Shown here: in pieces, positions 1 through 64,000 of the stretch
How the letters are laid out: each line of letters begins with the position of its first letter
Position numbering within the stretch: the stretch's first letter is position 1
NCBI GenBank assembly: GCA_016286205.1
Contig: JAEESF010000009.1
Coordinates: forward strand, 15,314-79,313
From: Paludibacteraceae bacterium
Lineage (GTDB): Bacteria; Bacteroidota; Bacteroidia; Bacteroidales; Paludibacteraceae
Length of the DNA: 64,000 bases
Direction of reading: 5' to 3'
Position numbers and translations under genes: made by a program
The notes under the pieces: generated by a model
Database searches by the model: none
What the model saw: the letters and a program-made list of their open reading frames with translations, nothing else
Told to the model about the DNA's origin: nothing

Positions 1-1020
1 CTTGAGCAGGTTCTCTGCATCTTTTTTCTCAATCTCGTTCTGCGTAGCACACGGCATAGCGATGTCGCACGGAATACGCCAAGGACGTTCTCCTGGGAAA
101 TACTGTGCTTTCGGGAACTTAGCCACATACTCTTTGATACGTCCACGACGCACATTCTTCAGTTCGAATACATACGCCATTTTCTCTTCGTTCAATCCCT
201 CCGGATCATAGATAAATCCATCAGAATCGCTGAGAGTCAGCACTTTAGCGCCAAGACGCATGGCTTTTTGTGCAGCAAACTGAGCCACATTACCGGCACC
301 GGAGATGCAGACTTTCTTATCCTTGAAACTTTCGCCACGCGTAGCCAACATAGCTTCTGCGAAATAGCAAGCACCATAGCCCGTTGCTTCCGGACGCATG
401 AGACTACCGCCCCATTGCTGACCTTTACCAGTCAAAGTGCCCGTGAACTCATCACGCAGACGTTTGTACTGACCAAACATATATCCGATCTCACGACCGC
501 CCACACCGATATCTCCTGCAGGAACATCGGTATCTGCACCAATATGGCGCTGCAACTCAGTCATGAACGACTGGCAGAAACGCATCACCTCCGCATCACT
601 CTTGCCACGCGGAGAGAAATCGGATCCACCTTTAGCACCACCCATAGGCAGCGTAGTCAGCGCATTCTTAAATGTCTGCTCAAACGCCAGGAACTTCATG
701 ATAGAAAGGTTGACACTTGCGTGAAAACGAATACCACCCTTGTACGGGCCAATAGCGCTGTTCATCTGCACACGGAAACCACGGTTGATTTGCACTTCAC
801 CTTGATCGTCCATCCATGGTACACGGAACATGATAACACGCTCCGGTTCAACCATACGCTCGAGCACCTTCTGCTCGCGCATGTAGGGATAAGCCATCAC
901 TACAGGAGCCACGCTCTCGATGACTTCTTTCACTGCTTGGTGAAACTCGTTCTCACCGGGATTTTTCTTGATGAGGTCAGCCATAAAGCTGTCCACGTAA
1001 GCTTGAGTTTGTTTGTCCAT
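1..1020 (-). CDS. gdhA: NADP-specific glutamate dehydrogenase, N-terminal ~340 aa (C-terminus runs off the window start)
   Basis: My own reverse-strand translation from the ATG (complement of 1018-1020) reads MDKQTQAYVDSFMADLIKKNPGENEFHQAV...GPYKGGIRFH...LPMGGAKGGSDF...ISGAGNVAQFAA. These are GDH hallmark motifs plus a Rossmann GAGNVA. The gene is absent from the supplied ORF track because the frame is open at the window edge. Plus-strand ORFs 2..211 and 268..1050 are its antisense shadows. Confidence 0.9.
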   Translation of the reverse strand, partial: MDKQTQAYVDSFMADLIKKNPGENEFHQAVKEVIESVAPVVMAYPYMREQKVLERMVEPERVIMFRVPWMDDQGEVQINRGFRVQMNSAIGPYKGGIRFHASVNLSIMKFLAFEQTFKNALTTLPMGGAKGGSDFSPRGKSDAEVMRFCQSFMTELQRHIGADTDVPAGDIGVGGREIGYMFGQYKRLRDEFTGTLTGKGQQWGGSLMRPEATGYGACYFAEAMLATRGESFKDKKVCISGAGNVAQFAAQKAMRLGAKVLTLSDSDGFIYDPEGLNEEKMAYVFELKNVRRGRIKEYVAKFPKAQYFPGERPWRIPCDIAMPCATQNEIEKKDAENLLK

Positions 1021-1093
1021 AAGACCAATTACCTTTTAAACATTAACTAATACCTTTTTTGCCATTTCACACCTAGTCTGGCAATTAACGGCG

Positions 1094-1126
1094 CAAAGTT
1101 ACAAAAAAAAATCCATATGCGCAAGC
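1094..1126 (-). promoter_or_regulatory. Bacteroidota sigma-A type promoter for gdhA (-33 TTGCGC, -7 TAACTTTG)
   Basis: The reverse complement reads cTTGcgcatatggatttttttttgTAACTTTGcgc, about 75 nt upstream of the gdhA ATG. Confidence 0.6.
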
Positions 1127-1161
1127 GCGCGAACATTTTTTATTTTTTTTTCGATAAAATC

Positions 1162-1192
1162 TTGCGTATGTCAAAAAAAAGCTGTACCTTTG
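1162..1192 (+). promoter_or_regulatory. Promoter cassette for lysS (-33 TTGCGT, -7 TACCTTTG)
   Basis: The sequence is cTTGcgtatgtcaaaaaaaagctgTACCTTTGca, 63 nt upstream of the lysS ATG. It is a member of the recurrent cassette described in the findings. Confidence 0.7.
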
Positions 1193-1254
1193 CAGTCGCA
1201 AAGGTGTGGCCTTGAGCCCCACAAACCTATACGAAATAAAAACAACAAACAATA

Positions 1255-2781
1255 ATGGAACTTTCAGAACAAGAATTAGTAAGGCGGCAGAGCCTGCAAA
1301 GCATGCGCGATTTGGGCCTTGATCCATACCCCGCTGCCGAGTATGTAGTAACCGGTTATTCTACCGATATCAAAGCCAATTTTGACCAATTGGATGGCAA
1401 AGACATTCGCATTGCCGGGCGACTGATGTCGAAACGAATAATGGGTAAAGCATCGTTCATCGAGTTGCAGGACTCGAAAGGACGTATTCAGGTCTATGTT
1501 AGCCGAGACGACATTCAGGCTCCGCTTGCCGAAGGCGAGCAACCGACCTGCGTGGAGCAGCAAATGTACAATGTCGTTTTCAAAAAACTATTAGATATTG
1601 GCGATTTCATCGGCATTGAAGGCTTTGTTTTCCGCACACAAGCCGGTGAGATTAGCGTTCATGCTAAGAAACTAACGGTGTTAGCCAAAAGTCTGCGTCC
1701 TCTGCCAATCGTTAAATACAAAGATGGTGTGGCTTACGATGGATTCAATGATCCGGAGCAGCGTTATCGTCAACGTTATGTAGATTTGGTAGTAAACGAT
1801 GGTGTAAAAGATACTTTCTTGAAACGTGCCACCATTCTGCGTACGATGCGTCAGGTATTTGACGAGGCCGGTTATACCGAGGTCGAGACACCTATTCTGC
1901 AACAGATAGCAGGTGGTGCCAGTGCACGCCCATTCATCACGCATCACAACACGCTTGATGTAGATATGTACTTGCGTATCGCGACTGAGTTATATCTAAA
2001 ACGACTGATTGTAGGCGGTTTTGAGGGTGTATACGAGATTGGACGTAATTTCCGTAATGAGGGAATGGACCGTAGCCATAATCCGGAGTTCACATGCATG
2101 GAATTGTATGTACAATACAAGGACTACGAATGGATGATGAGTTTTACCGAGAAACTACTAGAACGCATTGCCATTGCCGTAAACGGTACCACCAAAGTGC
2201 AGATTGGCGATCATGAGGTAGATTTCAAGGCACCTTACCGCCGCTTGCCTATATTGGACGCTATCAAAGAGAAAACAGGCCTAGATCTAGCTAACATGAG
2301 CGAAGATGAGATTCGTGTAGAGGCTAAGAAGTTGGGCGTGGAAGATACGGAAACTATGGGACGTGGCAAACTGATTGACGAGATTTTCGGTGAGACATGC
2401 GAAGGTACGTTTATTCAACCGACGTTTATCACCGACTATCCGGTAGAGATGTCGCCGCTAACCAAGATGCACCGCAACAAACCCGGACTAACCGAACGAT
2501 TTGAGTTGATGGTTAACGGTAAGGAGCTGGCAAACGCATATAGCGAGCTAAATGACCCGATAGATCAGTACAACCGCTTTGTAGAGCAAATGAAACTTGC
2601 AGACAAGGGCGATGACGAAGCCATGGTCATAGACCATGATTTCATGCGTGCATTGGAATATGGCATGCCTCCAACATCGGGTATTGGTATCGGAATTGAC
2701 CGTCTGGCTATGTTCATGACCGGTCAACCGACCATACAAGAAGTATTGTTATTCCCAACAATGAAACCGGAAAATGTATAG
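1255..2781 (+). CDS. lysS: Lysine--tRNA ligase (class II)
   Basis: 508-aa ORF with class II motifs EIGRNFRNEGMDRSHNPEFTCMELY and GMPPTSGIGIGIDRLAMF, plus an N-terminal OB-fold region. Confidence 0.95.
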   Translation: MELSEQELVRRQSLQSMRDLGLDPYPAAEYVVTGYSTDIKANFDQLDGKDIRIAGRLMSKRIMGKASFIELQDSKGRIQVYVSRDDIQAPLAEGEQPTCVEQQMYNVVFKKLLDIGDFIGIEGFVFRTQAGEISVHAKKLTVLAKSLRPLPIVKYKDGVAYDGFNDPEQRYRQRYVDLVVNDGVKDTFLKRATILRTMRQVFDEAGYTEVETPILQQIAGGASARPFITHHNTLDVDMYLRIATELYLKRLIVGGFEGVYEIGRNFRNEGMDRSHNPEFTCMELYVQYKDYEWMMSFTEKLLERIAIAVNGTTKVQIGDHEVDFKAPYRRLPILDAIKEKTGLDLANMSEDEIRVEAKKLGVEDTETMGRGKLIDEIFGETCEGTFIQPTFITDYPVEMSPLTKMHRNKPGLTERFELMVNGKELANAYSELNDPIDQYNRFVEQMKLADKGDDEAMVIDHDFMRALEYGMPPTSGIGIGIDRLAMFMTGQPTIQEVLLFPTMKPENV

Positions 2782-3763
2782 AAGAATTGCTATTTTAGGT
2801 TCTGGTTCTTGGGCCACTGCCTTGGCTAAGATAGTCATGCAGAACCAACCGGAAATCAACTGGTTTATCCGTCGTCAGGAGGTGATAGACGAGTTTATTG
2901 CCTCAGGCAAAAACCCGACTTATCTTGGCGCCGCTAATTTTGATGTGAGTCGTATCCACTTCTCGTCAGACATCAACCAGACCATCACGCAGTCGGATGT
3001 ACTGATTTTGGCCATTCCATCTCCGTATGTCAAACAATCGCTGATGAAGATTCGGCGCAACATGACCAGCAAAGTAGTCATTTCTGCTGTCAAAGGTATG
3101 ATACCTGATGACAACGTCATCATCACCGACTATCTGCATCGTCGTTTCAATGTGCCAATGGACCAACTGGGTGTTATTGCGGGCCCGTGCCATGCAGAGG
3201 AGATTGCGCTAGAACGACTTAGCTACCTAACTATCGGTTGTGAGAACCGCACGAATGCGGAACTGATGGCACAATTATTCCGCACAGAATACGTACAGAC
3301 AACCACTTCTAGCGATGTAGTAGGACTGGAATACAGTTCTGTGATGAAGAATATTTACGCGATTGCTGCGGGAATGTGCCAGGCGCTGCACTATGGTGAC
3401 AATTTCCAGGCCGTGCTACTGAGCAATGCCATCCAAGAGCTGCAACGCTTTGCAACGGCTATGAGCAATGCGCCGCGTGATATTACGGCATCCGGTTATC
3501 TGGGCGATGTTCTGGTGACGGGTTATTCGCAATTTAGCCGCAATCGTCAGTTTGGCCAAATGCTAGGTATGGGATATTCGGTCAAGGCGGCTCAGATGGA
3601 AATGGAAATGGTAGCCGAAGGCTATTATGCCACAAAGGCCATCCATCTGGCCAACGAACGCATGCAAGTAGCATTGCCTATCGTAGACGCCATGTATGAG
3701 ATTCTCTACAACCGCCAGAAGGCTAAACCAATTATCAAATCGTTAACATCAAAACTACAATAA
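2774..3763 (+). CDS. gpsA: NAD(P)H-dependent glycerol-3-phosphate dehydrogenase
   Basis: 329 aa with N-terminal [12 protein letters not shown] dinucleotide fold and [10 protein letters not shown]. It overlaps the lysS stop by 8 nt. Confidence 0.9.
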
Positions 3764-3765
3764 GT

Positions 3766-5115
3766 ATGAAACTTTCACTTACTTCTGCCTTGGATTTTAT
3801 TTCCGAAGGCGCATTAGAACGACTGGAGTCACAAACCGAGGCTGCCAATTTGCTATTGGAGAATGGTCAAGGTGCGGGCAATGATTTCCTCGGTTGGGTT
3901 CACCTACCCTCGTCTATCACCCCCGCTTTTCTTGACGAAGTGCAGGAGGTGGCTGATGACTTGAAGAAACGCTGCGAAGTAGTTATCGTAGCAGGAATTG
4001 GTGGTTCCTACCTAGGTGCCAGGGCTGTCAATGAGGCATTGTCTTCGGCTTTTGATGCATACGTAGCTAACGGTCGCAAGAATCCTTATGTTGTCTATGC
4101 GGGCAATAATATCGGCGAGGATTATCTGGCAGAGCTAATGGCATTTGTGGCTAACAAACAGTTTGGTATCATCAATATTTCCAAGTCCGGAACAACGACC
4201 GAGACAGCTTTGGCTTTCCGATTGCTGAAGACTCAACTGGAGAAGCAAGTAGGCAAAGACGAGGCACGTCGTCGTATTGTAGCCGTGACCGATCGCGCCA
4301 AAGGAGCGCTGCGTTCGCTCGCTACGCAGGAAGGATATCGTACATTCGTTATTCCGGACAACGTAGGTGGTCGTTTCTCCGTTTTGACACCTGTCGGACT
4401 ACTAGCCATTGCCGTTGCAGGAGGAGATATTCGTGAACTCGTGCGTGGTGCGCAAGATATGGAAAAAGCAACAGATATCAGTGTTCCTTATGCTAAGAAC
4501 CCCGCTTGCCAATATGCGGCTATTCGAAATGCCCTATACCAGAATGGCAAGAAGATAGAGATTTTGGTCAACTACAATCCCAAACTGCACTATTTCAGCG
4601 AGTGGTGGAAACAGTTGTACGGCGAGAGCGAAGGCAAGGACCATAAGGCTATTTTCCCTGCCAGCGTTGATTTTACCACCGATCTTCACTCAATGGGCCA
4701 ATGGATTCAAGATGGCGAACGTACTATCTTCGAAACCGTTATATCGATTGAGAAAGCCAACAAAACCGTGCTTGTTCCGCAAGATGCAGAGAATCTGGAC
4801 GGTCTGAATTTCTTGGCAGGCAAGCGTGTTGACGAAGTCAATAAGATGGCAGAATTGGGAACACGTCTGGCTCACATAGATGGCGGAGTGCCAAATATCT
4901 TGATTCAATTCGAGAAACTAGACGAATATAACATTGGTCAATTCATCTATTTCTTCGAGCGTGCGTGCGGTATTTCCGGTTACGTATTAGGAGTCAATCC
5001 GTTCAACCAACCGGGTGTAGAAGCGTACAAGAAGAATATGTTCGCGCTGCTTGACAAACCTGGTTATGAGGCTGAAAGCAAGGCGATTAAGGAAAGGCTA
5101 AAGGCGAAAGGCTAA
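3766..5115 (+). CDS. pgi: Glucose-6-phosphate isomerase
   Basis: 449 aa with [23 protein letters not shown] and LYGESEGK motifs of the short bacterial PGI type. Confidence 0.93.
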
Positions 5116-5138
5116 GATACAAAAAATCGGCTCTCTGT

Positions 5139-6395
5139 TTAGAGGGTCGATTTTTCTATACGTAGTCCGACTAGTCGGTCGTAACGTGCGCCGAAAGGCC
5201 GCCAATAGACATAGACCGTATATTCGTTTTCGGTCTGCCAATAACTGCCATCCACTCGTTGGATGGTAGTTTGGTTTTGCGAGCCTTTGCCTACGAACCA
5301 GTACTGATAGTCATAGCCGCCTTGTTTAACAAGCGCCGTGAGCCAGTAACACCGGTTATCTGCATCGTATTGCATACGATTGCGCAGAGTCAGCTGATTG
5401 CCAAATACTTCTCCGCCAACGTATAATACTCCGTCCAGCCAAGGACGATCAACCGGTAATGTCCAATGCACCCAGACATACTCAGCCTCCGTGTCCGGAT
5501 CGTTGGTTCGCTCGGCATTGACGATGAAGCGACCATCGCTATCATACTGGTGAATATACGTGCCTTGTTGCACCTCATCGGCAAAGAGCAGAGCATGGTA
5601 ATCGCCATTCTGATAAACCATTCGGTCGATACCCGTGCCCGCATAGAAAACAGAGAAAGCATCCCAGTGGTGATACTCGTTGCCGCCTTCAAAAATCAGG
5701 GCTCGTTGGTTCTGGTAACGCAATCTGCCGGTCTCTACGTAAGTAGGGCGAGCAGGCCAAACCTCATTATCTGTGCGGTTGTTCTGACGAACCAGGACAC
5801 GAATCTCATTCGGATCATTCAGATTGAGCGCTGAAGTATTGACATCCACGTCTATTTGCTGATAACGGCCGTTGAACTCAATGTCAGTATTGGCGCGGAC
5901 TATTGGGCGGATAGCGGTCAGCGGTTCCACCACACACAGACGCACTTCTGCTACGCGATTATCCGGATTACCATCCTCATAAATCGTCAGCAGATAATTA
6001 CCGCTTTTGGTCAGCACCATGTCCGAATTAGGAAAAATGAAGCGATAATGCGTATATTCGCGGCTTGTATTGAGTGAATGCGCGTATTCAGTAATATCCT
6101 GAGTAGTAAACCCGACCAGATACTCATTGCTGGTCAGCCCACTCTCTCCGGACCAGTCTGCGGCCATATGACGAACGGTATAGGTGTACTGATGAACGTC
6201 GTGGCTCATCTCATCAAAACTGATTTCCATCGAGTTTTCCTGATCCGAACCATCAATGCGCCCATCCATCAATACCAGGTAATTGCGGTCGGCGCGCAAC
6301 GTACGAATCTGCTCATTCAGCGCACGCAGTTGCACTTGCGCATGCATACAGATTGCCAAGCACACAAAAAGAAATATGACTGACCATTTCTTCAT
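5139..6395 (-). CDS. Secreted DUF5103-like protein (probable type IX secretion system plug protein family)
   Basis: 418 aa with signal peptide MKKWSVIFLFVCLAICMHAQ. The pattern ISFDEMSHDVHQYTYTVRHMAADW...EYLVGF...YTHYRFIFPN...SGNYLLTIYE resembles my recollection of DUF5103 / T9SS_plug. The family call is from memory only. Confidence 0.55.
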   Translation of the reverse strand: MKKWSVIFLFVCLAICMHAQVQLRALNEQIRTLRADRNYLVLMDGRIDGSDQENSMEISFDEMSHDVHQYTYTVRHMAADWSGESGLTSNEYLVGFTTQDITEYAHSLNTSREYTHYRFIFPNSDMVLTKSGNYLLTIYEDGNPDNRVAEVRLCVVEPLTAIRPIVRANTDIEFNGRYQQIDVDVNTSALNLNDPNEIRVLVRQNNRTDNEVWPARPTYVETGRLRYQNQRALIFEGGNEYHHWDAFSVFYAGTGIDRMVYQNGDYHALLFADEVQQGTYIHQYDSDGRFIVNAERTNDPDTEAEYVWVHWTLPVDRPWLDGVLYVGGEVFGNQLTLRNRMQYDADNRCYWLTALVKQGGYDYQYWFVGKGSQNQTTIQRVDGSYWQTENEYTVYVYWRPFGARYDRLVGLRIEKSTL

Positions 6396-6404
6396 TTACG
6401 GCTG

Positions 6405-6440
6405 CAAAGGTACAAAAAATGTACCAAAGCACAAAATTTT
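6405..6440 (-). promoter_or_regulatory. Promoter for the DUF5103-like gene (-7 TACCTTTG)
   Basis: The reverse complement reads ...ttttgtgctttggtacattttttgTACCTTTGcagccgtaaATG. The -7 box ends about 10 nt before the ATG, so the leader is very short. Confidence 0.45.
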
Positions 6441-6450
6441 TTGCTAATTA

Positions 6451-6482
6451 TTTGCACATTTCAAAAAAAAGCAGTACTTTTG
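6451..6482 (+). promoter_or_regulatory. Promoter cassette for tRNA-Thr (-33 TTTGCA, -7 TACTTTTG)
   Basis: The sequence is TTTGcacatttcaaaaaaaagcagTACTTTTGca, about 30 nt upstream of the mature tRNA 5-prime end. Confidence 0.7.
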
Positions 6483-6513
6483 CACGCTTTTTTGGTGAGA
6501 GCCGAACGCGATT

Positions 6514-6586
<73 letters not shown>

Positions 6587-6589
6587 CAA

Positions 6590-6615
6590 AGAGAGAAGGT
6601 TCCGGCCTTCTCTCT
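6590..6615 (+). terminator. Hairpin directly after tRNA-Thr (agagagaagg...ccttctctct)
   Basis: 10-bp inverted repeat with no U-tract after it. It lies inside the 103-bp segment between the two copies of the tRNA 3-prime end. Confidence 0.4.
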
Positions 6616-6689
6616 TGCCATTCAAGGGCCTCGAATCCGGGGGTTCTTAGTTCGGTAAACCTCACACGATTATTGCACTAGGAGCAATT

Positions 6690-6710
6690 TTCGAGTCCGG
6701 GAAGTGGCTC
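6690..6710 (+). repeat. Exact 21-nt duplicate of the tRNA-Thr 3-prime end (ttcgagtccgggaagtggctc; original at 6567..6587)
   Basis: Exact direct repeat read in the sequence. The upstream flank has only degenerate similarity to the tRNA body, so this copy cannot fold as a tRNA. Confidence 0.85.
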
Positions 6711-6713
6711 TGA

Positions 6714-6739
6714 GGGAACAGATTGTTCCTTTTTTTTTG
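6714..6739 (+). terminator. Rho-independent terminator after the duplicated tRNA end
   Basis: gggaaca-gat-tgttcc followed by a T9 run. Confidence 0.75.
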
Positions 6740-6800
6740 TGTGTGTTTTTGTCAAAAAAAGGACCAAGCTTAGTGTATGTGACTACCAGGGCTACCTCGA

Positions 6801-6869
6801 TTATATCGCACTTATATCGCACTTATATCGCACTTATAACGCACTAATAACGCACTAATAACGCACTAA
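6801..6869. repeat. 11-bp tandem repeat, 6 units with drift (ttatatcgcac x3, ttataacgcac, taataacgcac x2)
   Basis: Read directly; the period is exactly 11 bp. Confidence 0.95.
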
Positions 6870-6892
6870 ATTTGGTGTGCTTTCATACACGT

Positions 6893-6917
6893 ATTATATA
6901 CAGAGTATATAATACTA
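6893..6917. repeat. AT-rich palindrome TATTATATAC-aga-GTATATAATA
   Basis: Perfect 10-bp arms. The same TATATAC-N3-GTATATA core occurs at about 27122-27142 and 60864-60884. Confidence 0.8.
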
Positions 6918-7001
6918 GAGAGATGAGTGAGTTAGCGGAATAAGACTACTAAAATGGCATACGCAGATAAGTGTACGTTTTTTCATAAAATCAAGTCAAA
7001 A

Positions 7002-7033
7002 TTTGCGTATGTCAGAAAAAAGCAGTAAATTTG
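7002..7033 (+). promoter_or_regulatory. Promoter cassette for queH (-33 TTTGCG, -7 TAAATTTG)
   Basis: The sequence is TTTGcgtatgtcagaaaaaagcagTAAATTTGcg. The ~55 bp upstream (gtacgttttttcataaaatcaagtcaaaatttgcgtat) is near-identical to 42717-42760. Confidence 0.7.
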
Positions 7034-7043
7034 CGCCGCAAAT

Positions 7044-7682
7044 TTGATGAACATGAAACAATCAGCCATCATAGTGCCAGAAGGATGCAAACAAGTACTC
7101 TTGCATGCATGTTGTGCGCCGTGCTCCAGTGCTATCGTGGAATGGTTGTTAGCGCATCAGATAGAACCCATCATCTATTATTATAATCCGAACATATACC
7201 CGCGCGAGGAATACGAGAAACGCAAAGCGGAGAGCAAAAGGCACGCGGAGAGCCTAGGAATAAAATGGATTGAAGGAAAGTCAAGAGCCGATAGTCAAGA
7301 GTGGAAAGCAGAGCACGAGGAATGGTTGCAAGCCGTAAAAGGCATGGAGAACGAACCAGAGCGAGGCAAACGATGCGAGGCATGCTTCCTTTACCGCCTG
7401 CAAAAGACTGCGCAGAAAGCGCAAGAACTGGGTATCCCCTTCTTCGCAACCACCCTAGCCTCTTCACGATGGAAAAACCTTGATCAGGTGAATGCTGCGG
7501 GAAAAAAAGTCGAGAGTCAAGAGTCAAGAGTCACAAGTAGGTTCTGGGCCCAGAACTGGAGAAAAGATGGATTACAAGAGCGAAGAAACCAGTTGCTCAA
7601 AGAATTTGGTTTTTACAACCAACTATATTGCGGATGTGAGTTTTCGGCACAATATTTGTTGCAAAAAGAGGAGGAAAAATGA
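7044..7682 (+). CDS. queH: Epoxyqueuosine reductase QueH (DUF208)
   Basis: 212 aa with HACCAPCS near the N-terminus and YCGCEFS near the C-terminus, the QueH Cys signature. Confidence 0.85.
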   Translation: MMNMKQSAIIVPEGCKQVLLHACCAPCSSAIVEWLLAHQIEPIIYYYNPNIYPREEYEKRKAESKRHAESLGIKWIEGKSRADSQEWKAEHEEWLQAVKGMENEPERGKRCEACFLYRLQKTAQKAQELGIPFFATTLASSRWKNLDQVNAAGKKVESQESRVTSRFWAQNWRKDGLQERRNQLLKEFGFYNQLYCGCEFSAQYLLQKEEEK

Positions 7683-9211
7683 GTATGATTATGAAGACAT
7701 TATGGAAGATGATTCCCGCATTGATGCTAGTAGCATTCATCGGGACCGGTTGCAACAACGAAGAGGAGACCACCAATGGTACTAATAACACCACCAACCT
7801 AGGTGATGACGAAGATTTGGTAGAAAACCAGACATGGAACTCGACGATTGAAATCATCTGGAACGGCACAGACGTGACTGTTGTCGGCAACGCAGATGGA
7901 GTCAGTATCAACACGAACAATGGTTATGTGACGATTCGCTCGACAGCCAAACACATTGTTTACAATGTGAGCGGTTCAGGAACCGGTCAACTGAGCATAT
8001 ATAGCGACTATAAATACCAGTTGGCACTGCAAGGACTGACTTTGACTTGCCCGGATGGACCAGCCATCAATTGTCAGAGCAACAAGCGCTGCTATCTGGT
8101 CATCGCAGGAACGAACACATTGACCGATGGCACCAATTATGCCGCCACGACGGAAGACCGTAAGGCCACTATCTTTTGTGAAGATAAACTCTGCATTTCC
8201 GGAACAGGAAGTCTCAACGTAACAGGCAACTACAAGCATGCCATTGCCAGTGACGATTATATCCGTCTCTGTCCGAACACAACGGCTACGCTCACACTCA
8301 CCACGAATGCTAGCGATGGTTTGCACGCTAACGATGGCATCATTATTAACGATGGTAAAATCACGATTACGGCCAAGCAAGAAGGCATACAATGCGACAC
8401 AAGCAGCATTGTCATTAGCGGCGGGAACCTGAGTGTGACCAGTCTGGAAGACAAAGGTATACTTGCCTACGGGAACATAGAAATCACTGGTGGTACGATA
8501 TACGTGACCAGTCCCGCTAAATGCATCAAAACGAAAAGTAACCTCGTAGTGAATGATGGTACGATCAAGGCGATTTGTACCGGCGAAGCGCAAAATAGCG
8601 GAGGTCCCGGTGGAGGCGGTCGGCCCGGAGATCATCAAGATACGACGGGAAACAAGCCAGAGGGCATTGAGGCCAAAGGTACAATCACAATCAACGGAGG
8701 ACAGATATACTCACAATCAGCGGACGATGCCATCAATGCAGGTAGTACGTTCACTATCAACGGAGGACTGGTTTGCGCTTATTCTACCGGAAACGATGGA
8801 ATGGATGCCAATGGCAACTGCATCATCAACGGAGGTGTAGTGTATGCTATCGGTAGTCGTGATCCGGAAGTGGGCATCGACGCTAACACCGAAGACCGAT
8901 TCTATCTGACCGTGAATGGCGGTACAATCGTTGCTATCGGAGGACTGGAACGCAATTCGAAACTGAATCAAACATGCTACTACACCTCTTCGTGGAGCAA
9001 AAGTACATGGTATGCGCTAACTGTAGGCGACAACGTGTTTGCCTTCCAAACGCCAAGTAGCGGAGGAACTAAGATGGTGGTTAGTGGCGACTCTAAACCC
9101 ACTCTACAGAAAAGTGTAAGCGCAAGCGGAACACAAATATTCAATGGCATGGGTTATTATCCCGCCTCATGTACAGGGGGAACAAGTGTTAGTCTGCAAC
9201 AAGGATCGTAA
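7679..9211 (+). CDS. Lipoprotein, predicted right-handed beta-helix (carbohydrate-binding, Cthe_2159-like family)
   Basis: 510 aa with lipobox LVAFIGTGC and an Asn/Thr-rich linker. Periodic G-x-I-x-I/V-x-G-G turns (ITGGTIYV, VNDGTIKA, INGGQIYS, INGGLVCA, INGGVVYA, VNGGTIVA). The family name is from memory. Confidence 0.6.
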   Translation: MSMIMKTLWKMIPALMLVAFIGTGCNNEEETTNGTNNTTNLGDDEDLVENQTWNSTIEIIWNGTDVTVVGNADGVSINTNNGYVTIRSTAKHIVYNVSGSGTGQLSIYSDYKYQLALQGLTLTCPDGPAINCQSNKRCYLVIAGTNTLTDGTNYAATTEDRKATIFCEDKLCISGTGSLNVTGNYKHAIASDDYIRLCPNTTATLTLTTNASDGLHANDGIIINDGKITITAKQEGIQCDTSSIVISGGNLSVTSLEDKGILAYGNIEITGGTIYVTSPAKCIKTKSNLVVNDGTIKAICTGEAQNSGGPGGGGRPGDHQDTTGNKPEGIEAKGTITINGGQIYSQSADDAINAGSTFTINGGLVCAYSTGNDGMDANGNCIINGGVVYAIGSRDPEVGIDANTEDRFYLTVNGGTIVAIGGLERNSKLNQTCYYTSSWSKSTWYALTVGDNVFAFQTPSSGGTKMVVSGDSKPTLQKSVSASGTQIFNGMGYYPASCTGGTSVSLQQGS

Positions 9212-9217
9212 GAAATT

Positions 9218-9646
9218 ATGAAGAAGACATTATATTTATTAGCATGCTTGCTAGTAGCAAGCACATCGATGGCGCAGAGTCTGCTGACGCCAGAACAACT
9301 CGCTAAACGCGAGAAACGTAAGAATCTGACAGTCAAAGAGTGGAACACCGATGACCGGACCAAAACTCGTTGGCTGGATCGCATCAAAGTATATGATGCA
9401 CAAGGACGATGCATCGAGGAGATTGAGTATGCCACGTATGGCCAGAAATGGCGTGTCACTAGCACTTATGACGACAAAACAGGCAAGGTGCAGGAAGAAG
9501 TGGAATACAACGATCGCAACAAACCCGTGCGCATTCGCAAATACGAGTGGAACAAAGATGGCACAAAAGCCAAACAGTACAACTATTTGCCTAATGGCAA
9601 ACTATATAGCGTAAAGGTCTTTGAATATATCTTCTCTGATAAGTAA
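9218..9646 (+). CDS. Small secreted protein with YD/MORN-like beta-hairpin repeats
   Basis: 142 aa with signal peptide MKKTLYLLACLLVASTSMAQ. Repeated x-Y-x-Y/W-D/N-x-x-G-K motifs (KVYDAQGRCIEEIEY, STYDDKTGKVQEEVEY, RKYEWNKDGTKAKQYNY). Confidence 0.55.
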   Translation: MKKTLYLLACLLVASTSMAQSLLTPEQLAKREKRKNLTVKEWNTDDRTKTRWLDRIKVYDAQGRCIEEIEYATYGQKWRVTSTYDDKTGKVQEEVEYNDRNKPVRIRKYEWNKDGTKAKQYNYLPNGKLYSVKVFEYIFSDK

Positions 9647-10397
9647 GTTCGAGCCAATCAGTTTGGCCGAGATGGAAAGCGTGAAGCTGATGAACCGCAT
9701 TGATACCAAATATGCGGTGTCATTGCCTATGCTGCCCGCTATTCTGCAAGCCGCACAAACCGATTACTTTGCGCAAGAGATCGACGGAAAGCGAATTGCG
9801 ACATACGACACCATGTACTACGACACCGATACACTGGATATGTACATGCGTCATCATGACCGACAACTGGTTAGACAGAAAATACGCGTACGACAATATG
9901 TAGATAGCGGACTGACATTCTTGGAAATCAAGCGAAAAAACAACAAAGGGCGGACCAAGAAGAAACGCATAGAAGTTCCGAATACCCAACTAACGGCCGA
10001 TACTATCGGTCACGGCAAAGAAGATGTAAGAATTGCCGATTTCATCGAACAAAAAAGCCATTACTCCTGGGACACGATTTCCCCACATCTGCGGACGGAC
10101 TTTAAGCGAATTACGCTAGTCAATCGGCAGAAGACCGAACGACTGACTATAGACATGAATCTGGTATGGCACAATGTGCTGAGCCACGAAGATAAAAGTT
10201 ACAAGGACCTGGTTATCATCGAACTAAAACGAGATGGAAACAGTCCATCGCAGATGACCAAAATAATGCGCGATCAGCATGTTTATCCGCTGAAAATCAG
10301 CAAATACTGTATCGGAACGGCGCTAACGACACCGAACCTAAAGCGCAATAGATTTAAGGAAAAAATTCGTCGTATTGAACGATTGTTAGATAATTAA
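9621..10397 (+). CDS. VTC-domain protein (polyphosphate-polymerase-like catalytic tunnel domain)
   Basis: 258 aa with MNRIDTKYAV, RQKIRVRQY, FLEIKRKNNKGRTKKKR and VIIELKRDG. This is the basic-residue pattern of the VTC/CYTH-like tunnel fold. The start could instead be the internal MESVKLMNRIDTKY. Confidence 0.7.
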   Translation: MNISSLISKFEPISLAEMESVKLMNRIDTKYAVSLPMLPAILQAAQTDYFAQEIDGKRIATYDTMYYDTDTLDMYMRHHDRQLVRQKIRVRQYVDSGLTFLEIKRKNNKGRTKKKRIEVPNTQLTADTIGHGKEDVRIADFIEQKSHYSWDTISPHLRTDFKRITLVNRQKTERLTIDMNLVWHNVLSHEDKSYKDLVIIELKRDGNSPSQMTKIMRDQHVYPLKISKYCIGTALTTPNLKRNRFKEKIRRIERLLDN

Positions 10398-10413
10398 GAA
10401 AAAATATAGAATT

Positions 10414-11169
10414 ATGTTAATGCAAGTAGATCTAGCCAACCCAACGTTGGAATTTTTGGAGGACGATCCGTCTATCGCTGCACGTTTTGGCACAAGTGAT
10501 AGTATCTCGTATGTGATGCATTCGATCGCCGAGTGTTTACACGTCAGCGAGGATCTCATTACCATGCCACTGATGTTCCTTTTCAACCTATTAGTAACGT
10601 GGGTAATAGTATATTGCATATACTATCGCTTCTGCCGCAGACGCGATTATTACGTCACCTACATGCTCTTCTCGAGCGCTATGTTCTTGCTGCTATGGTT
10701 GATGCAAATTCTGGATATTCAGACCGGATTTGTGTTGGGTCTATTTGCTATATTTGGCATGATTAGATATCGCACAGAGACAGTTCCTATCCGCGAAATG
10801 AACTACATGTTCATCATTATTGCTGTTTCGGTAATCAATTCGCTGAGTCTAAAAGCCGATGGACTGGCATGGTATCTGCTGCTTATCGCCAATGCGCTAA
10901 TCATTCTGCTTGCGCTCGGCTTTGAGTTGTGGAATAATCGCAAGCGTTTGTCTAAGAAAATCATTCTCTACGAGAAGATTGAGAATATCCGCCCAGACCG
11001 CCGCAAAGAACTGATTGCGGATCTGGAAGAGAGAACCGGACTCAAGATAATTGACGTAGAAATAGGTCATATTGATTTCCTGCGCGATGTGGCATATATC
11101 AATATAACTTATTTGTTGGAACCGGGGAAAATTGTGAATAGTATAGACCAAATAACAAAGTTTAGATGA
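10414..11169 (+). CDS. DUF4956-like integral membrane protein
   Basis: 251 aa with about 4 hydrophobic segments followed by a charged cytoplasmic tail. It sits directly downstream of a VTC gene, the usual pairing for this family (recollection). Confidence 0.6.
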   Translation: MLMQVDLANPTLEFLEDDPSIAARFGTSDSISYVMHSIAECLHVSEDLITMPLMFLFNLLVTWVIVYCIYYRFCRRRDYYVTYMLFSSAMFLLLWLMQILDIQTGFVLGLFAIFGMIRYRTETVPIREMNYMFIIIAVSVINSLSLKADGLAWYLLLIANALIILLALGFELWNNRKRLSKKIILYEKIENIRPDRRKELIADLEERTGLKIIDVEIGHIDFLRDVAYINITYLLEPGKIVNSIDQITKFR

Positions 11170-12020
11170 TAGACAACTTTGCTAGAAATATAAGAACCAG
11201 CTTGCTCTGTATCGTAGTTCTGGTTTCGCCTAGCGCGATGGCCTGGGACTATTTCTCTACCGGTGAGACCACGGAGCAACAGGTCCAGATGCGAGTAGGA
11301 GCCGAGTTCACCAAGAAATGGAATTGCGGCGTTCATCTCCATCTGGCGGAAGAAGCGCGTTTCAGTCTCTATGACCAGGAAACGGGAATGTCGGCTAAAC
11401 GTGAGGCGGTAGATACAACGTACGCACCTTCGTTCAATCGCTCGTACACTACTCTATCGCTCTCGTACACACCCATCGAATATTTTAAGATTGATGCGGG
11501 TTACACATTGCGTGTTCTGGGAAGAAAAGGTTGGGATGATCCGAACGAATATTTGCGACACCGCGTTTTCTTTAGTGTTAGCGGAATCTACCACATCGAT
11601 TTTGTCAAACTCTACATACGCGAGCGAGCATTATGCGACATTCGTACAGATAGCGTGAATCCTGATGAGAAGAATCAGTATAACTGGCTTCTGCGTAGTC
11701 GTTTAGGATCCGAGTTCTCTGTACCAGGCAAACCAGTCAAACCTTATTTGTGGGTGGAACTGGAAAATACGCTCAATGCGCCTGAATTTCAACAGAAAGA
11801 TGGTCAGCAATTTATTAGCACTGTGCGTACACAAGCGGGTGTCAAGTGGCGCGTCAGTAGGTTAAGCAGCTTAGATTTCTACTACCGGTTCCAATATGGC
11901 TACGACCGAGACATTAATGTCAATGGTGGATACTATCGCGGCAAGGAACTAAAGATGAGGCTGGACGAACAGAAATCGTTCATCCACGCCATCGGCATTG
12001 TATATCATTTGGATTGGTAA
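11166..12020 (+). CDS. Predicted outer-membrane beta-barrel protein (DUF2490-like)
   Basis: 284 aa with an N-terminal signal-like segment, alternating amphipathic strands, and a C-terminus IVYHLDW ending in an aromatic residue. The start overlaps the previous stop by 4 nt. Confidence 0.5.
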   Translation: MIDNFARNIRTSLLCIVVLVSPSAMAWDYFSTGETTEQQVQMRVGAEFTKKWNCGVHLHLAEEARFSLYDQETGMSAKREAVDTTYAPSFNRSYTTLSLSYTPIEYFKIDAGYTLRVLGRKGWDDPNEYLRHRVFFSVSGIYHIDFVKLYIRERALCDIRTDSVNPDEKNQYNWLLRSRLGSEFSVPGKPVKPYLWVELENTLNAPEFQQKDGQQFISTVRTQAGVKWRVSRLSSLDFYYRFQYGYDRDINVNGGYYRGKELKMRLDEQKSFIHAIGIVYHLDW

Positions 12021-12023
12021 GAA

Positions 12024-14300
12024 TTACAGCTTTAGTGCCAACCCTACGAAATACGAACGAGGTATAGTAGGTCCGTAGATATAATTGGCGTCACGAAATT
12101 CTCCTTGATCATTATCACGCTGATATTGGTCAAGGATATTTTTTACGCCGCAACTTATCTCCAGGCAATAATGCTTGTACAGATGAACATCATATGCCAA
12201 ACGGATACCGAGATCCCAGAAAGAAGGAGTTAGAGTCTCTTCATCCTGCGCAACATAGCCTGCCAAGTGAGGAACAAGCATCGAGCCCGTTACTTTTCCA
12301 TTGATAGAGATTGTGAAATCCTGAATCGGTTGGATATCGATCAGCACATAACCATAGTTGTCCGGTGTGTGCAACATTCGCGTCTGAGGAGCCACATCCG
12401 CACTCCACTGTTGAGCAACCGTGTAGCGACTTTGCTGATAGGTATATCCTGCAGACAGGCTGAAAGAGAACGGAGCACGGTAATAACTGACCTTACCTTC
12501 CAGGTTCAGTCCTCCGACCCACGCTCCCTGCGCATTAGTGCGGGTAAAGAGTAGATTGCCTGAGGCATCCTTACCATCCTCGCGCAAGAAGAAAACATCC
12601 TGCAGATATGTGTAGAATCCTTCTGCCGTTAGGTTTAGCTCCCAACGCCCAAACTGCCTATACCAATCTGCACTTAGCGTTGCACTATGAGAATATTCGG
12701 GTTTGAGATTCGGATCTAGCGAAATGAGTGAAACATTGCCACCAACGGCAGCCACATGCAGATCCTCGTCATAAGCTTGCGGAGCACGATAACCGCTACT
12801 ATATCCCGCGCGGAATACCAAGCCATCGATAGGAGTATAACGGAATGTAGCACGAGGTGTACATACAGGCTTTGTCAACAGGTTATGTTTCTCCAAACGT
12901 GCGCCAATCAATACACTCCACTTGTCTGTCTTCCATTCATTCTGCGCATAGGCACCTACCACATGCACATTCTGAGTTATGTCGCGCTGATAGCCCAACA
13001 TCCGGTCGTGCAAACCATTGAAGGTATATTCTGCGCCTACGGTCAAATCGCCATTCGCCAATCCGCAAGGATAGGAAAAACGATATTGCAGACCCGTATT
13101 GGATGTTAAATCTGTACTACGTCCATACGCGGCAGTGTCACGTCCCGCACCAAAATAACTCTCCCGGCTAATATGCTGAATAGCGGAATAAGCAGAAACA
13201 AAATGATTATTATCGACTGAGAACCAATCGAACGCTACAGATCCAGCATCGATGTTATGGCGTAATTGCTCCGCTATATCTGCCTCAAAGGGTTCGTAAT
13301 CCAGACGGTTGCCTCCGCGACGATAATCTGTAGTATGGTGGTACTCCGCCGTAATCTTGCTATACGCACTTGTTTTGAAGAACACACGTGTCCCTGCCGT
13401 TGTGGCACGTAGGCGAGGAACTTCGCTATAACCATCGTTATCGCGATCGTAGGCACTGCGCGTGCGATGACAAGCAAAGAGGTAAGCGCCTATCTTACGA
13501 TTCTCGCTCATAACGGACGCATTTAGGTCCGTATGGATATCATACCCAATATGCTCGTTCAATTGGCTAATATTGGATATATTGACAAAATTTCGCACCG
13601 GTTCTTTGGTTATGATATTGACCACACCTGCAATGGCATTCGCGCCATACATAGCCGATCCACCACCGCGCACTACTTCTATACGGTCAATCATGGCCGA
13701 TGGAACTTGCTCAAGACCATAGACCGCCGCCATAGAAGAGAATACGGGGCGTGAATCCATCAATATCTGCGTGTATTGACCTTGTAAGCCATTGATGCGC
13801 AAATCCGTCTTTCCACAATTGGAGCATGTATTCTCCACACGTAAACCAGGTTGAAAACTTAGGACGTCGGCTACGCAACTAACAGCCGCTGTCTCGAATA
13901 GTTGAGGCGACAACACATTGACGATGGTAGCTGCCTCTTGGCGCTTGGTAGCATATCGGTTGGCTGTTACAACCACACTATTCAACTGTTGCGACACTTC
14001 GCTAATAGTAGCCTTCAGTTCGATTGTTTTTCCTTCCACCATCGTTACAGGCAGTTCTACTGTCTGATAGCCAACATAACTAAAAACGATAGTCTGATTG
14101 CCAATGGGCAAATCCTTTAGAAAATAGTGACCGGACTCATCCGTTACGGTTCCGATATTGGTTCCCTTGACCTGCACATTCACAAATGGCAAGTGTTCGC
14201 CGGTCTTTTCATCTAACACATGTCCTGTCAAATGCGCATCATATTGCGCAAAGAGAGGCAACCCCACACACAAAAATAAATAAACTAATACCTTTTTCAT
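12024..14300 (-). CDS. TonB-dependent receptor with N-terminal carboxypeptidase-regulatory-like domain
   Basis: 758 aa with a signal peptide, GHVLDEKTGEHLPFVNVQVKGTNIGTVTDESGHYFL (CarboxypepD_reg), a plug region (IDRIEVVRGGGSAMYGANAIAGVVNIITK) and a long beta-barrel. Confidence 0.85.
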   Translation of the reverse strand: MKKVLVYLFLCVGLPLFAQYDAHLTGHVLDEKTGEHLPFVNVQVKGTNIGTVTDESGHYFLKDLPIGNQTIVFSYVGYQTVELPVTMVEGKTIELKATISEVSQQLNSVVVTANRYATKRQEAATIVNVLSPQLFETAAVSCVADVLSFQPGLRVENTCSNCGKTDLRINGLQGQYTQILMDSRPVFSSMAAVYGLEQVPSAMIDRIEVVRGGGSAMYGANAIAGVVNIITKEPVRNFVNISNISQLNEHIGYDIHTDLNASVMSENRKIGAYLFACHRTRSAYDRDNDGYSEVPRLRATTAGTRVFFKTSAYSKITAEYHHTTDYRRGGNRLDYEPFEADIAEQLRHNIDAGSVAFDWFSVDNNHFVSAYSAIQHISRESYFGAGRDTAAYGRSTDLTSNTGLQYRFSYPCGLANGDLTVGAEYTFNGLHDRMLGYQRDITQNVHVVGAYAQNEWKTDKWSVLIGARLEKHNLLTKPVCTPRATFRYTPIDGLVFRAGYSSGYRAPQAYDEDLHVAAVGGNVSLISLDPNLKPEYSHSATLSADWYRQFGRWELNLTAEGFYTYLQDVFFLREDGKDASGNLLFTRTNAQGAWVGGLNLEGKVSYYRAPFSFSLSAGYTYQQSRYTVAQQWSADVAPQTRMLHTPDNYGYVLIDIQPIQDFTISINGKVTGSMLVPHLAGYVAQDEETLTPSFWDLGIRLAYDVHLYKHYCLEISCGVKNILDQYQRDNDQGEFRDANYIYGPTIPRSYFVGLALKL

Positions 14301-16682
14301 TTAATCTTTTTTCTCTAAATCATAGCGGAACCCGAGATAAATCTTCCAACCTGTAATAGGTCCCCAAGCCATAGAGGCATCAAAATCAGTTCCGTATGGA
14401 TCGTCCGCACCAATAATCGGATCGCTTATCTTGAAATTGGTCATATTCTCCGCACCCAGATAGAGACTGCAGGTTCGGAAATATTTGGTTATCTGCGCCA
14501 TCAGTTGAGGATACCACGTCAGTGTTTTAGGCGTGCCGTAACCGCCATTCAGATCACCCATAGGCATAAATCCGTCAGGCAAACGGCTAATTCCGTTAAA
14601 CTGAGCCGTGAGATCGAACTGCCATTTCTTGAGAGGCGTTTGGTAACTGGTGGTGATAACTCCCTTAAATCGATTGGTCAGTGGTTTTATGCGCAATCTA
14701 GCTACTCCACTCGCGTCTATAGTGGTCTGCTCTACATCTGTCCAACGGAATGCCACTGTCCACGTCCATCCACGCAACACTTCCATCGATGCCTCCACTT
14801 GTGCGCTATGTGCAAACGAGCGACCACCGATGTCTGTCTGGTTGTAGATATGTACTTCATGCGGATCTTGATCCAGATCAACAATGAGCGAGTTGAAGAA
14901 ATGCGTATAGTAGTATTCGGCAGACAATTGCAACTGTTTGCCTCCCATCGGGATATAGAATGTCGTAGAAATTCCACTATTGAGCGCACGTTCTTGCTTA
15001 ATATCATCTGCCAAAGTCAGTATTCGACTGGAAGGCAGGACAAATGCATTGTCAGCGATAGCATTAGGCGAACGATATCCCAAACCTACACTAGCGCGTA
15101 GTGTCCACCAATCGAATGGCGAATAACGGACATTAGCTCGCGGTGTAAAGAAGAAACCATAGCGAGTGGAATAATCAGCGCGTACACCGGCTACAAGCGA
15201 CAGAATATCCGCGTATTTGTAGCTATACTCGGCAAAGATTCCTGGGGTCACTTCGTAACGATTAAGGTCGATAGACGGAAGTGGCGAGGAAATAGTAGAG
15301 AGATTTAGGCTCTCGTCGTATTTATCGAAATTGACTGACACACCCGCACTGAGACGATGGTCATTGTCAATAAGTCCACCGCCTTCCCAATTCCTCTGCC
15401 ATATACCATTGAGATAAGCATTGAGTTGGGCTGCCTGCCAATCGCGCGGACCATACCGATTATGCTGATTATGATAGCTGACAGCCGTGATGAGCGCCAC
15501 AGAAGAGCCACTCTCATCGTCATAGACATAGCCGTTTTTCAAGAAACCTTCCACGCGCCAAGTATTGAGATCTATCACATAAGGATTGCTCAGCGTATCC
15601 GGGATCTGCCCTCCCCGACGATGGTCATAGAGGCCGCGCACAAAAGCCTGGAAGGTGTAATCTCCGTGCGTATAGAACCAACGATTGACCAAGTTGGCAT
15701 TCTGAGAAGTAGGCATGTCAGCAAATCCATCGTGGTTGTCGTCCATCGACATGAAACCTTGCTGATAGTGCGCCAATAGCCCTGTGTAGAGCGACTGATG
15801 ATGACAATGCTCGTCGTGTTCATGCTCATGTTCATGCTCAGACTCTTCTTTGAGCGGAATCTGCCAACCACCCATAATGTTCGCTTCCGCATGCAATTCG
15901 CTATTGAGCATCAGATTGATAGAAAGCGGATTCTGAGTCTGCGGTTTTAGTAGTTCGACATTAATCTGACCGGTTGTAGCCTCATAGCCATTAATCACCG
16001 ATGATGTTCCTTTACTAACCTGAATACTACTCATCCACGGCCCGGGAATATACTCCATTCCAAATGATTGCGCGAGTCCGCGCACGGCAGGAGTGTTCTC
16101 CTGAAGAAGTTGCACATAGGTTCCGCTCAGTCCAAGCAAACGAATCTGTTTGGCCCCAGTGGCAGCATCCGAATATGCGACATCGACAGAAGCATTCGTC
16201 TCAAATGCCTCGCTAAGATTGCAGCAAGCGGCTCGGCAAAGTTCCTCCGTACCAATAGTCTGTGTATCGAATGCTGAAGTACGGCTACGAAGTACGCCCA
16301 ATTTGCGCTCGGTAATCGTGACCTCATCCAAAATAGCCTCTTCTACCAGAACGATGGTTAGCGGTTGACGATTGAGAACCGTGGTTGTATCATTATGGAA
16401 ACCTACATAACTGACCACCAAACGATTGGTCGATTTGACAGGCATCAACGTAAACGAGCCATCGAAATCGGTTGCAACGCCTTGAGTAGTGCCCGCCCAA
16501 TAGACGTTAGCGCCAATGAGCGCCTCGCCATGGTCGTCCAAAACTACGCCGCTAATCTGCGCACTAAGAGGCATAAAAAACAGTATAGCAGCCAATATGT
16601 AGAGTATTCTCTTCAAAATCGGCTGCAAAATTACTGCTTTCGCGCGACGTGCGCAATACCTAAAAGTAGGTAAATTGATCAT
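14301..16682 (-). CDS. TonB-dependent receptor with His-rich loop (possible metal, Zn-type, uptake receptor)
   Basis: 793 aa with CarboxypepD_reg (GVVLDDHGEALIGANVYWAGTTQGVATDFDGSFTL), plug (IQVSKGTSSVINGYEATTGQINVEL) and the tract KEESEHEHEHEHDEHCHHQ. Its stop abuts the next receptor's start. Confidence 0.8.
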   Translation of the reverse strand: MINLPTFRYCARRAKAVILQPILKRILYILAAILFFMPLSAQISGVVLDDHGEALIGANVYWAGTTQGVATDFDGSFTLMPVKSTNRLVVSYVGFHNDTTTVLNRQPLTIVLVEEAILDEVTITERKLGVLRSRTSAFDTQTIGTEELCRAACCNLSEAFETNASVDVAYSDAATGAKQIRLLGLSGTYVQLLQENTPAVRGLAQSFGMEYIPGPWMSSIQVSKGTSSVINGYEATTGQINVELLKPQTQNPLSINLMLNSELHAEANIMGGWQIPLKEESEHEHEHEHDEHCHHQSLYTGLLAHYQQGFMSMDDNHDGFADMPTSQNANLVNRWFYTHGDYTFQAFVRGLYDHRRGGQIPDTLSNPYVIDLNTWRVEGFLKNGYVYDDESGSSVALITAVSYHNQHNRYGPRDWQAAQLNAYLNGIWQRNWEGGGLIDNDHRLSAGVSVNFDKYDESLNLSTISSPLPSIDLNRYEVTPGIFAEYSYKYADILSLVAGVRADYSTRYGFFFTPRANVRYSPFDWWTLRASVGLGYRSPNAIADNAFVLPSSRILTLADDIKQERALNSGISTTFYIPMGGKQLQLSAEYYYTHFFNSLIVDLDQDPHEVHIYNQTDIGGRSFAHSAQVEASMEVLRGWTWTVAFRWTDVEQTTIDASGVARLRIKPLTNRFKGVITTSYQTPLKKWQFDLTAQFNGISRLPDGFMPMGDLNGGYGTPKTLTWYPQLMAQITKYFRTCSLYLGAENMTNFKISDPIIGADDPYGTDFDASMAWGPITGWKIYLGFRYDLEKKD

Positions 16683-17872
16683 TTCTGTCCTTTGTAAGCC
16701 TCCAATGCCTTACGAAGAACTATCATTGCCTTGGCCAGGTCTTCCTTGTTGAGGACATAGGCCATACGAACTTGATGACGACCGTCCTCGGGATTGGTAT
16801 AGAAACCTGTTCCCGGAGCCATCATAACCGTTGCTCCTTCGTATGTAAAATCAGTTAGACACCACTTGCAGAACTTCTCTACGTCGTCCACCGGCAAAGA
16901 AACCATAACATAGAATGCACCCGTAGGTGCAGGAGCAAATACACCAGGTATTTGGTTGAGTTGATCAATCAAGAAATTACGACGAGTAAGATATTCATCA
17001 TATACCTCTTGCATGTATTCCTCAGGTGTAGAGAGTGATGCTTCGGCAACAATCTGACCAAACAAAGGAGGACTGAGACGTGCTTGGCAGAACTTCATCA
17101 CTGATTCACGAACGGCCTTATTCTTGGTAATAAGCGCACCTATGCGGATACCACATTCGCTATAACGCTTAGACACACTATCGACCAATACCACGTTTTG
17201 CTCAATGCCCTCAAGGTGGCAAGCAGATATATATGGCGACTTCGTGTAGATAAATTCACGATAGACCTCATCAGAGATGAGGTAAAGATCGTATTTCTTG
17301 ACTAAGTCACGTATCTGTCGCATCTCCTGTTTGGTGTATAGATATCCCGTAGGATTATTCGGGTTACAGATGAGGATGGCTCGTGTCTTTGGTGTAATCT
17401 GCTTCTCAAATTCTTCAACCGGAGGCAACTTAAATCCATTCTCTATATGTGTTTTGACAGACTTGACCACTGCGCCGGCAGAAATAGCGAACGCCATATA
17501 GTTGGCGTACGAGGGGTCTGTTACAATAATCTCATCGCCCGGATTAAGGCAACTCATATACGCAAACATAATGGCCTCAGAACCGCCAGCAGTAATAATA
17601 ATTTCATCCGGAGAAAGGTCGATACCATAGTTAGCATAGTAACTTACCATCTTGGTTCTCAGCGACTTAAGACCTTGAGAAGGGGAGTATTCCAAAATCT
17701 CCTGGTCGAAATTCTTCACCGCCTCCATAGCTTGTGGAGGAGTTTTAATATCCGGTTGACCAATATTGAGATGGTAGACATGTACACCCGCCAATTTGGC
17801 TTCGTCGGCATACTTGGCTAACTTGCGGATTGGGCTTTCCGGCATTGATTGAGCACGAAGAGAGATTTCCAT
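16679..17872 (-). CDS. Pyridoxal-phosphate-dependent aminotransferase, class I/II (aspartate/alanine aminotransferase-like)
   Basis: 397 aa with NPNNPTG and SVSKRYSECGIRIGAL (PLP lysine context). It has a 4-nt overlap with the downstream receptor ORF. Confidence 0.85.
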   Translation of the reverse strand: MEISLRAQSMPESPIRKLAKYADEAKLAGVHVYHLNIGQPDIKTPPQAMEAVKNFDQEILEYSPSQGLKSLRTKMVSYYANYGIDLSPDEIIITAGGSEAIMFAYMSCLNPGDEIIVTDPSYANYMAFAISAGAVVKSVKTHIENGFKLPPVEEFEKQITPKTRAILICNPNNPTGYLYTKQEMRQIRDLVKKYDLYLISDEVYREFIYTKSPYISACHLEGIEQNVVLVDSVSKRYSECGIRIGALITKNKAVRESVMKFCQARLSPPLFGQIVAEASLSTPEEYMQEVYDEYLTRRNFLIDQLNQIPGVFAPAPTGAFYVMVSLPVDDVEKFCKWCLTDFTYEGATVMMAPGTGFYTNPEDGRHQVRMAYVLNKEDLAKAMIVLRKALEAYKGQK

Positions 17873-17905
17873 ATAATATAAATTTGATAATTCGTGTATA
17901 GTTTA

Positions 17906-19462
17906 TTATCCTGCCCATGTGCTCTTGTCTAAAGCACGATAGGAGATAGCTTCCAACAGATGTTGTTTCTGGATATCTGCCGATCCTTCGATATCGGCAA
18001 TAGTTCTAGCCACCTTGATAATGCGGTCGTAGGCTCGAGCAGAAAGACCTAACTTGGTCATCGTGAACTGCAACAACCGGTCGCACTCGTCATTAAGCGG
18101 ACAGAACTGGCGCACCATCTTAGAAGTCATCATTGCATTGGAGTGAATCAACGGATGCGCAGCAAAGCGAACTTGCTGAATAGAGCGAGCACGAAGCACT
18201 CGTTCGCGCATAACAGCAGATGATTCGGATGGCTGAGTATCGCGTAACTGCTCGTACGGCACCGCTTCGATCTCACACTGGATGTCTATGCGGTCAAGTA
18301 ACGGACCACTGATACGACTCAAATATCGATGAATCTGCGCGGGCGTACAAGTACAAGGATGCGCGGGGTTGTTCTCTCCATAATGGCCACACGGGCACGG
18401 GTTCATAGCAGCCACGAGCATAAAGGAAGCCGGGTAATCAACTGTGCTCTTGGTTCGTGTAACCGTAATATGACGATCTTCCAGGGGTTGCCGCATCACT
18501 TCGAGCGTCGTGCGTTTGTATTCAGGAAGTTCGTCCAGAAAGAGCACTCCATTGTGTGCAAGACTAATTTCTCCCGGGTGTGGATTAGTTCCGCCACCGA
18601 CTAGCGCCACATCTGTAACTGTATGATGAGGACTACGGAAGGGGCGCTGAACAATCAAGGCACTTTGCGCACCTTTGCGTTTGCTGAGCAAACCCGCTAC
18701 CGAGTGGATTTTTGTGGTTTCCAACGCTTCTTCCAACGACAAAGGAGGCAGAATGGATGGCAGACGTTTTGCCATCATGGATTTTCCTGCTCCAGGAGGA
18801 CCTACCATCAGCATATTATGACCTCCCGCAGCGGCTATCTCCATAGCTCGGCGCACTTTGTACTGGCCACGTACGTCCGAGAAATCCATATCAGAAGGAT
18901 AAGCCGATTCTGCAAACAGAGCCTGAATATCTACGTGAGTTGGTTCAAACTGTATATCGCCATTCAGGAAGCGTGTTACATCCAATATATTGTTCAGTCC
19001 ATATACCTCCAATCCATCTGCTACGGCGGCTTCGCAAGCATTTGCTTCGGGAAGGATCAATCCCTTGAAACCTTCTTGGCGTGCACAAAGTGCAATAGGG
19101 AGTGCTCCGCGAATAGGCATAAGAGAACCATCCAGAGACAATTCGCCTGCAATCATAAAATCTTTTAGATTTTTTGTTTTTACCTGTTCGCACCCGGCCA
19201 ACATACCAATAGCCAAAGGCAAGTCGAATGCCGCACCTTCCTTCTTAATATCTGCGGGGGCAAGATTGATCGTAAAATCGCGATGAGGCATTTCATAACC
19301 ATTCACCGTTAGCGCAGCCATGATACGATCATGCGACTCTTTGACAGCATTATCCGGCAATCCCACCAACGTGAAATCGTAGCCAGGAACTGCATGCACC
19401 TCAACGGTTACAGGCACCGCATCAATACCTACAGGGGAAGCACTATGGATTTTGATTAGCAT
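17906..19462 (-). CDS. YifB/ComM family Mg-chelatase-like AAA ATPase
   Basis: 518 aa with an N-terminal Lon-like domain (MLIKIHSASPVGIDAVPVTVEVH), Walker A GPPGAGKSM, VLFLDELPE Walker B and a Cys-rich CPCGHYG insert. Confidence 0.9.
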   Translation of the reverse strand: MLIKIHSASPVGIDAVPVTVEVHAVPGYDFTLVGLPDNAVKESHDRIMAALTVNGYEMPHRDFTINLAPADIKKEGAAFDLPLAIGMLAGCEQVKTKNLKDFMIAGELSLDGSLMPIRGALPIALCARQEGFKGLILPEANACEAAVADGLEVYGLNNILDVTRFLNGDIQFEPTHVDIQALFAESAYPSDMDFSDVRGQYKVRRAMEIAAAGGHNMLMVGPPGAGKSMMAKRLPSILPPLSLEEALETTKIHSVAGLLSKRKGAQSALIVQRPFRSPHHTVTDVALVGGGTNPHPGEISLAHNGVLFLDELPEYKRTTLEVMRQPLEDRHITVTRTKSTVDYPASFMLVAAMNPCPCGHYGENNPAHPCTCTPAQIHRYLSRISGPLLDRIDIQCEIEAVPYEQLRDTQPSESSAVMRERVLRARSIQQVRFAAHPLIHSNAMMTSKMVRQFCPLNDECDRLLQFTMTKLGLSARAYDRIIKVARTIADIEGSADIQKQHLLEAISYRALDKSTWAG

Positions 19463-19473
19463 ATTTGTTAAAT

Positions 19474-20106
19474 TTATATTGTCTCTTTCATGGTTTGTTC
19501 TAACTGCTGACGAAAAGCATCGATATCGCCTAGATCCTTTATTTCACGCAGGTTTTGCACGCGCTGACGAACAGATTGGACAGCATGCTTAGCCAATTTC
19601 TCTGCCGAAGGCGTGATAGCCTGAACCAGTGCCTCCAGATTAACATCATACAGCATGCATGCATGAACTACCGTGCCAGTAGGTGTTGTATAGCATGCTG
19701 TGCCAGATACCTTGTGATCGGCCACCAGAACATCGTTATGTTGCGTTGTGACCGCATCGTAACCCAAGCGTTGCAAGGCGCAGGATAGCATTCGCAGGAA
19801 ATCGTCAAAAACCTCCTGATTGTGCATAGACGGAGATATATACGAAACCATCAGATTTCCTCGATCGGCATAAACACATCCTCCTCCACTCTGTCGTTGC
19901 ACCACATCAATACCATGTTCCCGGCAGTATTCTTCATTCACTTCCGCTTCAACACACTGGTGTCGGCCATAAATGACCGTAGGAGAGACGATCCATGTGA
20001 AAAGTGTCGGTTGCTGAACTTCACGGACCTGTTCTTGCTCCTTTGCCAGATATTCCGAGAGAGAGAGTCCCTCTGGATAGCGAATGATGTTAACCGGATT
20101 GGCCAT
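19474..20106 (-). CDS. Lipoate-protein ligase / octanoyltransferase family protein (BPL/LPL catalytic domain only)
   Basis: 210 aa with VVQRQSGGGCVYADRGNL and HKVSGTA motifs typical of the LplA/LipM catalytic domain. Confidence 0.7.
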   Translation of the reverse strand: MANPVNIIRYPEGLSLSEYLAKEQEQVREVQQPTLFTWIVSPTVIYGRHQCVEAEVNEEYCREHGIDVVQRQSGGGCVYADRGNLMVSYISPSMHNQEVFDDFLRMLSCALQRLGYDAVTTQHNDVLVADHKVSGTACYTTPTGTVVHACMLYDVNLEALVQAITPSAEKLAKHAVQSVRQRVQNLREIKDLGDIDAFRQQLEQTMKETI

Positions 20107-20115
20107 AACTCTTAA

Positions 20116-21384
20116 CTAGATTTTCGGCGCAACAATTTCCTTACCCTGGCAGAAGCGATGAGTCAATTGACGATCGTCTCCCAAATAAATATAACGTTCC
20201 AAACGGTGTTGAATAGTATAGTTATCAAAATTGAGGTCGCTTTCATCTACCACCAATGCATCAAAAGCATAACCAGGTTCAAACGAGCCGACCTTGCCAA
20301 AGAACGATCCTCCGGACTTGGTTGCGAGCCAGAATGCTTCACTTAGGCTGAGGAATGCTTCCTTATGTCCACCATGCACCCATTTCAGTTTAGACATCTG
20401 AAGAGTGTAGTGCATTACGCGGAAGATAGAGAAACCACTACCTCCGGATACATCAGAACCCAATGCGACAGGAATTCCCGCATTTAGGAACCGGCGAATA
20501 GGAGCAATACCTGAACCAATATTGCAATTGGAAGTAGGACAATGGACAGCAAACACATGGTTCGCACGCATCAGTTCGAACTCTTCTCCTTCTGTATAAC
20601 AACAATGCGCCATAAGGGTTGGCGTTTGACCAAACATGCCATAACGACGGTATGCATCACCATAACAAGTGGATTCGGGTTCTAATTCCTTCACCCAAGC
20701 AATTTCCGATTGATTCTCACTAAGGTGAGACTGAACAGGTAAGTGGTATTCGTTAGCCAATTGGCCTAATGCAGTCATCATAGCAGGTGTACAACTGGGT
20801 ACAAAACGCGGCGTGACGATAGCCGAAACCAAAGGCATCGAGCGTGTATGTTCCATCACTCGTTTGGTTCCCTCGACTGCTTCTTCCGGCGTATTACTCA
20901 ACGTATCAGGTCCATTGCGGTCCATGCCCACCAAACCAACCATACCACCCATTCCCGCCTCATGAAGCAGATCAGCCAAAAGGCAAGAAGCATCCGGATG
21001 AATAGTGGCAAAAATAGCCGCACGCATAGTACCGAGTTTCCAGAGATCGCGTACAAAACGACGGTACATACGCTCGGCATACTTGATATCCTTGTATTTC
21101 GATTCCTCGGGGAAGGTATAAGTATTTAGCCATGGTAGTAATTCCATATCCATAGCAATGCCCAGATTTCGGTATTGCGGCGCATGTACGTGCAAATCGT
21201 TCATTGCAGGCATAAGCAATTGGTCGCCAAAATCAATGACCGGCACATCCTTATACTCATTCGGCAAAGTCTGGTAAGTGTCAACCACATTACCATCGTC
21301 ACCCACTACAACATAGCCATGCTCCAATACTCGGAAAGCACTTGGCGTTGGGGTGTAGATAATATTCGCTTTATAGATTTTCAT
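20116..21384 (-). CDS. Amidohydrolase family protein (guanine deaminase / chlorohydrolase-like)
   Basis: MNDLHVHAPQ metal-binding HxH, a later HLSEN and GSDVSGG. I chose the start at MKIYKANIIY (ATGA overlap with the gtrA-like stop) rather than the track's upstream Met at 21432. Confidence 0.8.
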   Translation of the reverse strand: MKIYKANIIYTPTPSAFRVLEHGYVVVGDDGNVVDTYQTLPNEYKDVPVIDFGDQLLMPAMNDLHVHAPQYRNLGIAMDMELLPWLNTYTFPEESKYKDIKYAERMYRRFVRDLWKLGTMRAAIFATIHPDASCLLADLLHEAGMGGMVGLVGMDRNGPDTLSNTPEEAVEGTKRVMEHTRSMPLVSAIVTPRFVPSCTPAMMTALGQLANEYHLPVQSHLSENQSEIAWVKELEPESTCYGDAYRRYGMFGQTPTLMAHCCYTEGEEFELMRANHVFAVHCPTSNCNIGSGIAPIRRFLNAGIPVALGSDVSGGSGFSIFRVMHYTLQMSKLKWVHGGHKEAFLSLSEAFWLATKSGGSFFGKVGSFEPGYAFDALVVDESDLNFDNYTIQHRLERYIYLGDDRQLTHRFCQGKEIVAPKI

Positions 21385-21824
21385 GATATTGTATTGGGTT
21401 CTTTTTCTTTCTTTTTGAAGAAAATGAGACAAACGAAATAATTGATGACTCCACCGATAAAGATAACGAGATAACTGATATAGTCATCACGCCATGTAGG
21501 GAAACAACGAACCATCAAAGGCAACAATCCCAGTTGGACAGCCATGTTAAGAACACGGGCCAGTAAGAATCCTCCCGCGTTCTTTAGATTAGGCCGTGTG
21601 CCGAAAGTATACCAATTGGAAAAGAGGTAGTTAGGAATCATCTCCAACACATAACCTATAGCAAATGCTACTACATACAGGGGGAGTCCCTTTTCCGGAT
21701 GCCCAAGTGCCCACAAGGCAAGCAGAAAAAGCCCGGTCTGGATAAACATGCCCGTTGTGCCGACCACAGTAAAGCGGATAGCAGAGCGGATTTTATCCGG
21801 CAGATATGAAGAAGGAAGGCGCAT
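21381..21824 (-). CDS. GtrA family membrane protein
   Basis: 147 aa with four hydrophobic helices and FTVVGTTGMFIQTGLF / YLFSNWYTF typical of GtrA-like proteins. Confidence 0.75.
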   Translation of the reverse strand: MRLPSSYLPDKIRSAIRFTVVGTTGMFIQTGLFLLALWALGHPEKGLPLYVVAFAIGYVLEMIPNYLFSNWYTFGTRPNLKNAGGFLLARVLNMAVQLGLLPLMVRCFPTWRDDYISYLVIFIGGVINYFVCLIFFKKKEKEPNTIS

Positions 21825-21837
21825 TTTCTCTCGTAGT

Positions 21838-21912
21838 GCTCTCGTGATTGTCTCGATAAAGTCTCGTGTTTGTCTCGACTCGATAGTCTGTCGTTAGTCT
21901 GTCGTTAGTCTG
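21838..21912. repeat. Short-period tandem repeats between alaS and the gtrA-like gene (ctcgtgattgtctcg...; tagtctgtcgt x2.7)
   Basis: The gtctcg-type 11-mers are related to those at 27.07 and 60.8 kb. They are followed by tagtctgtcgt tagtctgtcgt tagtctga. Confidence 0.85.
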
Positions 21913-21914
21913 AT

Positions 21915-24518
21915 TTACTTTAGTCCAGCTAACAGTTCGTCCATAGCGGCATCCAGGCCATTGACATCGCGTCCGCCTGCGGTTGCCATCCATGGCTGAC
22001 CACCTCCACCGCCCTGGATATGTCTAGCGGCAGATTTTATCATCAGACCGGCATTCTTGCCCTCATCAACCAACGGTTGGCTGAGGAATACTGCGATAGT
22101 CGGCTTGCCATCGAACTGAGTAGCTGCAATCAGTGCAAACTTCACATTGGTGAACTTACCGCGCAACAATGGCATAACGCCACGTAGCATCTCCGGATTT
22201 TGTTCGCCTTGCATGCGTACCAGTTTGATATCACCGAAGTCTTCTGCCCGACGGATGATGTCGTCGCGGAACATCTCTATCTTCTCGGCCATGAATAGTT
22301 CAATCTGCTTCTTTAGTCCGGCGTTCTCGTCAATAGACTTATGTATAGCCGCAACCAAATCAGGAGCATTGTTGAACAATCCACGCAGACCATTCAGCAT
22401 ATCTTGCGCAGCATAGTAGACCTGGTCTGCATGTGCGGCCGTAACTGCCTCTATACGACGAATGCCTGCAGCGATACTAGTCTCCATAAGAATGCGAACC
22501 GAACCAATGCGGCCTGTGCTAGCGACGTGACAACCGCCACACAATTCTACAGACGGGCCATACTTGATAACTCGTACATCGTCGCCGTATTTCTCGCCAA
22601 AGAGTGCCATAGCCCCCATGGCCTTAGCCTCAGCGATAGGCGTATGACGACTTTCCTCCAGATGCCAGTCTTGGCGAATAATCTGGTTAGCCAGTTGTTC
22701 CACCTTACGCAACTCTTCCGGGGTCACTTTCTGGAAGTGAGAGAAGTCAAAACGCAGGCTTTCAGGAGTAACCAAACTACCCTTTTGCTCTACATGCTTG
22801 CCCAGCACTTCGCGCAGTGCATAGTGTAGAATATGCGTTGCTGTATGGTTGCACATGATAGCCTGACGACGCTCTGCATCTACTGTTGCTTTCAGTTCAC
22901 CTTCTATATTCTCCGGCAATTCTATCAAGATATGCACCGGCAGGTTATTCTCGCGCTTGGTATCGATCACACGTACATTGCCTAGTGTGCCTGTATCACC
23001 AATCTCACCACCCATCTCTGCATAGAATGGCGTTTGGCTGAGTACTACCTGATAAAAATCCTTCCCCTTCTGACTTACCTTGCGATAGCGAAGTACCTGT
23101 GTGTTGCAAGCCAGTTGATCGTATCCAATGAACTCCGTATCCCCTTCGCGAAGCACGGTCCAGTCTCCTAAATCTTGCTTATTCGCAGAACGTCCCATCT
23201 CTTTCTGATGCTCTAGGGCACGATTGTATTCCTCCTCATTGGTAGTGAAGCCATTCTCTCGGAGAATCAATTCGGTTAGATCCAACGGGAAGCCATATGT
23301 ATCCTTTAATGTGAAGACATCCACACCGCTAATCTCTGTCTTGCCGGCTTTGCGTGCATCGTCCATGAGGCGGTCGAGCAGACCAATACCTTTATCCAAA
23401 GTGCGTAGGAAAGCCTCTTCCTCGCTCTTGATAACAGGAACAATTTGTGCTTGCTGCTTGGCCAATTCAGGATACGCATCGCCCATATCTGCAATGAGTT
23501 GCGGCACCAACTGATAGAGGAACGCAGAACGCATATTGAGGAACGTGTAGCCATAACGCACAGCACGGCGAAGAATACGACGAATGACGTAGCCTGCTTT
23601 CTCATTAGAAGGCAATTGGCCATCAGTAATAGCAAAAGCGATAGTACGTATATGGTCGGCGATAACACGCATAGCAATATCGGTCTTCTCGTCCTTGCCG
23701 TATTCGCAACCACAAATCTCGCCTATCTTGCGCAGCATTGGCTGGAATACATCTGTATCGTAGTTACTGGTCTTGCCTTGGATAGTACGAACGAGACGCT
23801 CAAAGCCCATACCCGTGTCAATCACTTTCTTTGCGAGCGGTTCCAACGAGCCATCTGCCTTGCGATTGAACTGCATGAAGACGATATTCCAAATCTCTAT
23901 AACCTGAGGGTGATCTTTGTTGACCAATTCGCGTCCTGGCACTTTAGCACGTTCCTCTGCAGAACGACTATCTACATGTATTTCCGAACACGGACCACAA
24001 GGACCTGTATCGCCCATTTCCCAGAAATTATCGTGCTTGTTGCCGTTCAGTATATGGTCAGCAGGCAGATGCTTGGCCCAAATAGATGCGGCCTCATTGT
24101 CGCGTTCCAGGCCCTCCTCCTTTGAGCCCTCAAATACAGTAGCATAGAGATTAGAAGGATCTATCTTGAGCACATCAACTATATATTCCCAAGCAAAATC
24201 AATAGCCTCTTGTTTGAAATAATCGCCAAACGACCAGTTGCCGAGCATCTCGAACATCGTGTGGTGATAGGTATCATGACCCACTTCCTCCAGATCATTG
24301 TGTTTGCCGCTTACGCGCAGACATTTCTGACTATCGGCTACACGGGGATATTTGATGGGATCGTTGCCTAGAATGATTCCCTTCCATGGATTCATGCCGG
24401 CATTGGTAAACATGAGTGTTGGGTCATCTTTGATGACCATCGGAGCCGAAGGGACTACCTGATGACCCTTCGATGCCATAAAGTCCAAAAAGGACTGACG
24501 AATTTCTTTACTTGTCAT
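21915..24518 (-). CDS. alaS: Alanine--tRNA ligase
   Basis: 867 aa with [10 protein letters not shown], the editing-domain HTATHIL and CGGCHV motifs, and a C-terminal DHHA1-like [13 protein letters not shown]. Confidence 0.95.
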
Positions 24519-25638
24519 TATCGTTTGTTGTATTAGTCTCTGTTTGCTGATTGTTGAACCGGTTGCCTCCAGTAGTAGTCTTAAAGTCTATAAATTCGCG
24601 GCGCGGACGTCCCTCTTTGTCCTCTCGCTCGATGAAGGGCAATGGATTAGCACGCAGTTTGTCGTATTCTGCGCGTGTACGCAAAACGTCTAAAGCCATA
24701 TAGAGCGCGTTGCGCATGCTTGACCAGTCGGCCTGGTCCTTGCCTGCGATGTCGTAACCTGTACCATGGTCAGGCGAAGTGCGAACGATGCTGAGACCTG
24801 CGGTATAGTTAACGCCCGACATATCCAGTGTCTTGAATGGTGCCAATCCCTGGTCGTGGTACATAGCCAGAACAGCATCGAAATGGGCGTAGTGACCCGA
24901 ACCAAAGAAACCGTCGGAGGCGTATGGACCGAAAGCCCAGATGCCCTGCTCGTTAGCTTTCTTGATGGCAGGAATAATGATCTCCTGTTCTTCTTTGCCC
25001 AGCAGGCCTGCATCACCCGCGTGCGGATTGAGAGCCAAGACAGCAATGCGCGGTTTCTCGAGAGCGAAGTCGCGTTTGAGTGAATCGTTTAGTAGTTTCA
25101 ACTTTGCCAAGATGCGCTCTTCGGTTATCTGGCCGGGTATATCAGCAATGGCGACGTGATTGCAAACTAGTGCCACACGCAGATTACCGCTACAGAGCAT
25201 CATCAGCGAGTCCGGTCCAAACTGTTCTGCCAGATATTCGGTATGTCCGCCTTTCAGCGCCTCTTTGTTAAGCGGAGCTGTCAGCAGGGCTTGTGCCTTG
25301 CCTTCTTTCAGGTCGCGGCACGCACGATCGAGCGCAGCCTTAGCCGCCTTGTTGGCATCCGGGGAAGGAGTTCCGAACTGAACAGGAAGATCGTCTGTGT
25401 AACAGGTAACCATGTTCAGTCGGCCATCCTTAGCCTGCGATGCATCGTCTATCTGATTCCACTGGATATTGCGGTGATCTTCGTCCAAGGTCTGGATATG
25501 ATGTTTTGCCACCACAGCATTGCCATAGATAACAGGGCGACAAATCTCGAAGATATGGCTCTCGAGCAATGCCTTGATGATGATTTCGTATCCTACACCG
25601 TTGGTATCACCGGCCGTTATTGCGATTATAGGTTTCAT
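24508..25638 (-). CDS. pdxA: 4-hydroxythreonine-4-phosphate dehydrogenase
   Basis: 376 aa with [29 protein letters not shown] and [12 protein letters not shown]. It has a ~40-aa polar C-terminal tail overlapping the alaS start by 11 nt. Confidence 0.88.
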
Positions 25639-26137
25639 TGTGTATCTTTTCGTATTTGAGTTTGTCTAAGTCGTAGTTCTTGCGCTCCTCATCCTTGTAG
25701 CCAAGCGAGATGATGCAGAGTACAGTGCGGTCATCAGGAATAGCGCAAAGTTCTTTTATTAAGTCTTCCGAAGCCTCGCGGCAATATACCTGACACCAAC
25801 AGGCTCCAAGTCCTTGTTCCTCAGCGGCCAAGAGTATATGCTCGGCTGCGATAGCCCCGTCCGCCATCCATACATCGGTAAGCGAGGTATCCAGGGCGAT
25901 GACGATAGCGGCCATGGCCGTATCGAACATGCCACTTCCGTAGGTGCGGCAAGCCGCCATGGCACGGAGTTTCTCGACATCACGCACCACGATGAATTCC
26001 CAAGGACAGGTGCGATGACCGGATGGAGCCATCAGCGCGCAGCGCAACAGATAATCTATTTTTTCCTGCTCTACAGGACGGTCGGTATACTTGCGAATTG
26101 ACCGCCTGTGTTGGCATAATTCTAAGAAAGAGCCCAT
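25607..26137 (-). CDS. Nitroreductase family protein
   Basis: I chose the start at MGSFLELCQHRRSIRKYTDRPV (ATG complement at 26135-26137). The rest of track ORF 25607..26500 runs through the promoter region and is not credible coding. Confidence 0.8.
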   Translation of the reverse strand: MGSFLELCQHRRSIRKYTDRPVEQEKIDYLLRCALMAPSGHRTCPWEFIVVRDVEKLRAMAACRTYGSGMFDTAMAAIVIALDTSLTDVWMADGAIAAEHILLAAEEQGLGACWCQVYCREASEDLIKELCAIPDDRTVLCIISLGYKDEERKNYDLDKLKYEKIHNETYNRNNGR

Positions 26138-26156
26138 ATTATTCCAATTTAGCGTG

Positions 26157-26188
26157 CAAAGGTACAAATAATTTTTCATATACGCAAG
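26157..26188 (-). promoter_or_regulatory. Promoter cassette for the nitroreductase gene (-33 TTGCGT, -7 TACCTTTG)
   Basis: The reverse complement reads cTTGcgtatatgaaaaattatttgTACCTTTGcacgc. Confidence 0.65.
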
Positions 26189-26253
26189 CGCGCACGCACA
26201 TTTTTGCAAAAAAGTGACTTTTTTCCTGAAAAAAGTGAGAATATGGAAGGCAT

Positions 26254-26287
26254 GGCATCGAAATTTCGAATAATATTTGTATCTTTG
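26254..26287 (+). promoter_or_regulatory. Probable promoter for the prsW-like gene (-7 TATCTTTG)
   Basis: The sequence is aaatttcgaataatatttgTATCTTTGcgg, 29 nt before the ATG. The -33 element is weak. Confidence 0.45.
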
Positions 26288-26315
26288 CGGCGATAATGTG
26301 TAATTAAGGAAAAGT

Positions 26316-27011
26316 ATGTATTGGATGCTGATTGCGGCTCTGTTGCCCGCTATTTTGCTTGGTCTGTATATTTGGCGAAAAGATCCGATTCCAGAGCCTG
26401 TGCGTTGGCTATTTCGTGCGGCATTGGCGGGTGTACTGATTAGTATTCCTGTGGCTTTTGCCGAATATTCGATAGCAGGACTGATCTTCCCAAGTGGCAA
26501 ACCTACGACCCTATTTGGGACGACTATTCAGGCTTTTCTGGTAGCCGCTACACCCGAGGAGTGTGCCAAACTGTTGGCGCTATGGCTTATCTTGCGCAGA
26601 AATCCTCATTTTGACGAGCATTTTGATGGCATCACTTATGCGGTGTTCGTTGGTTTGGGTTTTGCTGCCATAGAGAATGTGGGCTACGTATTGACGAGTG
26701 GCGACGGATGGGTTACGGTGGCTGCTATGCGTGCTCTGCTGGCCGTTCCCGGGCATTATGCCTTTGCCATTCTGATGGGTTATTACTACACCAAATATCA
26801 TTTTGTGGAGCATACGGCTTGGAATGGCGCGAAAGTGATTTTGATGCCTATTTTGGCGCATGGAGTCTATGATGCATTGGCCATGACCGGTTCTGTGGAT
26901 CCTATGGTAGGCGGTGTTTGTTTCTTCGTGCTCATCTGGTTCTGCATCAAACTGCAGCGCGCCGCTTACCGCAAAGTCAAAGCCTTGGCTACTGATTCGC
27001 AATTATTATAA
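26316..27011 (+). CDS. PrsW family intramembrane metalloprotease
   Basis: 231 aa, polytopic, with ATPEECAKLLALW (EExxK) and AHGVYDAL (HxxxD) motifs. Confidence 0.8.
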   Translation: MYWMLIAALLPAILLGLYIWRKDPIPEPVRWLFRAALAGVLISIPVAFAEYSIAGLIFPSGKPTTLFGTTIQAFLVAATPEECAKLLALWLILRRNPHFDEHFDGITYAVFVGLGFAAIENVGYVLTSGDGWVTVAAMRALLAVPGHYAFAILMGYYYTKYHFVEHTAWNGAKVILMPILAHGVYDALAMTGSVDPMVGGVCFFVLIWFCIKLQRAAYRKVKALATDSQLL

Positions 27012-27029
27012 AAATCAAAACTACAAAAA

Positions 27030-27243
27030 GATAGTGCGCTCGATAATGTCTCGTGAACGTCTCGAGCACTCCAGGTAATTGTCTCGTGATTGTCTCGTGA
27101 TTGTCTCGGTAGTAAATCGGGTATATATACATAGTATATATAAATATGCAGTTTTTGACAAGGCATTTTTATGCAGAAAACTTGATTTTTTATGTTTTCC
27201 ACATAAAAACTTGCATATGTCAAAAAAAAGCAGTACTTTTGCG
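27030..27243 (+). repeat. Dispersed ~215-bp composite intergenic element, copy A (hairpin with gtctcgtga 11-mers + TATATAC palindrome + promoter cassette)
   Basis: By eye, over 90 percent identical to 60761..60983 in the same orientation. Copy B carries one extra ttgtctcgtga unit. Confidence 0.9.
27210..27241 (+). promoter_or_regulatory. Promoter cassette for the OMP gene at 27257 (-33 TTGCAT, -7 TACTTTTG)
   Basis: The sequence is cTTGcatatgtcaaaaaaaagcagTACTTTTGcg. Confidence 0.7.
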
Positions 27244-27256
27244 CCCGATTTTTGGT

Positions 27257-28141
27257 ATGCGCACGCAGAAAACGACACATAAGCGTTTGATTTATATCCT
27301 AATAGGCCTATTGTTCATGCCTGTTACGGTTTCAGCGGAGCATCGCACGTTGCATGCAGAGGCCGATCGGCCCGGAATGGGTACAGGAACCAACGTGTTA
27401 GGTTTTGGCATTTTCCAATGGGAAACGGGATTTGAGGTGATGCATATACCGGGTACTCATGTGTTGACCTTGCCAACTACCCTTTTCCGTTTCGGATTGC
27501 ACGAACGTGCGGAGTTGCGTTTGGAATACACCGGAGGCTTAGCACTCCTCGACCATCCAGACAGCGATCCGCAGACTGCTGACGATGGTTTTTACTACAC
27601 AGAGCCGTTGAGTATAGGTTCCAAGTTGATGTTATGGCCGGGCTCTGACGAACAGCAGTTGCGGTGGCTTCCCCGCACAAGTTTAATGCTCAACGTCGGC
27701 ATACCACTAACGAGTCAAGCAGCGGAAAGGATGCCTGTTTCCGGATGTGCGGACCTGCTCTTTGAGAATGATATCACGGACTGGCTGACCGCCGAGTATG
27801 AGTTCGGCACCCACTGGCGCGAATGGGCACCAATGCCGGATTTCTTCGTGGCTTTCGGCCTTGATTTCGAAATCACGGACAAGTTAGGGGTCTTTGTTGA
27901 GAACTATGACTATTTCGACTGCGATGTCAATGCCGCTTTGTTCGGGCACTCCACGGCATACGACGTGAATATCGATTTCGGCGTGACATACTCGCCCGTA
28001 CCTCGCGTACAATTGGACGCGTATGCCGGATTCAACTGCTATCACTCCCTGCCTGAACTGTGCGGTCCGAAGAACAACTGTTACTGCGGTTTCGGCGTGA
28101 CATGGCTTTATTACTCAAAACAACACGATAGTCGCAAATAA
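27257..28141 (+). CDS. Outer-membrane transporter family protein (MetA-pathway/phenol-degradation-like beta-barrel)
   Basis: I chose the start at MRTQKTTHKRLIYILIGLLFMPVTVSA. It has EADRPGMGTGTNVLGFGIFQWETGFE typical of this OMP family. The track ORF start at 27146 lies inside the promoter element. Confidence 0.65.
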   Translation: MRTQKTTHKRLIYILIGLLFMPVTVSAEHRTLHAEADRPGMGTGTNVLGFGIFQWETGFEVMHIPGTHVLTLPTTLFRFGLHERAELRLEYTGGLALLDHPDSDPQTADDGFYYTEPLSIGSKLMLWPGSDEQQLRWLPRTSLMLNVGIPLTSQAAERMPVSGCADLLFENDITDWLTAEYEFGTHWREWAPMPDFFVAFGLDFEITDKLGVFVENYDYFDCDVNAALFGHSTAYDVNIDFGVTYSPVPRVQLDAYAGFNCYHSLPELCGPKNNCYCGFGVTWLYYSKQHDSRK

Positions 28142-28156
28142 TAAATCACAACATAT

Positions 28157-30784
28157 ATGGAATCAAAGTATAATCCAACTGACATTGAGGCTCGTTGGTA
28201 CCAGTATTGGCTGGACAACAAGCTGTTTCACAGTGAGCCAGATGGCCGCGAGCCATACACCATCGTCATTCCGCCACCCAATGTAACGGGCGTGCTCCAC
28301 ATGGGTCATGTGCTGAACGAGACAATACAAGATATACTCGTTCGTCGTGCGCGCCTGGAAGGCAAGAATGCGTGTTGGGTGCCCGGTACTGACCATGCGT
28401 CGATAGCTACTGAGGCCAAAGTCATCAAACGACTGAAAGAGCAAGGTATCAACAAGTCGGACCTAACACGTGAGCAGTTTTTGAAACATGCATGGGACTG
28501 GACCGATGAGCACGGAGGCATCATCCTGAAGCAACTTCGCAAACTGGGCTGTTCGTGCGACTGGGATCGTACGGCCTTCACCATGGATGAGACACGTAGC
28601 AAAGCGGTCATCAAAGTGTTCTGTGACCTCTATCGCAAAGGCCTGATTTACCGCGGTTTGCGTATGGTAAACTGGGATCCGGAGCGTCAGACAGCACTGT
28701 CGGACGAAGAGGTGATCTATCACGATGAGCACTCGAAATTCTACTACCTGCGTTACGCAGTAGTAGAGGAGCCCGGCAAATACGCCATTGTAGCCACCAC
28801 GCGTCCGGAGACTATCTTCGGTGATATAGCCGTTTGTATCAACCCTAAAGAGGAGAAAAACCAATGGCTGAAAGGTAAACATGTGATCGTGCCGGGCGTG
28901 GGACGCGAGATTCCTATTATCGAGGACCGCTACGTAGAGATTGGCTTCGGTACAGGATGTCTGAAAGTGACGCCCGCACACGACGTGAACGACTATGCGT
29001 TAGGCCAGAAATACAACCTGAAGACCATAGATATCTTCACTCCGGATGCCCATCTGAACATGGACACGATGGAACCGGAACTGCAAGCCAATGTGCGCAA
29101 ATATCATGGTATGGACCGCTTCGACTGCCGCAAGCAGATTGTGGAAGATCTGAAGGAACTGGGACTGGTAGAGAAGATTGAGGACTACGACAACAAAGTG
29201 GGTTATTCGGAGCGCACAAATGTGCCTATCGAGCCACGCCTAAGTCTGCAATGGTTCATTCGCATGAAGCATTTTGCAGATATTGCTCTGCCGCCTGTGA
29301 TGAACGACGATATCGTCTTCTATCCCACGAAATACAAAAACACCTACCGCAACTGGCTGGAGAACATCAAAGACTGGTGTATCAGTCGTCAACTTTGGTG
29401 GGGACACCGTATTCCTGCTTACTACGATGCCGATATTCTGGCACAGACAGGTTTGGAAGATTATCCTGCCGATAAGATCATTGTCTCGGAGACCGCTCCG
29501 GAAGGCAATTACGTGCAAGATGAAGGTGCTCTGGATACGTGGTTCAGCAGTTGGCTTTGGCCTATCAGTTTGTTCGATGGAATCGAGAAACCGAACAACA
29601 AAGAGATCAACTACTACTACCCCACCGCAGACCTGGTAACAGGCCCGGATATCATCTTCTTCTGGGTAGCACGTATGATCATGGCGGGCTATGAATACGT
29701 AGGCAAGATGCCATTTAAGCACGTCTATTTTACAGGTATTGTGCGCGACAAACTGGGACGTAAAATGAGTAAATCGCTCGGTAACAGTCCTGATCCACTG
29801 GATCTGATTGAGCGCTACGGAGCTGATGGCGTGCGTATGGGTATTCTGCTCTCTGCGCCGGCCGGTAACGACATCCTGTATGATGATTCGCTGTGCGAGC
29901 AAGGACGTAACTTCTGCAATAAGATATGGAACTGCTTCCGTATGGTGAAAGGGCTAGAGGTTACAGGCGAGAAGCGAGAGGATAACAGCAAAGCTGTTAA
30001 ATGGTTCGATGCGATGCTGAAACATACAGAGGCAGAGATAGCCGATCTCTTCAGCAAATATCGTCTGAGCGAGGCACTAATGGCTATCTACAAACTCTAT
30101 TGCGATGAGTTCAGCGGATGGTATCTGGAGATGATCAAACCTGCTTACGGACAACCGATCGACTGCGAGACATACGAGGCTACGCTCGGTTTCTTCGATC
30201 GCCTGCTGCGCCTGCTCCACCCATTCATGCCGTTCATCACAGAGGAACTATGGCAGAATCTCTACGAGCGCAAAGAGGGCGAAAGCATAATGTTCGCTGC
30301 GCTCAATGATGCAAATGATGCGAATGATGAAATTCTCAAAGAAGTAGAAGAACTGAAACAGATAGTGGCAGGTGTGCGTAATGCACGCGCATCGAAGAAT
30401 ATACCTCCAAAGGAGGTACTGACTCTCTATTTCGACAAAGCAGAGCAATATGCTTACGCCGAACTGCTCAAGAAACTGGCTAATGTAACGGTTAGCGGTG
30501 AGGGGTTAGAGGCTAGCGGTAACGCAGCGAAATTCATCGTGGGCACCACCGAGTTTGCTATTCCGATGGACAAATTCATCAATGTGGATGAAGAAATCAA
30601 GAAACTGGAAGCCGATCTGGCTCACCAACAGGGATTCCTTCGCGGCGTAATGGCCAAACTGAGCAACGAACGCTTTGTCCAGAATGCCAAACCGGAAATT
30701 GTGGCGCTAGAACAGAAAAAGAAGAGCGACGCGGAAACCCGTATCGCTGCTCTGGAAGAAGCCATCAAGGCGCTGAAGAAATAA
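28157..30784 (+). CDS. valS: Valine--tRNA ligase
   Basis: 875 aa with [13 protein letters not shown] (HIGH), KMSKSLGN (KMSKS) and a C-terminal coiled coil. Confidence 0.95.
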
Positions 30785-30792
30785 CAACAAGA

Positions 30793-30818
30793 AAGCCCCG
30801 CACATGCGAGGCTTTTTT
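30793..30818. terminator. Bidirectional terminator hairpin between valS and the convergent small ORF
   Basis: agccccgca-cat-gcgaggct followed by TTTTTT on the plus strand, with a T-rich run on the minus strand as well. Confidence 0.7.
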
Positions 30819-30819
30819 G

Positions 30820-31110
30820 TTAGCGGCGAAGATGACGTTTGTCGAACTTAGCTTCCTTGCGGAAATCCCTCTGGAAGCGACATTTGTCCATTCTGGGATC
30901 CATGAAGCGTGGGTCGAAGCGGAAAGTACGCATAGCTTGCATCCTGCGCCATTCTACGCAACGAGGGCAATTGCATTGCTGGAATCGTATCTCTTTGCGG
31001 AAATCGCCTCTGCGTCCTCTAAACTCGCCTCGTCGGCCTTGTGCACTTGCGCTAACAGTAGCGCTCATTGTTGCGGCAACTAACAATGCCATAGTTAACA
31101 TTCGTTTCAT
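30820..31110 (-). CDS. Small secreted Arg/Phe-rich protein with 4 Cys
   Basis: I chose the start at MKRMLTMALLVAATMSATVSASAQ. The mature ~72 aa reads GRRGEFRGRRGDFRKEIRFQQCNCPRCVEWRRMQAMRTFRFDPRFMDPRMDKCRFQRDFRKEAKFDKRHLRR. Confidence 0.55.
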   Translation of the reverse strand: MKRMLTMALLVAATMSATVSASAQGRRGEFRGRRGDFRKEIRFQQCNCPRCVEWRRMQAMRTFRFDPRFMDPRMDKCRFQRDFRKEAKFDKRHLRR

Positions 31111-31213
31111 AACTGTTTGATTTTTAGTGGTTAATACCAAAAACTTAACCGCGACTCATCTCGCAGTTACTATCCCTCTTGCAACTATCGTGCCAAAGTT
31201 ATGAAAGCCTATT

Positions 31214-31825
31214 CTAACGAATGAAATTCGTTCTTTGTCTTGGTTCTGCCTGAGGACGCTCTTCGGTTTTCATTCCACGCAGCATCCAAGCCATATTACG
31301 AGCTAACGTACGCATGGTCTGCAGTCCCTCCAGATCTTGGGCGGCTTCGCCCGGCGCAGCGCCGTGAACGCTATTCCAGTATTGAGAAGGAACGACCGGC
31401 ATATTGTTGATAGTGAAATACTTATTCAGCCGGTCGAACGCACTACTTGCACCACCGCGACGACAAACGACTACCGAGGCAGCAGGACGATGCTGCATGA
31501 GCGATGAGGCGCTATAGAAGAGTCGGTCAAGCAATGCACAGAGACTACCATTAGCGCTACCATAATAAACCGGAGAACCAACAATGAGGCCATCTATACC
31601 CTCTTGCAGAATAGCAAGCAAACGATCGTAGAGAGGGTCAGAGAAAACGCAACGACTTTTGGCTACACATGCAGCGCAGCCGATACATCCGCGTACAGGC
31701 TGATTGCCTATCTCTATCGTAATAGTCTCAATGCCCTCTGCATCAAGCGTGCGGGCTACTTCGTTTAGTGCGATAGCAGTATTGCCATTGTGGCGAGGAC
31801 TGCCGTTGATAAGAAGAACTCTCAT
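31214..31825 (-). CDS. NADPH-dependent FMN reductase / iron-sulfur flavoprotein family
   Basis: MRVLLINGSPRHNGNT plus the Cys cluster GCIGCAACVAKSRC. The start is taken at an ATGA overlap with the upstream stop. Confidence 0.8.
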   Translation of the reverse strand: MRVLLINGSPRHNGNTAIALNEVARTLDAEGIETITIEIGNQPVRGCIGCAACVAKSRCVFSDPLYDRLLAILQEGIDGLIVGSPVYYGSANGSLCALLDRLFYSASSLMQHRPAASVVVCRRGGASSAFDRLNKYFTINNMPVVPSQYWNSVHGAAPGEAAQDLEGLQTMRTLARNMAWMLRGMKTEERPQAEPRQRTNFIR

Positions 31826-32604
31826 TGTATCCAAGGATATTGTTTTTTCAGTTGTTGTGCCCGATCGGCTATGCCTTTGGTAAAAGCCTGTGCTTCAGGC
31901 GAATCGGGATAAAGAAGTGTATGATGGCGGTCGAGCCAAAGGGAATGCAACGTATCCATTTCACGAAGTGTTTGAGCCGAGAAATAGGTCTCGGAGAAAC
32001 GTTCCCAAATATAGTTGACGGCCATCGAAGACGGGTGCACCAAATCGTCCGCATAGAAACGATAGTCACGCAGTTCGTCCAAAACAATCTCGTAACTAGG
32101 GAAATAAGTGACCGAGGAGAACTGATTGCGAAGTTGTTCCACCGCCTGCAAAAGAATAGCCTTGCTCAGCTGATTCTCATGTAAGCCATCCTTGATATGA
32201 CGGATGGGCGAAACAGTAAAAATCCAACATCTGTCTGCGTATTTCTCAAGGATAGGTTGCCACAGAGTGACTATCTCGTCAACCGTCAGTCGTCTCCGTA
32301 AGAAATCGGAAGCCGGACGCTTCTGGCAATTATCCACTACGAGGCCTGTCGCCTTATCCTCGTAGACCCAAGCCGTGCCGAAAGTGATGATAACTATATC
32401 CGCATCGTCCACCAGATGGATATGACGGGCAATAGAAACGGGATTGTAGAGCGTGCCCGTAGGATTAGATAGCGCACGAAGATAGTACTCGTCCATCTTA
32501 CGACCGATAGCATCTACAAAACACGACCCCAACAACAGCCAGCGAGCATCTATAGGTGCTTGCCACGGGCTACGGGGAATATCGACAATGGTTTGCAGTT
32601 TCAT
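31822..32604 (-). CDS. GSCFA domain protein
   Basis: 260 aa containing the eponymous LLLGSCFVDAIG motif and a later HPS motif (DLVHPSSMAV). Confidence 0.75.
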   Translation of the reverse strand: MKLQTIVDIPRSPWQAPIDARWLLLGSCFVDAIGRKMDEYYLRALSNPTGTLYNPVSIARHIHLVDDADIVIITFGTAWVYEDKATGLVVDNCQKRPASDFLRRRLTVDEIVTLWQPILEKYADRCWIFTVSPIRHIKDGLHENQLSKAILLQAVEQLRNQFSSVTYFPSYEIVLDELRDYRFYADDLVHPSSMAVNYIWERFSETYFSAQTLREMDTLHSLWLDRHHTLLYPDSPEAQAFTKGIADRAQQLKKQYPWIQ

Positions 32605-32606
32605 CT

Positions 32607-33836
32607 TTACTCAAAATGCATTACTCGGGCAGGGCTGATTCGACTGATAATCATAGACGGCAGCAACAGAATCAACAACGACAGTGCTATAGTGATCATA
32701 TTCAGCAATATAAGCCATCCCCACGGGAAAGCGATAGGTACGTAACTAACGAAATAGGTAGCTGCATCGAGCGGCACCAGGTGGCAGAAATACTCCAACG
32801 CAGCGAGCCCCAAGCCAAGTACATTGCCCCATAGCACACCTTTGCCAATCAGCATAGCGGCTTGGGTGATAAAGATGCGGCGCACAAAACGATTGTTGGC
32901 ACCAAGCGCTTTGAGCGTGCCTATCAGTTGGATACCATCCAATATCAGGATAATCAGCCCGGAAACGATGTTAAATCCGGCCACCAGAAGCATCAGAATA
33001 ATGATGACCACCACATTCATATCGAGCAAATCGAGCCATGCAAAGATAGCAGGATTCTGCTCTTGAAGGGTCTGCACATAATAGACATTGTATCCCTTCT
33101 CGTCCACATGATTGACCGTAGCAAAATAGATCTGATCGGCTACTTCATCCAGATGGCCAATGTCGGACAGAAGAATCTCTACGCCCGAGAATGTATGTTC
33201 GTCCCAACCTTGCAGGCGGCGAGCAGTCTGGAGGGGAGTCAGCACAAAGAGTTGGTCAAACTCGGCAAAACCGGTCTCGTAGAGACCCACAATCTTGAAT
33301 CGGCGTGCCCGTACTTCATCATCCACAAAATACGCATTGACTGCATCACCCACATGGAGATGGAGCAGATTAGCCGAAGGCTGCGATAACAGTACCTCTT
33401 GCGGTGCCTCAGGCAGCGTACCTTCCTTGAGATGGGCAGCAAAGAAATCCCAATAGTCGGTTCCTTTGAGCACTATTCCCTGGAAGGCCGAATCGGTCTT
33501 CATCATGCCCGGTTTGGTGACGAAAGGCGCCGCAGAAGCGACGTACGGATAAGACGCCAGACGTGTCAGTAGCGAGTCTGAGACCTCGATGGGTTGCAAA
33601 TCGTAGGTATTGTTGTTGTCGAACGAAACGACCTGGATATGCGCGCCAAAACCTGCTACCTGTTGCGTAACCGTCTGCTTAAATCCTACGACCACACAAA
33701 CAGTCAAAATCATGACCAAAACACCCACTATCATACCTGCCAAAGCGACACGAACAGCAGGGCGCGAATTGCGTTGTTCGCCCTGTTGCGAAAAATAAAG
33801 TCGCATGGCAAGTTCTATTTCGGGCCTAATTGGCAT
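32607..33836 (-). CDS. ABC transporter permease, FtsX/LolE-like
   Basis: 409 aa with an N-terminal TM segment, a large periplasmic domain, and a C-terminal three-TM FtsX domain (LKALGANNRFVRRIF). Confidence 0.85.
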   Translation of the reverse strand: MPIRPEIELAMRLYFSQQGEQRNSRPAVRVALAGMIVGVLVMILTVCVVVGFKQTVTQQVAGFGAHIQVVSFDNNNTYDLQPIEVSDSLLTRLASYPYVASAAPFVTKPGMMKTDSAFQGIVLKGTDYWDFFAAHLKEGTLPEAPQEVLLSQPSANLLHLHVGDAVNAYFVDDEVRARRFKIVGLYETGFAEFDQLFVLTPLQTARRLQGWDEHTFSGVEILLSDIGHLDEVADQIYFATVNHVDEKGYNVYYVQTLQEQNPAIFAWLDLLDMNVVVIIILMLLVAGFNIVSGLIILILDGIQLIGTLKALGANNRFVRRIFITQAAMLIGKGVLWGNVLGLGLAALEYFCHLVPLDAATYFVSYVPIAFPWGWLILLNMITIALSLLILLLPSMIISRISPARVMHFE

Positions 33837-33872
33837 AATTTTTGTGGTAAATTTTACAGTATATTTTGCGTT

Positions 33873-34283
33873 ATGAAACGACTATTGGTATCTATTGTTA
33901 GTGTCCTATTTGCGGGTATGATTTTTGCTCAAGAGCAACCTACTTCGGCTCGTGCACAACGTACTCCAGAGGAGGAAGCTACGAAGCAGACTGAACGGTT
34001 GGTTCGCGAGTTGAACATACGTGATTCGGCTCGTATTGACACGCTCTATAAGATGCATCTCAAGTACGCTGTTCTGCGTCGTACGGGACTCACTCGTGCG
34101 CAAGAGATGGACAGGATGAGCGCCATGGTAGCAGAACTAAAGCGAATCCTCACGCCTGAGGAATTTGAGCGCTTTATGAACCACCCTGCTGAGCAGCCTC
34201 GCCGCCCGCACGGAGCCAAGGTGATGTCAAAACCAGACGTTGTAGTAATACAAAAGCAATCACCGACCAAAGAGCGCCAATAA
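33873..34283 (+). CDS. Small secreted helical protein (Spy/CpxP- or DUF4890-like)
   Basis: I chose the start at MKRLLVSIVSVLFAGMIFAQ. The rest is charged and helical, with LTRAQEMD and LTPEEFERF repeats. The track ORF start at 33594 is antisense to the permease gene. Confidence 0.6.
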   Translation: MKRLLVSIVSVLFAGMIFAQEQPTSARAQRTPEEEATKQTERLVRELNIRDSARIDTLYKMHLKYAVLRRTGLTRAQEMDRMSAMVAELKRILTPEEFERFMNHPAEQPRRPHGAKVMSKPDVVVIQKQSPTKERQ

Positions 34284-34764
34284 TCAATCCCGCCAGTATA
34301 TCCGAAGGATAGTGTACTCCCAAGTACATCCTACTATAGCAATTTAGAGCCACCCAAGTCATCAAGGCAACGGTGACTCTTGCGTCTTTGTATAAGAGGC
34401 TAAAGAGCAATGCCACGGCCATCGTATTGGCTGCGTGACCGCTGCAGAATCCATATAGTCCACCCGCATAGCCACGTACGAGACGCAGTGGATCGATAGC
34501 CGGTTCGTGAGTTGGACGCAAACGACAAACCAAAGGTTTGATGATGCCACTGGTGGTGAAATCGCTCAGTCCTACTGCCACCGCAAAGGCTACCAGAGCC
34601 AGAAGAACAATCTTCCAATTGCGGAATTTTTTGATTAGCAGAAGAACCAGGAGCACGTACAGCCAGATCCAAGTACGAGGCTGACTGACCGTCCACATGA
34701 CCTCATCCAACCATTCTGCATAATGGCCGTTGATCCAAAGTAATATATCTGCGTCTATGTTCAT
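34174..34764 (-). CDS. PAP2 family phosphatase (undecaprenyl-diphosphatase / lipid phosphatase-like)
   Basis: 196 aa with KPLVCRLRP, SGH and LGVHYPSDILAG, the three PAP2 motifs. Confidence 0.85.
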   Translation of the reverse strand: MNIDADILLWINGHYAEWLDEVMWTVSQPRTWIWLYVLLVLLLIKKFRNWKIVLLALVAFAVAVGLSDFTTSGIIKPLVCRLRPTHEPAIDPLRLVRGYAGGLYGFCSGHAANTMAVALLFSLLYKDARVTVALMTWVALNCYSRMYLGVHYPSDILAGLIIGALWSVIAFVLLQRLVLTSPWLRAGGEAAQQGGS

Positions 34765-35465
34765 TCGTTAATCAGTACAGCAGTATGACAGGCCACCACG
34801 CCCGCTGTCTCGGTGCGCAGACGACTGTTGCCCAGACTGACAGGCACAAAGCCTAACGACAAGGCCTCAGCCACTTCTGCTTCGCTGAAATCGCCTTCCG
34901 GACCAATCAGCACCAACACATCTCTACCCCGCTCTATTTCATCTTTCAGCACACGTTTATCCTCTTTGTAGCAATGGGCAATGAAGTTCTGCTGATTGAG
35001 TTTGGCTTGCTCCCGAACGAACGCGTCGTATGGTGTCAGTTCGTGCAATACAGGTAAGTAAGGCGTGAGGCTCTGCTTGGCGGCAGAGAGGATGATTTTC
35101 TCTAGGCGGTCGGTACGTAGTTGTTTACGTTCGGAGAAACGGCAGAGAAGCGGTGTGATCTCATCCACGCCAATCTCCACGCATTTCTCAATAGCCCACT
35201 CCATTCGCTCGATATTCTTGGTCGGCGCTATGGCTATATGCAGATGGAAACTATGGTGCGGTTGCTGTTTCTCGCTCGAGAGCACCTCAAAATCGCAATG
35301 CTTAGGATGCGGATTAGTGATACGGGCCGTATAGGTTGTTCCCCGACCGTCTGTGACAAGTATCTCATCGCCAACGGAATAACGCAACACTCGCACACAA
35401 TGGGCACTCTCTTCTTCGGAGAGCGTCTGGCGGTTTTCTATGTCAGGGCAATAAAAGAGATACAT
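34761..35465 (-). CDS. rsmE: 16S rRNA (uracil1498-N3)-methyltransferase
   Basis: 234 aa with an N-terminal PUA-like region (HCVRVLRYSVGDEILVTDGRG) and a C-terminal SPOUT knot (LIGPEGDFSEAE...LGNSRLRTETA). Confidence 0.88.
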   Translation of the reverse strand: MYLFYCPDIENRQTLSEEESAHCVRVLRYSVGDEILVTDGRGTTYTARITNPHPKHCDFEVLSSEKQQPHHSFHLHIAIAPTKNIERMEWAIEKCVEIGVDEITPLLCRFSERKQLRTDRLEKIILSAAKQSLTPYLPVLHELTPYDAFVREQAKLNQQNFIAHCYKEDKRVLKDEIERGRDVLVLIGPEGDFSEAEVAEALSLGFVPVSLGNSRLRTETAGVVACHTAVLINE

Positions 35466-35469
35466 TTTA

Positions 35470-35497
35470 TAATTGAAAATTGAAAATTGAAAATTTA
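35470..35497. repeat. 8-bp tandem repeat aattgaaa x3 between prfA and rsmE
   Basis: Read directly: taattgaaaattgaaaattgaaaattta. Confidence 0.9.
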
Positions 35498-36595
35498 CAA
35501 TTCGCTTTCTTTGAGGCGTTCAGCGTTTTCGGCTACTTGCAGGGCGTCAATCACGCCTTGAATGTCGCCGTCCATGAAAGCGGCGAGGTTATAGACCGTA
35601 TAACCGATGCGATGATCGGTAATACGTCCTTGTGGATAGTTGTATGTACGGATCTTCGCAGAGCGGTCACCCGTGGAAACCATGGTCTTACGGCGTGCTG
35701 CAATGTCGTCAATGTATTTCTGATGCTCCTTGTCATAAATCTGCGTACGCAGACGGCTGAGAGCACGCTCTTTGTTCTTAGGCTGGTCGCGCGTCTCGGT
35801 ACACTCTATCAGTATCTCTTGCACTTCGCCGGTATTCGGATTCTTCCAATTGTAGCGAAGGCGGACGCCCGATTCCACCTTATTGACATTCTGACCTCCT
35901 GCACCACCCGAACGGAAAGTCTCCCAACGGATTTCTCCCTCGTTGATATGCACCTCAAATTCATCGGCCTCGGGCAAAACGGCTACCGTAGCAGCGGACG
36001 TATGGACGCGCCCTTGCGTCTCCGTGACAGGCACGCGCTGCACACGGTGTACGCCTGACTCGTACTTGAGCGTGCCGTACACATTTTCGCCTGTAACGTT
36101 GAAGATGATCTCCTTGTAACCACCTGCAGCACCTTCGGTGAAGGAGGAGATTGTATATTTAAACCCTTTGATCTCGAAATACTTAGTGTACATACGGAAG
36201 AGATCTCCGGCAAAGATAGCAGCTTCGTCTCCGCCTGTACCGCCACGAATCTCCATGACAACATTCTTTCCGTCTTCCGGATCTTGCGGCAAGAGTTGCA
36301 GTTTCAGTTCTTCTTCCAGTTTCGGCACTTCCGGCTCGAGTGTCTCTATCTCTGCCCGAGCCATCTCACGCAGCTCAGGGTCTGTCTCATTGTGAAATAG
36401 GTCTTTAGCTTCCTGCAGGTCGTTCACGGCTTTCTTGTAGCGATGTGCACACTCAAGGACGCGCTCCAGATCATGGTAATCGCGATTGAGTCGCACATAA
36501 CGAGCCTGATCAGCAATAACTGACGGATCGGTGATAAGCAGGCTCACTTCGTGAAACTTAGCCTCCAGGCCTTCTATCTTGTCTAAAATATCCAT
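35495..36595 (-). CDS. prfA: Peptide chain release factor 1
   Basis: 366 aa with the GGQ loop (SGGAGGQNVNKVESGVRLRY) and a P-V-T tripeptide (RVPVTETQGRVHTS) at the RF1 PxT position. Confidence 0.93.
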   Translation of the reverse strand: MDILDKIEGLEAKFHEVSLLITDPSVIADQARYVRLNRDYHDLERVLECAHRYKKAVNDLQEAKDLFHNETDPELREMARAEIETLEPEVPKLEEELKLQLLPQDPEDGKNVVMEIRGGTGGDEAAIFAGDLFRMYTKYFEIKGFKYTISSFTEGAAGGYKEIIFNVTGENVYGTLKYESGVHRVQRVPVTETQGRVHTSAATVAVLPEADEFEVHINEGEIRWETFRSGGAGGQNVNKVESGVRLRYNWKNPNTGEVQEILIECTETRDQPKNKERALSRLRTQIYDKEHQKYIDDIAARRKTMVSTGDRSAKIRTYNYPQGRITDHRIGYTVYNLAAFMDGDIQGVIDALQVAENAERLKESEL

Positions 36596-36597
36596 GC

Positions 36598-37500
36598 TTA
36601 CATTCCAAACTTATACGCTTGCATCACATTTTGTAGTAACGAGGCGATCGTCATAGGTCCTACTCCGCCCGGCACAGGTGTGATATAGGCGGCTTTAGGT
36701 GCTACGTTATCAAAATCAACATCGCCTACTACGCGATAGCCACGTGGCGCTTTAGGGTCCTCTATGCGATTGATACCTACGTCGATCACTGTTGCGCCTT
36801 CTGCCACCATATCTGCTTTTAGCAGTTTGGGACAACCGGCCGCTACGATGATGATATCCGCTGTGCGACAGACAGCTGCCAAGTCGCGTGTTTTGCTATG
36901 GCAGATAGTGACCGTAGCATCGCCTATGGCAGACGAGCTCATGCCCGGGAAACTCAAGTACGGGCGCTGCATCAGCAACATCGCGATAGGTTTGCCCACG
37001 ATGTTGGATCGGCCTATGACCACTACGTGCTTGCCTTCGGTAGAAATATGATACCGCGCCAATAGTTCACGAATACCTCGTGGTGTAGCACCGATGATGG
37101 AAGGCAATCCAAGCACCGTACGTCCCACATTGGCAGGCGTCAGGCCATCCACATCTTTGCGATAATCTATAGCCGCCAGGATGTTCTGCTCGCTAATATG
37201 TTCCGGCAGCGGCGACTGGACGATGAAACCGTCTATGTTGGGATCGTTGTTGAGTCGATATATCTCTTGAAGCAAGGTCTGCTCGGTGATGTATTCTTCG
37301 TACGCAATCTTCTCCGCCTCGATGCCCACTTCTGCGCAAGCTTTCAGTTTGTTGGCCACATAGGTCTCGCTGGCCGGATTATGGCCGACGATGATGATAG
37401 CCAAGCGCGGAACACGTTTGCCTTCCGCCTTCAGCCGTTCTACCTCGCTGTGCAGTTCCCCGCAAATCTCTGCCGCTATTTTCTTACCGTCTATAATCAT
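36598..37500 (-). CDS. folD: Bifunctional methylenetetrahydrofolate dehydrogenase/cyclohydrolase
   Basis: 300 aa with YVANKLKAC, VIGRSNIVGKPIA and TPVPGGVGPMT. Confidence 0.93.
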   Translation of the reverse strand: MIIDGKKIAAEICGELHSEVERLKAEGKRVPRLAIIIVGHNPASETYVANKLKACAEVGIEAEKIAYEEYITEQTLLQEIYRLNNDPNIDGFIVQSPLPEHISEQNILAAIDYRKDVDGLTPANVGRTVLGLPSIIGATPRGIRELLARYHISTEGKHVVVIGRSNIVGKPIAMLLMQRPYLSFPGMSSSAIGDATVTICHSKTRDLAAVCRTADIIIVAAGCPKLLKADMVAEGATVIDVGINRIEDPKAPRGYRVVGDVDFDNVAPKAAYITPVPGGVGPMTIASLLQNVMQAYKFGM

Positions 37501-38798
37501 CAGCGCTTACGCATTTGCTGCACTTTCTTCATCATCTTGCTGGTCTGGTCAAACTGCTTGAGGAAGCGGTTGAGCGCCACTATATCTACGCCTGCGCCTT
37601 TGGCGATACGATTCTTTCGGCTACCATTGAGCAGACCTGGATTCGCACGCTCAGCCGGCGTCATCGAATTGATCATGGCTTCGATGGGCTTGAACGCATC
37701 GTCGCTGACGTCGATATTCTTCATTGCCTTGTCCATACCCGGAATCATGCCCATCAGGTCTTTCATCGAACCCATTTTCTTGATCTGGTTGAGTTGGCCG
37801 ATGAAATCATTGAAATCAAACTGATTGTGGGCAATCTTCTTGCTGATTCGGCGTGCTTCGGCTTCGTCGTACTGCTCTTGAGCACGTTCTACTAGGCTGA
37901 CGACGTCACCCATACCCAAAATACGGTCGGCCATACGAGCCGGATGGAACACATCGAGCGCCTCCATCTTCTCGCCCGTTCCGATGAACTTAATTGGCTT
38001 GTTGACCACCGAACGGATAGATAGAGCGGCACCACCACGTGCATCGCCATCGAGCTTGGTCAGTACCACGCCATCAAAATCGATGCGGTCGTTGAATTCC
38101 TTGGCAGTATTCACTGCGTCCTGACCGGTCATAGCATCCACTACGAACAGCGTCTCAGAGGGAGAAATGGCTTTCTTAATAGCCTCTATCTCCTGCATCA
38201 TCTGCTCGTCCACGGCCAGACGACCAGCGGTATCGACGATCACTACGTCGTAACCCAAACGCTTGGCCTCGGCTATAGCATCTTGGGCTTTCTTGACGGG
38301 ATTAGCCTCTCCTTCGCCGGTATAGACCTTCGCATTGATCTGCTCGCCTAGTACGCGCAACTGCTCGATGGCAGCAGGACGATAGACGTCGCAGGCGACC
38401 AGCATGACGCGTTTGTTCTTCTTGGTCTGCAACCAGTTAGCCAGTTTGCTGGCAAAAGTGGTCTTACCGGAACCCTGCAAACCGGACATCAGAATGACAG
38501 CAGGCGAACCTTTTAGGTTCAGTTCCTGTGCTTCGCCGCCCATCAGTTCTGCCAGTTCGTCGTGCGTGATCTTGACCATCAACTGTCCGGGACGTACACT
38601 GGTCATGACGTTTTGGCCCAGTGCTTTCTCTTTCACCTGGTCAGTAAACTGCTTGGCGGTCTTGTAGTTGACATCTGCTTCCAGCAGCGCTTTGCGGATA
38701 TCCTTGACTGTTTCCGCAATGTTTATTTCGGTAATACGGCCTTCACCTTTTAGGATTTTGAACGACCGTTCCAGTCTCTCTGATAGATTATCGAACAT
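37500..38798 (-). CDS. ffh: Signal recognition particle protein Ffh
   Basis: 432 aa with GLQGSGKTT, DTAGR, TKLDGD and a Met-rich M domain (MGSMKDLMGMIPGM). Confidence 0.95.
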   Translation of the reverse strand: MFDNLSERLERSFKILKGEGRITEINIAETVKDIRKALLEADVNYKTAKQFTDQVKEKALGQNVMTSVRPGQLMVKITHDELAELMGGEAQELNLKGSPAVILMSGLQGSGKTTFASKLANWLQTKKNKRVMLVACDVYRPAAIEQLRVLGEQINAKVYTGEGEANPVKKAQDAIAEAKRLGYDVVIVDTAGRLAVDEQMMQEIEAIKKAISPSETLFVVDAMTGQDAVNTAKEFNDRIDFDGVVLTKLDGDARGGAALSIRSVVNKPIKFIGTGEKMEALDVFHPARMADRILGMGDVVSLVERAQEQYDEAEARRISKKIAHNQFDFNDFIGQLNQIKKMGSMKDLMGMIPGMDKAMKNIDVSDDAFKPIEAMINSMTPAERANPGLLNGSRKNRIAKGAGVDIVALNRFLKQFDQTSKMMKKVQQMRKR

Positions 38799-38821
38799 AG
38801 TACTCCAAATTAAATCGGCCG

Positions 38822-38856
38822 CAAAATTACTAAAAAATTATCAAATATACAAATAT
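38822..38856 (-). promoter_or_regulatory. Promoter for ffh (-7 TAATTTTG)
   Basis: The reverse complement reads tttgtatatttgataattttttagTAATTTTGcggcc. Confidence 0.6.
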
Positions 38857-38861
38857 TTGAC

Positions 38862-38886
38862 AAAAAAAAGCACCCCGAAGGGTGCC
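38862..38886 (-). terminator. Rho-independent terminator ending the small-ORF operon
   Basis: On the minus strand, GCACCC-UUCG-GGGUGC followed by U8. It lies 8 nt after the stop of ORF 38894..39280. Confidence 0.85.
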
Positions 38887-38893
38887 GAACGCG

Positions 38894-39280
38894 TTACGGA
38901 TTCTGCTGATCGTACGCATCTCCGCAGACTTTCCAGAGGTAGGAGACAAAGGTCTTCTTGCCGTTGGGTTGGTCCTTTTGCGCGACGAAAGCGGCTTGGT
39001 CGGCTGCTATAGTGCCCAGGTTCTGACGGCGTGCTGCGACTGCGCGGCTAACTGCTGCGAACTTAGTACGGCGGTCCAACTCATCCTGATTGGGCAAGGT
39101 AGAGCGGTTGTACTCACCTACGGCGTAGAGCCGTGTGCATACGGGGTTCAGCGTCGGTGCTGTGCGGTGTGTCGCTAGCAGTGCACTCGAGTGCGAACTG
39201 TGTGCCTGACCTTTTTTCGGTCGCTTACTCAATAATCCGGAAACATACTCGATTCCTTTCATCCATTTTACAATAGCCAT
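38894..39280 (-). CDS. Small hypothetical protein, paralog B (128 aa)
   Basis: ORF in an operon with 39309..39614. It shares MA....M....SG.L, P..(Q/E)...R.KF..V..A.AA and AF..Q. patterns with the upstream ORF. I recognise no family with confidence. Confidence 0.6.
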   Translation of the reverse strand: MAIVKWMKGIEYVSGLLSKRPKKGQAHSSHSSALLATHRTAPTLNPVCTRLYAVGEYNRSTLPNQDELDRRTKFAAVSRAVAARRQNLGTIAADQAAFVAQKDQPNGKKTFVSYLWKVCGDAYDQQNP

Positions 39281-39308
39281 AATAATTAAGGTTTTTGGTT
39301 TTTATTCA

Positions 39309-39614
39309 TTAATCTCCTAATTTTGCATACTCTTGTGCGAACATATAGCCGCGCAAGGTTTTGTACTCTTTTTGTTTTCTAAACGCTGTTTCATATGCGT
39401 CTTTTTCTTCTTGGGTCAAAGCTGCTATTGCTATCACAACTTGTTTGAATTTGTTACGTTGTGCTATCTGAAGTGCACTCGGCTCTCCGGTAAACGGATT
39501 ACATATCTTACCGGTGTAGAGCGTTCCGTTTCTGTTAGCAAAATAGACATCTGAATGACCACACAATTTCCCGCTAAGGGATAGCAACAATTCCATTGGA
39601 ATATATTTTGCCAT
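39309..39614 (-). CDS. Small hypothetical protein, paralog A (101 aa)
   Basis: MAKYIPMELLLSLSGKLCGHSDVYFANRNGTLYTGKICNPFTGEPSALQIAQRNKFKQVV... It is the first ORF after the long leader and lies 28 nt upstream of paralog B. Confidence 0.6.
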   Translation of the reverse strand: MAKYIPMELLLSLSGKLCGHSDVYFANRNGTLYTGKICNPFTGEPSALQIAQRNKFKQVVIAIAALTQEEKDAYETAFRKQKEYKTLRGYMFAQEYAKLGD

Positions 39615-39784
39615 TGTTTACTGACAAACTTTTTTTACCCGCATTGTCTTCTCGGGGTTAAGGATAATAGGTTTTCGCATCTTCTCTTAAAAATTCATCT
39701 TCTTTATGTGCACATATGTTAAATTCCTTTCTTCTTACATATTATAAATGAATAGATATAGTAACCCCTTGACGTATTTCGTAC

Positions 39785-40085
39785 ATTTTTCACCCGCCCG
39801 ACCGGTTCTACGGTCGTCCCGATTCCCTTCTCGGGCTGTACAGGGCGGTGCCATTTCGTTATAACCTGTTATTACCGCTGGACGATCAATCCCAGAGGAT
39901 GACGAGCTAAAGTGGTTCCCCAAAGCGCCTAACCACTGGCGGCATAGCCTGACGTTATAACTCGCAAACGCAGCGCACCGGCATGTCTTAATAGGTGCAT
40001 GGCTTCTTAGTTTTCGGGGGCTCCGATTATTGCCGAAGGGACATCGGTTCTTTTTGTTTCGCGCAGAACCGGCTGCATCGCTTTT
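39785..40085 (-). ncRNA. Candidate structured RNA / cis-regulatory leader core (unclassified)
   Basis: GC-rich (roughly 55 percent by eye) block inside an AT-rich, ORF-poor 660-bp gap and downstream of a TACCTTTG -7 box. At least 7 hand-found helices (coordinates in the findings). The strand is inferred from the promoter, the downstream operon and one G-U pair. Confidence 0.4.
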
Positions 40086-40136
40086 GCTTATAGAGCAAAC
40101 AATTATGTAAGAACGAGACTTCTCTCAAATTTTGTA

Positions 40137-40170
40137 CAAAGGTACTACTTTTTTTTCATCTAAAAAAGTC
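40137..40170 (-). promoter_or_regulatory. Promoter driving the leader RNA and small-ORF operon (-7 TACCTTTG)
   Basis: The reverse complement reads gacttttttagatgaaaaaaaagtagTACCTTTGtacaaaatttgag. The -33 region is T-rich but has no clean TTTG. Confidence 0.5.
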
Positions 40171-40219
40171 CGTGTCGAAAATTCTGTAATTAAGTGTTTT
40201 ATTGCCGGTTTATTGTAAT

Positions 40220-40242
40220 CCCTGTACATTTTATGTACAGGG
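40220..40242 (-). terminator. Perfect 10-bp hairpin after ORF 40276..40863 (CCCTGTACAT-ttt-ATGTACAGGG)
   Basis: Read directly. There is no clear U-tract, which I believe is common for Bacteroidota terminators. Confidence 0.5.
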
Positions 40243-40275
40243 AAAACCTATAATACCATTAAACTGCAGTTGTGC

Positions 40276-40863
40276 TTATGCTACAACGTCCAACAATCGA
40301 TCAATACTCTCCTCGTCCGGAAAGAAACTCCAAAATAACCCAAAAATAGGACTGAACGCGATGTCGGCTTCTTCGAATAAACGACGCATATCAATTAATG
40401 GACCATCTCCATCATCTATAAAAGACCGCAAAGGAGTGTCTTTACGTCTCCTTTTATATTTCTGAATGGTCTCATAGTCTGACAAAACAAAGTAACTGGC
40501 AATCACATAGGCGACATACCAATCTTCGGCATTCGAATAATAATCATTGCCAATTTTTGCCATGTCGGCCTTAAAACGCGCAGATGTCATTAGAGCCAAT
40601 GCCTCATTTATCAATGCCTCTTCTAAATCGGCGTAGGACAGTCGCTCTGGACGAACTACTTCCCAGTACGCGCGTTTCAAACATGCTTTTAAAACCTTTT
40701 CCGTCTGGCGTTTCTCCTTATTAAATAGGTCCCAAAACGCTGCCAGCACCATCTCTACTGGACTTTTTTCATTACTCTTCTCTCCTACGGAGAAAGTCTT
40801 TGAGGAATCTAGTTCCTCGTTCTCTTGCCCTGTAACACAAGGCGTTACTAAATCATTCACCAT
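40276..40863 (-). CDS. Hypothetical protein (195 aa), no recognisable family
   Basis: Single long ORF in AT-rich DNA with an acidic N-terminus and a helical body (LKACLKRAYWEVVRPERLSYADLEEALINEALALM). It has its own promoter and hairpin. Confidence 0.55.
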   Translation of the reverse strand: MVNDLVTPCVTGQENEELDSSKTFSVGEKSNEKSPVEMVLAAFWDLFNKEKRQTEKVLKACLKRAYWEVVRPERLSYADLEEALINEALALMTSARFKADMAKIGNDYYSNAEDWYVAYVIASYFVLSDYETIQKYKRRRKDTPLRSFIDDGDGPLIDMRRLFEEADIAFSPIFGLFWSFFPDEESIDRLLDVVA

Positions 40864-40962
40864 ATATCAAATGAATTTTTGAATTTGCCGAAAATATCTC
40901 TATCGAACGGATCTCGAACCGATAAGCTAACCTTATCCACCCGCGTATCTTGAAATCTGATG

Positions 40963-40970
40963 CAAAATTA
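40963..40970 (-). promoter_or_regulatory. Putative -7 box (TAATTTTG) for ORF 40276..40863
   Basis: Reverse complement of caaaatta, about 100 nt upstream of the ATG. Confidence 0.35.
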
Positions 40971-41071
40971 CATAAAATCTCCGACCTAAAAAACCTTTTT
41001 ACGATTTTTATATAACATAGTTATATAAACCCAGTTTAATCCATCTTCACCTCATCTCTCATCCACAAAAA

Positions 41072-41103
41072 TACAAAAAAAGAGTCTAACAAAAGTTAGA
41101 CTC
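41072..41103 (-). terminator. Rho-independent terminator after the BACON lipoprotein gene
   Basis: On the minus strand, GAGUCUAAC-uuuu-GUUAGACUC followed by U7. Confidence 0.8.
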
Positions 41104-41126
41104 GTAATTTTCACTGTTGCAAATGT

Positions 41127-42068
41127 TTATTTATCACAGACTGGACGCACCAATAAACCATCATTCCGGAAATGAGAATGGACAACATATGGATCATATG
41201 ATTTCACTAAAGCGTAACTACAAGCTCGATCATTATAAACCTCATCTACTGTTGAACACCAATAGAGACAAGTTTGCTTAGAGTAACTAGAAGATCCGCC
41301 ATATGCGTATTGAACCCAAGGCATGTATATGGTATTACTATTAGGGCCTGTTATGCGATAGCCATCCCCTTCTCTTTCATTCGAACATTTCTTTGCAAAT
41401 TCTTCAAATTCTTCTTTCGTCGGCATTCTCCACTTTCCGCCCCATTTCACATGGGCAACATCATCGGATAAAACCAACACCCTTTTATTATCTATAACTC
41501 CATAACGGCTATTTGTAACATATTTTGTATATTGTTTTGTTGAAGAATCATAAAACGAATACTGTGCTTCCGTATAGGTCTCTGGTCTGGGACTCGTTTC
41601 TCCCCAAGCATAAAATGTTCCATTGTCCGTTTCAGAAGAAGCGCCGACATTCATGGTCGCCCAACGAACACTCAATCCTAAATCTACCCAAGCATGACCA
41701 TTTTCTACTCCCGAACTTACCACCAAACGTTTAATAGTTAGAATAGCAGACCCGCTTCCATTACTGAACATCACTTTTGCAGAATCCGTGGGACCTGCAG
41801 CTACTGTGACTGTTATAAAAGCGTCACCTTCTCCACTCTCTGGTGAGAATGTTACCCAAGAACAATTGGTCGTGGCAGTCCACGTTTTAGAGGAAGTTAG
41901 TGTTACTGAATAACTTCCCCCTGTTCCGTCATTTTTTATGGTATTTGGACTACATTTAATGGAGGAAGACGGAGATATTGGAGAATCTTCGTTGTTATTT
42001 GTTCTTTCGCACCCTGCTAACGCGAAACAAAGTACAGAGGCTAAAATGGTATTAATTATCGTTTTCAT
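41127..42068 (-). CDS. Lipoprotein with N-terminal BACON-like Ig domain and C-terminal DUF1566/FISUMP-like domain
   Basis: 313 aa with lipobox LCFALAGC. The BACON-like segment is GGSYSVTLTSSKTWTATTNCSWVTFSPESGEGDAFITVTV. The C-terminal part has GHAWVDLGLSVRWATMNVGA...GTFYAWGE...WRMPTKEEFEE. Family names are from memory. Confidence 0.65.
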   Translation of the reverse strand: MKTIINTILASVLCFALAGCERTNNNEDSPISPSSSIKCSPNTIKNDGTGGSYSVTLTSSKTWTATTNCSWVTFSPESGEGDAFITVTVAAGPTDSAKVMFSNGSGSAILTIKRLVVSSGVENGHAWVDLGLSVRWATMNVGASSETDNGTFYAWGETSPRPETYTEAQYSFYDSSTKQYTKYVTNSRYGVIDNKRVLVLSDDVAHVKWGGKWRMPTKEEFEEFAKKCSNEREGDGYRITGPNSNTIYMPWVQYAYGGSSSYSKQTCLYWCSTVDEVYNDRACSYALVKSYDPYVVHSHFRNDGLLVRPVCDK

Positions 42069-42094
42069 ATCATTGTATCTTTTACAATTTCACA

Positions 42095-42349
42095 TTAAAT
42101 ATATAATGGTTCAAGAAGCTCCATATCAGCGAACACTTCACTATAGCTTTGCTTTAATTCAGCAAGAGCCTCCTTTACTTTTCCTTGTTCTGTGACAAGT
42201 AGAGTAAATGGATGCTTTTTCCCATCGGTCGTTATGACTTTGCCATATACTACAACAGAGACATTTGTCGTGTTGTCAAAAATAAGTTCTAGATGCCCCT
42301 CGCATTCTAATGCATGTGCATACTCTTTAGTAATTGGAAGTTTTTTCAT
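42095..42349 (-). CDS. Small hypothetical protein (84 aa)
   Basis: First ORF of the operon with the BACON lipoprotein (26-nt spacer). No signal peptide and no recognisable family. Confidence 0.5.
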   Translation of the reverse strand: MKKLPITKEYAHALECEGHLELIFDNTTNVSVVVYGKVITTDGKKHPFTLLVTEQGKVKEALAELKQSYSEVFADMELLEPLYI

Positions 42350-42680
42350 TGTATATATAATATTTTACCCCTCTTACACCTTCAGGGATTGGTATAACAA
42401 AAAGCGCGGGTAACTGTTGTTATCCGTGCTAGTGGTCGTAGGAAACCATGTGGTCGGAGAAACAAGCAGTTACTCGCGTTGCGTATATATTAGTACACTT
42501 ACCTAGTGTAAGATACATCATAAATACACACGTGAGCATCTACTTCGTCTTGTTCCTGAACCACTTGAAAGTTCCTACGTTCCTAGCATCAGAAAACAAG
42601 CGTGTAAACGCTTTTAATCAATATGTCCTTCTGTTTACCGTCGGTAAGCGACGACATTGGTCTCAAAAACCTTTGCGGCG

Positions 42681-42714
42681 CAAAGGTACAACAAATTTTT
42701 TATATGTGCAAATA
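42681..42714 (-). promoter_or_regulatory. Promoter cassette pointing into the island (-33 TTTGCA, -7 TACCTTTG)
   Basis: The reverse complement reads TTTGcacatataaaaaatttgttgTACCTTTGcgcc. This implies a ~325-nt leader before ORF 42095..42349. Confidence 0.6.
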
Positions 42715-42746
42715 AATGTACGTTTTTTCATAAAATCAAGTCAAAA

Positions 42747-42778
42747 TTTGCGTATATCAGAAAAAAGTACTACTTTTG
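42747..42778 (+). promoter_or_regulatory. Promoter cassette for the PagL-like gene (-33 TTTGCG, -7 TACTTTTG)
   Basis: The sequence is TTTGcgtatatcagaaaaaagtacTACTTTTGca. Confidence 0.7.
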
Positions 42779-42800
42779 CACTCGCAAAAGTTCGAAACAA

Positions 42801-44189
42801 ATGCGGAAGATAGGAATAATCATATTACTGACGGTGGGTTCGCTCGCCTGTTGGGCGCAGGACCAATGGGCCAACAGCGAACTCTTTGCCACCAAACCAG
42901 AACAGCCCAAGATAGACTATCGTCTGTCGTTGCGGGCGGGTATGATTATGCCTGACGGCAAAGTGGACGACATGCTCGGTCAGAAAGGTGAATGGGTAGG
43001 TCCGACCATTGGCGGCGAATTTGCTATGACATTTCATCCCAAATGGTCTTCGCTGCGCGATTGGAACGGTGCCGCCGTAGGCGTGGCGCTGAGTTACTGG
43101 AAATTTGACTGCACGCGTTGGGGCGCGGAAGATATAACCGGTCACGCCATTGCGCCATACGCCTTTGTAGAAATACCTTTCTACACGCATCGCTACTTCG
43201 AGATTGGTGTTCGTCCGGGTATAGGCTGCTCGTTCATCACCAGGACCTACTACAACACCACGACAGAAGAAAACAGATACACCTCGCTACAGGTAGAGGG
43301 TGTCAACCGCTCGGTGGGTTCGGTATTCAATTTCTATTTCCCAGAGGCGCTATACCTGAATTTCCCGATTCGTGATGGCTGGTCGATCGGCATAGCAGGC
43401 GGTTGGTACCACATGAGTAACGGTAGTCTGCGTCAGCCGAACTCGGGATACAACATGTTCATGGGCGAACTGGCCGTGCATTATCAGCCGTACAAAGACG
43501 AGAAGCGAACTACGTTCGGTGAGAGTTACCTGATAGAAGAAAAAGAGGCGGAAGATCCGCGCGAGTATATCGTTGCTCCTCTGACGGACGACAAGAAAGA
43601 AAGTCTGAATGCAATGCAGAAAGCGCATTGCGAACTGGAACTGTCGCTGAGCGGAGGTGCCAGACAAGTGTATTACAAGGACCGTCAGTCGTTCTTCTGC
43701 TCGGAGATGCAACTGGCCGCCTACTGGCGTGCACACAAGATTTTCCGTTTGGGCGGAGGTGTTGATGTGTTCTATGACGGCGCATACACCGACCGCGAAA
43801 CCGCGTTTGGCAAGACCTATCTAGGCGGTGCTACGCAGACCGATTGTTGGCGCGTGGGACTGAGCGTACAACCGGAATTTGTGATAGGCAAATTTACTGC
43901 CGGTTTCCATTTTGGCATGTATGTGTTCGACCCTGTCAAGAACCGTGAAGCCAAGACAGGAACAGACGAATACAACAAGCTCTGGACCGAACACAAGACA
44001 CTAGATAAACCTTTGGTTTACGGCTACGATCTGCTGAACGCAGGTAGTGCGGGTTATCCGGACGGTTGGCTCTATACGCAGATAGTGCTGCGCTATCGTT
44101 TCCCGTACCATTTGTTTGCCCAACTGGCCATGAAAGCCCACCTGACGAAAGTGGAATTTGTTTCGGCAGGCGTGGGAGTGTATTTGTAA
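42801..44189 (+). CDS. Acyloxyacyl hydrolase (PagL-like lipid A deacylase) family outer-membrane protein with long C-terminal extension
   Basis: I chose the start at MRKIGIIILLTVGSLACWAQ. The motif GGWYHMSNGSLRQPNSGYNMF matches the H-x-S-N-G catalytic motif. The total of 462 aa is about twice a canonical PagL barrel. Confidence 0.6.
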   Translation: MRKIGIIILLTVGSLACWAQDQWANSELFATKPEQPKIDYRLSLRAGMIMPDGKVDDMLGQKGEWVGPTIGGEFAMTFHPKWSSLRDWNGAAVGVALSYWKFDCTRWGAEDITGHAIAPYAFVEIPFYTHRYFEIGVRPGIGCSFITRTYYNTTTEENRYTSLQVEGVNRSVGSVFNFYFPEALYLNFPIRDGWSIGIAGGWYHMSNGSLRQPNSGYNMFMGELAVHYQPYKDEKRTTFGESYLIEEKEAEDPREYIVAPLTDDKKESLNAMQKAHCELELSLSGGARQVYYKDRQSFFCSEMQLAAYWRAHKIFRLGGGVDVFYDGAYTDRETAFGKTYLGGATQTDCWRVGLSVQPEFVIGKFTAGFHFGMYVFDPVKNREAKTGTDEYNKLWTEHKTLDKPLVYGYDLLNAGSAGYPDGWLYTQIVLRYRFPYHLFAQLAMKAHLTKVEFVSAGVGVYL

Positions 44190-44202
44190 AGGGCGAGAGG
44201 CT

Positions 44203-44260
44203 AGAGGTTAAAGGTTTAGAGGTTTAGTGCGCCGATGGCGCGTTTAGAGCGGCAAGCCGC
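44203..44260. repeat. Short repeats (agaggtt(t)a units) plus two GC mini-hairpins, each followed by gtttag/gtttaa, between convergent genes
   Basis: agaggttaaaggtttagaggtttag, then gcgcc-gat-ggcgc gtttag, then gcggc-aa-gccgc gtttaa. This probably acts as a bidirectional terminator region. Confidence 0.6.
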
Positions 44261-44270
44261 GTTTAAGGAT

Positions 44271-45488
44271 TTAGACGGACAAGAGCTGATCTTCGATCAG
44301 ATATACTTCTTCCATCGGAACACCATGGTCCACCAATGGCCTACGGTCTGGACGGAAAAGCGCAAAGAATTCCTTCGCATTTTGACACATCTTACGTGCT
44401 TCGCGGTAACTCTCGAAGGCCATCATTCTGTCGCCACGGAGCAAGAGGCAATGGCCGTAATTGATAAAATCCTTGACGTTGTGAGTCTTATGGTTGCGGA
44501 TATGCTGCACCAGGATAGATTCAGCCAAATCGGTTTTGTCCCACATCAGGTCCATCGATCCATTCAGCAAATAGAGAATCTCCATCGTACGTTGGCGTTC
44601 GGGATTATCGTGTATCAGTTCGCTAAAAAGCCATGTATCAGGCAGTATCTGCACGATACCAGCCAGGTATTCTTTTTCGGACGTAGGTAGCCATTGCTCG
44701 ACACCCGTCATCTCCTTGTCAGCCCCCGTCAGTTCAATCAGGTGACGCACCTCTTCGGGCATATCGCGTAGCGTACATTCTCCCGACCGATACATCTCGA
44801 TCCAATCAGTATTAAGCGAATGAACAATGGCGCAGAGCGTCTCAAAAGCCTGTTCACCATCACCTATTGCATAGGTGAATGCCTCTTGTACCAAGGGGAA
44901 GAAATCGATTCGCACATCATAGTGAACGAGCAGAATCATGATATTAGCCAGGCATTGCTCGGCCACAATGGCATTAGTAGCCTTCATGCCCTCTATCAGC
45001 TGAATCATAGCTGCATCGGAGAAGCACTCACGCAGGTTTTTAGCTAGTCCGGCGACAGACAGAAGCGCCATAGACGCACGATCTGGGTCATTGAGTACCT
45101 CGGTCATCCATGCATAATCGGAAGCAGAGATACTGAGGCACGAAGAGAAATACTGCATGACCGACTGAGGATTATCGGGATTGAATCCATGCAGTGTAGG
45201 CGACAGTCCTCGCTGCAAGCGCAAGGCTGCATATACCTCGTCTGCCAAGCGATAGGCTTCGCCCGTCAGTTCATCCAACGGATCCTCGAAAACCTCGTCA
45301 TTAGAAGCCATCCAATCGGAGAACAATTGCTGATAGCGCGTGAAGAGCGAGATATAATCTGCCTCAAAGGCATTGTTCTCGCCCAACTCGTTCATCCATG
45401 TGCGAACAATAGCCAGGCCGTGCGTGATCATACGCTCGCCCAGTGCCCGTTCGATGGTGTTAACTTGTTCTTCGATTGTCTGCGCCAT
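44271..45488 (-). CDS. Hypothetical all-helical protein (405 aa), TPR-like C-terminus
   Basis: Long ORF translationally coupled to the upstream GT2 gene (the stop and start share 1 nt). No motif recognised. Confidence 0.7.
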   Translation of the reverse strand: MAQTIEEQVNTIERALGERMITHGLAIVRTWMNELGENNAFEADYISLFTRYQQLFSDWMASNDEVFEDPLDELTGEAYRLADEVYAALRLQRGLSPTLHGFNPDNPQSVMQYFSSCLSISASDYAWMTEVLNDPDRASMALLSVAGLAKNLRECFSDAAMIQLIEGMKATNAIVAEQCLANIMILLVHYDVRIDFFPLVQEAFTYAIGDGEQAFETLCAIVHSLNTDWIEMYRSGECTLRDMPEEVRHLIELTGADKEMTGVEQWLPTSEKEYLAGIVQILPDTWLFSELIHDNPERQRTMEILYLLNGSMDLMWDKTDLAESILVQHIRNHKTHNVKDFINYGHCLLLRGDRMMAFESYREARKMCQNAKEFFALFRPDRRPLVDHGVPMEEVYLIEDQLLSV

Positions 45489-46441
45489 CAGATCTCTTCT
45501 TTGATCAGATAATCGTTTCTGCTCGGACTATTGCGGATAATCAACTCGGCTAAGAAACCGGCCAAGAAAAGCATACAACCCAGGATCATCATCAATATAG
45601 CGATGTGGAAGTATGGGTTTACACCTACAAGCATAGCTTGTACATGGTTGGAAAGGGCATAAAGTTTCATGCTTCCAACCACGATGACAGCGACGAAACC
45701 GATGAGGAACATCAGGCTGCCGACCAGTCCGAAGAAATGCATCGGTTGCTTGCCAAACCGATTGAGGAACCAGAGCGTCAACAGGTCGAGATAACCATTG
45801 ACAAAGCGGTTGAGACCGAACTTGCTTACCCCATATTCGCGTTTACGATGTTGCACCACTTTCTCTCCGATTTTGGTGAAACCGGCATTCTTAGCCAGAT
45901 AAGGAATATAGCGATGCATTTCGCTGAAGACTTCGATATTTTTCACCACTTCACTACGATATGCCTTGAGTCCGCAGTTCATGTCATGGAGCTGAATGCC
46001 CGTGACGCGACGAGCGGTAGCGTTGAAGAGTTTGGACGGCAAGTTCTTAGTCAACTTGTTGTCATAACGCTTTTGTTTCCAGCCACTTACGAGGTCGAAT
46101 CCATCTTCTCGAATCATGCGATAGAGTTCCGGAATCTCGTCCGGCGAATCCTGCAGGTCAGCATCCATCGTGATGACTACATCGCCTTGCGCAGCACGGA
46201 AACCGCAATAGAGAGCGGCCGACTTGCCATAGTTGCGACGGAAACTGATTCCCTTCACGATTTTCTGACTCTGTTCCTTCAGTTGCTTGATCACTTCCCA
46301 CGAGTTGTCGGTTGAGCCATCATTGACAAAGATGACTTCGTAGGAGAATTTGTTCTCCTTCATGACGCGTGCAATCCACTCGTAGAGATGGGGCAACGAC
46401 TCCGCCTCATTATAGAGAGGCACTATAATCGAAATATCCAT
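45488..46441 (-). CDS. Family 2 glycosyltransferase, polyprenyl-phosphate (GtrB/ArnC-like) type with C-terminal TM helices
   Basis: 317 aa with IIVPLYNEAESL, FVNDGSTDNS, the DAD (MDADLQD) motif and two C-terminal hydrophobic helices. Confidence 0.85.
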   Translation of the reverse strand: MDISIIVPLYNEAESLPHLYEWIARVMKENKFSYEVIFVNDGSTDNSWEVIKQLKEQSQKIVKGISFRRNYGKSAALYCGFRAAQGDVVITMDADLQDSPDEIPELYRMIREDGFDLVSGWKQKRYDNKLTKNLPSKLFNATARRVTGIQLHDMNCGLKAYRSEVVKNIEVFSEMHRYIPYLAKNAGFTKIGEKVVQHRKREYGVSKFGLNRFVNGYLDLLTLWFLNRFGKQPMHFFGLVGSLMFLIGFVAVIVVGSMKLYALSNHVQAMLVGVNPYFHIAILMMILGCMLFLAGFLAELIIRNSPSRNDYLIKEEI

Positions 46442-46462
46442 AGTTCAAAACTTTTGCGGCTG

Positions 46463-46494
46463 CAAAAGTACTGCTTTTTTTTGACATATGCAAA
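46463..46494 (-). promoter_or_regulatory. Promoter cassette for the GT2 operon (-33 TTTGCA, -7 TACTTTTG)
   Basis: The reverse complement reads TTTGcatatgtcaaaaaaaagcagTACTTTTGcagcc. Confidence 0.7.
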
Positions 46495-46554
46495 TAAAAA
46501 CCAAAGATTTTTGATAGCATTTTTTAAGAAAAAGTATTACTTTTTTCTTAGAAA

Positions 46555-46586
46555 TTTGCATATGTCAGAAATTTGTTGTACTTTTG
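46555..46586 (+). promoter_or_regulatory. Promoter cassette for the lptD-like gene (-33 TTTGCA, -7 TACTTTTG)
   Basis: The sequence is TTTGcatatgtcagaaatttgttgTACTTTTGcagg. Confidence 0.7.
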
Positions 46587-46657
46587 CAGGCTAATTTGGC
46601 GTATTGTGCGCATATGCGCTCGCGTTCGGTCAAGAAATCGTACCGACAAAAGAAAGA

Positions 46658-49477
46658 ATGGCCATACGGTTTAGACATATTATCCTGCTAGTTACCCTAC
46701 TCTGCTCTATAGCGGTGTGGGGACAGAATGATAGTATACCTGCATCAACGCCAGATAGCACATCGACGATTGCCGCAGATACGACGCAGCAAGCAGAGAC
46801 GCCGAAAGCAAAGCCGCAGCCACGCTCGAGCGGAGACATCAAGTCGCCTATTCATTATCAGGCTAGCGACTCGATGGTGATGACCAGAAACGGAACCGCC
46901 TATCTGCACGGCAAAGGTGAACTGAAATACGAAAACATGGAGCTGACCAGCGCTTACATCCGAATGAACATGGACAGCAGTCAGATCTATGCCCGTGGCG
47001 TGCTAGATACCGTCAGCGAAGAAGTAACCGGAAAGCCTGTCTTCAAAGACGGCAAAGACAGTTACGAATCGAGCGAGATAACCTACAACATCAAGACGCA
47101 GAAGGGTTATATCCGTCGCGTGGTAACGCAGCAAGGCGAAGGATACATCATGGCCGACAAGACCAAGAAAGCCGATGACGACGTGATGATGATGGCCGGT
47201 GGACAATATACCACCTGCGATAACCACGACCATCCGCACTTCTACCTAAAACTGACGAAAGCAAAAGTCAAACCGGGCGAATACATCGCCACCGGTCCTG
47301 CATATATGGTCGTAGGCGATGTGCCTCTACCACTGGCTATTCCATTCGGATTCTTCCCATTCACAAACAAATACTCGAGCGGTCTGATCATGCCTAACTT
47401 CGGTGACGACTACACGCGAGGTTTGTATCTGAGCGGTTTGGGATACTATTTCGCTATCTGCGATTACCTAGATCTGCAAGTACTGGGCGATATCTACTCG
47501 CGCGGAACATGGGCTGTGCGCGCTCAATCGAAATACGTATGGCGCTACCATTTCTCGGGTAGTCTGAATATCAGTTACCGAAACGATGTGACGGGCGAAC
47601 GTGGTATGCCCGACTACGCGGTAAGCAAGAACTTCCAAGTGCAATGGACGCACACGCAGGACGCGAAAGCCAATCCATACAACTCGTTCTCGGCCAGCGT
47701 TAACTTCGCGACAAGCGGTTACAACCGTAGCAATATCAATAGTTACTACAACGCTAACCTCTACTCAGAGAACACTAAGAGCAGTACGGTCAGCTACACG
47801 CAACGTTTTCCGGAGAGCCCGTGGAGTATCAGCCTGACGGCCAGTCTGACGCAACGAACCAAAGACTCGACTATATCGCTCACGGCTCCGGAACTAGCCG
47901 TCAACATGAGTAGTATCTACCCGTTCAAACTGGCACGCGAAGCCACGCTGAAACGCAAGGGACAAGTACGAACGGGCAAAGAGAAATGGTATGAGAAGAT
48001 CAAGATGAGCTACACTATGAACGGCCGAATAGCTGTCAACAACATCAAGGAGAAAGATTTTGTTCATTCTGATTTCTTCCGCGATTGGCAGACGGGTATC
48101 AAGCATTCGTTGCCTATCAATGCTAGTTTCATGCTATTCAAGTACCTGAGCGTGACGCCTACCATCAACATGACGGACCGTATGTATTTCCAACGTGTGG
48201 ACCGCAATTGGGATGAGGCCCAGCAACAATTGCACATGGACACCACCAATGGATTCTACAACGTATTTGACTTCAACGTGGGACTGAGCATGAGTACGAA
48301 GATATACGGATTCTACACGCCTATCAAGAAACTCTTCCCGAACGGCCGAGTCGAGAAATTCCGCCACGTGCTGACTCCGCGAATCGGATTTACGTTCCAC
48401 CCGGATTTTGAGAAGCGCTATTGGGGGTACTACGGCAGTTACGACCAACCTGTTTACTACAAAGACTCGGTGGATGCGGACGGCATGAAAGTGCCCACCG
48501 GCGAGTTTATACATCAGGTCTATTCGCGATACCCGAACGCTATGTATAGCAATGCGCCGCGAGGTATGTCGGCTACGCTGACGTTTGGTCTGGACCAGAA
48601 CCTGGAGATGAAAATCATCAACAAGGATGATACCACAGGCAAACAGCCGTACAAAGTGGTGAGTCTGATTGATAATTTCGGTATCACAGGCGGATACAAC
48701 TTCGCCGCAGATAGTATGAATTGGAGTAATTTCAACGTCAATCTACGATTGAAATTCCCCAAACTAAACAACTATAGCCTGAACCTGAGCACCTCGCTTG
48801 ACCCGTATATGTACGAGCTGAACGCGCTTGGCAATCCGGTTAGAACCAACAAACAATACTGGAACAATGGCAGAATGCCTCACTGGAACGGTATACGATG
48901 GAGTTTCAGTTACACCATCAGCAACCAGACCATCAAGAAATGGAAGGAGAATGCAGCCAAACGGAGAGGCGAAAAAGTCAACTCGTCTGGCACGAGCGAA
49001 GGAGACGCCAACCTAGAGAGTATAGAGAAGGGCGAGGATGGCATGGACAAGAACGCCAAACTGGATAGCAAGAAAGAGACGGAAGTGGATGATGGCTATG
49101 TCAAGACTGATTTCCCGTGGAGCCTGAGTATCAACTACTCGCTCGCATACGCATCAGGAAGCACCTTCGACTACGAGAAAATGTACTATAAGATGCAATT
49201 TACCAACAACCTGAGTCTGAGCGGAAATATCGGTCTGGGCAAAGGATGGAAAGTAAGTGCCTCGATGAGTTACGACTTCACGCACATGGCGCTGACCAGT
49301 TGTACATTCAACGTCAGCCGTGACCTACACTGCTGGAATATGTCAGCCAGCATCAACCCTATCGGGCCATTCAAGAGCTACACATTCCACATAGGCGTGA
49401 ATGCGTCGATCCTGAGCGACCTGAAGTACGATAAGAATAGTAACCAATCCACCAACGCACGTATAGAATGGTGGTAA
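46658..49477 (+). CDS. LPS-assembly protein LptD-like large outer-membrane protein (OstA-like N-terminus)
   Basis: I chose the start at MAIRFRHIILLVTLLCSIAVWGQ. About 939 aa with an OstA-like N-terminal region (IHYQASDSMVMTRNGTAYLHGKGELKYENMELTS) and a long beta-barrel ending IEWW. Confidence 0.75.
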   Translation: MAIRFRHIILLVTLLCSIAVWGQNDSIPASTPDSTSTIAADTTQQAETPKAKPQPRSSGDIKSPIHYQASDSMVMTRNGTAYLHGKGELKYENMELTSAYIRMNMDSSQIYARGVLDTVSEEVTGKPVFKDGKDSYESSEITYNIKTQKGYIRRVVTQQGEGYIMADKTKKADDDVMMMAGGQYTTCDNHDHPHFYLKLTKAKVKPGEYIATGPAYMVVGDVPLPLAIPFGFFPFTNKYSSGLIMPNFGDDYTRGLYLSGLGYYFAICDYLDLQVLGDIYSRGTWAVRAQSKYVWRYHFSGSLNISYRNDVTGERGMPDYAVSKNFQVQWTHTQDAKANPYNSFSASVNFATSGYNRSNINSYYNANLYSENTKSSTVSYTQRFPESPWSISLTASLTQRTKDSTISLTAPELAVNMSSIYPFKLAREATLKRKGQVRTGKEKWYEKIKMSYTMNGRIAVNNIKEKDFVHSDFFRDWQTGIKHSLPINASFMLFKYLSVTPTINMTDRMYFQRVDRNWDEAQQQLHMDTTNGFYNVFDFNVGLSMSTKIYGFYTPIKKLFPNGRVEKFRHVLTPRIGFTFHPDFEKRYWGYYGSYDQPVYYKDSVDADGMKVPTGEFIHQVYSRYPNAMYSNAPRGMSATLTFGLDQNLEMKIINKDDTTGKQPYKVVSLIDNFGITGGYNFAADSMNWSNFNVNLRLKFPKLNNYSLNLSTSLDPYMYELNALGNPVRTNKQYWNNGRMPHWNGIRWSFSYTISNQTIKKWKENAAKRRGEKVNSSGTSEGDANLESIEKGEDGMDKNAKLDSKKETEVDDGYVKTDFPWSLSINYSLAYASGSTFDYEKMYYKMQFTNNLSLSGNIGLGKGWKVSASMSYDFTHMALTSCTFNVSRDLHCWNMSASINPIGPFKSYTFHIGVNASILSDLKYDKNSNQSTNARIEWW

Positions 49478-49491
49478 ACACAAACAGAAAT

Positions 49492-50070
49492 ATGATAGAA
49501 TTTCACAAAGTAGTAAGTGCCACGTACGAATTGTATATTGCGGACGAGAATGGCAAAGAAGAATTGATGGAGCGCGCTAAGGAAGAAACTCCGCTAGTAT
49601 GGTGTCAAGGCGAGAACATGATGCTGCCTGCATTCGAGGCAGCCATGGCAGGAAAAGAAGTGGGCGACGACTTCGATTTTGTGCTAAAAGCCGCAGATGC
49701 ATATGGCAAGTACATACAAGAAGGACTGATGGATCTGCCTAAGACGATGTTCTTCAACGGCGATGGCGAGTTTGATGCAGAGCGTGTATATGTAGGAGCC
49801 ATTGTACCAATGAATACAGTAGATGGGCAAATCGTCAAAGCACAAGTATGCGAAGTGACAGACGATAAGGTGACGATTGATCTCAACCACCCGTATGCGG
49901 GAGAAGACCTGCATTTCAAGGGAAAAATCATCGACATACGCGATGTAACGGAGGGCGAACTGAAAGCCATGCATCATCGTGGATGCGGCAAGTGTCATAG
50001 CCATTGCGGGCAAGATGCTTGCGAGAGTGATTGCAACTCTTGCGATAAAGGATGCGGAAAATGCAAATAA
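49492..50070 (+). CDS. slyD: FKBP-type peptidyl-prolyl isomerase, SlyD-like, with Cys/His-rich tail
   Basis: I chose the start at MIEFHKVVSATYELY. It has an IF-domain insertion, DLNHPYAGEDLHFKGKIIDIR, and the tail HHRGCGKCHSHCGQDACESDCNSCDKGCGKCK. Confidence 0.8.
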   Translation: MIEFHKVVSATYELYIADENGKEELMERAKEETPLVWCQGENMMLPAFEAAMAGKEVGDDFDFVLKAADAYGKYIQEGLMDLPKTMFFNGDGEFDAERVYVGAIVPMNTVDGQIVKAQVCEVTDDKVTIDLNHPYAGEDLHFKGKIIDIRDVTEGELKAMHHRGCGKCHSHCGQDACESDCNSCDKGCGKCK

Positions 50071-50100
50071 ATAACATATAACTCAAATTTTTATAATTCT

Positions 50101-51414
50101 ATGGCGAATATCGTGGCTATAGTGGGTCGTCCCAATGTAGGGAAATCGACTCTATTCAATCGTTTGACAGGCACTCGTCGAGCGATAGTAATGAATACGG
50201 CAGGCACCACGCGTGACCGTCAGTACGGCAAAGCCGAATGGTGCGGACGTGAGTTCTCGGTGATAGATACCGGAGGATGGGTAGTCAACAGTGATGACAC
50301 GTTCGAGAGCGAAATCAACCGTCAGGTAGATTTGGCTATTCGTGAAGCGGATGTTGTGCTTCTGGTAGTAGATGTGAACGAAGGCGTCACGCAGTTTGAT
50401 ATGGAAGTAGCTCACCTACTCCGCCAAGCCAAGAAACCGACTATCCTGGCCGTCAACAAAGTGGATACGTTTGAGAACCAATACGGTGCTGCTGAGTTCT
50501 ACAAACTCGGACTAGGCGAACCGTTTATCGTTTCTGCCGAGAATGGTCTGGGAACAGGCGACCTACTGGACGAAGTAGTCAGCCGATTCCGCAAGACAGA
50601 TGATGGCGAGGAGATAGAAGACCTACCCCGTTTTGCGATTGTTGGTCGTCCTAATGCCGGCAAATCGAGCATACTAAACGCCTTTATCGGCGAAGAGCGA
50701 ACCATCGTGACAGATATTCCGGGCACCACGCGGGACTCGATTTATACACGTTACAACAAGTTCGGCAAGGATTTCTATCTGGTCGATACGGCAGGTATTC
50801 GCAAGAAAGCCAAAGTAACGGAAGATCAGGAGTACTACTCTGTAGTACGCAGTATTCGCGCGATAGAGAACAGCGATGTGTGCATCTTGATGATAGACGC
50901 CACACGCGGCATCGAGGCACAAGACCTGAATATCTATTCGCTGATACAGAAGAACAAGAAGGGACTGGTGGTTTGCGTCAACAAATGGGATCTGGTAGAG
51001 AACAAAACGAATAGGGATATCAAAGGTTACGAAGCCGCTATTCGCGAACGTATCGCACCATTCACCGATTTCCCGATTATCTTTACCAGTGCGCTGACCA
51101 AACAGCGTATCTACAAAGTGGTGGAGACTGCCATCCATGTGTACGAGAACAAAAACAAAAAAGTTCCTACGGCACAACTGAACGATAAGTTCCTTCCGCT
51201 GATAGAGAACTATCCGCCACCTGCAACCAAGGGAAAATACATCAAGATAAAATACTGTACCCAATTGCCGAATACGCAGATCCCTACATTTGTGTTCTTC
51301 GCCAATCTGCCGCAATACGTCAAAGAACCGTATCGCCGATTCCTAGAAAACAAACTGCGCGAGTGGTGGGATTTCACGGGAACACCCGTACAGCTGTTCA
51401 TACGAGCAAAATGA
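50101..51414 (+). CDS. der: Ribosome-biogenesis GTPase Der (EngA)
   Basis: 437 aa with two G domains ([14 protein letters not shown]; [14 protein letters not shown]) and a C-terminal KH-like domain. Confidence 0.95.
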
Positions 51415-51463
51415 TAGCAGAAAGAGCAAATTTTAAGAAAAAGTTCTACTTTTTTCTTAGAAA

Positions 51464-51495
51464 CTTGCGTATATCGAAAAAAAGCAGTACTTTTG
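51464..51495 (+). promoter_or_regulatory. Promoter cassette for ORF 51506 / porU (-33 TTGCGT, -7 TACTTTTG)
   Basis: The sequence is cTTGcgtatatcgaaaaaaagcagTACTTTTGtg. Confidence 0.7.
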
Positions 51496-51505
51496 TGAGC
51501 CATTT

Positions 51506-52036
51506 ATGAAAATAATCGGGTTTGTATATCGAAATGGTAGCAGCAACCTAGTGCTAAAAGGCGACTCGTGTCTGCTGAATGGTCGCAAACCACTGTTCAT
51601 TCCCGACTGGACGGAAGAACCGGTTTATACGCCGTGCATGATACTTCGCATCAGTCGTTTGGGCAAGGAGATAGCTGCGCGCTTTGCAGACAGATATTAC
51701 GATGCCATTGCTCCGGGATTGGATTTTACCGCCGAAGACCTATTGCGAAAAGCGCAAGTCGAGGGTGGTAGTTGGACTGAGGCTATCGCATTCGATTATT
51801 CGCTAGCCATAGGAGAATGGGGAGAGAAAGAAGGCTGGCAGATAGATGAATGGCGAGAAACGGAATGGGTGATGACTCCGGAAGAGGCCATAGAAAGGGC
51901 TAGCCGAGTGATGACCATTCGTCAGGGCGACCTGATATACATACCTGCCAAACAAGCGCCCCAACGCATAGAACGCGACCAGATAATACGCGCTACGCAG
52001 CAAGGCGAAGAGAAACTATATTGCAAAATCAAGTGA
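51506..52036 (+). CDS. Conserved hypothetical protein (176 aa), possibly FAH-fold related
   Basis: ORF overlapping the porU start by 16 nt. The weak resemblance (NGRKPLFIPDW...ILRISRLGK) to the fumarylacetoacetase-like fold is from memory only. Confidence 0.55.
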   Translation: MKIIGFVYRNGSSNLVLKGDSCLLNGRKPLFIPDWTEEPVYTPCMILRISRLGKEIAARFADRYYDAIAPGLDFTAEDLLRKAQVEGGSWTEAIAFDYSLAIGEWGEKEGWQIDEWRETEWVMTPEEAIERASRVMTIRQGDLIYIPAKQAPQRIERDQIIRATQQGEEKLYCKIK

Positions 52037-55000
52037 GACGACATCTGTACATATTGCTGCTATGGGTAATGAGCCTACCTCTCTACGCAGGCATTCATAC
52101 CTATACTGACCAGTCGGTTCTGAGTCAGGGCAAATGGGTAAAGATTCGCGTGAGCGAGTCGGGTGTATGCCGTATGACTTTCAGTCAACTAGAACAGGCA
52201 GGTCTCACACCTCAGCAACTTCGCGTCTTCGGCTACGGAGGAGCAATGCTGGAACAGAATTTCACGAAAAAGAAAATAGACGATCTGCCTCAAGTGCCTG
52301 TTTATATTGGTTCGGACTACGTATTATTCTGGGTACAAGGCCCAATCAGTTGGTCATACGCAGATGGGCAATTCACACATAAGCGCAATATCTATTCCGA
52401 TTATGGCTACTATTTCCTGACCGACAATGTCGGTAGCGTACTGACTCCGCAGACGGCAGAGGCAATAACCGGTACGCCAACAGATGTAAGCACTTATTTG
52501 ATGCATCAGGTACACGAGAAAGATTCTGTCAACCTAGTAGACCGTGCGGGAGTTAGCGGAGGTGGACGTGAGTTCTACGGTGAGCAATTCAACAACGGAC
52601 AAAGTCGCACCTTCTCGTTCTCTACGCCGAATGCGCTAACTAGCGAGAAAGCACAACTGACTGTTTCCGTAGCCGCCTACTCGCCTGCGGCATCCTATTT
52701 CAGCACCAGTCTGAATAATACCGCTATTAGTACACGCGTAGAGGCCGTGCCTGCCAGCGATTTCTACACCATGGCCAAGACGGCAGTTTCGACCACAAAG
52801 AACAACGCTGCTAGCGGTGCACAACAAATAAAATTAACATTCCAAAACAGTACGTCCGGTTCGTTAGGATGGCTTAACTATCTAGAACTGGTTACTCCGT
52901 GTGCATTAAGCATGAACGGCAGTTGGATGAGTCTGCGCACGAATGTTAACTATAATACCTCTACTCCTGTTCGTTTCCATCTGAACAATGCCGCAGGGCG
53001 TATACAGATATGGGATATCACAGACCTGAGCCACATCGTACGCATGCCAACAGAACTAGAGGGAAGCGAGATGCAATGGACAGGCACACAGGCAGATGGC
53101 ATACACGAGTATGTTGCCGTTGACCCACAAGGAAGCAAATGGGTAGAGGCACAAGTGGTAGGCACCGTGAGCAATCAGAATCTGCACCGCCTACGTAACA
53201 TTGACTATGTGATTATTTGTCCTGTCGGTTACGAGAGTTATGCCAAGACCTTGGCTCAAGCCCATCAAGCTAAAGAAGGTATCACCTGGGCCGTAGTGAC
53301 CGACAAGCAAGTATATAACGAATTCTCGTCCGGAACACCGGACGCCACGGCTTACCGTTGGCTAATGAAAATGCTCTACGACCGTGCGGATGGCGTTAAT
53401 GCCAAGCCACGATGGTTGCTGCTGATGGGACATGGCACGTTTGACAACCGCAAACTGTTACCTAATTCGGGACTAAGCCTGCTACTGAGCTACGAAGCGC
53501 AGAATTCTGTCAACGAAGTATCAGCCTATGCAACAGATGACTATTTCGGATTCTTGGACGATAGCGAAGGAGCTATCGATACAGCAGGACGAATGGATAT
53601 CGGTGTTGGCCGACTGCCGGTAGGCAACGAAGAAGAAGCACGACTGGTGGTGGATAAACTGGTTAACTATATACGCAACGAGCAACCGGGCAAATGGAAG
53701 AACCAGATTATTTTCCTGGCTGATGATGGCGAGAACGGAGCTCACACTTTGACAGCCGAAGGCGGAGCAGAACAAGTACGTCTGAAGAATCCGGACTTCA
53801 TCGTCAACAAGATCTATCTGGATGCTTATCCTCAAGAGGTCAATGCCAGTGGCGAGAGTTATCCGCTAGCCAAGAACCGCCTGGACAACTTGCTGAAAAA
53901 CGGTGTGCTATTCTTCGACTATTCCGGCCACGGTGGATATAATGCCATTTCCAGTGAGGGAATGCTTACGCTGAGAGAGATAGAAGCCATGACCAATCGC
54001 AATCATGCTTTCTGGATGTTTGCTACTTGTAGTTTCGCTCATTGCGATGCAGGCAAGCGTTCGGCAGCAGAAGCCGCCGTACTCAATCCGGTCGGAGGTG
54101 CGATAGGCGTTCTGTCGGCTACACGTACTGTGTATGCTAACCAGAATACTATACTCAACCGCAACGTATGCGACACGCTGTTTGGCCACACGAACGCATA
54201 TCACTACGATATGACGCTAGGCGAAGCCACAGCAGCGGGTAAGAACCGTACAGGCAACGACATGAACAAGATGGCCTACATACTGTTAGGTGATCCGGCC
54301 ATGCGACTGAATTATCCGACTACGTATCAGGTAGCAACCACAACCGAGATTGACACTCTGCGTGCACTTAGCATCCAACAAGTGGAAGGACAAATCATAG
54401 ACGAGGACGACGATGTAGTGAGCAATTTCAATGGGCTAGTGGATATCACTATCTACGATAAACTACAAGTCATCCGTACCCGCGACAACGATGCGCCGGC
54501 CGGTGCGGAAGAAAACCTGGAATACAACGACTATCCCAATGTGCTCTATACCGGAAAAGCCGAGGTAACAGACGGACAGTTCCAATATACGTTCATGGTT
54601 CCGAAAGATATTCGCTACAACTATGGGAATGGCCGTATAGTATATTATGCATACACTACCGACTCGCTAGAACTGATGGAAGCAGTTGGGCACTATGAAG
54701 ATTTCATCGTTGGCGGTACAGGTAATATGCTATCGGCAGATACAGTTGGACCACAAATGACTATCTATCTGAATACTCCTGCATTCCGCAACGGAGACAA
54801 GACATATGCCACTCCGCGGTTCTTCGCAGACCTGTATGACGAGAACGGTATCAACACTGCGGGGGCGGGTATTGGTCACGACCTGATGATGATTATAGAC
54901 GACAATCCGAAGATGACCTACGCGCTCAACGAATATTTTACTGCAGCAAATGGCAGTTACCAGGCCGGTCAGGTCAGCTATCTAATGGAAGCATTGGGGG

Positions 55001-55380
55001 ATGGTCCGCACAGCCTGACCTTCCGCGCGTGGGATATGCTGAACAACAGTACCACCCAATCGCTGAATTTCGTAGTAGAAGCGGGATTGGATCCTTCTAT
55101 CTACTCGGTAACTACCTACCCTAATCCGGTAGAGCAAACAGGCATAGTAAACCTGGTTGTCAACTATGACCAACCGGATGAACTCATCTCCACTGAGTTG
55201 TACCTATTCAATATGAGCGGCCAACTGATGTGGAGCCATACACAAGACAATCCAGACCAAGTACAGATTCCGTTAGCACAAATTGGCTTGCAACCGGGAA
55301 TCTATATGTACAACATACGTATCAAATCGGCTACTAGCAAATATAGCATGACAGCCGGCAAAATAATTGTAACTAAATAA
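52021..55380 (+). CDS. porU: Type IX secretion system sortase PorU (C25 gingipain-like peptidase)
   Basis: 1119 aa with a signal peptide and a C25 catalytic region (FFDYSGHGGYN ... FWMFATCSFAHCD, His/Cys dyad context). It has a C-terminal beta-sandwich and sits next to porV. Confidence 0.85.
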   Translation: MQNQVRRHLYILLLWVMSLPLYAGIHTYTDQSVLSQGKWVKIRVSESGVCRMTFSQLEQAGLTPQQLRVFGYGGAMLEQNFTKKKIDDLPQVPVYIGSDYVLFWVQGPISWSYADGQFTHKRNIYSDYGYYFLTDNVGSVLTPQTAEAITGTPTDVSTYLMHQVHEKDSVNLVDRAGVSGGGREFYGEQFNNGQSRTFSFSTPNALTSEKAQLTVSVAAYSPAASYFSTSLNNTAISTRVEAVPASDFYTMAKTAVSTTKNNAASGAQQIKLTFQNSTSGSLGWLNYLELVTPCALSMNGSWMSLRTNVNYNTSTPVRFHLNNAAGRIQIWDITDLSHIVRMPTELEGSEMQWTGTQADGIHEYVAVDPQGSKWVEAQVVGTVSNQNLHRLRNIDYVIICPVGYESYAKTLAQAHQAKEGITWAVVTDKQVYNEFSSGTPDATAYRWLMKMLYDRADGVNAKPRWLLLMGHGTFDNRKLLPNSGLSLLLSYEAQNSVNEVSAYATDDYFGFLDDSEGAIDTAGRMDIGVGRLPVGNEEEARLVVDKLVNYIRNEQPGKWKNQIIFLADDGENGAHTLTAEGGAEQVRLKNPDFIVNKIYLDAYPQEVNASGESYPLAKNRLDNLLKNGVLFFDYSGHGGYNAISSEGMLTLREIEAMTNRNHAFWMFATCSFAHCDAGKRSAAEAAVLNPVGGAIGVLSATRTVYANQNTILNRNVCDTLFGHTNAYHYDMTLGEATAAGKNRTGNDMNKMAYILLGDPAMRLNYPTTYQVATTTEIDTLRALSIQQVEGQIIDEDDDVVSNFNGLVDITIYDKLQVIRTRDNDAPAGAEENLEYNDYPNVLYTGKAEVTDGQFQYTFMVPKDIRYNYGNGRIVYYAYTTDSLELMEAVGHYEDFIVGGTGNMLSADTVGPQMTIYLNTPAFRNGDKTYATPRFFADLYDENGINTAGAGIGHDLMMIIDDNPKMTYALNEYFTAANGSYQAGQVSYLMEALGDGPHSLTFRAWDMLNNSTTQSLNFVVEAGLDPSIYSVTTYPNPVEQTGIVNLVVNYDQPDELISTELYLFNMSGQLMWSHTQDNPDQVQIPLAQIGLQPGIYMYNIRIKSATSKYSMTAGKIIVTK

Positions 55381-55478
55381 AAAAGTATCACATACAAAAA
55401 AGTCTGTTTAACGCCTATGAAGCAAATCGCTGAATAAACAAAACAAAAGAACGTAAACTAAAAAATCAACATAAACAA

Positions 55479-56672
55479 ATGAAAAAGATTATTATTTCCC
55501 TCGCTGCAGTATTGTGCGTGACGCTCACTACTCAAGCGGAACAACAAATGAACCCGGTAATTACGGCAATGCCTTCACTCTCTATTGCGCCAGACGCTCG
55601 TTCGGCCGGTTTAGGTGATATAGGTGTGGCTACAGAGGCAGATTTCAATTCGCAATATTGGAATCCTGCTAAGTACGCCTATATGTATAGCAAGGGTGGT
55701 ATTACCGCTAACTATACGCCATGGTTGCGTAAATTGGTAGGCGACATTGACCTCGCTTATCTGGCCGGATTCTACAATTTTGGTGACCTAGCTGGTGGTA
55801 TTGGTGCCAGTTTTACCTATTTCTCGATGGGTGATGTGGCTCTAACTGACATGAGCGGAACCAAACTGCAAGATGTTCGTCCTAACGAGTGGGCACTCGA
55901 TGTCAGCTATTTCCGTAAACTACATGAGTACGTATCTATGTCGGTTGCCGTTCGTTTCCTCTATTCGGACCTGAACAACGGTTACAATAGTTCAATCGGT
56001 GGTGGTACGGAGATGCACCCTGCATGGACTATGGCTGCAGACATTGCCCTCTACTATCGTCAACCGTTTGAGTTGCCGATGGGAACCAGTCACTTGGCCG
56101 TAGGTTTCACATTGAAGAACCTAGGTGGTAAGATGAACTACGCAGACGATGGTAGCAGCAACTTTATTCCTGCTAGCGGAAATCTGGGTGTTAGCTACGA
56201 ATTGCCTTGCGACAAGTACAACTTCCTGACCTTCAGCTTGGAGACCAACAAACTTTTGGTTCCGACTCGTAAGTCGAAATATACCGAAGGCTTTGATCCA
56301 AACGATGACACCACATGGCAAATGAGCCAAACGGCTTATTCTGAGCTTAACTCTGCTAAAGGTTGGTTCCAATCGTTAGGCGATGCTCCTCTAGGCGCAA
56401 AAGAAGAGTTCCAAGAGGTTCGTTGGGGTGCGGGTATCGAGTATTCGTACAACAAGCAGTTCTTTGCTCGTGCAGGTTACAGCTACGAGAACTACTACAA
56501 AGGTAACCGTAACGTATTGACCTTCGGTGCAGGTTTCCACTTGTCTATCGTTACCTTCGACTTCTCTTACTGCGTAGGTCTAGCAGCTACTAACCCATTG
56601 GATCAGACCATGCGTTTCACGCTTGGCTTCGACCTGGCCGGTATCAAGGATTTGGTTAACAACAAGAAGTAA
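55479..56672 (+). CDS. porV: Type IX secretion system outer-membrane shuttle protein PorV (LptO)
   Basis: 397 aa with a signal peptide and SIAPDARSAGLGDIGVAT near the N-terminus. It is a FadL-like barrel immediately downstream of porU. Confidence 0.85.
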   Translation: MKKIIISLAAVLCVTLTTQAEQQMNPVITAMPSLSIAPDARSAGLGDIGVATEADFNSQYWNPAKYAYMYSKGGITANYTPWLRKLVGDIDLAYLAGFYNFGDLAGGIGASFTYFSMGDVALTDMSGTKLQDVRPNEWALDVSYFRKLHEYVSMSVAVRFLYSDLNNGYNSSIGGGTEMHPAWTMAADIALYYRQPFELPMGTSHLAVGFTLKNLGGKMNYADDGSSNFIPASGNLGVSYELPCDKYNFLTFSLETNKLLVPTRKSKYTEGFDPNDDTTWQMSQTAYSELNSAKGWFQSLGDAPLGAKEEFQEVRWGAGIEYSYNKQFFARAGYSYENYYKGNRNVLTFGAGFHLSIVTFDFSYCVGLAATNPLDQTMRFTLGFDLAGIKDLVNNKK

Positions 56673-56680
56673 GTAAGTCA

Positions 56681-56720
56681 ATAGTCGATAGTCGATAGTT
56701 GATAGTCGATAGTCGATAGA
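56681..56720. repeat. 7-bp tandem repeat atagtcg x5.7 just after the porV stop
   Basis: atagtcg atagtcg atagttg atagtcg atagtcg ataga. Confidence 0.95.
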
Positions 56721-56738
56721 TAAAAGATAATAGCGCTT

Positions 56739-57218
56739 ATGCGTATCGGTTTCGGATATGACGTGCATCAATTTTCCCCTGACCGCAAATTGTGGTTAGG
56801 GGGAATTGTTGTGCCATCCGACAAAGGTCTATTGGGTCATTCGGATGCAGACGTAGCGATTCACGCCTTGTGTGATGCATTATTAGGTGCGGCCGCGATG
56901 CGTGATATCGGTTATCATTTCCCGGACACCAAAGGCAATGAATACGAAGGGATCGATTCGAAGATTCTGCTTCGCCGTGTGATGAAGATGATTCGCGAGG
57001 CGGGTTATGAATTAGGCAATTGTGACCTGACTATTTGTGCACAAGTACCTAAGTTGAACCCCTATATACCCGCCATGCAAGATTGTTTAGCCGAAGTGAT
57101 GGAGGTTCAACCCGGCCAGATTAACATCAAAGCAACAACCACCGAACACCTTGGTTTTGTAGGTCGCGAAGAAGGAATCGCGGCATACGCGGTAGTACTG
57201 ATCAACAGTACAAAATAG
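56739..57218 (+). CDS. ispF: 2-C-methyl-D-erythritol 2,4-cyclodiphosphate synthase
   Basis: 159 aa with RIGFGYDVHQF and GHSDADVAIHAL. Confidence 0.95.
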   Translation: MRIGFGYDVHQFSPDRKLWLGGIVVPSDKGLLGHSDADVAIHALCDALLGAAAMRDIGYHFPDTKGNEYEGIDSKILLRRVMKMIREAGYELGNCDLTICAQVPKLNPYIPAMQDCLAEVMEVQPGQINIKATTTEHLGFVGREEGIAAYAVVLINSTK

Positions 57219-57225
57219 TGGGACC

Positions 57226-57627
57226 ATGCGCAAAGCGGTTTTACATATTCTTCTTCTCTTTGCTCTTGCCGTATCTGCAGAGACAAATGCCATCAAGCAA
57301 TTTCTCGCCGATATAACTGCTATGGGCGGGCAAGTCACCATACAGGAAGAATACGGAGAGCAATATATACGGGCTCAAATAGCCGACAGCGCCACCATTG
57401 AGGTTTTTAATTGTCCAGACACCTTGTGCGACAAATGGTTTGTTATCATGACCGTTTGCGCCCCTCAATGTTCTTCTAGCGCGCGCGTATATAATAAAAT
57501 AGGAGAATACCTCTTTCCCCTGGAGCCAACTGTCACCTCTATTTTCCCATTAGCCACTATTGATAAGGAGACAGGCAAGATAACCTGGACCGACAACGAC
57601 ACATGGAGTTACCAATCTACCTTGTAG
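57226..57627 (+). CDS. Secreted hypothetical protein (133 aa)
   Basis: Signal peptide MRKAVLHILLLFALAVSA, four Cys, and a 25-nt overlap with aroK. Confidence 0.6.
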   Translation: MRKAVLHILLLFALAVSAETNAIKQFLADITAMGGQVTIQEEYGEQYIRAQIADSATIEVFNCPDTLCDKWFVIMTVCAPQCSSSARVYNKIGEYLFPLEPTVTSIFPLATIDKETGKITWTDNDTWSYQSTL

Positions 57628-58142
57628 GTTATATGGGTGCAGGCAAAACAACTGCCGGACGTATGCTAGCCGAAAAACTCGGTTGGCATTTTGTTGATTT
57701 GGACGAGGCCTTCCATGAGATATACGGCTACAGTACGGCTGAATATATTCGTCAGTACGGCCTCGAGGATTTTCGCAAGAAAGAGAAATACGTCGTAGAA
57801 GATTTGGCGGACCAGATTCCATTTGAGAAAGTTATCTATGCGACCGGTGGCGGTTATCCGTGTTGGGAAGATAATATGGAATGTTTGCGCGAATTAGGCA
57901 CCAGTATCTATATTCGATGGAAGCCCGAACATCTGGCAAAACGCCTAAGTCTGACCGATTTAAGCGAGCGCCCGGTACTACAAGGCCGTACAGAAGAAGA
58001 ACTACTGGAGTTCATTGCTCCGCAACTGGAGGCACGCGAACCATTCTACAATCAAGCGCACTACACGATAGATGTGACCGAATGTGACGAACAATCGGAC
58101 GAACGCATCGCGGAAGCGCTATTCCAACTAATTAAGCAGTAA
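57603..58142 (+). CDS. aroK: Shikimate kinase
   Basis: 179 aa with GYMGAGKTT Walker A and the DLDE and GGG motifs. Confidence 0.9.
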   Translation: MELPIYLVGYMGAGKTTAGRMLAEKLGWHFVDLDEAFHEIYGYSTAEYIRQYGLEDFRKKEKYVVEDLADQIPFEKVIYATGGGYPCWEDNMECLRELGTSIYIRWKPEHLAKRLSLTDLSERPVLQGRTEEELLEFIAPQLEAREPFYNQAHYTIDVTECDEQSDERIAEALFQLIKQ

Positions 58143-58545
58143 GTGCAAGTGCGTAGAGCCGCATTTGCTTGAGCATAGCTGCCACACCATTGCTACGTGT
58201 GGGGCTCAGATGCTCGCGAAGTTGAATCTCGTCGATGAAGTATAGGTCTGCATCGACGATTTCTTTTGGTGTATGATTGCTCAAGACATGAATGAGAAGC
58301 GCCACAATACCCTTGACCAATATGGCATCTGAATCGCCCGTATAGATAATCTTGCCATCTACCAGTTTCGCGGTAAACCATACTTGCGATTGGCAGCCAT
58401 CTATCAGGTTCTGAGCATTCTTGTCTTCCTCTGGCATAGGCGCGAGGCCTTTTCCGTAATCGACGAGCAGTTCGTAACGCTCCATCCAATCGTCAAAAGC
58501 GCTGAACTCTTCGATTATCTCGTCCTGTATCTCGTTGATACTCAT
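58132..58545 (-). CDS. sufE: SufE family cysteine desulfuration protein
   Basis: 137 aa with IDGCQSQVWF (active-site Cys context). Confidence 0.88.
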   Translation of the reverse strand: MSINEIQDEIIEEFSAFDDWMERYELLVDYGKGLAPMPEEDKNAQNLIDGCQSQVWFTAKLVDGKIIYTGDSDAILVKGIVALLIHVLSNHTPKEIVDADLYFIDEIQLREHLSPTRSNGVAAMLKQMRLYALALTA

Positions 58546-59204
58546 TCCTTTATCTCTCCGTTATCGAAAACCCAATGACGTCCGGGATAGAGTTCCGGCC
58601 AATGGGTATTATGAGTGGACATGAGAACTGTGATTCCCGCCTGACTGATGGAATAAAGCAAGTCCATAATCTCGCGTCCGGTCTCGGAATCCAGATTGCC
58701 CGTAGGTTCGTCGGCAAGAATCATTTCCGGGGAATTGAGCAATGCACGCGCAATAACGACACGTTGTTGTTCTCCACCCGACAATTCGTACGGACGTTTG
58801 TAGGCTTTGGTCTCCATACCCACTTGCTCCAACACTTCGCGGACATGGTTGCGCATCAACTCTTTGTCCTTCCAACCAGTGGCACGCAAGACGAAGAGCA
58901 GATTGTCTTCTACCGACCTGTCTGTCAGCAATTTATAATCCTGGAAGATGATTCCTAAACGACGACGCAGATACGGCAATTTGCGACGACGAATATGCAT
59001 CATATCGTAGTCGAGCACTTGTGCTTCACCGGATACGATAGGCAGGGCGCCATAGATGGTCTTCATGAGCGAAGATTTGCCACTACCTACTTTGCCGAGC
59101 AAGTAAATCATCTCGCCGCTTTGTACGGTCAGATTGACATCGTGCAACACAATCTGATCGGCCTGACGAACCTCAACGTCCTTATATACAATCAGTTCGC
59201 TCAT
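58542..59204 (-). CDS. ftsE: Cell division ATP-binding protein FtsE (ABC ATPase)
   Basis: 220 aa with [23 protein letters not shown] and [11 protein letters not shown]. Confidence 0.85.
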
Positions 59205-60682
59205 TCGTCTTCCTCCTTCATTTTCTGCTCTACTTCAGCCAGTTTAGCTTTGAGTGCGTCTATCTTGCTTTGCATGGAATCAACCAGTTTGTTGGCCGTC
59301 TTAGACTTAGCTGTGAAGAAGAGAATATTGTTCTCTGCCACCTTGATTTCCTGGCGCAGATTCTCGCGCAGACGATAGAGGTTGTCGCCACCGGTCTTAA
59401 CCGCTTTCTCGAATTTGGATTTGCGGCTCTCTGCACGCGATTCCTTAGCAGCCTCGCGCTTGGCGTTGAAGAACGTATCGCAAGCGGTAGTAAACTGATT
59501 CCAGAGGTCGTCGGAATACTTACGTGCAACCGGTCCGATGGTTTTCCACTCTGTTTGCAGCGCGCGGATAGCATCGGCCGTATTGTTCCAATCCTTGCTT
59601 TCTGCCAATTCGCGTGCACGCTCCACCAAGTCGCGTTTCTTAGCTAGATTGGCGCTCAGTTCGTCGCGCAAGCCTTTGAAGTGAGCCGTTTTAGCCTTGT
59701 AGAAATCGTTGCAAAGCGTACGATATTCTTCGTAGATAGACTGGTTGAATTTCTTCGGAGCGAAACCTATCTTGCGCCACTCTTCCTGCAGGGCTTGCAC
59801 TTGTTCGGAAGCGGCCTCCCACTGTTTAGCACTCAAGTTCTGACCTTCAGCCAAAGGCTGACAGATAGTTTTTAGTTGCTCTATAATGGCCTGTTTGGCC
59901 TCCAGATTCTCTTTCTCCTTCGCATGGAGTTTATCAAAGTACTCTTGGTGCTTTTTGTTGATAGCAGAAGAGGCTGTTTTGAATCGTTCCCAAAGCCCTT
60001 CGCGCAGCTCTCTAGCCACTGGTCCAATCTCCGCCCACTCCTCGTGAAGTTGCTGCAGAGCGCGGCTAGCTTCTAGAATATTATCATTGTTTTGCAGGCG
60101 TTCGGCTGCTTCGCAGAGAAGCGTCTTGGCCTCCAGATTTTTCTTGAAATCCAAGTCGCGCAACTCGATATTGATTTTCACCAAATCGTAGAACTGCTCC
60201 TGGTATTGCTGATAGGCTTTGCGCAATTCTTGCACCTTCTCTACCGGTACAGGTCCGATCGTCTTCCACTCAGCCTGCAGTTCGCGCATACGCTTGAGAT
60301 TGTCCATGACGTCCGCTGTCTCGGCTTCTGCGAGCGTCTTCATTACGTCCAAGATGGCCTGTTTTTTCTTCAGGTTCTCAGCTTGCTCCTTGGCCTGTAG
60401 CGCAGCCACTTCGGCACGCTTAGCCTTATACTCGTTGAGCAAAGCTTTGAATTGCTCTTCTAGAGCATCCACTTTTGGCTGAACAGCATCCACGACCGAA
60501 TCAGCGGCCTCCGAAATGGAATCTGTCGCTTCGTTCACAGCATTCTTCGCCGCTTCGATCTCTTCGTGATACTCGCGGTAGAACTGAGTTTTCAGGTGTT
60601 CTACTTGGTCTTTAACGGCCGTTACATCTTCGTTCAACAGAGCCTTGAGGTCCTCAATCAGTTTTTCTCTTGCGCTTGCCAT
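59201..60682 (-). CDS. DUF349 repeat protein
   Basis: 493 aa, all-helical, with at least 4 repeats of the EW(K/A/R)xIG(P/F) motif (AEWKTIGPVP, EEWAEIGPVA, EEWRKIGFAP, TEWKTIGPVA). Confidence 0.85.
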   Translation of the reverse strand: MASAREKLIEDLKALLNEDVTAVKDQVEHLKTQFYREYHEEIEAAKNAVNEATDSISEAADSVVDAVQPKVDALEEQFKALLNEYKAKRAEVAALQAKEQAENLKKKQAILDVMKTLAEAETADVMDNLKRMRELQAEWKTIGPVPVEKVQELRKAYQQYQEQFYDLVKINIELRDLDFKKNLEAKTLLCEAAERLQNNDNILEASRALQQLHEEWAEIGPVARELREGLWERFKTASSAINKKHQEYFDKLHAKEKENLEAKQAIIEQLKTICQPLAEGQNLSAKQWEAASEQVQALQEEWRKIGFAPKKFNQSIYEEYRTLCNDFYKAKTAHFKGLRDELSANLAKKRDLVERARELAESKDWNNTADAIRALQTEWKTIGPVARKYSDDLWNQFTTACDTFFNAKREAAKESRAESRKSKFEKAVKTGGDNLYRLRENLRQEIKVAENNILFFTAKSKTANKLVDSMQSKIDALKAKLAEVEQKMKEEDE

Positions 60683-60707
60683 AAATCAAAATTTTACTTT
60701 TCAGCCT

Positions 60708-60745
60708 GCAAAGATACAACAAATTTTGCATTTATGCAAATTTTT
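60708..60745 (-). promoter_or_regulatory. Promoter for the DUF349-ftsE-sufE operon (-7 TATCTTTG)
   Basis: The reverse complement reads tttgcataaatgcaaaatttgttgTATCTTTGcagg. Confidence 0.6.
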
Positions 60746-60760
60746 CGACGAAAAAAAAGA

Positions 60761-60983
60761 GGAGTGTGCTCGATAATGTCTCGTGATTGTCTCGTGAACG
60801 TCTCGAGCACTCCAGGTGATTGTCTCGTGATTGTCTCGTAATTGTCTCGGTAGTAAATCGGGGATATATACGCAGTATATATAAATATGCAGTTTTTGAC
60901 AAGGCATTTTTATGCAGAAAACTTGATTTTTATGTTTTTTACATAAAAACTTGCATATATCAAAAAAAAGCATTACTTTTGCA
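60761..60983 (+). repeat. Dispersed ~220-bp composite intergenic element, copy B
   Basis: Same order of modules as 27030..27243. Hairpin ggagtgtgctcga...tcgagcactcc enclosing gtctcgtga units; 3 further attgtctcgtg units; ATATATAC-gca-GTATATAT palindrome; tatgcag direct repeats; promoter cassette. Confidence 0.9.
60950..60981 (+). promoter_or_regulatory. Promoter cassette for prfB (-33 TTGCAT, -7 TACTTTTG)
   Basis: The sequence is cTTGcatatatcaaaaaaaagcatTACTTTTGca. Confidence 0.7.
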
Positions 60984-61013
60984 CTCGAATTTATATTGGC
61001 GAATTATAGGCTT

Positions 61014-62120
61014 ATGATAACGATAGAACAACTAAAAGACATTCAACAACGCGCGGAGAAGCTGAAAGCTTACTTACAGATTGATGAGAAACGCATTCAA
61101 CTGGAGGAGGAAGAACTGCATACTCAGGCACCGGGATTCTGGGACGATGCCAAAGCTGCCGAAGCACAGATGCGCAAGGTGAAAGGCATCAAGCGATGGA
61201 TAGAAGGTTACGAAGGCGTACGTTCGGCCGTGGAAGAACTGGCATTGGCATTCGATTACTATAAAGAAGAGCTAGTGACCGAAGAAGAAGTGGATGCCGC
61301 TTATGCAAAAGCGCTTCAGGAAGTGGAAGATCTGGAGATGAAGAACATGCTGAGCCATGAGGAAGACCAGATGCCTGCCGTGCTGAAGATAGTGGCCGGC
61401 GCGGGCGGAACAGAGGCGCAAGACTGGGCAGAACAACTGATGCGAATGTATCAGCGTTATTGCGAGAAGCACGATTACACCGTGACAATCGCCAACCTGC
61501 AAGAAGGTGATGAAGCAGGCATCAAGACCGTGACATTCAACATAGAAGGCGATATGGCCTACGGTTATCTGAAGAGCGAAAACGGCGTACATCGCTTGGT
61601 GCGCGTGAGCCCATACAACGCGCAAGGCAAGCGCATGACATCGTTCGCGTCGGTGTTCGTTGTGCCGCTGATTGACGATACGATTGAGGTGGAAGTCAAT
61701 CCCGCAGGACTGAGTTGGGACACGTTCCGCAGTTCCGGAGCTGGTGGTCAGAACGTCAACAAAGTGGAATCGGGCGTGCGTCTGCACTACAAATTTATCA
61801 ATCCGCTGACTAATCAGCCAGATGAGATAGTGATTGAGAACACCGAGACACGCGACCAGCCAAAGAACCGAGAGAACGCGTTGCGTCACTTGCGTTCACA
61901 ACTCTATGAGTTGGAACTGGAGAAACGCCGCCAGGCACAAGCCAAAGTGGAAGCGGGAAAGAAAAAGATAGAATGGGGCTCGCAGATTCGCAGCTACGTG
62001 TTCGATGACCGACGCGTGAAAGACCATCGTACCAACTACCAGACGAGTAATGTCAATGCCGTTATGGATGGCGATATTGATGCGTTTATAAAAGCCTATT
62101 TGATGGAGTTTCCGGAGTAA
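61014..62120 (+). CDS. prfB: Peptide chain release factor 2 (single uninterrupted frame)
   Basis: I chose the start at MITIEQLKDIQQRAEKL. It has the GGQ loop SGAGGQNVNKVESGVRLHY and RLVRVSPYNAQGKRMTSFASV at the RF2 SPF position. The track ORF start at 60951 lies in the promoter. Confidence 0.9.
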   Translation: MITIEQLKDIQQRAEKLKAYLQIDEKRIQLEEEELHTQAPGFWDDAKAAEAQMRKVKGIKRWIEGYEGVRSAVEELALAFDYYKEELVTEEEVDAAYAKALQEVEDLEMKNMLSHEEDQMPAVLKIVAGAGGTEAQDWAEQLMRMYQRYCEKHDYTVTIANLQEGDEAGIKTVTFNIEGDMAYGYLKSENGVHRLVRVSPYNAQGKRMTSFASVFVVPLIDDTIEVEVNPAGLSWDTFRSSGAGGQNVNKVESGVRLHYKFINPLTNQPDEIVIENTETRDQPKNRENALRHLRSQLYELELEKRRQAQAKVEAGKKKIEWGSQIRSYVFDDRRVKDHRTNYQTSNVNAVMDGDIDAFIKAYLMEFPE

Positions 62121-62132
62121 AAATTACGAATT

Positions 62133-63347
62133 ATGAGAAAAGCATTATTGATAGTAGCCGCATTGGCGGCAAGTCTCAGCGCCTTTGCGCAGACAGACAG
62201 CACAGAAGTTAAGAAAGATAGCGTAGAAGAAGGTTGGCAGTTCACCACGGTGGACAGTGTGGCCATTACGCGTGTGAAAGACCAACACCGCAGCGGAACT
62301 TGTTGGGCATTTTCGACACTGGGTTTTCTTGAGTCAGAGGTATTGCGCATCAAGGGCAAAGAAGTGGAACTGGCTCCGATGTTCGTGGTTAGCAAGACGA
62401 TGATGGACCGCGCAACTTATTGCGTGCGTCTGTACAACGAGCCTAGATTTGCAGAGGGAGGTTCGGCTTACGATGTTATCTATTGCATGCAACACTACGG
62501 ACTTGTTCCGAAAAGTGCGATGCCAGGTATTCGTTACGGTTGGACCGAAGCCGATACCCTACCCGTTTTCAGCGAGCTAAGTGCCGTAGCAAGCGGTTAT
62601 TTGAGCGGGTTGAAGAAACAGAAGAAACTTTCGCCCGTATGGCGTGAAGGATTTCAGGCTATTTATGACACCTATCTCGGTCCATGTCCGGAAGAATTTG
62701 AATATGAAGGCAAAAAATACACGCCGCAATCGTTCGTTCAGATGCTAGGTTTGAACGCGGATGACTACGTGTCAATCACGAGTTATACCCATCACCCGTT
62801 CTACGAGCGTTTTGCGTTGGAGGTGCCAGACAACTGGCGCATGGACCAGATGTACAATGTGCCGATGGAGGATTTGATGCGCATCATCGACAACGCCATT
62901 GCCAACGGTTACACACTGGCATGGGGTGCGGACGTGTCGGAGATAGGTTTTACCCGTAAAGGAATAGGTGTCGTACCTGACGCAGACAATGGCGCAGACC
63001 TGACAGGAAGCGATATGCAGAAATGGGTTGGTATGACCAAAGACAAGCAGAAAGAAGAACTGACCAAACGTCCTTTACCAGAAAAAACTATCACCCAACA
63101 GATGCGTCAAGACGCGTACGACAATTGGGAAACGACCGATGACCATGGTATGCAGATTTTCGGCACCGCCAAGGACCAAAATGGAAAACGCTATTATATG
63201 GTGAAGAACTCGTGGGGCACGATGCGTTCGGACTACAAGGGTATTTGGTACATCAGTGAGGCCTTTATGCAATACAAAACCAACGATGTACTGGTTCACA
63301 AGAATGCTATACCGAAAGATATCAAGAAGAAACTGGGCATCAAATGA
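62133..63347 (+). CDS. pepC: Aminopeptidase C / bleomycin-hydrolase-like C1 cysteine peptidase with signal peptide
   Basis: 404 aa with MRKALLIVAALAASLSAFAQ, the catalytic QHRSGTCWAFS, and later DDHGMQIFG and VKNSWG. Confidence 0.85.
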   Translation: MRKALLIVAALAASLSAFAQTDSTEVKKDSVEEGWQFTTVDSVAITRVKDQHRSGTCWAFSTLGFLESEVLRIKGKEVELAPMFVVSKTMMDRATYCVRLYNEPRFAEGGSAYDVIYCMQHYGLVPKSAMPGIRYGWTEADTLPVFSELSAVASGYLSGLKKQKKLSPVWREGFQAIYDTYLGPCPEEFEYEGKKYTPQSFVQMLGLNADDYVSITSYTHHPFYERFALEVPDNWRMDQMYNVPMEDLMRIIDNAIANGYTLAWGADVSEIGFTRKGIGVVPDADNGADLTGSDMQKWVGMTKDKQKEELTKRPLPEKTITQQMRQDAYDNWETTDDHGMQIFGTAKDQNGKRYYMVKNSWGTMRSDYKGIWYISEAFMQYKTNDVLVHKNAIPKDIKKKLGIK

Positions 63348-63715
63348 CCATCAAAGAACCGACACAGGGCGTATACAAGGATAGAGGCAGCAAATTCCTC
63401 GCTTTTGCCGAACCCATCACAGATGAGGAGCAGGCCAAAGCACGCATAGCGTGGTACAAAAAGAAATACCACGATGCGCGTCATGTATGCTATGCCTATC
63501 GGTTGGGACAAGACCTATGGCGGACTAAAGATGATGGCGAGCCGCACGGCACAGCAGGTCTGCCTATTTTGCGTTCGATAGATGCCAAGAATCTAGACCA
63601 GATTCTAGTGGTAGTAGTGCGGTATTTCGGCGGCACACTGCTTGGCACAGGCGGACTGATGGTCGCGTATCGTGAGGCTAGCAAAGATGCATTAGAAAAG
63701 GCAACTATAGTATGA
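63344..63715 (+). CDS. YigZ/IMPACT family protein, N-terminal (UPF0029) domain only
   Basis: 123 aa with DRGSKFLAFAEPI, HVCYAYRLG and DDGEPHGTAGLPIL. It lacks the usual C-terminal DUF1949 domain. Confidence 0.8.
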   Translation: MTIKEPTQGVYKDRGSKFLAFAEPITDEEQAKARIAWYKKKYHDARHVCYAYRLGQDLWRTKDDGEPHGTAGLPILRSIDAKNLDQILVVVVRYFGGTLLGTGGLMVAYREASKDALEKATIV

Positions 63716-64000
63716 AAGAAGATTTCTCGGACATACGGGCTTACCGCGTAGGAGCCATTTTGACCGTAGGAGACTGGCTGACCGTCTTTCCCTACATGAA
63801 ATATCTGGAGAAGAAAACGACAGATAGTCTTCGTCTAGATTATCTGGGCGACCGCAAACAGATAGAACAAGACATCAAACACGGTGCCTTCTTCATCACC
63901 AACCACCGTGACATCGTCATGGATGCAGCGTGGCTGTCGTTTTTGCTACGCAAGCGCTATTTTATTCGTCCATTCATGGGCATTGGCGATAACCTGTTTG
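63712..64000 (+). CDS. Acyltransferase (PlsC-like, HX4D motif), N-terminal fragment running off the window
   Basis: My own translation from the ATG at 63712 (ATGA overlap) reads MKEDFSDIRAYRVGAILTVGDWL...FFITNHRDIVMDAAWLSF. It is not in the ORF track because the frame is open at the window end. Confidence 0.65.
   Translation, partial: MKEDFSDIRAYRVGAILTVGDWLTVFPYMKYLEKKTTDSLRLDYLGDRKQIEQDIKHGAFFITNHRDIVMDAAWLSFLLRKRYFIRPFMGIGDNLF

Follow-up and report, generated by a model that had tools for sequence, protein, structure and literature searches.

The closest described counterparts of the locus reported here are the small strain- or species-specific genomic islets of the Bacteroidales, i.e., variable patches of surface-protein and surface-glycan genes. 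Leaders that control elongation in polysaccharide and surface operons include ops/JUMPStart with RfaH, the EAR RNA of eps in Bacillales and the UpxY-dependent 5' leaders of Bacteroides capsule loci. The K-antigen locus of Porphyromonas gingivalis carries a 77-bp inverted repeat (asSuGR region) with a proposed role in antitermination, the element consisting of 77-bp arms and a loop of several hundred bases and encoding a 550-nt antisense RNA (PMC8757827).

Within the window (the whole 64,000-nucleotide stretch of DNA that was analysed), an AT-rich block of 3.9 kb lies between ffh and an outer-membrane PagL-like gene in the small genome of an uncultured member of the Bacteroidales (Table 1). It is probably a small accessory islet confined to this species: a mosaic, built from three kinds of material, in what was once the tight divergent promoter region of these two genes. 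As an island it is an ordinary small accessory islet; its undescribed parts are a leader RNA family and a multi-copy gene pair. Like the Bacteroidales islets, it shows low GC, insertion into an intergenic promoter region, patchy distribution and a cargo of a lipoprotein and orphan genes; unlike them, it has no integrase, tRNA target or direct repeats, and its ffh-side end is a GC-rich multi-copy gene instead of an att site. It is one of 28 similar low-GC patches in the genome (121 kb in total) and, such patches being common, adds little as an island.

Table 1. Features of the islet and its immediate borders (window positions).
Feature	Position	Strand	Remarks
ffh promoter cassette	38822-38853	-	matches TTTG-N17-23-TAnnTTTG; flank, outside the insert
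TU3 intrinsic terminator (predicted)	38869-38886	-	terminator scan; GC stem, TTCG loop, T8
p128	38894-39280	-	128-aa basic protein, multi-copy family, ffh end
Low-GC stretch of the islet	39281-42750		p128 lies outside it; all five ORFs of the islet on minus strand
p101	39309-39614	-	101 aa; conserved partner upstream of p128
p101-proximal 5' region	39615-39690	-	conserved; TTAACCCC, then short hairpin
Orphan spacer	39700-40135	-	near-genome GC; 'RNA core' of the preliminary description
TU3 -7 box	40137-40144	-	TACCTTTG; read from sequence, strict -33 TTTG absent
Hairpin after p195	40220-40242	-	perfect, no T-run; read from sequence
p195	40276-40863	-	near-orphan 195-aa protein
TU2 -7 box	40963-40970	-	TAATTTTG; read from sequence
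TU1 terminator (predicted)	41082-41103	-	terminator scan; 9-bp stem, T7
p313	41127-42068	-	lipoprotein; weak BACON and Lcl_C/DUF1566-like matches
p84	42095-42349	-	orphan 84-aa protein
TU1 leader RNA, model R1	42397-42615	-	conserved, structured
R1 U-tract	42398-42404	-	
R1 short hairpin T1	42406-42427	-	
R1 alternative helix T2	42467-42478 with 42405-42416	-	
R1 long hairpin P1-P4	42432-42587	-	
R1 helix P0	42599-42612	-	
TU1 promoter cassette	42681-42712	-	full Bacteroidota-type pattern TTTG-N-TAnnTTTG
PagL promoter	42747-42778	+	back to back with TU1 promoter

All five ORFs were found where the preliminary description had placed them. The flanking genes are ffh, folD and a gene whose product was identified by domain search as a PagL-domain protein, with ffh on the other side of the block. 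GC across 39281-42750 is 0.394 compared with a genome mean of 0.476 (sd 0.028, 3.5-kb windows), and only 1.1% of the 3.5-kb genome windows are equally low; in 500-nt windows, GC is 0.35-0.45 over 39250-42750 and about 0.50 in the flanks. The compositional dip, placed originally at 38862-42714, is real by both windowed GC and GC3, but it starts at about 39281, as p128 is GC-rich. Regarding GC3, ranked among 1378 long ORFs, p84 (percentile 0.4), p313 (0.9), p101 (2.7) and p195 (6.6) are uniformly low, whereas p128 is the exception (GC 0.54, GC3 at the 84th percentile). Composition, as used to recognise genomic islands, thus deviates from the host for four of the five genes.

ffh and the PagL-like gene are directly adjacent and divergent in three species of the genus (G016, G044 and G076), with a gap of about 100-250 bp (read directly, ~103 nt in G044 and ~190 nt in G076) that leaves space for promoters alone. 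Because of these empty sites the block is an insertion, and the AT-rich stretch is a real, species-specific insert; the junction is variably occupied. A second sample of the same organism has the identical arrangement at 99.96% identity. No other relative compared exceeds ~82% DNA identity in ffh.

It is quite improbable that the region is instead ancestral and was deleted or rearranged in relatives, in which case its accessory genes, being weakly expressed, would owe their low GC to relaxed selection or AT-biased drift. The site is indeed heavily rearranged: the ffh upstream flank was different each time in 16 of 20 species examined, and synteny in the genus is weak evidence for that reason. 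One further species (G057) has a similar set (p101-like gene, lipoprotein gene, p128-like gene) directly upstream of ffh, and the 16-nt terminator core GCACCCTTCGGGGTGC plus T-run recurs there after the p128-family gene. However, this p128-like protein is 48% identical, compared with 89% for ffh, and is for that reason not a simple orthologue; the three empty sites belong to separate species; and p84 and p195 are absent from 120 other genomes of the genus, p195 having a single other protein cluster (54% identity) among 5.8 billion proteins.

The features that had raised the idea of horizontal acquisition (foreign composition, no mobility genes, not shared with the genus) were all recovered. 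In agreement with the preliminary description, no integrase or transposase domain was found in the island with Pfam, NCBIfam and PHROG, and no flanking direct repeats were found except promoter-box look-alikes. No tRNA is nearby; phage-record and plasmid-record matches are likewise absent. A single acquisition, in which a low-GC donor supplied all three units at once and the integrase and att sites were lost or act in trans, is nevertheless unlikely. The low GC3 of p84, p313, p101 and p195, the clean insertion between two promoters, the linkage of p195, p101 and p128 in another organism and the lack of p84 and p195 homologues in the genus would suit it. Against it stand the native or higher GC of p128, one of seven old paralogues in the genome, the lineage-typical TU1 promoter and leader (the leader being present in 36 of 100 genomes of the genus), the paralogues of the p313 N-terminus in the same genome, the absence of repeats, integrase and phage or plasmid matches, and the fact that the five genes are never together elsewhere. 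The 'three self-contained units' do not form one coherent island, since the parts differ in composition, age and distribution; the block is a mosaic.

Regarding co-occurrence, the full five-gene set was not found outside the species, and p84 and p313 never accompany p101-p128 elsewhere. p101 and p128 are together very often, and p195 joins them in one other arrangement: contigs with its other cluster also bear p101 and p128 homologues, with the order p195, 257-aa gene, p101, p128 on metagenome contigs L044 and L045. The proposed mosaic would have been assembled stepwise by recombination in the variable gene pool of the lineage, as opposed to one transfer from a distant donor. Its first part would be a surface-lipoprotein operon (p84, p313) with the standard promoter of the lineage, its second the orphan gene p195, and its third a cut-down cassette tail of which the core pair p101/p128 and a terminator are left.

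We infer transcription, its units (TU1, p84-p313; TU2, p195; TU3, p101-p128), read-through and termination from sequence motifs. Full two-box promoter sites number 10 in the window versus 1.4 expected. The promoter ascribed to each unit is a two-box match in TU1, whereas TU2 and TU3 have -7 boxes alone; that of TU2 resembles the -7 region of ffh (direct-repeat family D1). Of the hairpin terminators ascribed to each unit, those of TU1 and TU3 have T-runs, but the hairpin after p195 has none and was not called as a terminator in the terminator scan. ffh starts at 38798, and its promoter sits between this point and the TU3 terminator.

The p84-p313 operon would be read through a structured leader of ~220 nt that ends in a hairpin and U-tract. 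This TU1 leader is a structured RNA with covariation support: its fold (-107.4 kcal/mol) has z = -6.4, and folding of the antisense strand is less stable by 13 kcal/mol. In a 24-sequence alignment, 90.8% of the cells are paired, versus 33-47% with the partners slid, and compensatory changes occur in 28 of 64 pairs; the observed values were reached by none of 500 shuffles. Helix P4 has conserved G-U pairs (93-178 GU in 23 of the 24 sequences, 88-183 UG in 19). Helix T2, a competitor of P4 for 42467-42475, is 90.9% paired, with five compensatory pairs. Independently of the long-hairpin model, its pair 176-251 changes from AU to GC. T1 and T2 both abut the U-tract. Such a mutually exclusive alternative helix suggests a conditional terminator (attenuator), in which either T1 or T2 might terminate and the other perhaps anti-terminate.

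No Rfam 15 model matched R1, the sole gathering-score match in the window being one tRNA, and other R1 copies match Rfam only via a separate DUF805b hairpin. DUF805b (RF02914) is, like R1, a Bacteroidales cis-regulatory hairpin, but it is a separate 35-nt element that the island lacks. It follows the R1 leaders of L057, L065 and L067 at a distance of 14-115 nt, and it also occurs, farther downstream, after the second R1 copy of the islet's own genome (L167), a copy that precedes a secreted SH3 protein. The R1 family was recorded in 19 of 148 genera of the order, about one in eight of those sampled, and both the TU1 promoter and its leader are native regulatory parts, in use throughout genus and order. 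Eight of the 24 copies precede GT4, GT2, GT32-like, Acyl_transf_3, FdtA, GtrA or GINT1_N enzymes, and the remainder mostly lipoproteins or BspA-type LRR proteins; the same device stands before surface-glycan and surface-protein genes across Bacteroidales.

By description, R1 resembles the ops/JUMPStart, EAR and UpxY leaders in being a conserved element between promoter and first surface-operon gene, with a terminator inside and several copies per genome. It differs from them in lacking any Rfam relation and in its architecture, a ~180-nt extended hairpin with a switchable 3' helix. In contrast to the UpxY and RfaH systems, a dedicated partner is not evident: the whole genome has one PF02357 (NusG-family) match and no dedicated NusG paralogue. 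The P. gingivalis repeat can likewise form a large hairpin close to the 5' end of a surface-glycan operon, whereas R1, again compared by description, is a compact hairpin of 220 nt whose apex is short. R1 is a well-supported, unannotated multi-copy RNA family before glycosyltransferases, acyltransferases and surface proteins, and could be a general switch for the expression of surface structures in gut Bacteroidales.

Of the two unusually long leaders in the preliminary description, that of TU1 stands as a structured RNA and that of TU3 does not. It is very unlikely that p101 and p128 are controlled by a new structured regulatory RNA or riboswitch in the form of the 520-nt TU3 leader. The leader is preceded by a -7 box, contains no credible ORF with a start codon, has a near-genome-GC core within the AT-rich block and carries a CCCGAGAAG-type hairpin motif (family D17) twice, but its folding energy is the same as that of shuffles (z = +0.51 for 521 nt, +0.14 for the 311-nt core). 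With E values up to 5 allowed, Rfam still gave no relevant match across 38700-42900; blastn and tblastx found nothing similar to the spacer in its own genome or ~160 other loci, and 200 family genomes yielded no homologue. Only the last ~75 nt are conserved with other p101 loci. In the preferred mosaic, the region upstream of p101 would be mostly orphan spacer, filling the slot that holds the 257-aa gene in the related L044 arrangement. A seeming 'GC-rich RNA core' within an AT-rich block need not be RNA.

p84 and p195 had no match in Pfam, NCBIfam, PHROG or PADLOC. p313 has a visible signal peptide with a Cys lipobox, and its Pfam matches are below the curated cut-offs (BACON, 21.5 bits with a cut-off of 25; Lcl_C, 18.1 with 34.9). 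Its N-terminal 110-120 residues have paralogues on two other contigs of the genome (C3 and C10).

p128 belongs to an old multi-copy set of paralogues, is GC-rich and evolves under purifying selection. Its own genome has seven full copies plus fragments, similarity among which is restricted to coding sequence, with Ka/Ks of 0.08-0.14 and Ks of 0.39-1.25 between copies. At least 505 homologues were found, none with a Pfam domain; of 100 other genomes of the genus, 32 contain p128 (1-19 matches each), and 407 loci are in named MAGs, mostly of rumen Paludibacteraceae/Bacteroidales and often at contig ends. In the AlphaFold2 model, residues 60-128 (pLDDT above 85) form a predicted three-helix bundle, and the N-terminal half is unmodelled (residues 1-56 below 50); Foldseek gave no match.

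A phage-flavoured cassette of small genes recurs in rumen and gut Bacteroidales, and p101 and p128 make up its conserved core. In one order, HNH_3, WYL_2 or another ~140-aa protein is followed by several small proteins, a membrane protein, DUF5675, a small lipoprotein and, last, p128; in the other, p101-p128 is followed by a membrane protein, DUF5675 and a small protein or lipoprotein. A DUF3987 primase-like gene is sometimes included in full-length relatives. Three of the families have PHROG relatives (HNH, phrog_99; WYL_2, phrog_1086; DUF5675, phrog_1501), and DUF5675 has been proposed as a C82-peptidase-like lysin domain (bioRxiv 10.64898/2026.04.11.717860). These modules are absent from the island copy, and the label 'phage-derived' is owed to neighbours at other loci, not to the island itself; the cassette may have a phage origin. 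Full-length cassettes resemble prophage remnants or phage satellites in their HNH, WYL_2, lysin-like DUF5675, membrane protein and small lipoprotein genes. Unlike these, they contain no capsid, terminase, integrase or replication initiator recognised by domain searches, no p128 relatives were found in IMG/VR, 50,697 phage records or plasmid records, and its matches are diverged (1-19 per genome), with the copies of its own genome under purifying selection.

It is doubtful that cassettes ending in p101/p128 are a new kind of small, integrase-less, phage-derived selfish element in gut and rumen Bacteroidales, spreading to many intergenic sites and landing repeatedly just upstream of housekeeping promoters, the island being one that captured a surface-lipoprotein operon with a new class of attenuator RNA. 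The landing sites would be upstream of ffh (two species) and, elsewhere, murC, prfA and pheS. In any case, p101 and p128 are a highly conserved, multi-copy pair of small proteins with no known fold relatives; they mark a recurrent cassette, perhaps a new selfish element, at which metagenome assemblies break.

The two TU3 proteins, described earlier as paralogous, are so: p101 (at least 498 homologues) is by profile comparison a distant paralogue of p128 (HHalign probability 89%, E 2.3e-6). Its C-terminal half is predicted to be helical like that of p128, and Foldseek gave no match in the PDB. The two form a conserved pair across loci. The p101-proximal 5' region shows 90-91% identity over 73 nt in L044/L045 and 44 nt in L039 and is kept in L155, and the TTAACC(C)-plus-hairpin pattern also precedes more distant p101 genes.

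The block of about 3.9 kb between ffh and the gene of a PagL-domain protein comprises three minus-strand units: TU1 (a leader RNA, p84 and p313), TU2 (p195) and TU3 (a 520-nt upstream region, p101 and p128), the protein names giving lengths in amino acids. It is read here as a mosaic accessory islet, probably drawn from the lineage's variable surface-gene and cassette pool, because its parts have different histories. TU1 combines lineage-typical regulatory DNA with the orphan p84 and the paralogous lipoprotein p313, and TU3 ends in an old multi-copy gene, p128, of native or higher GC content. A single coherent mobile island fits poorly with a GC-rich, multi-copy p128, a lineage-typical TU1 leader and the near-orphans p84 and p195.

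The genome (2.03 Mb, 22 contigs, rated 100% complete), in which the window occupies C14:15314-79313, has a GC content of 47.6%. The GC dip first seen by eye is real: 500-nt windows lie at 0.35-0.45 over 39250-42750 as compared with about 0.50 on either side, and the region 39281-42750 has 39.4% GC against a genome-wide mean for 3.5-kb windows of 47.6% (sd 2.8%), with 1.1% of the windows as low. Regarding GC3 among the 1378 long ORFs of the genome (mean 0.522, sd 0.072), the percentiles are 0.4 for p84, 0.9 for p313, 2.7 for p101 and 6.6 for p195, and 93 and 86 for ffh and the PagL-like gene, respectively. The AT-richness claimed for the block holds for these four genes but not for p128 (38894-39280; GC 0.54, GC3 84th percentile), which lies outside the low-GC signature, so that the compositional block is about 400 nt shorter than originally drawn. 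Comparable low-GC patches number 28 in this genome (2-17 kb each, 121 kb summed; e.g., a 16.6-kb patch, C7:147800-164400, and one of about 17 kb with which contig C12 begins), some of them adjoining other p128 copies or a second copy of the TU1 leader. Of 8 p128 copies, 4 are associated with such patches where about 1.6 would be expected (counted from coordinates), a tie too weak to use.

Among 60 other genomes of the genus, 55 yielded ffh and 47 the PagL-like gene. In keeping with the view of the block as inserted, three other species (G016, G044 and G076) have this pair side by side in the divergent orientation of the window, without the islet. The gaps measure about 180-250 bp by tblastn coordinates; direct reading of the sequence gives about 103 nt for G044 and about 190 nt for G076, with nothing but promoters in between. 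The gene beyond PagL (g317) is also common to G076. None of the island genes was found in 20 fetched ffh flanks from other species of the genus. The simplest reading is that an ancestral tight ffh/PagL junction received an insert of 3.85 kb in this lineage. In ffh, DNA identity to even the closest species is only about 82%. What lies upstream of ffh in 16 other species varies from one to the next and corresponds to dispersed sites in the genome studied here; the genus is highly rearranged. A metagenome contig from another sample (L164) has the same arrangement with 99.96% identity over 12.6 kb, which points to an islet that is stable in this organism and is uninformative on its variation.

In a further species, G057, ffh is immediately preceded by a p101-like gene, a gene for a small lipoprotein and a p128-family member (48% identical), all in the same orientation; the terminator behind them has a 16-nt core, GCACCCTTCGGGGTGC, and a T-run identical to those of the TU3 terminator. 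The presence of this set argues that the site upstream of ffh has been used repeatedly. Either an ancient insertion, shared by the two species, in which the cassette was later replaced, or repeated targeting may account for the likeness. Regarding the other flank, the PagL match is confined to the first half of the 462-aa protein, and many relatives align to it in two separate segments, suggesting that it has two domains or a variable linker.

The three units are putative transcription units, deduced from sequence and comparison. Of the promoter boxes described for each, that of TU1 conforms to the two-box Bacteroidota pattern (10 occurrences in the window against 1.4 expected; 391 genome-wide), whereas TU2 and TU3 have -7 boxes only. 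The terminators described for TU3 and TU1 were recovered by a terminator scan (38869-38886 and 41082-41103), but the hairpin at 40220-40242, proposed as the TU2 terminator, lacks a T-run and was not called. Further two-box promoters with the conserved spacer occur in the window at 6405-6482, 7002-7033, 46463-46586, 60709-60740 and elsewhere.

The absence of mobility genes and flanking direct repeats noted earlier was confirmed: domain searches of the island proteins gave no mobility domain, and the flanks contain promoter look-alikes only, with no target-site duplication. Searches of the five proteins against NCBIfam, PHROGs and PADLOC gave nothing significant, and the island DNA has no match among phage and plasmid records.

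Coordinates of the islet, its flanks and related loci (window positions unless a contig is named; G000, genome studied here)
Feature	Position	Strand	Remarks
ffh	37500-38798	minus	SRP54 domains; folD behind ffh
PagL-domain protein, 462 aa	42801-44189	plus	other flank of the islet
TU1 promoter	42681-42712	minus	two-box pattern
ffh promoter	38822-38853	minus	two-box pattern
PagL-like gene promoter	42747-42778	plus	two-box pattern
Structured leader RNA (R1)	42397-42615	minus	also G000:C18:118103-118325 (L167)
Helix T2	42467-42478 with 42405-42416	minus	11/12 pairs; directly before U-tract 42398-42404
p101-like gene, 66-aa lipoprotein, p128-family gene of G057	L172 (G057:C69:26000-29272), 1836-3200		upstream of ffh; contig ends 1 kb further
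Other p128 copies, G000	C14:96997-97380, C18:16863-17246, C20:24127-24507, C21:78619-78999, C7:140458-140841, C5:133210-133587, C16:95460-95612		

The 330-nt leader of TU1 folds at -107.4 kcal/mol as compared with -77 for shuffles (z = -6.4; opposite strand, -94.3). The fold evaluated in a 24-sequence alignment consists of a 5' hairpin (P0), an extended hairpin of about 180 nt (P1-P5), a 3' hairpin (T1) and a U-tract. Paired cells amount to 90.8%, as compared with 33-47% when the partners are slid 1-3 columns. Both sides have changed in 28 of the 64 pairs, and covariation scores 0.255, whereas no slid version exceeds 0.089. None of 500 shuffles reaches the observed values; shuffles ignore relatedness, and the slid-partner controls, which allow for it, agree. 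An alternative helix, T2, in which the 3' strand of P4 pairs with the 3' half of T1, is 90.9% paired with 5 of 12 pairs compensatory, and its columns 176-251 show an AU-to-GC switch that the long-hairpin model leaves unexplained. P4 competes with T2 for 42467-42475, and this competition ahead of a U-tract gives the leader the anatomy of a conditional terminator; an attenuator mechanism is proposed from these comparative data.

A blastn search of 100 other genomes of the genus recovered the leader element from 36, frequently in multiple copies. At the level of the order, a covariance model (R1) has matches in 20 of 151 genomes, which represent 19 of the 148 genera, with as many as 11 in one genome; in the genome studied here it detected one further copy, upstream of a secreted SH3-domain protein. 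Glycan enzymes account for 8 of the 24 genes that follow the element (GT4, GT2, GT32-like, Acyl_transf_3, FdtA, GtrA, GINT1_N); most others encode lipoproteins, BspA-type LRR proteins, or small proteins of no named family followed by lipoproteins. Rfam searches at gathering and permissive thresholds, covering the window, the island and a further six leader loci, yielded only a tRNA and the unrelated DUF805b hairpin. With its strong covariation, terminator and alternative helix, the leader appears to represent an undescribed structured RNA family. Its interpretation as a MITE was rejected, given a single further genome copy and an invariable 5' leader position. No UpxY/RfaH-type partner is evident in the genome, which has a single NusG-family gene, and the likeness to the 77-bp inverted-repeat region of P. 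gingivalis is one of functional analogy only. Downstream of R1 leaders in three species, at a distance of 14-115 nt, is the DUF805b hairpin (RF02914; L057:1774-1808, L065:1462-1496 and L067:1871-1905), and at L167:2516-2550 this hairpin precedes the gene of a membrane protein of 99 aa; hairpin and leader may function in series.

Regarding the TU1 proteins, p84 has no match in 120 other genomes of the genus and is an orphan. The lipoprotein p313 shows sub-threshold BACON and Lcl_C/DUF1566-like matches, and its N-terminal part has paralogues on contigs C3 and C10. The stretch 42368-42410 (leader 3' end and 5' UTR) is 93% identical over 43 nt to C3:23093-23136, just upstream of the C3 paralogue, which hints that the leader end was duplicated together with the signal peptide and BACON part. 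The TU2 protein, p195, is a near-orphan: it has no family match (NCBIfam, PHROGs, PADLOC, domain search) and one other cluster in a large protein set, at 54% identity. The homologues are located on metagenome contigs L044-L046, adjoining BspA-type LRR surface proteins.

The structured RNA core had been placed in the 520-nt region upstream of p101, but this region gives no evidence of an RNA gene: folding z-scores are +0.51 and +0.14, close to shuffles, and no Rfam match was found at gathering or permissive thresholds. The core of this region (39700-40135) has no match in the rest of the genome, in about 160 other loci (blastn, tblastx) or in 200 genomes of the family. Only the last approximately 75 nt before p101 are conserved with close p101 loci; a TTAACCCC-hairpin sits upstream of p101, and a TTAACC(C)-plus-hairpin motif recurs ahead of more distant p101 genes. 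On L044 and L045 the order is p195 homologue, 257-aa gene, p101 homologue and p128 homologue, so that the orphan spacer sits where that arrangement has a gene. A degraded copy was considered for the spacer and rejected, as both the cassette proteins and the 257-aa gene are unrecognizable there. The p101 and p128 homologues of these two independent contigs each carry one in-frame stop (L044:7677-8400; also L045), which could reflect decay or recoding.

Seven full-length copies of p128 plus fragments (65-94% protein identity) are present in this 2-Mb genome, and DNA similarity among the loci ends at the ends of the coding sequences. With Ks of 0.39-1.25, Ka/Ks of 0.08-0.14 and 55-57% GC throughout, these copies are old and under selection. 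The family, which lacks a Pfam domain, is highly conserved and spans at least 505 protein clusters with identities of 63-93%; clustering at 50% leaves 231 representatives. Of 100 other genomes in the genus, 32 contain it (1-19 matches each), and named genomes contribute 407 loci, often at contig ends; most relatives come from rumen or gut MAGs labelled Paludibacteraceae or uncultured Bacteroidales. The similarly widespread p101 (at least 498 clusters) is distantly paralogous to p128 (HHalign probability 89%, E 2.3e-6; BLASTP E 0.004). AlphaFold2 predicts a confident C-terminal three-helix bundle for both; the N-terminal half is poorly modelled and holds, according to the alignments, invariant His/Cys positions. 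Conserved His/Cys residues are H27, H30, H38 and C48 in p128 and C18, H20 and C38 in p101. Foldseek searches of the models against the PDB (both proteins) and BFVD (p128 only) gave no match at E <0.5, and the p128 profile found nothing among PDB sequences.

Elsewhere, p101 and p128 form the core of a recurrent small-gene cassette of 4-5 kb. One order starts with an HNH_3 endonuclease, followed by WYL_2 or another protein of about 140 aa and by several uncharacterized small proteins, and ends with a membrane protein, DUF5675, a small lipoprotein and p128; the other runs p101-p128, membrane protein, DUF5675 and a small protein or lipoprotein. At C7, C14, C18 and C21, p128 closes a recurring set of uncharacterized small genes (about 138 aa at C7 and C18, 106-110 aa, a p101-like 88-143 aa seen at C7 and C14, 72-87 aa, and a lipoprotein of 82-108 aa). 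The islet retains only p101, p128 and the terminator. The HNH, WYL_2 and DUF5675 members have PHROG relatives, and DUF5675 has been proposed as a C82-peptidase-like lysin domain (2026 preprint, bioRxiv 10.64898/2026.04.11.717860). The absence of p128 relatives from IMG/VR viral contigs (single protein and profile) and, by tblastn, from phage and plasmid records speaks against an origin of the cassette from phage. Targeting of p128 cassettes to promoters was rejected: of 74 loci, 15 carry a promoter no more than 300 nt away (background, 3% per 300 nt), approximately what any gene end would show, so that proximity is non-discriminating. A DUF3987 primase-like gene sometimes lies near the cassette. 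Two long proteins, P0360 (1853 aa) and P0385 (489 aa), are matched by p128 in seven and five separate stretches, respectively, and may be tandem domain arrays or translation artefacts.

Follow-up and report, generated by a model that had tools for sequence, protein, structure and literature searches.

In the 64,000-nt stretch of Paludibacteraceae DNA analyzed here (the window), positions 39770–40081 of the minus strand encode a predicted conserved, structured RNA domain of about 315 nt, hereafter the core. As read from the sequence, the core is the 5'-terminal part of the predicted leader of a two-gene unit encoding proteins of 101 and 128 amino acids, and this unit is part of a mosaic mobile-element or prophage-like module of Paludibacteraceae (gut/rumen Bacteroidales). 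We consider the core a genuine orphan, a rare structured leader RNA that matches no known RNA family. Searching the whole window with the 4227 models of Rfam 15 at the gathering score returned only a tRNA at 6514–6586; at E ≤ 10, the region 38800–40400 gave three chance matches, all outside or beside the core, and at E ≤ 5 the homologs L006, L086, L118, L155, and L159 gave nothing on it. Literature searches found no description of the motif. An earlier reading of the same DNA from its letters (the sequence-only reading) had called the element unclassified, and the Rfam results for the window and the homologs agree with that label.

The minus strand carries a Bacteroidetes-type −7 promoter box at 40137–40144, which was read directly and whose sequence, TACCTTTG, fits the TAnnTTTG consensus. 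The aligned box is TAACTTTG or TACCTTTG in all core-bearing homologs with aligned upstream sequence and TAACTTTG/TATCTTTG in the coreless relatives L084/L083, where the equivalent promoter lies about 190 nt from the ATG. The −33 element appears weak or absent, because the strict TTTG-N17-23-TAnnTTTG pattern had no match at the window promoter. From the −7 box, transcription is predicted to start near 40128–40132 on the minus strand. About 0.5 kb without a credible gene separate the box from the ATG at 39614, the sole sense-strand ORF in this interval being 62 aa long with a TTG start. The minus-strand stretch from the core to the ATG contains no terminator-like site, and a terminator-type attenuator was rejected on this ground. 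The transcription unit ends with an intrinsic terminator-like hairpin and T7 at 38869–38886 (minus strand); homology with L001 and L002 stops at 38889. The core thus lies where a leader is expected, with a conserved promoter upstream, neither a second promoter nor a terminator before the ATG, and a terminator after the last gene. The promoter box, the gene-poor half kilobase, and the GC-rich core had all been noted in the sequence-only reading and were borne out by our own reading of the sequence, and comparison with homologs supports its proposal of a putative promoter-proximal, untranslated structured RNA on this strand.

On either side of the core, the predicted leader is less uniform. An optional 5' hairpin ahead of the core (UUGCU-CUAUA-AGCAA, minus strand, 40084–40098) was read in the sequence; it has a longer form in L086, is missing from L006, L118, and L155, and is therefore not conserved. 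The core is followed by a purine-rich, poorly conserved linker (minus strand, 39685–39769; 59–73% identity in alignments), which in L006, L086, and L155 holds an additional GNRA-loop hairpin. Alignments and nhmmer then define a conserved 5'-UTR tail (minus strand, 39615–39684) common to the coreless relatives, and the nhmmer matches in L003–5, L083, L084, L090, and L091 were confined to it. This tail contains a CCCCGAG...CGGG hairpin (39638–39657) and then an A-rich run ahead of the ATG. Two GAAGAUG repeats are present, one in the linker (39697–39703) and one at the start of the tail (39678–39684).

The first gene of the unit (minus strand, 39309–39614; ORF with its ATG at 39614) is a member of a conserved family that comprises about 500 clusters. 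Its 101-aa product had no informative match in Pfam, NCBIfam, PHROGs, PADLOC, or a PDB profile search, and its AlphaFold2 model (pLDDT 71) had no informative Foldseek match in the PDB or BFVD. The second gene (minus strand, 38894–39280) encodes a 128-aa paralog; the two fall in one BLAST cluster (fam0) and are 30% identical in alignment. Differences between the 128-aa gene and L001 are mostly synonymous, consistent with a coding function. Upstream of the unit lies a gene for a 195-aa protein (minus strand, 40276–40863) with 35–38% amino acid identity to a 220-aa protein of L086 and a 237-aa protein of L131; at other loci, its homologs are followed by the core in some cases and by a gene for a wHTH protein in others. 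In some loci, the neighbors include DUF3987/BT4734-like primase-helicase-type genes.

The core stands out in both composition and conservation. GC content was 54.5% at 39800–39999 and 32–39% in the flanks on either side. Identity between lineages was 80–88% in the core, 76–84% in the adjacent coding sequence, and 59–73% in the flanks, and the conserved block has sharp edges. Only six distinct core-bearing sequences were found, representing four lineages, all in Paludibacteraceae/Bacteroidales mobile-element mosaics; two of them, L155 and L159, are additional DNA variants found by searching with spurious ORF translations. The leaders of L001 and L002 are 100% identical to the window and were useless for covariation. 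In relatives that keep an extra hairpin, the RNA domain measures 335–340 nt.

The consensus fold comprises 16 helices and 88 pairs in three consecutive domains of the minus-strand RNA. Domain 1 (39964–40081) is closed by a 10-bp helix (40081–40072/39974–39964) enclosing four elements: P2 (40071–40065/40050–45); AUG/CAU (40044–42/40001–39999); CUUC/GAAG (40038–35/40006–03), which carries the hairpin UCGG/CCGA (40026–23/40017–14); and the hairpin GCACC/GGUGC (39998–94/39979–75). The closing helix (G-C, C-G, G-U) contains compensatory pairs, as do CUUC/GAAG (U-A to C-G) and a hairpin inserted in P2 that is absent from the window (GUUG/CAAC to GUCG/CGAC). Domain 2 (39858–39961) is closed by two invariant GUUAUAAC palindromes (39961–54 and 39865–58) and contains the invariant helix UGCCGC/GCGG-UA (39944–39/39878–73), the hairpin AGUGGUU/AACCACU (39937–27/39921–11) with two compensatory pairs, and a variable hairpin at about 39900–39889 with at least three compensatory pairs, one of which (U-A to C-G) separates L086 and L155. 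The interior of this domain is less certain, because RNAalifold on the six sequences offered an alternative to the invariant UGCCGC helix. Domain 3 (39770–39853) consists of UGGC/GUCA (39853–50/39773–70) around a three-way junction formed by CCGCCC/GGGCGG (39848–43/39799–94) and the hairpins CCCGA/UCGGG (39835–31/39822–18) and GACCG/CGGUC (39815–11/39804–00). Changes in domain 3 lie in loops or are one-sided wobbles (U-A/U-G, G-C/G-U, C-G/U-G), apart from one A·C mismatch in the hairpin 39818–22/39831–35 in the L086/L155 lineage.

Seven helices had been picked out by hand in the sequence-only reading. All proved complementary, and six of the seven recur in the RNAalifold consensus; the seventh (40023–27/40043–47) is broken in two of the six sequences. 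Three of the six consensus helices show supporting changes, namely two compensatory pairs in 39911–17/39931–37, a C-G to U-G change in the closing helix of the three-way junction, and wobble changes in the local hairpin 40065–71/40045–50, and the remaining three are invariant save for the A·C mismatch in domain 3. Homologs exist, and their substitutions mostly keep the helices that had been proposed.

Pairing was counted across the alignments. With four sequences, the 88 pairs were 98% paired and 10 showed compensatory double changes, compared with 2.5 ± 1.4 in shuffles (0/500 reached the observed number) and 0–2 in slid controls, the fold having been derived from the same alignment that was used for counting. 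With six sequences, 98.2% of cells in domain 1 and 98.7% in the other half were paired, with 11 compensatory pairs; in these model-fitted alignments, the double-change count was reached by 20/500 and 40/500 shuffles, which is a modest excess. L155 and L159, which were left out of the fold derivation, contributed one compensatory and two wobble changes, with the rest in loops. All these counts draw on four independent lineages only, with most compensatory events on two branches and many helices invariant and hence uninformative, a sample too small for a formal covariation test. Variable columns made up 27% of paired and 43% of unpaired positions (Fisher p=0.0013). Canonical pairs accounted for 98.5% on the sense strand versus 90.4% on the antisense strand, a difference that comes from 44 G·U cells.

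Folding energy by itself was no better than chance in the window. The MFE z-score of the 530-nt region was +0.20 on the minus strand and −0.30 on the plus strand, and that of the core was +0.14 and +0.04, respectively; in the homolog comparison, the window scored +0.37 and the other sequences −0.7 to −2.05. For L086, the consensus structure was evaluated at −81 kcal/mol versus an MFE of −107.5, using a gapped mapping, a comparison that carries no information on the fold. We nevertheless regard the core fold as more than chance because of what the homolog comparison revealed: a conserved −7 box, a sharply bounded conserved block, and the consensus helices. The energies would also fit a locus with no functional RNA: either an element that works at the DNA level, such as a recombination site or an origin (including a single-strand origin), or a neutral cassette, recently exchanged and GC-rich, that folds by chance. 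The small number of lineages, the mosaic, recombining context, the replication-type genes that adjoin the core in some loci, and the AAGATAC-like direct repeats that flank it are in keeping with such an origin, and a single-stranded DNA origin is compatible with the pairing evidence taken alone. However, conservation is higher in the core than in the neighboring coding sequence, and recent exchange cannot explain this because the flanks have diverged to 59–73% identity. Moreover, variation avoids the stems, a conserved promoter aims into the core, and the compensatory changes, like the G·U bias that only the transcribed strand shows, speak against an element that works as double-stranded DNA. 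We consider a purely DNA-level or neutral origin distinctly unlikely.

A stop-free frame of 108 codons runs across the whole core in the window, which raised the question of a decayed or unrecognized protein-coding gene. The frame is also long in L086 and L155, one of this length arose in only 84/5000 shuffles, and ORFs have been called here in some assemblies (P0121–P0125). Against this, variable columns are spread evenly over codon positions (30/32/32), indels of 1, 2, 4, and 5 nt, which are not multiples of three, are tolerated in the core, three of the six sequences (L006, L118, and L159) interrupt the frame, and the start codon is unconserved. The translation had no Pfam, NCBIfam, or PHROG match, and only five relatives were found among 5.8 billion proteins, every one from these same loci. 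A coding origin is thus extremely improbable.

The distribution of the core is narrow and modular. BLASTN of the leader against phage and plasmid records gave no match; IMG/VR searches with three DNA patterns and a 101-aa protein profile gave no true match, all 19 of the 19 17-mer matches being chance; and among 39 matches in a JGI metagenome scan with a 19-mer, only L118 was real. Searching about 90 loci of the 101-aa family with covariance models for domain 1 (R1) and for domains 2 and 3 (R2) turned up no further or diverged copy. A homolog of the 101-aa gene follows the core on every contig long enough to show it, whereas this gene family usually occurs without the core. Core-bearing loci are scattered across the coding-sequence tree, and the core is present or absent as a module among relatives. 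In orthologs of the 101-aa gene with 79–86% amino acid identity, either a wHTH gene takes the place of the core or the leader is short; the core is therefore dispensable, since such close relatives do without it. The core did not arise by decay of the wHTH gene, because in tblastn the 249–286-aa wHTH protein that type A loci carry in its place resembled no part of it.

Set against the coreless L083/L084, L118 seems to have gained about 530 nt just past the promoter, flanked by two (A)AGATA repeats, as would be left by a selfish, intron-like or otherwise mobile RNA in the 5' UTR. ORF-less group I introns span a range of sizes and multi-domain folds that includes those of the core. However, neither Rfam group I nor group II intron models were matched even at E ≤ 10, no register of the AGATA repeats satisfied both boundary rules, a U as the last base of the 5' exon and a G as the last base of the intron (by eye, L118 versus L083/L084), no terminal inverted repeats were present, and a deletion between AAGATAC repeats explains the coreless forms equally well. 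A group I intron was accordingly rejected, with RF00028 unmatched (E ≤ 10 in the window region, E ≤ 5 in the homologs) and the splice-boundary rules failing; for mobile RNA insertions in general, the reading is highly improbable.

The sequence-only reading had gone further and proposed a metabolite-sensing riboswitch with mutually exclusive pairings, a riboswitch reading that we found to be unsupported. It is true that the core lies in a 5' leader, on the sense strand and near the promoter, that its fold is complex and conserved (with 11 compensatory pairs, albeit from four lineages only and with no part marked as a ligand pocket), and that in the window 40065–72 can pair with either 40045–51 or 39802–09. 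The long-range alternative is, however, mismatched in L006, L118, and L159: it is reduced to 3–4 contiguous pairs in three of the six sequences with no compensation, so that the proposed conformational switch did not hold up. Only the local helix P2 is maintained, reaching a perfect 8 bp in L155. No conserved terminator/antiterminator or start-codon-sequestering alternative was found that could serve as an expression platform. The genes after the core encode hypothetical mobile-element proteins, neither metabolic nor transport; the first belongs to the hypothetical 101-aa family, in a prophage- or mobile-element-like neighborhood. Together with the orthologs that lack the element and the absence of a match to any known riboswitch model, this makes a riboswitch very unlikely.

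The modular distribution also bears on whether the core acts outside its own transcript. A stand-alone noncoding RNA could borrow the operon promoter, be processed out, and act in trans or as a scaffold or RNA-only assembly; its possible roles in the mobile element would include immunity, anti-defence, and replication priming. In line with this, the core has sharp edges beyond which the sequence diverges in either direction, is an optional module that swaps with other upstream modules, and occupies the extreme 5' end of the predicted transcript; its two invariant self-complementary GUUAUAAC 8-mers could pair intra- or intermolecularly, and primase-helicase-type genes of the DUF3987/BT4734-like kind are among the neighbors. 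On the other hand, neither a terminator nor a conserved processing signal lies between core and ATG, the 101-aa gene family is always next as far as the contigs reach, and the core has no known trans target. We therefore regard a separate, trans-acting RNA as unlikely.

Taken together, we lean, at somewhat better than even confidence, toward an RNA of about 315 nt under a conserved promoter that forms the 5' leader of a two-gene mobile-element unit and acts in cis as a module. The RNA would be transcribed on the minus strand from the TAnnTTTG promoter at 40137–40144, giving a transcript with the RNA core, the 101-aa gene, its 128-aa paralog, and the terminator at 38869–38886 in that order. It would fold into a four-branch domain with a 10-bp closing helix, a domain closed by the GUUAUAAC palindromes, and a three-way junction, and may act on its own transcript as an interchangeable regulatory or stabilizing leader module. 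The cis-regulatory mechanism itself we can only infer. Most plausibly, the RNA would bind a protein or RNA polymerase rather than a metabolite, because relatives carry a wHTH regulator gene or nothing at the position of the core and because the core lacks a conserved expression platform. A bolder and less likely reading is that the core represents a new class of complex RNAs (three domains, 16 helices), of which it would be the first member, carried by mobile elements of gut and rumen Paludibacteraceae; it would have an autonomous biochemical role and be functionally interchangeable with a wHTH protein module at the same position in sister elements; such an RNA may be a protein-free regulator of RNA polymerase, an RNA-only assembly formed via the two invariant palindromes, or a ribozyme.

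It is unusual for a bacterial RNA to have so many conserved helices and yet belong to no assigned family, and cis-regulatory RNA in Bacteroidales mobile elements is poorly charted. The locus offers a small, clean experimental system: a single promoter, a single RNA, a pair of small genes, and a single terminator make up a unit of 1.3 kb, and there are natural variants in which the RNA is missing or a protein gene takes its place. Should the RNA control the unit, the locus would exemplify RNA/protein regulatory module exchange in Bacteroidales mobile elements; if it has no effect, conserved pairing in a few recombining mobile-element copies would prove to be weak evidence of function.

Well-studied large RNAs have repeatedly turned out to act in unexpected ways, among them OLE, HEARO (the omega RNA of IscB), and GOLLD and ROOL, which form RNA-only cages. 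Like GOLLD (RF01998), ROOL (RF03087), and HEARO/IscB omega RNA (RF02033), the core is a multi-domain structured RNA without an ORF, located in prophage- or mobile-element-like DNA of gut and rumen bacteria and first noticed as GC-rich sequence within an intergenic region that is otherwise AT-rich. Unlike them, it matches none of their models, is much smaller (about 315–340 nt), sits 5' in an mRNA leader with its own conserved promoter, has a very narrow distribution of four lineages, and showed no adjoining nuclease or tRNA association. ORF-less group I introns (RF00028) resemble the core in size, in their many helices, and as optional insertions flanked by a short repeat, but the core has no covariance-model match, does not follow the splice rules at the boundaries implied by the coreless forms, and is found not in a conserved gene but in a 5' UTR. 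With riboswitches and other cis-regulatory leaders such as cobalamin (RF00174) and T-box (RF00230) elements, it shares a promoter-proximal, sense-strand position ahead of the first gene of an operon and a conserved, junction-rich fold; it differs in having no conserved expression platform or alternative pairing, in its non-metabolic genes, in being optional among orthologs, and in matching no model. The phage P4 CI RNA, compared here along with the C4 antisense RNA family (RF01695), is about 70–80 nt long and pairs with repeated leader targets; it too is a leader RNA of an element with a primase-helicase-type gene, but the core has no Rfam match and no complementary targets were found. Finally, the put RNAs of phage HK022 and EAR of Bacillus are promoter-proximal processive-antitermination RNAs of 70–120 nt. 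The core appears unrelated to them in sequence, and no terminators to override were identified inside the 1.3-kb unit; like them, however, it is structured, lies right after the promoter of a phage- or mobile-element-type operon, and has no known dedicated ligand.

The minus-strand box at 40137–40144 (plus strand caaaggta, minus strand TACCTTTG) agrees with the Bacteroidetes −7 consensus TAnnTTTG, as the sequence-only reading had proposed, and alignments showed that it is kept in all homologs, including relatives that lack the core, the GC-rich block of ~315 nt at 39770–40081. A −33 TTTG at N17–23 spacing is missing from this promoter. The first gene downstream is a 101-aa ORF (39309–39614, minus strand, ATG at 39614), and the only sense ORF between the promoter and this ATG is one of 62 aa with a TTG start, consistent with the gene-free leader described earlier. 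The GC-rich character of the core was likewise recovered (54.5% GC at 39800–39999, 32–39% on either side). A second gene, a 128-aa paralog of the first (38894–39280, minus strand), is followed by a terminator-like hairpin with T7 (38869–38886, minus strand). Promoter, leader, both genes and terminator would thus constitute a single transcription unit of ~1.27 kb.

Across the window, the canonical Bacteroidetes promoter arrangement TTTG-N17-23-TAnnTTTG has 10 matches against 1.4 expected, several as divergent pairs (6405–6482, 7002–7033, 38822–38853, 42681–42778, 46463–46586, and 60709–60740). Tandem 11-nt repeats resembling GTGATTGTCTC occur at 21822–21877, 27031–27130, and 60761–60860, and a 152-nt repeat (27039–27190 and 60780–60931, 95% identical) precedes sequences that strongly resemble promoters.

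The search for homologous non-coding regions in other genomes, which the sequence-only reading had called for, gave six distinct sequences. The window and L006 are each a lineage of their own, and two pairs, L086/L155 (96% identical) and L118/L159 (98% identical), bring the total to four lineages. L006 was the only one of 80 GTDB loci with the 101-aa gene family to carry the core; L086 (same sequence as L087) came from looking up close protein relatives; L118 was the one true match among 39 in a 19-mer scan of JGI metagenomes; and L155 and L159 were reached when the translated spurious ORFs that overlap the core served as queries, which retrieved five proteins among 5.8 billion. The leaders of L001 and L002 are 100% identical to the window and are uninformative. 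Covariance models R1 (domain 1 of the fold) and R2 (domains 2 and 3) found no further copy in ~90 related loci. The element is genuine but rare. Against L006, core columns are 88–98% identical per 50-nt window, and identity falls to 40–60% on both flanks. Between lineages, identity is 80–88% in the core (a 24-nt deletion in the window being scored as mismatch), 76–84% in the adjacent 101-aa coding sequence, 62–74% in the linker, and 59–69% upstream. Because it is better conserved than the neighboring gene, this non-coding block is under selection.

A stop-free frame of 108 codons crosses the core in the window, a length reached in only 84 of 5000 shuffles. Protein coding was rejected, as frameshifts interrupt this frame in L006, L118, and L159, variable columns are spread 30/32/32 over the codon positions, and the homologs tolerate indels of 1, 2, 4, and 5 nt. 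In other loci a wHTH gene substitutes for the core, and tblastn ruled out that the core is what is left of such a gene.

RNAalifold analysis of the four lineages yielded 88 pairs in 16 helices, forming three consecutive minus-strand domains (D1, 40081–39964; D2, 39961–39858; D3, 39853–39770). In four sequences, 98% of cells were paired and 10 pairs had changed on both sides with pairing kept, compared with 2.5 ± 1.4 in column shuffles (0/500 reached the observed value) and 0–2 in slid controls, the structure being derived from the same alignment that was used to score the pairs. Within the 10-bp closing helix, the third pair reads G-C in L006, L086, and L155, C-G in L118 and L159, and G-U in the window. 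Further compensatory changes convert CUUC/GAAG to CUCC/GGAG, AGUGGUU/AACCACU to GGCGGUU/AACCGCC (two pairs), and GUUG/CAAC of an insertion hairpin to GUCG/CGAC; a variable hairpin reads AUCC/GGAU in the window and GAUCUC/GAGAUC in L086. L155 and L159 were obtained after the structure had been fixed and therefore provide an independent test: they add one compensatory change (U-A to C-G, variable hairpin) and two wobble changes, the local D1 helix P2 (40071–40065/40050–45) is a perfect 8 bp in L155, and all remaining changes fall in loops or junctions. In alignments of all six sequences fitted to the models, the share of paired cells was 98.2% and 98.7%, with 6 and 5 doubly changed pairs; this statistic was only modestly above shuffles (20/500 and 40/500 reached the observed value) because two lineages are represented twice. 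Variable columns made up 27% of paired and 43% of unpaired positions (Fisher p=0.0013).

Owing to 44 G.U cells, pairing was 98.5% on the sense strand and 90.4% on the antisense strand. The fold is therefore that of one strand, in the orientation of the 101-aa gene, as expected if RNA is made from the conserved promoter. An element acting at the DNA level, for instance as single-stranded DNA, is a less likely alternative. Support for the fold comes from four lineages, with most compensatory events on two branches and many helices invariant. Thermodynamics adds none: minimum free energies were no better than those of dinucleotide shuffles on either strand for the 530 nt (z +0.20 and −0.30) or the 311-nt core (z +0.14 and +0.04), and z ranged from +0.37 to −2.05 over all homologs.

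The helices listed in the sequence-only reading are each complementary as written, confirming the observation at sequence level. Six of the seven recur in the consensus; the helix 40023–27/40043–47 fails in L118 and L159, and AUG/CAU, CUUC/GAAG (compensated), and UCGG/CCGA take its place. The proposed conformational switch found no support: the local partner of 40065–72 (P2) is maintained, whereas pairing with the long-range partner at 39802–09 is interrupted by two mismatches apiece in L006, L118, and L159, lacks compensation, and is no better than in shuffles. Nor was a minus-strand terminator found between the core and the ATG, contrary to riboswitch logic.

An alternative fold exists for the interior of D2. 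The self-complementary 8-mer GTTATAAC, present twice (39858–39865 and 39954–39961), is invariant in all six homologs; its copies can pair intramolecularly or bring two molecules together as a dimer. A less likely reading, which the invariant GUUAUAAC palindromes would suit, is an RNA that is processed out to stand alone or acts in trans. In L006 (3895–3925, GUC/GAC) and L086 (1400–1430, compensated to GCC/GGU), the linker between core and ATG holds an additional small hairpin capped by a GAAA tetraloop, which the window lacks and which was not apparent in L118.

Immediately before the 101-aa gene lies a mosaic junction. It is occupied by a gene for a 249–286-aa wHTH protein in L003–5, L131, L133, and L134 (type A), by a 195–220-aa protein gene and then the core in the window and L086 (type B), and by a 431–535-aa gene and then the leader in type C, with the core in L006, L118, and L159 and without it in L083–85. 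The type C gene has weak DUF3987 matches (BT4734-like_N in L085). In coreless L083 and L084, the same promoter as in core-bearing loci is followed directly by AAGATACATGCGCG; in L118, ~530 nt (core plus linker) lie between two AGATA-containing repeats. An intron-like insertion is unlikely: it has no Rfam match, and the implied boundaries do not obey splice-site rules. GAAGATG or GAAGATAC motifs recur two to five times between promoter and ATG in leaders of all types (in the window, GAAGATG on the minus strand at 39678–39684 and 39697–39703; further examples in L083, L084, and L118), and two of them bracket the core-bearing segment. The motifs may serve as operators or in RNA-protein binding, or may be substrates of the deletion or insertion generating coreless and core-bearing forms. 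In a neighbor-joining tree of coding sequences, core-bearing loci are interspersed among coreless ones. The mosaic arrangement and this tree show that the core is a cassette that can be exchanged or left out and is no fixed component of the gene's control region.

The family of the 101-aa protein is a real one, with ~500 clusters in the protein collection; its named members come from rumen and gut Paludibacteraceae metagenome-assembled genomes, with several gene copies per genome, frequently at contig ends. Neither the 101-aa nor the 128-aa protein matched Pfam, NCBIfam, PHROGs, PADLOC, or PDB sequences; a structure predicted with AlphaFold2 (mean pLDDT 71, N-terminal half poor) had no significant structural neighbor in PDB or BFVD, and the 101-aa family was not found in IMG/VR. 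Neighbors across the wider family, among them an HNH_3 endonuclease, a small HTH protein, a small membrane protein, DUF5675, and lipoproteins, have the look of prophage or mobile-element genes. The main part of the 128-aa gene (38894–39222, 57–60% GC) differs from L001/L002 at ~55 sites, many at third codon positions, and the adjoining 1.39 kb (39222–40610) is 100% identical, which points to a recombination breakpoint or allelic cassette within this gene. In L001, the block of 195-aa gene, core, and 101-aa and 128-aa genes lies in another genomic context, adjoining a Fic-like_C gene. The window segment 39200–42800 is an AT-rich island (32–45% GC) between ffh (37500–38798) and a 510-aa gene (42657–44189), each ~52% GC; it also holds, outside the studied unit, a BACON/Lcl_C-like lipoprotein gene (41127–42068) and an 84-aa ORF (42095–42349).

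No known RNA family covers the core, as the sequence-only reading had anticipated: at gathering thresholds, cmscan over the full window returned just a tRNA away from it, a permissive scan of 38800–40400 (E<=10) gave three chance matches elsewhere, and five homologous loci gave no match on the core at E<=5. BLASTN against phage and plasmid records found no DNA resembling the leader, and our literature search found no description of the motif. The best-supported reading is a previously unclassified structured RNA domain at the 5′ end of the leader of a small mobile-element operon. By inference, we prefer a module acting in cis, which would bind a factor or stabilise the transcript, to a metabolite riboswitch, because the core is 5′-terminal, lacks an expression platform, stands before genes that are not metabolic, and takes the place that a wHTH regulator has in sister elements. 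As a candidate new RNA family, with modest comparative support and a very narrow distribution, the core joins the familiar group of orphan structured RNAs carried by mobile elements.
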